Assembly (NCBI RefSeq): GCF_032062105.1
Contig: NW_026926569.1
Location: 186,001 to 250,000 of the forward strand
Length of the DNA: 64,000 bases
From: Saccostrea cucullata
Taxonomy: Eukaryota
Direction: 5' to 3'
The notes below the pieces were generated by a model. The model was not told the DNA's origin. It saw nothing but the letters and a program-made list of their open reading frames with translations, and did not search any database. Both the position numbers and the translations under genes were made by a program. Of this stretch, positions 1 to 64,000 are shown one piece after another. Numbering within the stretch: position 1 is the first letter of the stretch; each line of letters starts with the position of its first letter.

Positions 1-430
1 GTGGGCGGGTACGATACAGTGTGTTTCTTTGCAACTTTGATGCATGGATCGAAGATGATTACCTTATTGATTGAAAAATTTTGTAATCGAGATTATAATA
101 TCATTTTTCTGTAAATTATAGCTGAGTAAATCCCTAAACAATCGCAGGACCCCCGGTTCGCTGTTTCTGTTTCCTCAACTTTTGTTTCCGGGTTTGGTTT
201 TATACTTTATTGTATTTTTTAGAGAACCAAAAGGACATTCGGATTTCAGTAAATTCCTCAAATTAATGCTAAACAAATGATATATTCCAAACTTAATATA
301 CTTTATTTTCCAAGTATAATATAACCTAGAAAATTCATTTAAATAAAAATAAATGAGAATTTTAAACATATTTTAATGACGGATTTTCGGAAGTGAGATT
401 TTCATCCCATTTGTGTGACATTGAAACAGC

Positions 431-3400
431 ATGGCGACCCTCAGACAGGCATGCCGTCGGTGGCCCTTGAAAAAACTCAGTTTCTCTGAGAACAACAGCA
501 AGCTTCTCAACATTTCGGTTGAGAATGTTGGCACCTTTTCAGTTTGTGCCTCCTCGTCTTTCTCTAAATTGCATCAGTCTCAGGACAAATCCAGAGGTGA
601 GAATAGAAAATTAACCAGTGACCCTAGTTTTATCATGTGTATAACTGTATTGCGTCACATGAATTTAATATACCCATGAATTTAAACATATCATTTAAAG
701 AATTTTTGAGAAAAAATCAAAAGAGAATTAATGTAATTTATTGATAAAGGTAAACTCTTCTCAAGCGAAATAGAAATGAATTTTACAGGTATGCATAATC
801 TGTTGCATAATCTTATATAACTCTGCCAAGGACATTGATTTAAACAATTTGGTACTACATTTTGAATCATATTTTAAAAAAGAAGTAGAAAACAATTGAA
901 ATGCAACCCCGATTGAACAAAAATGATTTTTTTCATTGGATATCTTAGTTGATATCTTTTCCAATAATAATTTTCATAAATCAGACATGCATGTAGAATA
1001 TTCTAGACAGAAAGATGTATTAACCAGATTCTGTTATCCGTTCGGCATTGATAAATAAGTTGAATCTCAGTCAGCAATCTGAGCAAGCATGCATCAAAAT
1101 TGCACCAAAGATAATTCAATTTAATAATTGCAATCCATTTTGAACTTGCAATTTTATGCCATTTACATTTACAATTAATAAAGAGATTTTTTTTCTTTCT
1201 CCACATCATCTGGCATGTTGAAATGTTTCTGTTGCAGTGAGTGTACCAAAAAGTACATTTCTTGAAAGAAAGACATTTCACACTTCCTCATTGAACTTTA
1301 AAGAAGACTATTACAAGATACTAGGGATACCTAGGACTGCTGATCAGAAGGAAATCAAAAAGGCCTATTACAAGGTTCGAAATTGGGCATCACTGGGCAT
1401 AGCTATTTTAATCTTTATGCTTTTTACATCTGTGTATTAATGTGACACCAGTGTGTACCTTGTATGCAATAAACTTAGCCACAATTTGCATGAAAAGAAG
1501 CTATTGTGTTATCGAAATGTCTGCTTAAATGATCTCATTTTTAAATGTCCCATTTAAGATTTTTCAAGATTATGCAAAGCATATATTGAAAGTTGAAAAG
1601 GTAATAGTCTTTTAATAGGATTGGTACAAGTAAGACATTTTCAGGATTTTAAACCACACCTTTATCCATAATGTAAGCATTTGTTAAATATGATTTCAGC
1701 TTGCCAAAAAGTATCATCCAGATGTAAACAAAGACAACAAAGAAGCTGCCAAGAAATTCCAAGAGGTTGCAGAAGCCTATGAGGTATGATTTTGAAAATA
1801 AAAATAGGTTAAAAATGAGAGTGCCATTTCAGATGTAAAAGTTGCAGGAAGAAAAAGTTGTTAATCAGGAACTGTTTTATTCTGCAATTTATACTGCTGA
1901 ACAGACTGTATATTACAGAATTTTGAAGAACCTGTAAATTTCTTTTTCTATATTTCTTTTTGTTTCAGGTGTTAAGCGATGATTCAAAAAGAAAACAGTA
2001 CGATACGTTCGGCCAGGCTGGTCCCCAGTCAGCTGGTGGTGGCCCTGGATTCCAAGGATTTGGGGGAGCCTATGGGGGACAAGGAGGTAATAAACTTTTA
2101 TTATAAAAGATGTTTTCTCCATATCTGAGCAAGATACTGTAGATTCCTTATTTTTCACAAGTACTTTTTATCACAAAATGGCTATTGAACAGCAAATCAT
2201 GAGTCAGAGTAATAATTCGCAATTGGATGGTTGATCAAGAGAATTTACATGTATTTCAGCACCATGTAAATAAAAGCGCGATATTTCATTTCGTGAGTGA
2301 TGCTTCTCGTGAAATTATGCGATGATAAATTCCTCGCGTATAATTAGGAATCCACAGTATCTTAATTTTCGGAATCCACAGTATCTTAATTTCTTTGAAA
2401 TGCATAAACAATCTTCAAATACCAATGCTTTGTTGATCAGGTTTCCGAACTCATGTCGATCCAGAGGAGTTATTTAGAAATATCTTTGGAGATAATTTCA
2501 AGTTTGGAAACTTTGGTGAGAGTGAAGATTACGAAAGCTCCCAGTTTGGATTTGGACAGGCATCTGAGGTTTGTTTTTTTAAAGTTCAAAAAAAAAAATA
2601 AAAAACTACTTCTTAGACATATAAGATATTCACTGCCAAATGGGTTTATCTTAGGATTAAGACAGTTGCAAGAAAAATTCTTTTTCCATTTGTTCTCTGA
2701 CCTCTTTTCATCTCATCTTATTTTTCCAAGTTAGCTTCTTGTAAAAGAGGATTATTTTGCAAAGAGATAATCTAAAAAGCACATTGTTATGGGATAAATT
2801 TTAATAAGAATAAAGTTGTTTTCTTAAAGCTTCATGGTGAGAATAGATAATATGAATATTTTTCAGTACAGAGCAGGTAAGACACTTATGCAGATTTCCA
2901 ATTAAATCATAAATTATCTTTTAAATAGATTTCTCATTTAATTACAGGTATACCTGGACTTGTCATTTGAGGAGGCAGCCAGAGGCATCAACAAACAGAT
3001 GAAAATGAATGTCGTCGATGAATGTCCGAAATGTATGGGCAGAAGAGCAGAGCCGGGAACGTCAGCAGAAACCTGCCCCCAGTGTAATGGATCAGGGCTG
3101 GTAATATATTTGAATGAAATTTTTATTGTTATGAGCATGTAAATAAAAAATTTTTGGCTATAACTGGAGATAAATGTTAACTTTCACACCAAAACATATT
3201 CTATACATTTTACAAATATCTCATTGAGATTTTTTTTTTTTCAATTTTAGGAAACTGTTAACACTGGTCCCTTTATGATGCGTTCCACCTGTAGAAAATG
3301 TCAGGGCAGAAGGAAGATCATCAAACATAAATGTACAGAGTGTAATGGGAAGGGTTCCGTTGTGATGCCCAAAACTGTCAACATACCTGTCCCAGCAGGT

Positions 3401-5926
3401 GAGTCAAGAAACAGTAATAAATATTGGATGAAGATTGTGAACAGTACTCAAGATCAAAAGTCCATAAAACAGTACAAAATAGGAGCAGAGCAAACACGGA
3501 CCTCCAAAACATCAGAGGTGGGTTCAGGTGCCATGGATAGGGGTGATGAAATATTTGATGAAGGTTGTCGTAAATTTACTACCAGTCTGGCATAAAATGT
3601 CCAAAGCTAAAGACTGGTATTCCCATACATTTGCTTATACAAAAAAGATGAGGATCTTTCAAAAAGAAATAAATAACCATTTGACATTCCTTAATAGCAT
3701 TTTTAGCTTGTTTAGTGATACTTGATTGCTTGATAAGTTGTACAGAAATCTGTATACCTTTTAGCTACATGTATGTTAATTTTTACTTCTATTTACAGGT
3801 GTGGAGCATGGTCAAACATTGAGAATGAAGGTGGGAAAACAGGAACTATTTGTCACATTACAGGTGAGTAAAAAAAACTTCCTATTAACTGTTATTTTGT
3901 AGTAACATGTCTACTGTAGACTTACACATGTATAGCACTAGGTATTAGTACATGTAGGCTGTAGTATAAGAGAGCTTCTGTATAAGAATCTGGATTTTCA
4001 ATATTTTTACTCAGCAAATGTTTGATGAGTTAACAGGAATCGCTGTGGCTATGTGTCGAGCCATCCCCCTTCATTCCTGAACCCAAACATTGCCTTGAAA
4101 TAAAAAATCATACTTGCACAAATATTGCTAATCATCATGGGTATTTCATAACCCAGACTAGGTGAAAAATATACTATTCCTGTCCAATGTCCATGGCAGA
4201 ACTTCGTCATGCAGAAATAGTTGAATTCAAACTTTGAATGATTTGTTAACTTTTGTGAGAGAATGTGAATGAGAATGAACAGCAATCAAGGTTTATCGGA
4301 CACACTATTTTACAAGGCAGTTCTATGTTTTGAAAGATTTCGTAAAAAAAAAAAAACTAGGTAAAAAAATCAAATTTTAAATGGGGCAAAATTGTTTGCT
4401 AGTGTGAAAGGGCGAAAATAAGACGGGCCAAAAATAACCCTATAAACAGTATTTAGAAAGATTTTTCAAAAACGATTTGTGATATTTATAGGAGGATCAA
4501 TGTTGATTGATTGTCATTTCAGGTTGCCAAAAGTAATCAGTTCAGACGAGATGGGGCAGACGTTCATTCAGAAGTGTCCATCAGTCTTTCACAAGCGGTC
4601 CTGGGTGGGACAGTGAGGGTACCAGGCGTTTATGAGGAAATTCACCTCAAGGTAAGGGCAGGTTATTCTGGACTTGGTGGGGTCTTTCTTGTGTTTGTGT
4701 TAGCAAATAAAGTATAGAGGTTGGATTTTCCTTTCGATCAGGTTCTGTTTTGACTAAATTTTGAATTCATAGAATAGGAAAGTTGTTTTAGTTTCACTAG
4801 ATTTCAATGAAAAAAACTTTAAAAAGGTTATTTGTGGAATAACATTCATGTTCAAGGCAGATAATTTTAACCCAAATTAAGGAATTACGAAAAAATATTC
4901 ATGTTCAAGGGAGATAATTATATTTCCCAAATTTAGGAATTACAAAACATGAATGTTTGATGGAGATAAATATAACCCAAATCGAGGAATTGCAAAACAT
5001 TAATGTTCGATGGAGATTATTACATGTATAACCCAAATTGAGAAATTACAATAAGAAAATATGTTTAAGGGAGATCCAAATTGTGGAATTATGTCTCTGT
5101 CTAATGAAATTCTAGACTAAAATGGATACAGACATTTGAGGAGATTTTAATTCGACTAAATTTCAGATTCCAGCGGGCACTCAGTCCCATGACAGGATAC
5201 GCATTTCTGGGAAAGGGATCACCAGGGTCAATAGTTATGGTTATGGTGACCATTATGTACATTTCAAGATTAAAATTCCAAAGTAAGTCAGACATTTTTA
5301 AATCATATTTTAACTGTAATTTACAGTTTATTAAAATATATGAATGTATCAAGTACACATTAAAGAAAGAAAAAAAAAAGAGCAGTAATTTGCTCAGTAT
5401 GTTATGCAGATAATTCATGCTGTCAAACAATATTTAGATCTCTGACACAAGAACAGAGGGCTATAATCACAGCTTATGCAGAACTTGACAAAGAAGTTAA
5501 TGGTACTGTGGAAGGAATAGTGAATACTAAGACAGGTAGGTAGCAAACTACTAATAAATCTCCCCAAACCAAACTACACCACTTTCTCATTTCTTTCAGT
5601 CATTTGAATTTTTCATTTGTGCCATGTGCCGTGAAGGAGTTTTCTTTCTAAGAGTGTTTCTTTGAGATCCTTTGGATTGAAATAAAAGCAAGTGCAAGTA
5701 GACTAATGGTGTAAAAAGTGTATAAGACACCTAGTGGAATTTTCATCATCAGCATGTTAACAAGTCAATGTATTGCAGTAAAAAAAATTTGAAACATTTT
5801 GCCTCTGATTCTGTTTCAGAGGGAAAGTCTCAAAATTCAGAAAGACCATCTAGTGGCTCTGTTAATAATGATGATGAGGAAGATGAAGGAATTCTGGGTA
5901 AAATAAAAAGGAGAATATTTGGATGA
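431..5926 (+). CDS. DNAJA3: Mitochondrial DnaJ/Hsp40 subfamily A member 3 (Tid1), 12 coding exons
   Basis: Approximate GT-AG exons: 431-596, 1237-1374, 1700-1783, 1969-2086, 2441-2568, 2948-3100, 3251-3398, 3799-3863, 4523-4651, 5167-5282, 5438-5536, 5820-5926. Presequence-like basic N-terminus; J domain ([21 protein letters not shown]); G/F region; four CxxCxGxG-type repeats ([28 protein letters not shown]); C-terminus [15 protein letters not shown] resembles the long Tid1 isoform. Confidence 0.95.
4845..5092. repeat. Degenerate intronic tandem repeat, about 55-60 bp unit
   Basis: The motifs CCCAAATT-GAGGAATTAC and ATGTTCAAGGGAGATAA recur 4-5 times. Confidence 0.6.
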
Positions 5927-6269
5927 TGAAGATGCCACCTAGGATATTAATTTATTTATATTGTTTAGAGGTCAGTCTGAATTTATGGTGAATAGGAGGC
6001 TTTAGAATTAGATATTAATCTTCAGACACACTCTGATATTTCATAAAAATCTGAAAAATTCTTTACTGGGATTCCTCTATCAAAAGAAAACATGCATGTC
6101 TTTAACATTTTAATATTTTTTAATTTAAAGAACTAGACAAACAGTTCTTGCAAAATTGGCCATATTTATTTTTAAAATGTTTGCTGTTTCCATCATTCTT
6201 TAATATGAAATCACAGAATTCCATGATTTGAAATGTTTTTTTGTTTACTGAATTATTTTTAATTTACAG

Positions 6270-6427
6270 GACCCCAAGCAGTGGATAATACTCTGGTAAA
6301 CAAGATCCTGAAAGCTCTAAATATAGAAAAATCACCAGAGGAGGGGGGTGAGGACACCAAAGGTCCATCACAGACATTTACTGACAAACATTCAAGCAAA
6401 GGCAAAAAGAGCTCTTCTGTTTCATAG
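6270..6427 (+). CDS. DNAJA3: Candidate alternative terminal exon of DNAJA3
   Basis: Acceptor TTTTTAATTTACAG; phase matches exon 11 (ACA G|GA CCC); the frame is open for 52 codons (GPQAVDNTLVNKILKALNIEK...KSSSVS*) in otherwise stop-rich DNA. Confidence 0.7.
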
Positions 6428-8982
6428 GTGCATATATTTATTTATTCATGTATTTATTGCTGTACCCCCAAAATTATTCCCAAGTGACTCTGCAGTGTGT
6501 ATTGTAAGGCTATATAATACAATGCATTCATGTACATGTATTGTTCACCATCTCCACCAATCGGTAGATAAATGTAAATCCATGTGTACATTTCTATTTC
6601 AAAAATAAGATTTTATATTTAAGTTTGCTTTGTAAACAAGTGCTATGTTACTTTTCGGGACTTTAAAAAGGTTATTATGATTTGCTTATTTTTTAATTTA
6701 TTTAAAACTTGTAACAATTTTTAGATAAAACTTGTCCTTCAAGGTTTAATGCAATAGTTTCTCAATAATATTTGCATGTTCAAATGTATTTCATTCCAAA
6801 GTGTATGTAGAGACTATTAGTGTTCAAGGTGCTTTAAAACTGTGCAGAAAATTTTGTTTAATTCTTAAGATATAGTGTTGATTAAAAACATGTGAAAGGT
6901 ATTAGTGAAATACATGTATTATAATAGATGAATATGTCCCAGACAAAATTTGTATTATACATAACAGCAGTGCATTTGATTGATACACTGCTCTTCATAT
7001 ACATTTCATTGTCAAAGTTTATACATATTGGTACATGTATGTGTGTTGGAATCTGTAATTAAGAGAAGTCGAGGATAGACTTCAAAACAAGGTAAACTTT
7101 GTAAATCTAAGAAAATCCACACAATAATCACTACAAAGAATGCATTTCTGAGGTTATGTGTTTACTGTCATTCACATGGAAATATGGGCATTGTCTGTAA
7201 TAATGGGGAGGGGGAGTCGGGAAGGCTGTCCTTACTGCTGTTTTTAAAGGAACCTAACAAAAGATCTTCCATTCTGAAAAAATGGAAATGTTACAGTTCT
7301 TGAGACAGTTTGCACACTGAATAATATATGAAATGTAAAGAGTCTGTGATAAAACATATTTAGTGTAAATTATCTTTTGACTTGTCAGATACATGTGCAG
7401 TGTCTGCATGCAGAGTTTCGTTCAAATAATTTTATTTTCACCCTGTGGAAATCTATAAATTCACTTTTACTGAAAATTTGGATTGAATTTATAAAATAAC
7501 ATCACAGGGAAATGTATTGGATGTCAATGTACATGTATAACACAGCGTTTTAGATAGTCAGTGTGATAATTATGATATAAAGTGTGACAGAATTTTATTG
7601 TTGGAAGTGAATGAATGGGTATGTAGTCATATGAACAGGTTTAAAGTAGGATCTGTTTTCTTTCTATGTACACACAATCATTTCATGTATTTGTTGATTT
7701 TGTTAATGAAATAAAACAAAACATTAAAAACTATTCTATGTGAATTTGTTATTTGGAAGATGATGAAAGCTGAATATTTTCTGATATTAATCCTATATTG
7801 GACAGATGAAAGAAATATTCTCAACCAGTGCTATAGTTCTAAAAAATACTGAGGCATATTTTCTATTATTAATTGCTTTAAAACATATTGCTTCATTTTA
7901 CATGATGAAAACAATGGAAATACTCTTAACCAGTGCTATTTTAGTTCATAAAATTCAAGTTGGTAAAAAAATTATACACAGCTTTTTTTCACTTGCAAGA
8001 AATTTGCATATTCAAAGTTTTTTTTTTTAAAGATGGAGCATTTTAATTGTTTGCAGTCAACTGTAAAGTTTTAAACAATTTTGTCCTAATGAACCCACTT
8101 ATCCCTAATTGGTTGATACCACATAATCAAAGTCAGAAATATATAAAGTTTAACTTAACATCCACTTCTTCCATGACCTTGTGTAGTATCATTGAGATGG
8201 TGGCCAAGGTCACATGAAAATTTAACTAGTTTAAAAGGGTTTATTTTGAAAGGAAATTTGTGTCTACAGTGAAAGTAATTCAAAAATATTGCAAATTTAA
8301 TGGCCGAAAGTTATCTTGTATCAAGTTATAGGGATGGAAAAATTATGCACCAATCAAAGATTTTAAACAGACAGGCTAATTCTGACCATGACCTAGAAAC
8401 TTCGACCAATTAAAGTCACTGCACATCCATTGATCAGTGGCATTCTGTGAGTGAAGTATGAGCCAGATAGGGCCAAGAAGAGAGACGATGTGCTCCGGAC
8501 AAGGATGTTTCATATAATTCTGCTATGACCTTGACCTTTGACCTAGAAACATGGTTCAAGGTCACTGCACACCGGTTACCCAAAGGCACCTTACGGTTGA
8601 AAAAGGATTTTTTATATAAAGACTATGCAAGTAAATAAAATATTCAAGGAGAGAGAAAAGCAGGTTTTAATTCATATTTATTTGGATTCCAAATTGGTAC
8701 ACAGTTTTTTCGGACCATATAAGTTTTGATTCACTTGCCACTGTTACCCAAAAATTTGAAGCCCTATCAAGGATTTTTCATATATGTAAGCCTGACCTAG
8801 AAACAAACAAAGCACATTGGTTACTCAAAGGCACTCTGTTTTTTTTTAAAGAAATAAGTCCTATGACTTCTTTGAAACATGGTTTTGCCGCATTTTAAGT
8901 GAGAGAATTCAGTCAAGAGACAAAATGGGGGGGGGGGGTCCTTGTGTACAGTATTTCAATAAAAATTCAATAGTTACAATTT

Positions 8983-11900
8983 CTACCCTCCCTCCATGAA
9001 TTCATCATCAATAGTAATTCCTATACAACTGTTTTTCAAAGTTGCATGAACTTTAACCTGTTGACCACAAACAAGGTCAAGGTCACATGCTTTCATCATC
9101 ACAGCTGCTTGATTCCATGGAAACACTGAATCTAAGGTTGACAGAGTTATTCCTTCACACAGTTCAAATTCAAACCAGTAAATAACTGCAGTCACATGAC
9201 CTGTATCAGACGCTGTTACACTGACACTTGTTTTCAAGTCCAGAAAAGATGAAGGTTTATCTATACACTTTTCATTCAAGTCGATTTGGAAAAGTTGAAA
9301 TGGAGCTGTGAGTCGGACATGATCCAGATGATGTAAATCCACATCCAGGTGTGTGGCTGCCTAATGTTAGAGGAAAGTTTTCTTAATACACACTGTACAA
9401 ATCAGGCACAAATTGTTATTGCTATACAGTCATGTAATAAACAAACAGGGAAATTTTATTCATGATTTATTATCACATATTTCAGGGTTAAATTCTAAAA
9501 TGGCAAATTTAAATATAGCAAAACAAGTAAACTTCTTGCTTGGAAATGAAGTAAATTTAAATTGGCCAAAACTCAGTTTTTTTCCCATGATAATTTTTAC
9601 ATATAAAATTACTGATATAAATGAAATAATTTGGCATTAGTGCTGTAGTATTTTATTTTCATTTTTTTATTGAAATTTCATCTATTTTCCATAATAATCT
9701 TTTCTGAGGGAAATGTACAATCTTTGATCATTAAATTACCTGATATCCATTGATAAATTCAGCAATATGCAGTCCTAAGGTCACAATATTCCCTAGTACA
9801 GCACTATCTGATAACAAGCTTTCAGACTCTATACACATGGCATTGATTCTTATGATCCCTGGAACGATTCGTCCATCTTCTTCTAGACAAGTTAATCTTC
9901 AGATGAAAAAAAGACAGAATTTCATATTTATAATTTTGTAATGTGAATTGCAGACTGATAAATAAAAAGGTCGAAATCAATGGATTCAATTCTACATACA
10001 TTGTATAAACATAATACACTCTACATGTATGTAACAAATATTCCACTAATAATATGTAAGAGCTAGGTTCCAATATATAAAATTTGTGTATTTGGGGGTG
10101 GGGGTATGGGATGGTATATTATTTTTGATTATTAAAAATGCTAATTTAAAATAAAAAGAATTTACAGATTTAAACCTCAAAGAAAATGACACTTACTTCA
10201 GTAAGTCCAAATCTTCAAAGATCTGCTGCCTTAATGCTCCACACAGTTCTACGGGATCACACAGAATTATGTCATGTTTTCTAGTCAAGTCTGGCCACTC
10301 ACTCACATCCAAAACATCGTAATTCAAATCAACCAGCTCATTTGTGTTCAAAAGAGTCTGATACAGTTCATGAAACTCTGACTTCATAACTACCGTCCCC
10401 GATTGGTAACCACGACGACCCATCTGAAGGCTGATGGGAGAAAACATGGAGGAGAAGTCTAAAAGAGTCAAATTTCTTTCTGGGCACTGAGTTTTAATTT
10501 GAGTCAAAGATTTACACTGCATTCTGTTCAAATGCAGATTATTTAATCTGTACAGTTCAATTCTGTCCATGTAGAACACTTTTTCTTCTTTGCTGGAGTT
10601 GTGGCATCTGTTTTCCTCGGCTGCTGAGATTTCCGTCTTCTGCCATGACTTGATATGCAGACGATTCTGGTGGAGGCTGAAGACCGAGATAATCCTGTCG
10701 CCTTCTTTCTGGTTAATGCTCCCCTTTTCATCTGTAAAGGATTTACAAAAAACCAAAAGGTTGACCAATGATTCCATTGCAGCAAGATTACAATACACCC
10801 CTAATGTCATAAGCTTGTGTAAAGTATCATTCTCATATATTTTTCCATTAAGGAGATATGGACCAGAATATGTAACCATTGACCATGAACTTGCCTAAAT
10901 GACCTTACATCAAGATCATATACACAATCTCATCATAGACAGTCTTTGTGGCAAGCATGTAGTACTGTATATCACTAATTTTTCGCGACACCGTATTTTC
11001 GCAAGATTGTCATTTACTCTTATTTAGCGAGAAATAATTTTCATGAATCGTTACTTCTCAATAAAATCTTAAGGTATACTATTATACACGAGAATAAAAT
11101 TTTCGTGAGCTCATTCTCTCGCGTAATTAGCCGAAAATAAAGTTCTCGCGAATGAAAAGTGATTTACAATAATACTTTTAAGTTTCATCATTACAACAAA
11201 TGGTCAGGTCAAGAATTGAAATATTTTACTGAAAGTGACCTTGAACTTGAGCAAATGACCTTGGACCAAGGTCTTGAAACATCTTCAGGTCACAAGCAAT
11301 CTTTGCTTGAAGCATTAACTTTCAACTTTCTTTCTTAGAAAGCTATGAATGGGACACAATTTTACACTTTTCACCTAATGACCTTGAACTTGACCAAATG
11401 ACCTTTAATATTCAGGTCAAGACACATTTTCAAGTCATATGCAACCTTTATATTAAGTATAAGCTCACAATATTTATAAAGTTATAACAAGGGAAGACTG
11501 AATGTTCAAGTGGACATAAGGACAGACAGATGGACAAGGTGATGGATAAACATTGAAGCTCTAACATATATCCAAATCTTTGAAGATATTTAAAAAAAAA
11601 AGGGAATTTCTTTGGTTAAAAAGTTATAAAGAATGGTTTAAGGTTATAACAGAAACACAGAACAACAGTGACAGAAAAAAAACATGTCCCCAGATCTATG
11701 AACCTAGGGTATATAAATGAACCCTTGTAAATGATATGGTAAGGCATCACACTTAAAACAAGTTTTACTCTATCAAACAAAGGAAAGAACACAAAGAAAA
11801 TTGCAGATCACATGTCAATGTTGCAAGGGAGTCATAGAGCATACCTGTATTTGAATTTGGTGATTTGGAAGGAATTATGGGAAAAATAGCTTGTTCCCAG

Positions 11901-14900
11901 CAGTTTGGGATGGACGGACTTGTTGTTATGGAGATGTCTTGGAACAGATGAAGATCAAACCAAACCGCCAGGGCATCCAGCTTGCCGGGAGATTTAATGG
12001 GAATTTTTACCTCAAAGCTAACTCCCTCCTGGAATGTTTTCAGCATCTAGAAAATACATTTCAGTTCAAATTATTTAAATTTTGGCTAGATGTTTTGAAT
12101 CTGCTTCACAAGAAATGAGATTTTTCTTCAGTTTTTGCAATGATTAAGAATGATTTATATCAGTGCTTCTTCCTTTTTAAAGTTTATAATTATACTTTAA
12201 ACTTTGCATTTCAATCATATCAATTTTGCATCAATACTGAATTAAATTAATTAATTAAAATTGTTTTCAAAAATATCATAAAAGTATCTCTGAATCCACA
12301 AACTTATGTAAATTTATCCACAGTATTTCTTTAAAGTTAAAGATTAAAGTTAATCATATTATATAGGGAAAATTGTCAAATCTCCAATATTTTTGCAGAA
12401 AAAGCGAATTGGAATATCAGCAACGCATTTTCTAATTGCAAATTGATCAACAAATATATTTTAGGTTAAAAAATAATAGGTATCCAGGCATTCAGAGACA
12501 TTGTCATGATTTTTATACTTATTTGGTATTTTTTGTCTTCTATTTCTGTCATGTATTCTATAATACATAGTGTAAAAGGCTTTTTATCATTGCAAGACAC
12601 CACAAATCACTTCTTATTTCATATTACTAATAAGCATTTGTATCTAAGGCTGGGTTCAAGAAAATCTTATTTCTCTAAAACTGTATTCATTTTTTCCCCT
12701 TTTATAGGGTCCAAATGTCACTTTTATAAGGACTTCCAAAAACCTTGAATCTTATAAAGATGAATAAAATGAAAATTGTTGCATGAAAAAATTTCATTTT
12801 CAAGCTTCATTTCGATGCATTTCAAATTAAATATGAATTTTTGGAGTTATCCTTCCTGGCTGAGGATCAGATATCCTTAAGAAACTATTTTTTACCAATG
12901 CTTTTCTACATGTTTTAATCAGTATTCAAAGTACAGCCAAATCTTGATATCTAAAACTCAACTGGAGCAAGAAAAAGCTTCAAGACATCCAAGGGTTCGA
13001 GATTTTGAGGGTAAATTTTATTAAGAAAATGTTGTTGGGATTTTCAATACACTTCAACATACATGTAGCCAAGGTTCAACAAAGTAGAGTTCAAGATAAT
13101 AAAGGTCAACAGTATATTATTCAGGTATTTAAGAAATATTTCAAGTGGGTATTGGCTTTTTTAAATTGCTTAATTATATCCATAATATACTGTAAACCAA
13201 CTTTTATTTGTGACAACTTTATTTCATGATTTACCAGGGGTTAACAATAACTAGTTTCCAACGATTCCTTTTTGAGATCAAGCCTTTTTTGGATCTGTTG
13301 TTAACAGACACAGAGACTTTAAGGATCGGTTCGCGGCGAGAAATATTCATGATGATGAGGCTCTTGCAAAACTCAAGAAAATTTCTTGCACACAAATAAA
13401 AGTAGGTTTACAGTAACAGTATCCAGTATTCAAAACTGATTTATTTGAAAAATCTTAATTAAATAGGTTAAACTTATTATAATCACTACCTGTATATCAT
13501 TAAAATCAATAACAGACAGTCTGGTAGGCTCAGACAGGAACTTGAATTGTCCGCTCATGTTGTGAAGGTTCTCTGTTGAATAAGGTTCATCCAGGGAATG
13601 TGATGTGTTACATATAATGTGGATGTTGTTAAAATCTAAATTCTGTAGTCCAGGATACAAAAACCTGTTAAAATATAGCATTTTTTTTCTTGTACAGATA
13701 TACTTTGCATGCAAAGTGGGTAGGGAAGAAAAGCAGCAGAAAAAATGGACAGTATTAAACTTACAACCTTTTAGTAAGAGCTGATGTTTTCCTTAATTAC
13801 CAATTTGAAAGGACCAAGAATTTAGGTACAGAAGAACTACCAGTTATTATTTTGTAGTGTCCCATTCTCAGAGAGTTTACAGCAATTTATGCACACAGAA
13901 AATCAACTTCCATTACTCAAGATACTAAAAGTTTGTTGTACATGTGTTTTCATCACATTTTTGTATTACCTGTTCTGAAGCCTTAGTTTTTCACACTCTA
14001 TTGCACACACATAAACAGTGGCTCTCTCTGGTATCACTTTGCCAGATTCCTGCAATTAGATGGAAGATTAACACAGAGAAATTAGTTTTTGATTTAAATC
14101 TACACATACATGTATCAAGTATCAAGCATTTTCACTTTGGATTTTAGTCATTTTACCACACCTCCTCCTACCTGATTAAGTATATTATCCCAAGCATGGA
14201 TAAGGGATGGAATCACATGCTCTCCAAATAATGCAGCATCAAAAGTCTCAGTTACAAGCAAGTCTAATCTGAATTAAAGTAAACACAACTCCATGATTAT
14301 TATAATTCTCTTTTATAGATTTCTCACTTTTTCTCCTTGGGCCATTGGAATTACCAGTATTTCTCAATTGAAAAGTGATAGCTTTGGCACAATTGCACAG
14401 ATAGATGGGCAGCCTGTCTTCAATAGGATTTCAATACACTATCTAATTTAAACTAATCTTTTTTTATACCCGGTAGTTACAGCAATAAATATTCATGACC
14501 CATATGATATGACAGAGTTTAAATCAAGAAGGGTGTTCAAGATTGTAAACATTACCTTTCTGGAATGTCCTTGCCTAGAATTAGCTCCGTGGAATTTTTG
14601 GGAATTAGCATGACCTCTTCCTCACAATTGTTTGCGACAAGAATTTTCTCGATCAAGTCACACATTGTTCTTGATCGTTCGCATGCATAGATGTTCTTAA
14701 ATTTGGCTTTTCTAGCAAACATACTAAAAAAAAATATTCAAAATGTAATAAATACATGTAATAAAGATTTTAATTTGCATGTACTGACTTAACGTTATAC
14801 TTAACAGAACATTTAGGCACTTTTCTTGTTTAAGGCCTAATAAAATGAAATGAACTGTAAATATTATTGTATTTAACATTTTTTTTTTCCAAAATGTTCC

Positions 14901-17780
14901 TGACACCATATATTTCTTAGAAAAAGAATGCAAAGCTATATGTACTATAGAAACGATAGTTCACACACAAACCTTAGTATCCCTGTTCCAGCTCCCATGT
15001 CTAAAACGCTAGTGTGACCCAGTTTTGAAACTCTCTGAATAGCAGTTTGGTAGGCAATATTTCTTCTGACATCATTCAACATCCTGAAGTGCCAGCGCTC
15101 CACCAGATGGCAGCAAATGTTGTCCAAGTTCTCTCTAGCTGCGGAGTAATTGGGATTTATCTCCAAGGACTTGCGGACGTAGGCAGCTGCCTCTTCCAAG
15201 TATCCAATGCTGTGAGAATTTGCAATGCCAGTCTTATTAAAATTGGATCTTTGATCCACTCCTGATACATCACTACACATTAAGATTGTTGAAATGCCAT
15301 CTTACAATATCATGTTTCTGCCATCAATTTTTTTTTTATTATTATATTTATTAAAATATATATGCATACTACTCTTTAGTATTGACTGTACATGGAATGT
15401 ATTTGGATACTCCAAAATATTTTATATTTTTCAGGCTTTTTTAAATGATTAAGATTTTGATATTTTACATGTGAGATAAAAAAAATACTGGGAATTAGAT
15501 GCCTCCAATCAGAGGCAGCATTCTCAGGTCCATTATCCCTATTTGCGAACTGATTTTAAATGTTAATAAACTAACAACTTGTCAATAGTATAATACTTTG
15601 ATTATGCTCACCAAAATCATTTTTATGGTTTACTTATAGAATATACAATGCCATCAAAACATTTTATAAGACTGTAAATTTTTTTTTTATTTCCTGTAGG
15701 CTGCATTCAAAATTTTGTAGGTCTTGAATTAAAATGTGGAGTGATGTTAAACAATAAAATGCTTTCTTTGTTTGTTATTACTGGAATTAACGGAAGCAGC
15801 TGTTGCAGAAAAAATACATAACCCGCCTAACAAAGAAAGACATTTTATTATCATATCTGCTTAAATAATCATTTAAAGTAAGATTAAAAAGATTAATTAT
15901 TGTATTAATGTCAGATGCGAACATTTTTATACGTTTCATCCATGGAACAGCCACTGATCAAGAAATCTGTACAGGCAACATGCCTAATGTAGTTCATGCA
16001 GTGATTAACGCAATGGGTTTTCTTAAGAAATAAAGGAGAAAATATTCAGTGGATGTAAATATTTTTCTTTTAATTGATATTGGTGAGTTCTAGAAGCATA
16101 GTGCTATTGTTGAGGTCAGCATTAAATATGGTTCATAAGCATAAAAAATCAACTCCAGCTGATGACAGTGAAATTTCCAGTTCTCATAATGAAGCTGGTT
16201 CTGACATTTTGCGGGCAAGTAAATTATCAAAATTGTGAAAAGGAGACTGGAAAATGGCAGATATTATAATTGACTTGTATTTAGAGACCTCATAAATTGA
16301 ATTTGGTGTACACATACACACTTGGATGTCCATATGTTACAACAACAAAACATAGGTAATCAAAGATTACGAAGCTCACCTCTACAAATGTTATCAGTGT
16401 ATGTAATGCAAATCTCACATCATATTTTCTTAATACTTACTAATAGTATTTATCCCGACAACAATACTCTTGCAAGTTCTGTTTAACATGGCATATACAC
16501 ATTTCTACACGTCTAGCATGAAAAACATATATAGTGTAAACAAATGTCCATAACTTTGTAAATACTGCATATCTAGGACTAGGAAGTTCGTTGGGATTGA
16601 TCTGTTCCAAAAACTTTAACCTGGTCTCTTGTTTGTAAAAAAATAGTTCAGATCCAGCATCCGAAGCAAGTCTGGTAGTGTCCATCCCTAGATGCATCAT
16701 CCATGCAAGTTTGAATCAGGTAGGGCTTCTAGTTATTTGGGAATGAAAATGTAGGTCAGATCCAGCATCCGAAGCAAGTCTGGTAGTGTACATCCCTAGA
16801 TGCATCATCCATGCAAGTTTGGTTCAGAAAGGTTTTATAGTTATGTGGGAATGAAAATGTAGGTCAGATCCAGCATAATCAAAACAAGTCTTTATGAGTC
16901 TTATCCCTTGATGCAAAAAATCATCCATGCAAGTTTGAATCATGTAGGGCTTATAGTTATTTGGGAATGAAAATGTTGGTCAGATCCAGCATCCGAAGCA
17001 GGTCTGGTAGTGTACATCCCTAGATGCATCATCCATGCAAGTTTGGTTCAGAAAGGTCTTATAGTTACTCGGGAATGAAAATGTAGGTCAGATCCAGCAT
17101 CCGAAACAAGTCTGGTAGTGTCCATCCCTAGATGCATCATCCATGCAAGTTTGTTCAGGTAGGGCTTATAGTTACTTGGGAATGGACTTGCTCCTAAAAC
17201 TTTAACCTGGGACGCTGACGCCAAGGCTGGGGGTATAGCATAAGATCATCTGATCTCGACTTCATCGAGGTGAGCTAAAAAGGGAGTAGATAATTCCATA
17301 ACAAAGTATATATACTATAAATAATTCTGAGATTACTAAACGTCAGCATGGTGGACGAGTTAAAACCAAGAAAAGAACAAAAACACGTTTATTGGCTTTA
17401 ACAAGCTACAGTACCTAAAAATTTAAACCCGTGTGATTCTTAAAATGCAGATGTAATTAGGCCTACTGTAAAATGAAGAAAGATATTTACCGAAATAGTT
17501 GAGCACCAATGTTATTCAGTATGACTTCACAATCTGGTATAATTTCACACGCTTGTTCGTAGCAGCGGAAGAGATCCTCTATCCTATTTTCTCTTTCGAG
17601 TTGTTCAGTCCAATTTCTCATCACAAACACGAAGTCTATCATCACATCATCCGTCTTTTCGGGGGCTAATTTTAAATAAAGTAAATAATGAGCAAATGAT
17701 CTTCCAAAATTACCATTATTGCAACAAGATTTTGCGTTTTTTAGGGAAATATTTGCGATTTTTGATGTCCTCGTGCTCAT
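8983..17780 (-). CDS. PRMT9: Protein arginine N-methyltransferase 9, 10 coding exons
   Basis: Approximate exons: 17780-17491, 15209-14973, 14723-14556, 14268-14172, 14049-13970, 13664-13490, 12047-11845, 10731-10197, 9897-9740, 9360-8983. N-terminal TPR-like helices, [15 protein letters not shown] motif [12 protein letters not shown], double-E loop [17 protein letters not shown] in place of the THW loop, and a second degenerate PRMT module (AVIYWF..WNQAA). Confidence 0.93.
10965..11169. mobile_element. Tc1/mariner-type MITE (TA-CTGTA termini)
   Basis: TA|CTGTATATCACT ... AGTGATTTACAA|TA imperfect terminal inverted repeats (TIRs); a related decayed copy lies at about 28695-28908. Confidence 0.6.
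13190..13413. mobile_element. Tc1/mariner-type MITE
   Basis: TA|CTGTAAACCAACTTTTATTTG ... CAAATAAAAGTAGGTTTACAG|TA. Confidence 0.75.
16350..17280 (-). mobile_element. Non-autonomous Helentron-type element (HINE) with about five 108-bp satellite monomers
   Basis: On the minus strand it begins TTTTAGCTCACCTCGATGAAGTCGAG, has the subterminal inverse GAGGTGAGCT and a 3' hairpin GTAATCTTTGATTAC; GATCCAGCAT recurs at 16651, 16759, 16867, 16983 and 17091. Its ends match the element at 23997-25472. Confidence 0.85.
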
Positions 17781-18104
17781 TTTTGTTTTCAAGGGTGAAA
17801 ACAAAAGTGAAAGTATGATGGTCGCACCAATAATATTCGTATTGTAAACATATAGGAATTTGTATATTTTTAAAAACATTTCATTCTATAACATAAAACA
17901 TTATGTTTGAGACTTATTTAAGAACTACGTTTGCGATGCAATATTATCCAAATTCATTGACACATTACAATTAATCCTAACTAACTTGTCGAACGACCTA
18001 CTAAGGCGTTGTAGGACATTTTGGAGGAGAAAGGAGAAACCACAACTGACAACACCGAACACTAGTTGGAGGCCCCCGATTGAGGGGCAAATAAAAAGAT
18101 AAAC
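17781..18104. promoter_or_regulatory. Probable bidirectional promoter between PRMT9 and the NDUFC2-like gene
   Basis: The divergent ATGs at 17780 (-) and 18105 (+) are separated by only 324 bp; function is inferred from geometry. Confidence 0.65.
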
Positions 18105-21100
18105 ATGAGTAACATCGAGAAAGGCGACTTTGACAAGGAGGAGGAATATGCAGGAGTGTTTGATTTTGATAAGAATATCGGACATAATTCCGCTATGAAA
18201 AGAGAAGTTAGTCTCCTGACACCAATTGGGGGAGCAATTGGGATGTTTGGCCATGCTCTGCAGAATGCTTCAAGGAAAGTTCCATATTATACTAGTAAGT
18301 CTCACAAAGCAAAGACGTGCTCTTGTTAATTACAAACTTTTGAGAGTGGTATCAGCACTTGGCTTTAGGATGGTGTTTTTTGTGTATAACTATTGTCAAA
18401 TTGTGTTTTTCTATATTTGTCAGACATTGTCAGACTCTAAAGGAAGTGTCTATTGGCACGACGGTCGTGCGGATAAATTTCGTTATCCGCACGACGATCG
18501 TGCTAATAACAGTTCTTAACCGCACGACACAAGAGAGATAACTCTAACATTAATTATATCAACGCTGAACACTGTTCGTGGGGGAAATTATATATGTACA
18601 ACGAACGTATACTTTTTACCCCCCAACCAACGAACATATACTTTTCACCCCAACCAACGAACGTATATTTTTATTTTATTCTTCGTCGTGTCTAAATAAA
18701 TTGACACATATTTTTAAATATTATTCATCCTTTGTATTATTTAATTTGTTGTTGATATTGGAGCAAAAATTATACATATTATAACCTGTACACAAATATT
18801 TTTCTCATAATAATATACTTTCCTTTATTTACGGTCTTAATTAGTCTTTCCCTATTTTAATTCTCTCTCTTTCCTATTTCTTCTGAATACTTCATGTAAA
18901 AATTATAATATGGGTAAAATATTATGTCGAATTTTCCGTATTATTTTTTGAGACATTTACATGATGTAAGTCCCTAAGTGCCGCTGAAATTGTGCACGTG
19001 AATTGCGCCCACAGTCGAGAAATTGACCATGCGGTAAGTAGAACTGCGATAGTTTGAAGGATTCAAGTGTGAAAAACCTCACGGATTTTTAGACAGGGGT
19101 GACCCATAGTCCCCAAAATGATAGAGAGAATCCAGTATATGTTAATCTTGTTTTGTTTATAAATATGACATAAACATTCATTATAGTTGCATTTTAGTTA
19201 TATGTATACTGCATGTATAAAAATGTTTTGAATTTCCAAAATAACACCCCACCCCTGGCCTAAAAAATATAATAATCATGGTTAGCTTAAATTTATTCTA
19301 TGCTTTATTATTTTAATTGTTATGTACAGCACACAGGCACTTGTTTCAGAAATAATTTTTAAACCCATAGTATAATAGTAACACAAGGTGTTATTATAAT
19401 ACTATGGGTTTAATAATTATTTCCGAAACAAGTGCCTGTGGTACAGCATTATTTTACAAATAAGAAAACTATTACTGAGTATAAAAATGCGAAATTTTAT
19501 TTATTTAGAAAGGAACACAACTGTGAACGTTCTGAAAGAGGGTAACCTTGTTTGTTCTTTTATTATTACCATAGGGAGATCGTAATCTTGATTCCTATAT
19601 TATACTAGTTCATGTATCATATGGGTGTATATAAAATTAAAATTTGCGTGTCGTATTTCGAAAATAAAAATGCCGTTTTTTAAGGGGGGCCTTTCTTTTC
19701 TTTACTTCCTTTTTTTCTTGGAAAAATCATATCAGTGCAAAAAACGGCTAAATCACATTCAAAAAAAAAAAAAAAAAAAACTCTTGCATAGAAACTCCTG
19801 AAAAGTAAGCATGGAAAAAGGTAGGTCAACTTAATGTGGATGTCTAATAAATAAAATTTGTTTTGAGTTTCAACGTACAGAAGCAGAATGACATGTAAAA
19901 AATCATATCAGAGTAAAAATATAATACAAATAAACGTAAATTAATTTTGCAGTTTGTCGTGCGAATAACGTTTATAATTCGCACGACCGTCGTGCTGATA
20001 ACATCGGTAATAGCACGACCATTGTGCGGATAGCCTCAGCCGACTCTAAATGCTCTCTGCTAAAATAAGCATTTTTTAACCACATATTTCTGTATTTAAA
20101 AAGACACAATTTGCAACTCACCATCTTGGATTCCCTGGATGCCTTATTTCACACTTGATTTTATTCAACAGGTTGGGACCAATCGCCCAAATGGGATATA
20201 ATAGTCCGTTTGGGATATAATATCCCAAATGGGCTATAAATTTACAGTGCAAAAATTGAAAATTTTTATTTTGGCAATAAATATCATAAATCCGCATCAG
20301 AACACTTAAAAAGGAATAACTTTTGTGAAGCAAGTTTTTCTGCAACCCTACTGTTTTAAAGATTGATCCCCAAGAAGTTAAGGAACTTCCGAGGGATCAA
20401 TCTCATAAACAATGGGCATACAGGAAAACTTGTCAACCAAAAGTTATTCCTTTTTAAGTGTTCTGATGCGGATTTATGATATTTATTGCCAAAATAAAAA
20501 TTTTCAATTTTTGCACTGTAAATTTATAGCCCATTTGGGATATTATATCTCAAACGGACTATTATATCCCATTTGGGCGATTGGTCCCAACCTGTTCAAT
20601 ATCTACACTTTTCTTGTGTGGCGGTCAGCCGGGTTTGAGTGCCGGTGGCCAGATATAAGCTCAGTTTGTAGAGCACCTGACCGGAGTTTCAGGGGGCCCA
20701 GATTCGAATCCCGGTCTGGTTCACTGCATTTTCTCCTCTCCCGTTACATTTGGTGCCGTGCCATGCCCTGGAATTGACAGGTGAGAGGCCTGCCAGGGAT
20801 GAGCCTGGTTTGAGGACTTTGGAGGGCCAAAGACCTTTAAGGAGGGGGGAATATGGCAGTCAGCCGGGACCAGACATTTTCTTTGATAATCATTGGAAAT
20901 GCAAATGAAATACTACCTTTTAGTATCCAGAAAAATACCAATCTCTTTATGACTGGCCTATAAGTCGGACATAGAGTTTTAGACCAATATTTAACTCCCA
21001 ATATACCGACTTATAAGCGAGTATATAAGGTACTGCGATTGGGTATTGAAAGGTCGTGTCAAAGTTCATTTTCAAACAATGCTTTACTCGGATTGGTCAA

Positions 21101-24100
21101 TATCTTAACGAGCCACAAAAAATTCTCTTCTCGTTGAACCACGGCCTAAATGGGAGAGGATCATACATTTTAGCCATGGTTTGTGATGATGAGAGAGGTC
21201 AGAAACTGCGCAGAAGTTGTTCTCTGTAGACTGTGCAAATTTCTAGGATGCCTCTACAGTTTACATTAAACTTTAAAATTTACTTTAAAAAAAGTTTTCA
21301 AATAAAACCTTAAATTCAATGGATTTCTTTGTTTCTCAGGAATGGGAACAGTGGGCATTGGAAAGGCATGTTTAATCATGTTTTTGTTGGAGTCATGGAG
21401 GACATGGAATTACAAGAGATACACAAGGCGACATAAATTTGTTGAATTGTACTATGATGAGCATAAAGAGGATTTTCCACATATTGGTAAGTCAGTTAGT
21501 TTTAGTTTTAACCTTCCATACCAGTCAAAGCCAGTTAAATGCTGCAACCATACTAATAATCAGTACAATATGTAGTATATGAAATAATTGTACACTTTTA
21601 TTCATTTTTTAAGGTCATTCATATATAGATGCCATATGTAAATTAATAATTACAATACTTTTCATTTTGAACCCTCTTAAAGTACAATGTTTAAAGAAAG
21701 GATGAAAAATAAACTCGCAAAGAAATCTGGTTGATTTCTTTTTTGAAGATGATCTATTGCTATAAATTTGTTTCCATCCATCATTTTTCAAAAAGCATTG
21801 TCTTTTAAGCTTTTTATTTCTTCGCTTTGGCTTATCTAGAAATATTTGCTGATTTCATTTCATCCTTTTCTCGTTATGTAATAAAATATATATCTACTGA
21901 GACCTTAGTGTCTACCTCTATAATTATGATGCCACCAACCATGATGAAGACTTCAATACATATTTATAAAAACAACTTATTGTCAGCTCACTTTAATGAT
22001 AATCTACTAGACAGTGACATTCAATATAAATGAAATTAATTTAATCAATATCTTAATTATTGCAAAGATAATGAGAAATTGAGACAGGGAATTTAGTTTT
22101 ACTTTAAATTAAATATAAAGTGGCTTCTGTGTAAGGGGAAAAGGTTGTATAAGATATTAAGCATCAAGCTATAAGAAATACAAATTGTTTTAATGAGTTC
22201 ATAGCAATTGTTTGAAAAGCTGATCATTCAAGTTTTAGCAAGTATATTTATTAAAGGTGAATTGCTCATAGTATAATATTGCATATTTAACAAATATGTG
22301 AAAGATCTTCTCCAATATTCCTCTGACTCTTATCCCTGATTTTTATATAATATTGTGACATGTGCAGGGGTAAGAGTCAGAGGAATCTTGGATTAGTGAA
22401 AGATCATGTTTCATATTCATGATAAAATTTTCAAGTTTATTCTTAATTTCTTATAAAGAAATGTGTGAATTTCGAATTATGAATTTCAGTGCAGGATTGT
22501 TTTAACTTCACTGCAGATATTTTATTTTCTTGACTTCTTGGTTTCCCCATTGGGCAACAAGCAGATTGTCATTTGAATCTGTATATAATCCCCAAGGTCT
22601 ACTCAGTCCACAGTCTATGTAACTAAGGAACTGTCCATCCTGGTCTGTGATATGAATATAGAAATTTCTTATGTCTGCTGTAAGAATGTAACTCTGACTA
22701 TCGGTGGCAATTCCTAATGGACTGAATGGTGGGTTCTTTAGAATAGGGATATGTCCAGTGTATCTGAACCTCAGTTTCCCTGCTTGATTGACCACTACAA
22801 CTGCTTTTGCTTGACTGTCAGCCACACAGATATCCAAGTTCTTGTTTTCACTGATGTACTTCACATCGCCAGATGAATACAGTGGTTCACCATCATTGTT
22901 AAATTGAATAAACTGTTTCTCTGTGGAGCCAGAGTAACGGACAACCTGTGATTGGTTGCTTTCATCATTGTCCATGGTAACCACGAGGTCACCAGAGATG
23001 GAGGTACTGCAAACATTCAATGGTTTCCAGTTCTGTAGTTTGATCACAGTCTCAATTTCTTCATTCTTCACAATGTTAACGGATCTATCATGGGGATCAG
23101 TGTAAACAAGGTGGCCATGTTTTGTTATTGCTATGTCTTGAGGGATTTTCCTTGACTTGGTTGTGATTGATTTAATTAGTGAGCCATGTTTCAGGTTGTA
23201 AAGTTTCATGGTTTTTTCGTCTCCACTTGTCCAGATTTCTTCATCACTCAGACAGGCCACATTAGTTAGGTGGACTCTATACTCAGCTTTTAGGGTAGTG
23301 ATGATCTCTGGCTCACCAAGCAGCTGTTTAATTGTAGGAAAGCATCCAGGTTCTAGTGATTCTATTGTTTTATTGAAACTGTAACATTGTTCTTCTTCAT
23401 TTGAAGTAAGTTTTTCTGATGATATAGTTCCAAACAGTTTTAAAAGTTCTTCCCCTTTGATTGTTTGTGGAGTGAATTTAGATAAAAATGGTACAATTTT
23501 CTGTGGAAAATTTTTGTATTTATCTATATTATTTGTAAAACCTAATAGTTCTGAAATGTCATAGGAATCCATATCAACATCAGCTGAGTTAATGCCATCC
23601 TTTATTTCAGAAATTTTCTCCTTAATTTTGTCCAGATGTCTCTGTAAAGTTAGTATCTGTCTAGTTTTCGTCTTTTCGACATCAAAGTGCAATTGTTTGA
23701 TGGCTTGGTCAACCATTGTGTGCCATCGATTTATCCCCATGTTTTGTTATGGCTTTAGAGACATCTCCATTTTCCATTTCTAACTGTTCTATCATGTTTT
23801 CTACATCGGATGCAATGTCCAGGTAGGTTGGAAGAATAGTGTCATTTAATTCCTTCTGTTCTTTGATGAACCTTTCTTTGATTTTGTCCAGGATTTGCAA
23901 AATTTCTAAAATTTTGTGACCTGCATGTTGCAGGGATTCAACACAAGTACGACAGACAGGAATATTGCATTGATTACAATACATTTCACATTGTTTTTAG
24001 CTCACCTCAACGAAGTTGGGGGAGCTTATGTAATACCCTCGGCGTCGGCGTCGGTGTCGGCGTCGGCGTCGGCGTCCGTGTCGGCGTCGGCGTCCCAGGT

Positions 24101-27100
24101 TAAGGTTAAGTTTTTTGGAGCAGTTTTCTTTTTAAGTACTTTTATGTCCAATATTGATTAGACATGCATGGAAGATGGTTCTACTGTGTTTCATTGTACC
24201 AGTGAAAGTTTCAGATGCTGCAGTTTCAGCAAAGGAATGACCAGGTTAATGTTTTTGGAGCAGGTTAACATTTTTGGTGCAGTTTTTGGTGTAGATTTCA
24301 TTTCCAAGTTACTATAAGCCCTATATTGACCAAACTTGCATGCATGATACATCTAAGGATGCATACTACCGGGCTTGCTTCGGATGCTGAATCTGACCTA
24401 CATTTTCCGGTTGAGTGAACAGGTTAAAGTTTGGTGCAGGTTTCATTTCCAAGTAACTATAAGTCCTATGTTGACCAAACTTGCATGGATGATACATTTA
24501 AGGATGGATACTACCAGGCTTGCTTCGGATGCTGAATCTGACCTACATTTTCTGGTTGAGTGAACAGGTTAAAGTTTTTGGTGCAGGTTTCATTTCCAAG
24601 TAACTATAAGCCCTATGTTGACCAAACTGGCAGGCATGATACATCTAAGGATGAATATTATCGGGCTTGCTTCGGATGCTGAATCTGACCTACATTTTCC
24701 AGTTGAGTGAACAGGTTAAAGTTTTTGGTGCAGGTTTCATTTCCAAGTAACTATAAGTCCTATGTTGACCAAACTTGCATGGATGATACATTTAAGGATG
24801 GATACTACCAGGCTTGCTTCGGATGCTGAATCTGACCTACATTTTCCGGTTGAGTGAACAGGTTAAAGTTTTTGGTGCAGGTTTCATTTGCAAGTAACTT
24901 TAAGCCCTATGTTGACCAAACTTGCATGGATGATACATCTAAGGATGCAAACTACCAGGCCTGCTTCGGATGCTGAATCTGATCTACTTTTTGTGGATGA
25001 GTGAAAATGTTAGTTTTTAATACATGTTTCATTTCCAATTAACTATGAGCCCTATAATGAGCAAACTTGCATGGACGATACATCTTAGGATGCACACTAA
25101 TGGACTTACTTCGGATGCTGAATTTGACATACATTTTTCAGATAATAGACCAGGTAAAAGTTATGGTTGCAGGTCTATTACCAAAAAACTATAAGGCTCA
25201 TATAACATAGTATAAACCAAACTTACACAAATGTTGCATCAAGAGATGAAAATTCTCAAATTTGCTTCAGATGCTGGATTTTGATTACATTTTCATTAAG
25301 AAGAACTAGTTTAAATTTTTTATGTAGGTCTATTTCAAAGTATCAGATCAAAATTGCTTAAATATTTTCATTTTTGGAATGTACACTTTTTTTGTTGGTT
25401 AATTGTGTGACTTTGCCTTACTGAAAGACAACATTCGTTGAGGTGAGCTCTGTAATCTCTGATTACCTATGTTTTGTCATGGAATGAACATTTGGGGTAT
25501 AGTGGAATTGATTTTCGAAATATGAATCTTACAATCTCATGTTTTTTCTTGGATTCATCAGATTCCATATGTACTCCAATACAGGCATTTCACAGTTTGA
25601 TGTTGCATGTATCACAATGAAATTTTACCATTTCTGTCCTACAAAGGTCACATAGTATCAACTCCTGGGCACGGATATGTGGATCCATGACTAAAGACTT
25701 GGCTCTGAAATGAAGAAAATCGAGCAGCATATTTTCAGTTCACTTGAGGCAAAACCTTATAATTGTGTGTAAACTTTTCACATTTTCGAATTCTTTAAAA
25801 GTTTCAGTCAAACTCCCAATTACCACTGCAGCTGAGCCAGAAAAGACTAAACTTATGTAAAAGCTTCATAACATAGTCATTAGTGTAGATTCAATTTGTA
25901 CTAATCATGATCACCTGGCTAAGGTTGAGACTGCAACAGTAATAAAAGTTTTACCTAGGAAGATACGAGAAAAATCTTCAAAAATTATCACCTCAAGGGG
26001 GGAGGGGGGTACGTTATTAGTTAGCTAGGTTCAATCAAGGGTGTACCAGTAGTAAATCCCCATACACCCTTGATTGGACCTGGATAACAAATTTATTTCC
26101 TATGAACCCATAAAAATTCTTTGTTACTATCAGAGTCTAATCAATCTATCGATAAGATAACTACTTACTACAATGCATTGTGACGTCATGTTATTTGCTT
26201 TTATCAAAGAAAAACTATGCATTGTGACATCACGTTTTTTTACCCCCGGCTGAAGTCGGGTGTACTGAAATTTACAACCAACTCCGTAACCAATCAAAGC
26301 TTGTGTTACAAGCTAGATAGGAAATAAACATGTATATTTAAACTTTTCAGTGCTTAACTTATTTCTGTTTTTCTATAGCTAAAGTGCCCAGTTGAGAGAT
26401 GTGCTCCATGGACGTTTTGTTTAGAATAGCAAAGAAATAAGCTCATTAATTTTGATTGATACAAAGGGTATACCTAAACACGACAAAATCTGTATTCTGA
26501 GAAAATAATCTTTAAATTATCTTTTGAATTGCATGTAGATGTCTACAAAAAAGATTTTTTTCAAACACCACACCCACCCCACCCGACCACCCCACTTTTG
26601 AAAAAAAAAAATTCAAATTCTGCGTGTTCTTGGTATTTTTGTAAACATGCAATATTCGAGGGCTTAAATGGTACGAAAAATTTAATTGTATTTGCTATCA
26701 TTAATTTTAAGTCTGTACTGTGTAATTTAAGGATATTAAAATTAAAAAATATTAATGCTGGTAAAAGAAATAGACTGTTGGTATTTACCTTTCAGTGAAT
26801 AAAACTGTAATGGCGACTGTTTTAGCAACCAGAAAGGAAGAGTAGCTTTTGCACTCTGATCACACAATACCCAGTTACCTGCATTTCAGGTTGCTTATTT
26901 TTACTGGTCTCAGATGGCATTTAAATTTTAATTACATGTCTAAGTATGCAGTCATCACACAAGGTATAGGTTTTCAAACAACTGACTTTCAAAAGACTCT
27001 TCTTGTATAAATGTTTAAACTCTAACATATCACAATGTAGGCTTGTAAATAATTGAACATTGTTTATAGGAAAACTGAGTTCATATGTAATCCCAGTTTC

Positions 27101-28298
27101 TGCAACCCTGGCTTCCTAAATTTGTCCATCTGTCTGTTTATCTATTAATCAGTCTGTTTGACCATAAAAACTTGAAACTTGTCTTTGTTGCAAAGGCTTT
27201 CAAATTACTGGTACCATACTTTGAAGAAGGGAGGGCATATTGCTTTGTTGAGCTGTCTGTTGTTGGTTGGTCAGTTGGTCCACCAATAGTTTCCATTAAA
27301 TGAATTGCAGAGGTTGCACATACTGAAATGAAATTTGGTATACAGATTTATCATAAGAATATCTAAGATACGTTCTTTTTTGGTACGATAAAGCAATTTA
27401 TGATAGAGTTATGACCCTTGGATTTAGGAAAATTGCAATTATTTAGGGGAGAGGAACATATTAAGTGTTTCACAAACATTTCTTGTTCTTTGTGTCTATT
27501 ATGCCCCCCCCCCCCAATTCAATGGAAAGGTGGTATACTGTTTTAACCTTGTTAAATCATGATTATAAGAGGTTTTTAATCCTCTTTGAAAAATTTGAAA
27601 TTCATGACCATCCAGTCCAATTTTTTTCAGACCTTTGAAGGGACTATTTTGAGCATACTTAAGTTAATGGTTATGGACATGGACGATGTGCATAACCTGT
27701 AGTTGGGGTTCATTTCCTAGTGTGCTACTCATTTTGAAGTTGCAGGAAAATTATTTAATTTTGTCTAGGTAAAAATTTTTTTTAGAGGCATACAAGGAAG
27801 CTTGAAATATAGGATAAAAAGAGCTTATGTGCAGAGAATTTCATAAAATGATTTAATTTTGGTTGTAACGCATCATTTGATTGGATAAAAAATTAATCTA
27901 AATTGTATAACCTGGGTTGCCTACGTCACAATGACTTACGTCAAAAACGTATCAATCCGCTTGATGTTATGTTTAAAATATGAACAATTTGAGGACATTT
28001 TTAAGGGAGAAATTATCTTGTTTTCTATACTTAATGATTGAAAATTATTAAAATTATAAGGAATGAGTTGAATAGCAACCCAAGTTATACTGGTAGATGT
28101 ATAACCTGGGTTGGAGCAGTTTACGCTTTTTTATAAACCACTTGTTTTCTTGGAGGATACATAGATGACCCTTAAGACTTATGGGTCTCTCTTTTCCTTC
28201 ATTTATTTTAAAATTAATTTTTTTTCTTCTTTTTTTCAGGTCCAGGTCCCAAAAAATATGGTGAAACCTTGTATGACTGGAATTGTTCCCGATTTTAA
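18105..28298 (+). CDS. NDUFC2: NADH:ubiquinone oxidoreductase subunit C2 (B14.5b)-like, 3 exons, about 131 aa
   Basis: Exons 18105-18294, 21340-21486 and 28240-28298 join in phase. Two hydrophobic segments flank NASRKVPYY; the C-terminus YYDEHKEDFPHIGPGPKKYGETLYDWNCSRF fits the NDUFC2 pattern H.EDFP....K.YGE....(W/F)...R; AATAAA follows the stop codon. Confidence 0.75.
18442..20041. mobile_element. Non-autonomous DNA transposon with a 9-bp TSD (Mutator-like)
   Basis: GACTCTAAA at 18433-18441 and 20042-20050; GG...CC termini; both ends carry arrays of GCACGAC-N-GTCGTGC palindromes. Confidence 0.8.
19332..19440. mobile_element. 109-bp hairpin MITE with an 8-bp TSD, nested in the previous element
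   Basis: GTACAGCA|CACAGGCACTTGTTTC ... GAAACAAGTGCCTGTG|GTACAGCA. Confidence 0.9.
20169..20594. mobile_element. Foldback MITE with about 157-bp TIRs and a 5-bp TSD
   Basis: TTCAA|CAGGTTGGGACCAATCGCCC ... GGGCGATTGGTCCCAACCTG|TTCAA; the arms are nearly identical, which explains the mirror ORFs 20118-20345 and 20412-20777. Confidence 0.9.
20617..20877 (+). mobile_element. Miniature non-autonomous LTR retrotransposon with a tRNA-like LTR; 3' LTR truncated
   Basis: LTR TGTGGCGG...GTTACA (20617-20748) contains A-box-like AGCTCAGTTTGTAGAGC and B-box-like GATTCGAATCC; primer-binding site TGGTGCCGTG at 20751; polypurine tract AAGGAGGGGGGAA at 20839-20851; the LTR start then recurs as TATGGCAGTCAGCCGGG. 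Confidence 0.8.
22308..22395. mobile_element. 88-bp hairpin MITE remnant with a 10-bp flanking direct repeat
   Basis: GTGAAAGATC on both sides; stem TTCCTCTGACTCTTA / TAAGAGTCAGAGGAA. Confidence 0.7.
22508..25688 (-). pseudogene. B-box/B-box/coiled-coil/NHL-propeller TRIM-like pseudogene inside NDUFC2 intron 2
   Basis: MDPHIRAQELILCDLC...HCDTCNIKL*NAC (TGA at 25590-25592). B-box 2 (PKCSFHDK / KQCEMYCNQCNIPVC) is split by a 1.5-kb insertion. A 4-bp frameshift at about 23726-23729 precedes a long open coiled-coil and NHL region (PQDIAITKHGHLVYTD, PLGIATDSQSYILTAD, PWGLYTDSNDNLLVA). There is an acceptor just upstream of the ATG and a candidate 5' UTR exon donor near 26788. Confidence 0.9.
23997..25472 (+). 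mobile_element. HINE with a (CGTCGG)n microsatellite and about six 147-bp monomers, inserted in the TRIM coding sequence
   Basis: Starts TTTTTAGCTCACCTCAACGAAGTTGGGGGAGCT; the inverse TTCGTTGAGGTGAGCT and hairpin GTAATCTCTGATTAC lie at the 3' end; inserted in a T-run with no TSD; monomer spacing 145, 147, 147, 147. Confidence 0.9.
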
Positions 28299-29132
28299 AG
28301 AAATAAACATTATAGAGGTGTTGATTTTTAAATTTCTGTGACAAGAAATGAGAACATTTGAGTGCTTATAATCTTATTTTGAATTTGTTCACCACTTAAA
28401 GAGATTCAGTAATCTCATTTTAAAATGTGAACAGATAAGGTTATTGACTTTAAAAGAATATCAAAAATAGATTTAACATTATTTTTTATGTATATACATT
28501 TATACATGATTGTATGTCCTATCCAGTCATGTTTTAAATAAATAAATGAAACATGAGAAATTGTTTAGTTAGTAATGAGATTGTACAATGTACAATAAAA
28601 CCTGCTTACCTGTATAAGAAATTCCTTTGCATGTGCAGATGTTGTTCCTTTGCATGCAGAGATGTTTTTTTCTTTTTTAAAAAGCCAGTGTTCTACTATA
28701 GATCACTTTTAATATTTTTGCAACAGCTTATTTTCTCGAGATAGTCATGGGCTTTTGATAAGTGAAATAAAATTTTCACGAATTGCTCTTTATATAAATC
28801 TTAAGGAATACTATTATTATAAGCGAGAGTTAAATTTTTATGAGTACATTGTGACTCGTGTAATTACTCAAAAATAAAGTTCTCACAAATAAAAAGTGAT
28901 TTAACGTATATTAGGGAGCTACATGTATAAGTATTTATGACTTTCTAGTACTTTCTGAGCAAAATCAGCATCTCCCTTGATGAGATGTTCATTCAATGTC
29001 ATTTTCATTCCCACTCACATGGTGATGCCCTAGTAATAATAAACTTTTCCATATCTTGACTTTCTCTGACAAGTAGAATCACTTTTTCAACCATTTTTTT
29101 TAAGCAATAAATTTTATTCATATATACAAATA

Positions 29133-29319
29133 CAGTGGACCTCCAGATATCCGGACGCCAGATATCCGGATGCTTCAGTATCCAGACGATTTTTCATCGG
29201 AACAGAATTTTTAATTGTTATTCTGTCTTGTTTAACTGGTGATTCAGGTATCCGGACACTTCACATATCCGGACAAATTGACTGGGAACCAAAGCCTCCG
29301 GATAAATGAGGGTCCACTG
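29133..29319. mobile_element. Tigger/pogo-type MITE
   Basis: TA|CAGTGGACC ... GGTCCACTG|TA with internal TATCCGGA repeats. Confidence 0.8.
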
Positions 29320-30429
29320 TAGTAAGTTTGTCAGCATATTGTACATGTATTTTGCTCTTTGAATCTTGTAAGCATAAGGCTTAGACAAAAAAAATTCAGA
29401 GGCCAATGTCACAAGAATCACAGGACCTAACATCATTTAGGTTAAAAACATTATATTTTTGTCTACATTTGATAGCACTGTTATGCAACACACATTTGAG
29501 AAGAATCCCTTGGAAATAGTGTTTGTGCAATGTTTTTTTTTCCTCATATATATACAAAGGACAAGAAAGGATAAGACCCGTTTTTGGCCCATGGTTTGGG
29601 GTGACTTAGAATGATGCAACAGTTTATAAATTGAAAACCATTTATCACCCCTGCCACAAAATTAGCATTGGTACGTTCTAAGATACACAGAGGTCACAAG
29701 AAGGTCAGAAAATATGTCAATTTCCAAATTTTCCCTTTTTTGCAGATTTTAATCAATTTTACAGCAATTTTACAACAGTTTTCTTTCAGAAAATGTAGAA
29801 TACAAGCTTGCCTATCTACCAAATTTATATATTTCATACACTAGTATCAGGTGCATCTTGTGTGTAAAATTCTCAGATAGGCAAGCTTGTGCTATATGTT
29901 TTCTGAGGTGAAAAGTATCTCGAACTTGACAAAATGTCACCAGAATGGAGAAAATTCGGGGAAAAAGTCATATTTCTGCACCCTCTTGTGGCCTCTATGT
30001 ATGCTTTGAATCAAGATTAGTGCTGGTTTTGAAACAAGCATCAATTTAAGTTCTTGACTACAAAGTATCGCAGTTTTAACTGTGTTCCGATTTTTACATC
30101 TAATAAGGGGCCAGATTCAGCAGTTACCATACCTTGTCCTTTAAAAATCCTTTACCACTACTACATTTAAATACTATTATTATTTTAGAATTGGAGGAAT
30201 AATGGTAATAATGGTTCCATACTTTTGGTGTTTTGATGGTGAGGTGCAATTACTTATATCGTAAATTTCTTCTACATATTTCATGTATTGTTTGTCTGTT
30301 ATACAAAAACATAAATTATCGAATTTATAAAAGATAAGTTTCTTATTTGGATATTTTACTAGAAAAAGGTGTTGATGGTAATCTAACAACAAACTTTATT
30401 ATAAACGCGACTTCACATTGTGTACATTA

Positions 30430-32290
30430 TGACCAAGAATAAACTTTTTAAAATGTGGATCGACCAAACTCCAAGATCAAAAGGTAAAATTTATATTTAT
30501 CCAGGGGAAGGCTTTGTCATGAGAAATATACAGGTCATGTGAAATGTTAAAGTCTTGGCAAAAACTCATCATTAGTTGTGACTAAGTTTAAGTTTTGTCA
30601 AAAGTAGGTTAAGCTTTAGGGTCAAAGTCAAAATACCAAAATTGCTGGTATCCAAAAAGCACAGGCACTTGACGTTTTTAACTTTCTCTTCATTTAAATA
30701 AAAAAATTCAATATACTTTAATTGACGTTTTTAACCTTTTTCTTCATAAATAATAAAAAAAATCCCTATACTATAATTATAGTATATGGAAGATCTTGGG
30801 AAGATCTTGTCAAGAGGAACACACATATGAAATACGAAAGCCCTAATTCTAACTTCAAAAGTTATGACCAAAGTTTTTTAAATAGTGGGTCAAACTCTAA
30901 TGTCAAGGTTAAAAATATTTATACCTGTTGAAAGGTCTTGTCACAGTGAATACACGTGTGAAGTATGAAATCCCTTCACAAATTGTTCAAATATATGGCC
31001 AAGGTTAAAGTTTCTTGTTTGTTTTTTTTCTTATAAAAGTGGTTCAAACTCGTAGGTCAAGAGGTCAGATTTTGTGGTACCCCAAAAAAGGTCTTTTAAC
31101 ATTAAATAAATTTGTAAGGTATGAAAGTCCAGGCCTGTGGGCCATAAAACTTAAACGAGCTCACTTTTGATCTCAGTCGTACTTTTTCATGATAAATAAC
31201 TTTGGTTAAAGTGAGACTGAGATCAAAAGTGAGCTCGTCTAAGTTTTATTGCCCCCAGGCCTGGCACCAATTGTTCAAAAGTTATGACCAAGGTTAAAGT
31301 GTGATATTTTTTGTAAAAGTGGGTCAAATTTCAAGGTCAAAACTCAAAAGGTTGTATCCAAAGAAAGATCTTGTCACAGGGAATGCATCATTGTCGCAAA
31401 CCACGGCCAAATTGTACGATCCTCTCCCATTTTGGCCGTGTAGGAGAGAACTATGTGCGGAATCCGGACAGTGGCTTGAGACGATGAGAATGCATATGCG
31501 AAATATGAAAGCCCTGGTACTATTTGTTCAAAAGTTATGACCAAGTTTAAAAACTTTGGCCAAAGTTAAAGTTTTGTATTTTTTTTTAAGTGGGCCAAAC
31601 TCCAAGGTCAGGGGGTCAAATTTGGTGGTACCCAAAGAAAGTTCTCACAAGGGAACACACATGTGAAATATGAGCAAGGTTAAAGACTTTGCGGACCAAC
31701 AGACAGATAGATAGACAGACAGATGGAAAGACAGAAAGAGACATTTATACCCCGTATCTACGATTACGGGGGCACAAAATCCGAATACATTTGGAAAGGT
31801 CTTAAAACAGATAATGCATAAATAAGGTGTGTTTGTGAAACACGTGCTGGTGCCCCCGTATATATGACAGCTTTTGGCGATGGCTAAATTTTCTAAAATG
31901 AAAGTCTAACTCCAAGGTCAAAGGCAAAAAGTCAAAATGGTTGGTATCCACAGAAAAGTCTTTGGCAGCTTATGAAAAGGGTAAAATACAACTCACAAGA
32001 AATACATCTGTGAAATATGAATGCTCTGCTACTAAATATTCAAAAGCTATGGCCAGGGTTAAAGTTTTATAAAAGTGGATCAATTTCCAAAGTCAAGGTT
32101 AAGAGGCAAAATTTGATGGTACCAAACGAAAGGTTCTGTCACAAAGAATCCACCTGTGAAACATCAAAGACACAGCCCCACCCAATCAAAAGTTATGGGC
32201 AAGGTTAATTTTTGTGAGGACAAACAGACAGACGGTCGGACAGGGCAAAAAAATACATACCCCCGAATATTAAATTATGGGGGCATAAAA
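30430..32290 (-). repeat. Field of old degenerate HINE/satellite monomers
   Basis: Recurrent CAAACTCCAAGGTCAA, GGTCTTGTCACA and ATATGAAAGCCC motifs; (GACA)n tracts and GGGGGCATAAAA ends at about 31775 and 32290. Similar remnants occur at about 8380-8600, 10880-11540, 34390-34685 and 35790-37260. Confidence 0.7.
31130..31263. mobile_element. Small palindromic MITE interrupting a satellite monomer
   Basis: CAGGCCTG..ATAAAACTTAAACGAGCTCACTTTTGATCTCAGTC versus its inverse GACTGAGATCAAAAGTGAGCTCGTCTAAGTTTTAT..CAGGCCTG. Confidence 0.75.
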
Positions 32291-32662
32291 ATCATAGTTC
32301 ATTTGACAACAAATTCTTGTCACAGGTAAATGGAGGTAATAATTGACTAATTGTAAATTGTTTATTGTTATACCTTTTCAAGTTTGTTCTAATACAAATC
32401 TATACAAAAAAGTATAACATTTCTTAAATGTTTAACTTTTACTGAGCGTGCATAAAAAAATCTATGTTTGACCGCTGAGTGAGTTGTTGGACCTGTCGAT
32501 AAGATATTGGACCGCTTACGTCACACAATGGGCGGGGCTTTATCTCATTTGCATTCGTTGATGTTGAACAGTGACGTACCTGAGGTTACATCACGTTCGG
32601 AAGACAGGACAAGATACATGTATGTCAAAAAAAAATTAAAATAAAAGATAAAACAAAACAAT

Positions 32663-33503
32663 TAAGACCGCGGAACATTAACTGGCAAAATTGGAAATAT
32701 ACAGCTTACGTCATTTCTATCTGTTACAATCAAAACATTCAGTGATAGACAGCGTAATGGGCGGGTACAATTCGACGCGGACGTTTGGAAAACATCGGAT
32801 TGAAATTGCAGATCGAAATTCATTTTCAATCCACCTGAACTGTTTTCAAAGCTAAGATGTGAATATATACATGATCCAAAAATCAACTAATTTCAACTCC
32901 CGAATACATATTGATTAAGTTCACATTAATACGAGTTTTAGCTTATAATTTTAGGGACGCGAAAGATGATAGAAGACAAAGATTATTTTTCAGGAGATAT
33001 TTGATTCTAAGCGGTGGGGGGGGGGGGTAAAAATTGTCGAGTCAGGTCATGACTTACATGTAATGTTTACATGACAACAGATTTTATTTCTAGGAATATT
33101 AGAGTGCATGAGTTGTATACTTATTCTCACTGAAAAATGTTGGACAACTTTACTTAAAATTGTTAAGCCCCCTCCCCTAAACCAAACGTATATTTACCAA
33201 GCAGAAATGAAATATTTGTCCCTTAATATTTTTTTTTTAAAACACTGGACAAAAAATTCAAACTGTACCAAATTTGAAATTATTTGTCTTCTGGGTAAGT
33301 CAGTAACACTGTGGCTTCTAGCGTAGTTGAGGTGGATTGAAAATGAATTTCGATCTGCAATTTCAATCCGATGTTTTCCAAACGTCCGCGTCGAATTGTA
33401 CCCGCCCATTACGCTGTCTATCACTGAATGTTTTGATTGTAACAGATAGAAATGACGTAAGCTGTATATTTCCAATTTTGCCAGTTAATGTTCCGCGGTC
33501 TTA
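32663..33503. repeat. Perfect 174-bp inverted repeat with a 493-bp spacer (possible TA-flanked MITE)
   Basis: 32663-32836 is the reverse complement of 33330-33503; the outermost bases are TA on both sides. Confidence 0.9.
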
Positions 33504-33774
33504 TTACCGAATATGTTCTCGGGTAAAATGCGTTTTGTCGACCCTCGAACCAAACCGTCTGCCCAGTGACGTAGCATCGTTTTTGAAAGTGGGCGGGGTT
33601 GGGGTGGCAGCCAGAGATTTTATTTACTTACCTGAAAAAGTTGACAAGCAAAAAAGTAAAGATAATTGCCTAAAATCGAAAGTCCTATTTCGTTTGGGGG
33701 GGGGGGGGGGTAGAGGGCAACTGTTTTTCAATACCAGTGTATAAATAATGGACTAACAATTAATACGAAAAATG

Positions 33775-34390
33775 TCATGCAGTCAGCATTTGACTCAATG
33801 ATAAATTGTATTTGCTGACAAGGTCATTGTATCGACCATAGAACTTACGAAATGATGGCTTTAAACGAGACTGCTGAAATTCATGTTTGTTTGTCAATAA
33901 TTTACCTCGTTTTAGAAATTGTTCATATGTAGAACATGCTCTTGCGTATCGAATCAACTGAGATATATAAACTCCGTATGCAGGTGATGAAGGTATGTTC
34001 CTGCATAAGTAAGGGAAGTAATGAAAATTGCTGCAAAGTTAAAATCATCACGTTTATCATAGAGGTTGGTTGTTAGATTACCATTTATGTTTTTTTTTTC
34101 AAGTAAAATATCCAAATACGAAACAGATGTGTCAGACTCTGTGGAATCTTTTATCTCTATCTCACTATTATGTATCGCATCGACATAAGAATGAAAAATA
34201 CCATTGTTAATTGTCAATACGTCGTCGATATATCTAAATGTCGAGTTGAAAGCCACAGCAAGTGTTTTCTTCTTTTCACGCCCAAGGTTTTGCACAAAAT
34301 CTGCTTCAGATGACTACAAAAATAGGTATGATAATGGGGTGCAGTTGGTACCTATGGGAATTCCAATAAATTGTTGGAAAAATTGGTCTT
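33775..34390 (-). mobile_element. Decayed Penelope-like retroelement reverse transcriptase fragment
   Basis: Motifs GIPIGTNC, FRYIDDVL, SYLDI, LYDKRDDFNF and AYGVYISQLIRYARACS appear across frameshifts and stops. Confidence 0.85.
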
Positions 34391-34688
34391 AAACATTACT
34401 TTGAATTGGCCATAATTTTTGAATAAGAAGTGACAGGGCTTTCATATGTATATTACCTGTGACAAGACCTTTTTAAATGCACAAAGATTTTTTGACCTCG
34501 TGACCTTCATCTTGAATTTTGATCTACTTTCAAAAACGTTTACCTTGGTCAGATTTCTTAATGAGAAGAGATAGGGGTTTCATATTAATCCCGTATATTG
34601 CCTGTGACAAGATCTTTCTAAATATATTATGATGTTTGATCTTGTGACCTTGACCTTAAAGTTTGATCTACATTTCAAAATTGTAAAT

Positions 34689-35790
34689 TTTTAGCTCTAC
34701 TGGTCAGAGACCAGAAGAGCTTATGCGATAGTAATGCGTCCGGCGTCCGTCCGTCTGTCCGTCTGTCTGTCTGTCTGTCTGTAAACAATTTTTCAAAATG
34801 CTACTCCTCCTACAGTTTTGGTCTAATTTCAATATAACTTGGCACACAAGTAGACTACACTTAGATACATAATTCTGTATATCGGTTTTTGATTTCGATA
34901 AACGGTGTTGCCGTGGTTACTAAATATAGAAATTTCTGTGAAATTCTTTCAAAATGCTACTCCTCCTACAGTTTTGGTCTGATTTCAATATAACTTGGCA
35001 CACAAGTAGACTACACTAAGATACATAATTCTGAATATCGGTTTTTGATTTCGATAAACGGTGTTGCTGTGGTAACTAAAAAGTGAAATTTCTGTGAAAT
35101 TTCTTTCAAAATGCTACTCCTCCTACAGTTTTGGTCTGATTTCAATATAACTTGGCAAACAAGTAGACTACACTAAGATACATAATTCTGTGTATTGGTT
35201 TTGGATTTTGATAAACGGTGTTGCAGTGGTTACTAAAAATAGAAAATTCTGTGAAATTCTTTCAAAATGCTGCTCCTCCTACAGTTTTGGACTGATTTCA
35301 ATATAACTTGGCACACAAGTAGACTACACTAAGATACATAATTCTGTTTATTGGTTTTTGATTTCCGTGAACGGTGTTGTCGTGGTTACTAAAAATAGAA
35401 ATTTCATTAAAATGGTTTCAAAATGCTACTCCTCCTACAGTTTTGGTCTGATTTCAATATAACTTGGCACACAAGTAGACTGCACTAAGATACATAATTA
35501 GGTTTATCGGTTTTTTAATTTCCTTGAACGGTGTTGTCGTGGTTCCTAAAAATAGAAATTTCTGTAAAATTGTTTCAAAATGCTACTCCTCCTACAGTTT
35601 TGGTCTGATTTCAATATAAGTTGGCACACAAGTAGACTACACTAAGAACATAAAGAGACTTTATCAAGGATCATTATTCTATTTATTGCTGTTGTAAAGT
35701 TTCAATTCCTAACTGCTTAAGTACTTTTCTCTTCCTTTGCTATAAGTACAAACCAGTAGAGCTTCAGTCTCGACAGAGACTTCTGGTTCT
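34689..35790 (+). mobile_element. Young HINE with a (GTCC/GTCT)n tract and about 5.5 monomers of 156 bp, nested in an older repeat
   Basis: Starts TTTTAGCTCTACTGGTC; inverse ACCAGTAGAGCT and hairpin AGTCTCGACAGAGACT at the end; monomer starts at 34801, 34957, 35114, 35270, 35426 and 35583. Confidence 0.9.
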
Positions 35791-37433
35791 TTATAACTTT
35801 TGATTGAGAAGAGATAGGTCTTTCATATTTGACAAGTGTATTACCTGTGACAAGACATTTCCGAGGATGCTATGATTTCTGACCCCTTGACCTTCACGAT
35901 TGACCCAATTAAAAAAAAAAATCAACTTCGATGATAACTTCTCAATGACATATGATAGGACGTTCATTTTTGACACAGTATGCCATAAAAATGACATCTC
36001 ACCCATTTAGACACCGAAAACGTCAATTCTTTGAATTTGCTTGTTCACATTTATTGAAAACAACAATCTTGTTAATCACCTACTCAGTACTCTTCACTCC
36101 GTACAATATGTAAATGGGGAAACTCGCTAGATATAGTAGATAATTAGATGAACGGACAGACAGACGGACCTTATGACAATGAGGCAAACGTTATGGCTTT
36201 TACGGACATATTTTTTTATCTTACTCTCTTTCTTACTTATTAACTTTCTAACTAAGTAATATTTTATAAAACATTTTTTACTTTAATTTGATTGTCATGT
36301 CATGTCCAGTTATGATTATTTCAGTATTTTCTATCCAATCACTGCCAATCTTTATTACTCAAGATTGACCATTGCTAAAGGTTAACGCCCATTAAACAGT
36401 TAAATGTACTTCACCTGCCCTAATTCGTTAATTGTTAGCTAAACATTTTAACTCAATCAGTGTTAAACTCTCTTTTGATCTTGAAATGCATTTTCCATCT
36501 GTCCTCACTATCTATTCTTATAAGTATTTGTCCTTAAGCAATATCCAATGGCTTTGATTTATTATTTCATTGTTATTGCGAAGCCTTTTTATAAACTTTA
36601 TCTACATTCCATCACTTCCTTATCAAGAAGAATTCATGAGATTGCCGCGTATTCTAAATATATTAACTCATAAACAAGTCGAAAAAGAATGAGGAGATTT
36701 GAATTTTTATATTTCAATTGTACATTTCTGTAACAAGACCTTTCTAAACATACTATCTTTTTTGATCCCGTGACCTTGACCTTCAAGTTTTACCTACTTT
36801 TCAGAAAATATAACATTACTTTAAATTGATCATAACTTTTGAAAGACAAAAAGAAAGGGCTTTCATATAATACGTGTTTATTATATCTATGACAAAGCCT
36901 TCCTAAATATAACATGATTTTTTCAACCCATGACCTTGAAACTTAATTGACTTTCTTTTCAATATGGTTTCTTTCCTTATAATAGTTACTCTTGATTGTA
37001 ATAATTTTTTTTATTTGACATTTTCACTACCTGTGATGTTTCCGAGAATGCAATGAATTTTGACCTTTTGGTCTTGACCTTTATTTTGACCTAATTTCAA
37101 GGTGAATGCTTTTGAATTACATATGACAGAGACATAAAATATAACTTTATTTATAACATTATCTCTGCATATGATAGGACGTTCATGTTTGATACAATAT
37201 GCTAAAAATAATGGCATATCATCCACTAAGACACCGAAAGCGGGGTATCATAATTCTTTTAATTAGGTAAGTTGAATTTTTAACTCTGACTGACCCCACT
37301 TTAAAAAAAAATTTAAAAATAACGATGCTACGTCACTGCTAAGTGTTGTAAAAAAAAATCAAATTTAAAAGAATATTTTGTCCAAAAGTTTAGAAAGTTT
37401 CTCGTTATGTTGGTAGAGTTTAATTACAATGTA

Positions 37434-37926
37434 CAGTGGCGTGCCAAAAGTGAAGATAATTTTATTTTTTCTTTATATATTTCATTGAAAACAATATTTT
37501 GTAAAATCGCTGGTATGACAACATTTCTTGACAGATTTTATCAAAAATTTCTTGATAATCCAAGAAATTGTTGTAGTTTTAAAAAAACAATGGTTTAAAA
37601 TTTTATCTGATAAGCATTGATAATTTAAAAATATTCTAATTTAAGTGTGACATGAATTTTTAAGTCATATACTCACAATGAATTATATAGTCAACATTGA
37701 TCTTGAATTTTAGAACTGATGTTTAGTGATGAACTATATTTTACTACATATTAAACGTGTAATGATCTTTTAAAGAAAGATAACTACACATTTTCTGGTT
37801 TAAGTACTGAAATAAATAATTAAATTGGACAAAAATTGACCATTTACCTATGATTTTACAAAATGTTGTTTTCAATGAAATATATAGAGAAAAAATAAAA
37901 TTATCTTCACTTTTGGCACGCCACTG
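37434..37926. mobile_element. Tc1/mariner MITE with about 75-bp TIRs, just upstream of HERC2
   Basis: TA|CAGTGGCGTGCCAAAAGTGAAGATAATTTT ... AAAATTATCTTCACTTTTGGCACGCCACTG|TA. Confidence 0.9.
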
Positions 37927-38129
37927 TAAGTACTCGGAAATAATGAAACGCATTTACTGAATATAAGAGATCGGGCTCGATATTTTCGAAATAGTAAACC
38001 CAGAATTTTTGACAACTTTGGTTCTTCTGTATTCGTCTATTTATTAACAACTCAAGGCAGGTAACGTATTTTTAGAGCAAATCAGAAAGCAAAAATGTTC
38101 GAGGATATTTCTGAAAAAATTGATTCCAG

Positions 38130-38240
38130 GCATTAATGTTGCATTCGTCACTTCCATTGTAAAACAACCGTGCTGCATGTCGCACAACACGCAGGTCTTT
38201 TCCACTGTTTTCTAGAAATTCACTATTGTTCAGTGGATTG
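38130..38240 (+). promoter_or_regulatory. Candidate HERC2 promoter and non-coding first exon
   Basis: CpG-containing patch with CGTCACTTCC (CRE half-site plus ETS core), followed by a strong donor TTG|GTAAGT at 38240; the HERC2 ATG exon is preceded by an acceptor. Confidence 0.5.
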
Positions 38241-63248: not shown

Positions 63249-64000
63249 TTTGATGATTGGTTTTAGCTTGTAATGATAAACTGTTTGACTTCTATACCTT
63301 ATATATGCTTTGTTATCTATTGCCAAATGTAGACGCTTGTGTTTGTTTTCATTGATATCAATCGCTCAGGATTATGTCTTAAAATGACGGGTCATATGAG
63401 GTCAGAAAGGTGCATGATTTCATTGTATTAGTTAATTTAGTATGAATTTTCTCGGTCATTTTGACCCTCTATGAACAATATGGGAGGGTTAGGTTTCACA
63501 AATGTGTGGGTTGTGGTGTCCATCAAAGTATGATGAAATATCATGTAAAGTTATAGTTTCTTCTTGATTGCATCATTAGGTCCTTCATATTTTGAGAGCA
63601 AGTTCAACAGTTCTGAATTGCAACTCTTGACTTGTCCTTTGCAGCAGAATAAATTTACTCATGGTGTATTGAAAGTCATGTGAATACAAAAAAAAATATT
63701 AATTATCAAATATTTGTATGAATTGACATTGTTTATAAAGCATTGCTTGTCAATTAAACATTGCATCGTGTCCTTAAAAATTGCATCATATTCTTTGAAG
63801 AGATAGAAACGGAACACATTTAAGGAACAAGACACGTCTTATCACTTCTTTATCAAACGAACTTGAACTTTTTTTTACCTTAAGTGACAAAATTCCGCCT
63901 CAAAAAATTTTACTGAAAGCAATGGGGGTTGTAAAAATTTTCAAGAAAAACTTGAAATTAAAGACAAAGACTTCATTTGTGGAAATACAGTTGAAACATA

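What the first reader, a model, noticed from the sequence alone, without database searches (positions are those of the whole stretch)
20617..20877. Miniature LTR retroelement whose LTR is built around a tRNA cloverleaf
Seen: a 132-bp TG...CA unit holds a tRNA-like fold at 20647-20721 (acceptor GGCCAGA/TCTGGTT, D-stem GCTC/GAGC, CCTGA/TCAGG stem, TTCGAAT loop). It is followed after 2 nt by TGGTGCCGTG, complementary to a tRNA 3' end and resembling His-type primer sites, then about 80 bp of internal sequence, a polypurine tract and a restart of the LTR. Known: plant Cassandra TRIMs carry 5S RNA in their LTRs, and I recall tRNA-bearing LTR elements called Ajax being described from molluscs, so this may not be new. 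Inference: a Pol III-driven SINE/LTR hybrid mobilised by a Gypsy partner. It would easily be mis-annotated as a tRNA or SINE.
Basis: partly seen in the sequence, partly recalled or inferred. Interest (0 to 1): 0.7.

Follow-up and report, generated by a model that had tools for sequence, protein, structure and literature searches.

The report
Known oyster Helenus tRNA-LTR mini-retrotransposon
This is a broken copy of a small gene-less jumping element with a tRNA look-alike in each end repeat, already published in 2024 as the oyster family Helenus-1_SaGl; its sister copies show that it is likely primed by the host's histidine tRNA and likely borrows the enzymes of one particular Gypsy retrotransposon.

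Summary
It is a 3'-truncated, decayed copy (20617-20868) of Helenus-1_SaGl (Kojima 2024, PMC10886601). All five probes hit that consensus, and my measures (LTR 129, internal 103, total 361 bp, 4-bp TSD) equal its table row. Genome copies have two LTRs, 4-bp TSDs (20 of 26 exact) and tandem arrays. This scan has noted Helenus-type elements in other genomes.

Three points I did not find in print:
(1) Many copies have the 10-nt PBS rewritten to 17-19 nt of host tRNA-His, ending at A58; one copies 39 nt.
(2) Helenus LTRs are fused to one young His-primed Gypsy family at 5 independent sites, two inside a single 4-bp TSD. Its PPT matches at 15 of 16 bases.
(3) A second tRNA-His pairing site (anti-T-arm) lies behind a hairpin and recurs in oyster and scallop His-type families, a likely split PBS.

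Pol III transcription is untested; the RNA data were inconclusive.

The parts
20617..20748 (+). 5' LTR of a Helenus-1_SaGl copy (132 bp; family 129 bp, 3-nt insertion here)
20647..20721 (+). tRNA-like cloverleaf with box A- and box B-like motifs, each mutated in this copy; 8-nt anticodon loop
20729..20732 (+). T4 run just behind the tRNA-like part; possible leaky Pol III terminator (inferred)
   Evidence: T4 in 91 of 98 distinct Helenus-1/-2 LTRs, none with T5
20751..20760 (+). Primer-binding site, 10 nt complementary to the 3' end of host tRNA-His(GUG)
20766..20798 (+). Predicted internal hairpin between the two tRNA-pairing segments
   Evidence: predicted fold
20800..20812 (+). Second tRNA-His-complementary segment (variable loop and 5' strand of the T arm); 13 nt in intact copies, cut to 9 nt here by G>T at 20809
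   Evidence: published His-type families read by eye
20836..20851 (+). Polypurine tract with TTTAA lead-in; the family form is 15 of 16 identical to that of the candidate partner Gypsy A
20852..20868 (+). First 17 nt of the 3' LTR; the rest is deleted
20870..21032 (.). Neighbour, not part of the element: right-hand piece of a high-copy TIR repeat, joined by the deletion
   Evidence: 2166 first-look candidates; 7 of 7 copies examined go on further upstream
20169..20594 (.). Neighbour, not part of the element: palindromic MITE with a 5-bp TSD

Best explanation
The locus is a truncated, decayed copy of Helenus-1_SaGl, a 361-bp non-coding LTR retrotransposon whose RNA is likely made from the tRNA-like promoter in its LTR, likely primed by host tRNA-His through a split primer site, and likely reverse-transcribed and integrated by a His-primed Gypsy element ('Gypsy A'). 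Shown: the family identity; the LTR-PBS-PPT-LTR layout; 4-bp TSDs; LTR pairs up to 100% identical; copies carrying tRNA-His sequence that ends at A58; Helenus/Gypsy fusions, some inside one TSD. Inferred: Pol III starts near the tRNA +1 in the 5' LTR, partly reads through the T4 and ends at the T4 of the 3' LTR, so the tRNA-like part would be the R region. The RNA would be co-packaged in Gypsy particles. tRNA-His would pair at the 10-nt PBS and again behind a hairpin. Usually the element's own short PBS is kept. Now and then the plus-strand strong-stop DNA, carrying 18 nt of tRNA copy, would re-anneal further inside or on a Gypsy template, giving the rewritten and chimeric copies. The window copy itself is likely dead.
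For: Identity: 5 of 5 probes occur once in the supplement, all in Helenus-1_SaGl. Table S1 gives 129/103/361/TSD 4, as measured. The 3' LTRs of L010 and L018 look identical to the published consensus by eye.

Primer: ARAGORN calls tRNA-His at 3 of 6 loci from the pattern search. The canonical PBS matches 10 nt. A pattern demanding 17 nt found 25 places against 87 for the canonical junction. Of 20 examined, 18 have a Helenus-1 LTR, and all 20 stop at 17-19 nt, with several different re-entry points. Of 12 Helenus-2 places, 10 stop at 17-19 nt and two reach 33 and 39 nt. m1A58 is the plus-strand stop in HIV-1 (abstract of PMC8599865).

Partner: Gypsy A has the PR-RT-RH-IN order, LTR pairs 99.4-99.8% identical, a 19-nt His PBS, a PPT matching 15 of 16 and TGT...TTACA ends. 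Of 32 examined places that hold its internal start, 6 have a Helenus LTR in front (4 independent sites); L147 is a fifth site. L057 and L086 sit inside one 4-bp TSD; L147 has a TSD with one mismatch. Among 32 rewritten-PBS loci, Gypsy A follows the PBS in 4, Gypsy B in 1, and the other His-primed Gypsy C in none.

Second site: a 13-nt run, reached by 0.4-0.8% of 2000 shuffles in 3 intact internals. The 33-nt copy rejoins exactly there.
Against: No Pol III evidence. Oligo-dT unstranded reads are few (190-285 per run), mostly 90-95% alike, run into flanks and show no piled ends. The T4 in the 5' LTR should stop Pol III before the PBS unless it leaks, and several published families lack a T4 or carry T5-T6 (by eye). 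Whole-duplex energy for the second site is not better than shuffles (p 0.26-0.28). Two non-His published families have a 10-11 nt near-match right behind their own PBS. The 17-19 nt rewrites could come from Gypsy A's PBS rather than from tRNA; only the 33- and 39-nt copies exceed it, and the lower bound of 17 was set by my pattern. One TSD-flanked fusion is with Gypsy B, whose PBS is of another type (L058). L144/L145 has no TSD and L146 is cut. Only 1 of 3 Gypsy A copies has an exact TSD, 1 has one mismatch, 1 has none. No U3/R hybrid between Helenus-1 and -2 was seen among 98 LTRs, so R is not mapped.
Confidence: 0.8

Rival explanations
1. Same element, but transcribed by Pol II (LTR promoter or read-through); the tRNA-like part is a captured relic or a structural or processing signal.
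For: The T4 sits before the PBS in 91 of 98 LTRs. The RNA seen is passive read-through. Two compensatory acceptor-stem pairs separate Helenus-1 from -2, which hints that the fold matters, not only the boxes.
Against: Box A and box B are the best-kept parts across families (PMC10886601 section 3.5). U3 is only about 30 nt. Two fusion junctions enter the LTR within the first 7 nt of the tRNA-like part (L147, L058). The covariation is one divergence event, and 254 of 500 shuffles reach two pairs.
Confidence: 0.15
2. No fixed partner: Helenus is packaged by any active Gypsy, and Gypsy A only shows most because it is abundant or shares the PBS.
For: A TSD-flanked fusion with Gypsy B. My patterns select for His PBS homology, which favours Gypsy A.
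Against: 5 independent sites against 1; none with His-primed Gypsy C among 32 loci; PPT 15 of 16 identical to Gypsy A and unlike Gypsy C.
Confidence: 0.25
3. A tRNA gene or pseudogene, or a tRNA-SINE, next to chance motifs.
For: ARAGORN calls intact LTRs tRNA-like.
Against: 8-nt anticodon loop; two-LTR layout with 4-bp TSDs and no tails at 26 loci; exact published TRIM family.
Confidence: 0.01

Closest known systems
Helenus-1_SaGl (Helenus / TRIMp3; Kojima 2024, PMC10886601; read: whole main text, supplement parts 5-7 of 11, one Table S1 row, Fig. S2 rows)
   Same: Sequence (5 of 5 probes; young copies differ by 0-2 bases per part by eye), lengths 129/103/361, 4-bp TSD, His-type PBS, proposed Gypsy dependence.
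   Different: The window copy is 3'-truncated and at most 93% identical to its sisters. The main text names no S. glomerata partner (it cites Gypsy-39_CGi only for the shared His primer) and does not mention PBS rewriting, chimeras or a second pairing site.
Ajax (same paper)
   Same: TRIM with a small-RNA-derived LTR.
   Different: 5S rRNA promoter fragment, two nemerteans, 5-bp TSD, tRNA-Leu primer. Not this element.
Cassandra (as summarised in PMC10886601)
   Same: Non-autonomous, small-RNA gene in the LTRs, tandem arrays.
   Different: 5S rRNA, plants; Pol III transcription shown there, not here.
Bipartite PBS of yeast Ty1 and Ty3 (passages of PMC5371799)
   Same: Acceptor stem and T arm of the primer pair with separate segments; the genomic PBS is normally not inherited from the tRNA.
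   Different: Autonomous elements primed by tRNA-iMet, shown biochemically. Here the split is predicted, with a hairpin of about 33 nt between the segments.
biv-TRIM (PMC6934838; read part 1 of 5)
   Same: Bivalve TRIM with solo and tandem forms.
   Different: 202-218 bp repeats, no clear PBS, no tRNA-derived LTR mentioned in the part I read.

Membership tests
Helenus (TRIMp3) | Non-coding, under about 1.3 kb, two LTRs | tested here: met
   360-362 bp single units at 21 of 26 loci and 3-LTR arrays at 5 (L024 continues into a Helenus-2 unit); the window copy keeps only 17 nt of the second LTR
Helenus (TRIMp3) | tRNA-derived sequence with box A and box B in the LTR | tested here: met
   both boxes carry a mutation in the window copy
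Helenus (TRIMp3) | PBS complementary to a host tRNA 3' end, and a PPT | tested here: met
   tRNA-His(GUG), 10 nt; PPT
Helenus (TRIMp3) | 4-bp TSD (animal Helenus) | tested here: met
   20 of 26 exact, 4 with one mismatch, 1 of 5 bp, 1 unresolved; not scorable in the window copy
Helenus (TRIMp3) | Functional Pol III promoter | tested here: inconclusive
   poly(A), unstranded reads only, no defined ends; also unvalidated in the source paper
Helenus-1_SaGl | Sequence identity to the published consensus | tested here: met
   string search, lengths, by-eye comparison; no computed alignment to the consensus
Ajax | 5S rRNA-derived promoter fragment in the LTR | tested here: not met
   Rfam scan gives tRNA and no 5S at E up to 1
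Ajax | 5-bp TSD and tRNA-Leu PBS | tested here: not met
   4-bp TSD and His PBS
tRNA-SINE | tRNA head at the 5' end, simple-repeat tail, no LTRs | tested here: not met
Gypsy/Ty3 (candidate partner Gypsy A) | pol order PR-RT-RH-IN, LTRs, PBS, PPT | tested here: met

The most novel reading that the evidence does not exclude
The oyster genome keeps a readable record of how a Pol III-type TRIM parasitises its helper. His-primed bivalve Helenus use a split primer site (acceptor end, hairpin, anti-T-arm) kept from oysters to scallops. About a fifth of the LTR-internal junctions counted carry the copied tRNA-His end. Repeated fusions name one young Gypsy family as the main helper, although their LTRs share almost nothing but their ends.
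Probability: 0.6. Interest if true: 0.45.

Novelty: already known. Interest (0 to 1): 0.28.

Why it matters
The element itself adds nothing new: the family is published and the window copy is a broken one. It matters for annotation, since intact LTRs are called tRNAs. The side results bear on a question the source paper leaves open, namely how TRIMp3 elements depend on a helper with unrelated LTRs. Here shared primer, PPT and ends, plus recombinant insertions, point to a named helper and to testable cis signals.

Tried and rejected
Self-priming by the LTR's own tRNA-like end: rejected. Its 3' end is not complementary to the PBS (sequence), and rewritten copies match host tRNA-His.

A tRNA-like piece in the Gypsy A LTR as the source of Helenus: a BLAST overhang suggested it, but it is microhomology only, and ARAGORN finds none in 5 Gypsy loci.

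Mapping the R region from Helenus-1/-2 hybrid LTRs: none among 98 LTRs.

Empty-site allele of the window copy: the query was swamped by the neighbouring repeat and no allele appeared among 40 scored.

Covariation of the cloverleaf: 2 compensatory pairs between two families, not significant.

Expression: Helenus reads look like read-through. Gypsy A has 73, 87 and 10 reads in three poly(A) runs, depth about 1-3, and DNA carry-over was not excluded. Neither counts as evidence.

Other structured RNA in the LTR: no ribozyme family at E up to 1.

Horizontal transfer: not needed. Helenus-2_SaGl-like copies and a Helenus-5_SaGl-like fragment are also in this genome (by eye), which fits an oyster close to Saccostrea.

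An earlier-findings search by sequence gave nothing.

Full report
Observation. The window holds no other copy. ARAGORN finds no tRNA in the window; Rfam gives a sub-threshold tRNA match.

Family. The genome (G000, 1.17 Gb) gave 86 matches from 40 scored of 1081 candidates. I analysed the 30 loci returned, minus the window itself and 3 duplicates. In the 26 left, units are 129 + 103 + 129 bp and five loci are 3-LTR arrays. LTR pairs are 92-100% identical (100% in 4). TSDs are 4 bp and exact in 20, have one mismatch in 4, are 5 bp in 1 and unresolved in 1. Intact LTRs are called 'tRNA-???' with an 8-nt anticodon loop. The window copy has a 3-nt insertion and a change in each promoter box. It was cut by a deletion that joins LTR position 17 to the interior of a TIR repeat; 7 of 7 copies of that repeat go on further upstream.

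Identity. A paper search found Kojima 2024 (PMC10886601), whose main text I read whole. Helenus has tRNA-derived LTRs and includes 51 bivalve families; Ajax has 5S-derived LTRs in nemerteans. Five probes each occur once in the supplement, all in Helenus-1_SaGl. Table S1 lists 129, 103, 361 and TSD 4, and Fig. S2 places it among the His-primed families. So the family is already known. The host is likely an oyster near Saccostrea; this is inferred from the shared families. The window's NHL, C1q and RCC1 genes fit a bivalve by my recall.

Primer. Host tRNA-His(GUG) genes are present (3 of 6 loci called by ARAGORN). The normal PBS pairs for 10 nt. A pattern for a longer match found 25 places against 87 exact canonical junctions; both counts are exact-match lower bounds. 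I examined 20 of the 25: 18 have a Helenus-1 LTR (16 sites; two arrays were counted twice). All 20 match the tRNA for 17-19 nt and never more, then re-enter the internal region at several different points or enter foreign sequence. The pattern forces 17 nt, so only the upper limit is informative; base 19 from the tRNA end is A58. For the sister family Helenus-2, 10 of 12 places stop at 17-19 nt and two go on to 33 and 39 nt. m1A58 is the plus-strand stop in HIV-1 (abstract of PMC8599865). In Ty1 and Ty3 the PBS is normally not inherited from the tRNA (passages of PMC5371799), which would explain why the short PBS persists in most copies. Caveat: the 17-19 nt form could also be copied from a Gypsy PBS. 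The 39-nt copy is longer than any Gypsy PBS match I saw (19 and 34 nt).

Second pairing site. Behind a predicted hairpin, intact Helenus-1 and -2 internals have a 13-nt run complementary (G:U allowed) to the tRNA-His variable loop and T-arm 5' strand. It is reached by 0.4-0.8% of 2000 shuffles; whole-duplex energy is not significant; the window copy keeps 9 nt (p 0.24). The 33-nt copy rejoins the element exactly there. Reading the 51 published bivalve internals by eye, 15 have a His-type PBS. Of these, 8 match the 12-nt core fully (oysters and scallops), 4 have one mismatch and 3 have more. Among the other 36 I saw no full match, but two have a 10-11 nt near-match directly behind their own PBS. 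A string search found 4 occurrences, all in His-type families; line breaks hide others. This resembles the bipartite PBS of Ty1/Ty3 and is a prediction.

Partner. Two rewritten copies run into coding sequence. One led to 'Gypsy A', with 39 matches, PR-RT-RH-IN order, near-identical LTR pairs, a 19-nt His PBS, similar LTR ends and a PPT 15 of 16 identical to Helenus. Of 32 examined places with its internal start, 25 have its own kind of LTR, 6 have a Helenus LTR and 1 has another. The 6 are 4 sites, since L064/L086 and L144/L145 share flanks. L147 is a fifth: Helenus-2 LTR, PBS, Gypsy A 3' end and part of its LTR, then a switch back into Helenus at the start of the tRNA-like part. L057 and L086 lie inside one exact 4-bp TSD, and in L086 the outer LTRs are identical. 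The junctions checked show short homologies, as expected for template switches in a shared particle (inference). Against exclusivity, L058 is a TSD-flanked fusion with Gypsy B, which has a different PBS. His-primed Gypsy C follows none of the 32 rewritten-PBS loci.

Transcription. Not resolved. A T4 follows the tRNA-like part in 91 of 98 LTRs, never T5, so a Pol III transcript must leak through it once. Of 24 runs listed I laid 4; poly(A) reads are few, diverged, unstranded and run into flanks.

Literature check. Searches for Helenus/TRIMp3 since 2023 (20 of 25 listed), TRIM chimeras with partners, m1A58 with retrotransposons and oyster TRIMs showed no paper on these three points for Helenus. 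Two citing papers only mention the group (passages); the latter describes TRIM chimeras and template switching in sugar beet. Subscription journals and Repbase entries were not searchable, and I did not read supplement parts 1-4 and 8-11 in full.

Verdict. Real, already known, low novelty. The mechanistic side results are of moderate specialist interest.

Noticed in passing
window 20169-20594: Palindromic MITE (91% self-complementary, CAGG...CCTG ends), 513 first-look candidates; a 5-bp TSD at 9 of 9 distinct copies read by eye. Superfamily not determined.
   Followed up: partly
window 20870-21032: Right arm of a high-copy element with TIRs of about 28 bp, joined to the truncated LTR by a deletion.
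   Followed up: partly
window 22311-22392: 28-bp inverted repeat with a 26-nt spacer; only sub-threshold miRNA-model hits, probably a small MITE.
   Followed up: no
window 22508-23746 (-), 53-63 kb (-), 43-48 kb (+), 9-18 kb (-): NHL/beta-propeller ORF, a cluster of C1q-domain genes, RCC1-repeat exons, and a multi-exon gene that looks like a PRMT9-type methyltransferase (label recalled; no Pfam hit for the two pieces scanned). The element lies between that gene and the NHL ORF.
   Followed up: partly
L060 (G000:C6189): His-primed Gypsy copy with 608-bp LTRs 99.8% identical whose PBS matches tRNA-His for 34 nt.
   Followed up: partly
L135, L140, L142, L144-L146, L024, L046: Frequent hybrids and mixed arrays of Helenus-2 LTRs with Helenus-1 internals, so the two families recombine.
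   Followed up: partly
L034 and other hits: A second repeated tRNA-like class ending like tRNA-His but not called by ARAGORN; possibly a SINE head.
   Followed up: no
L059 8257-8794: Two His PBS copies 438 bp apart behind a non-Helenus repeat of about 100 bp; perhaps another short LTR family.
   Followed up: no
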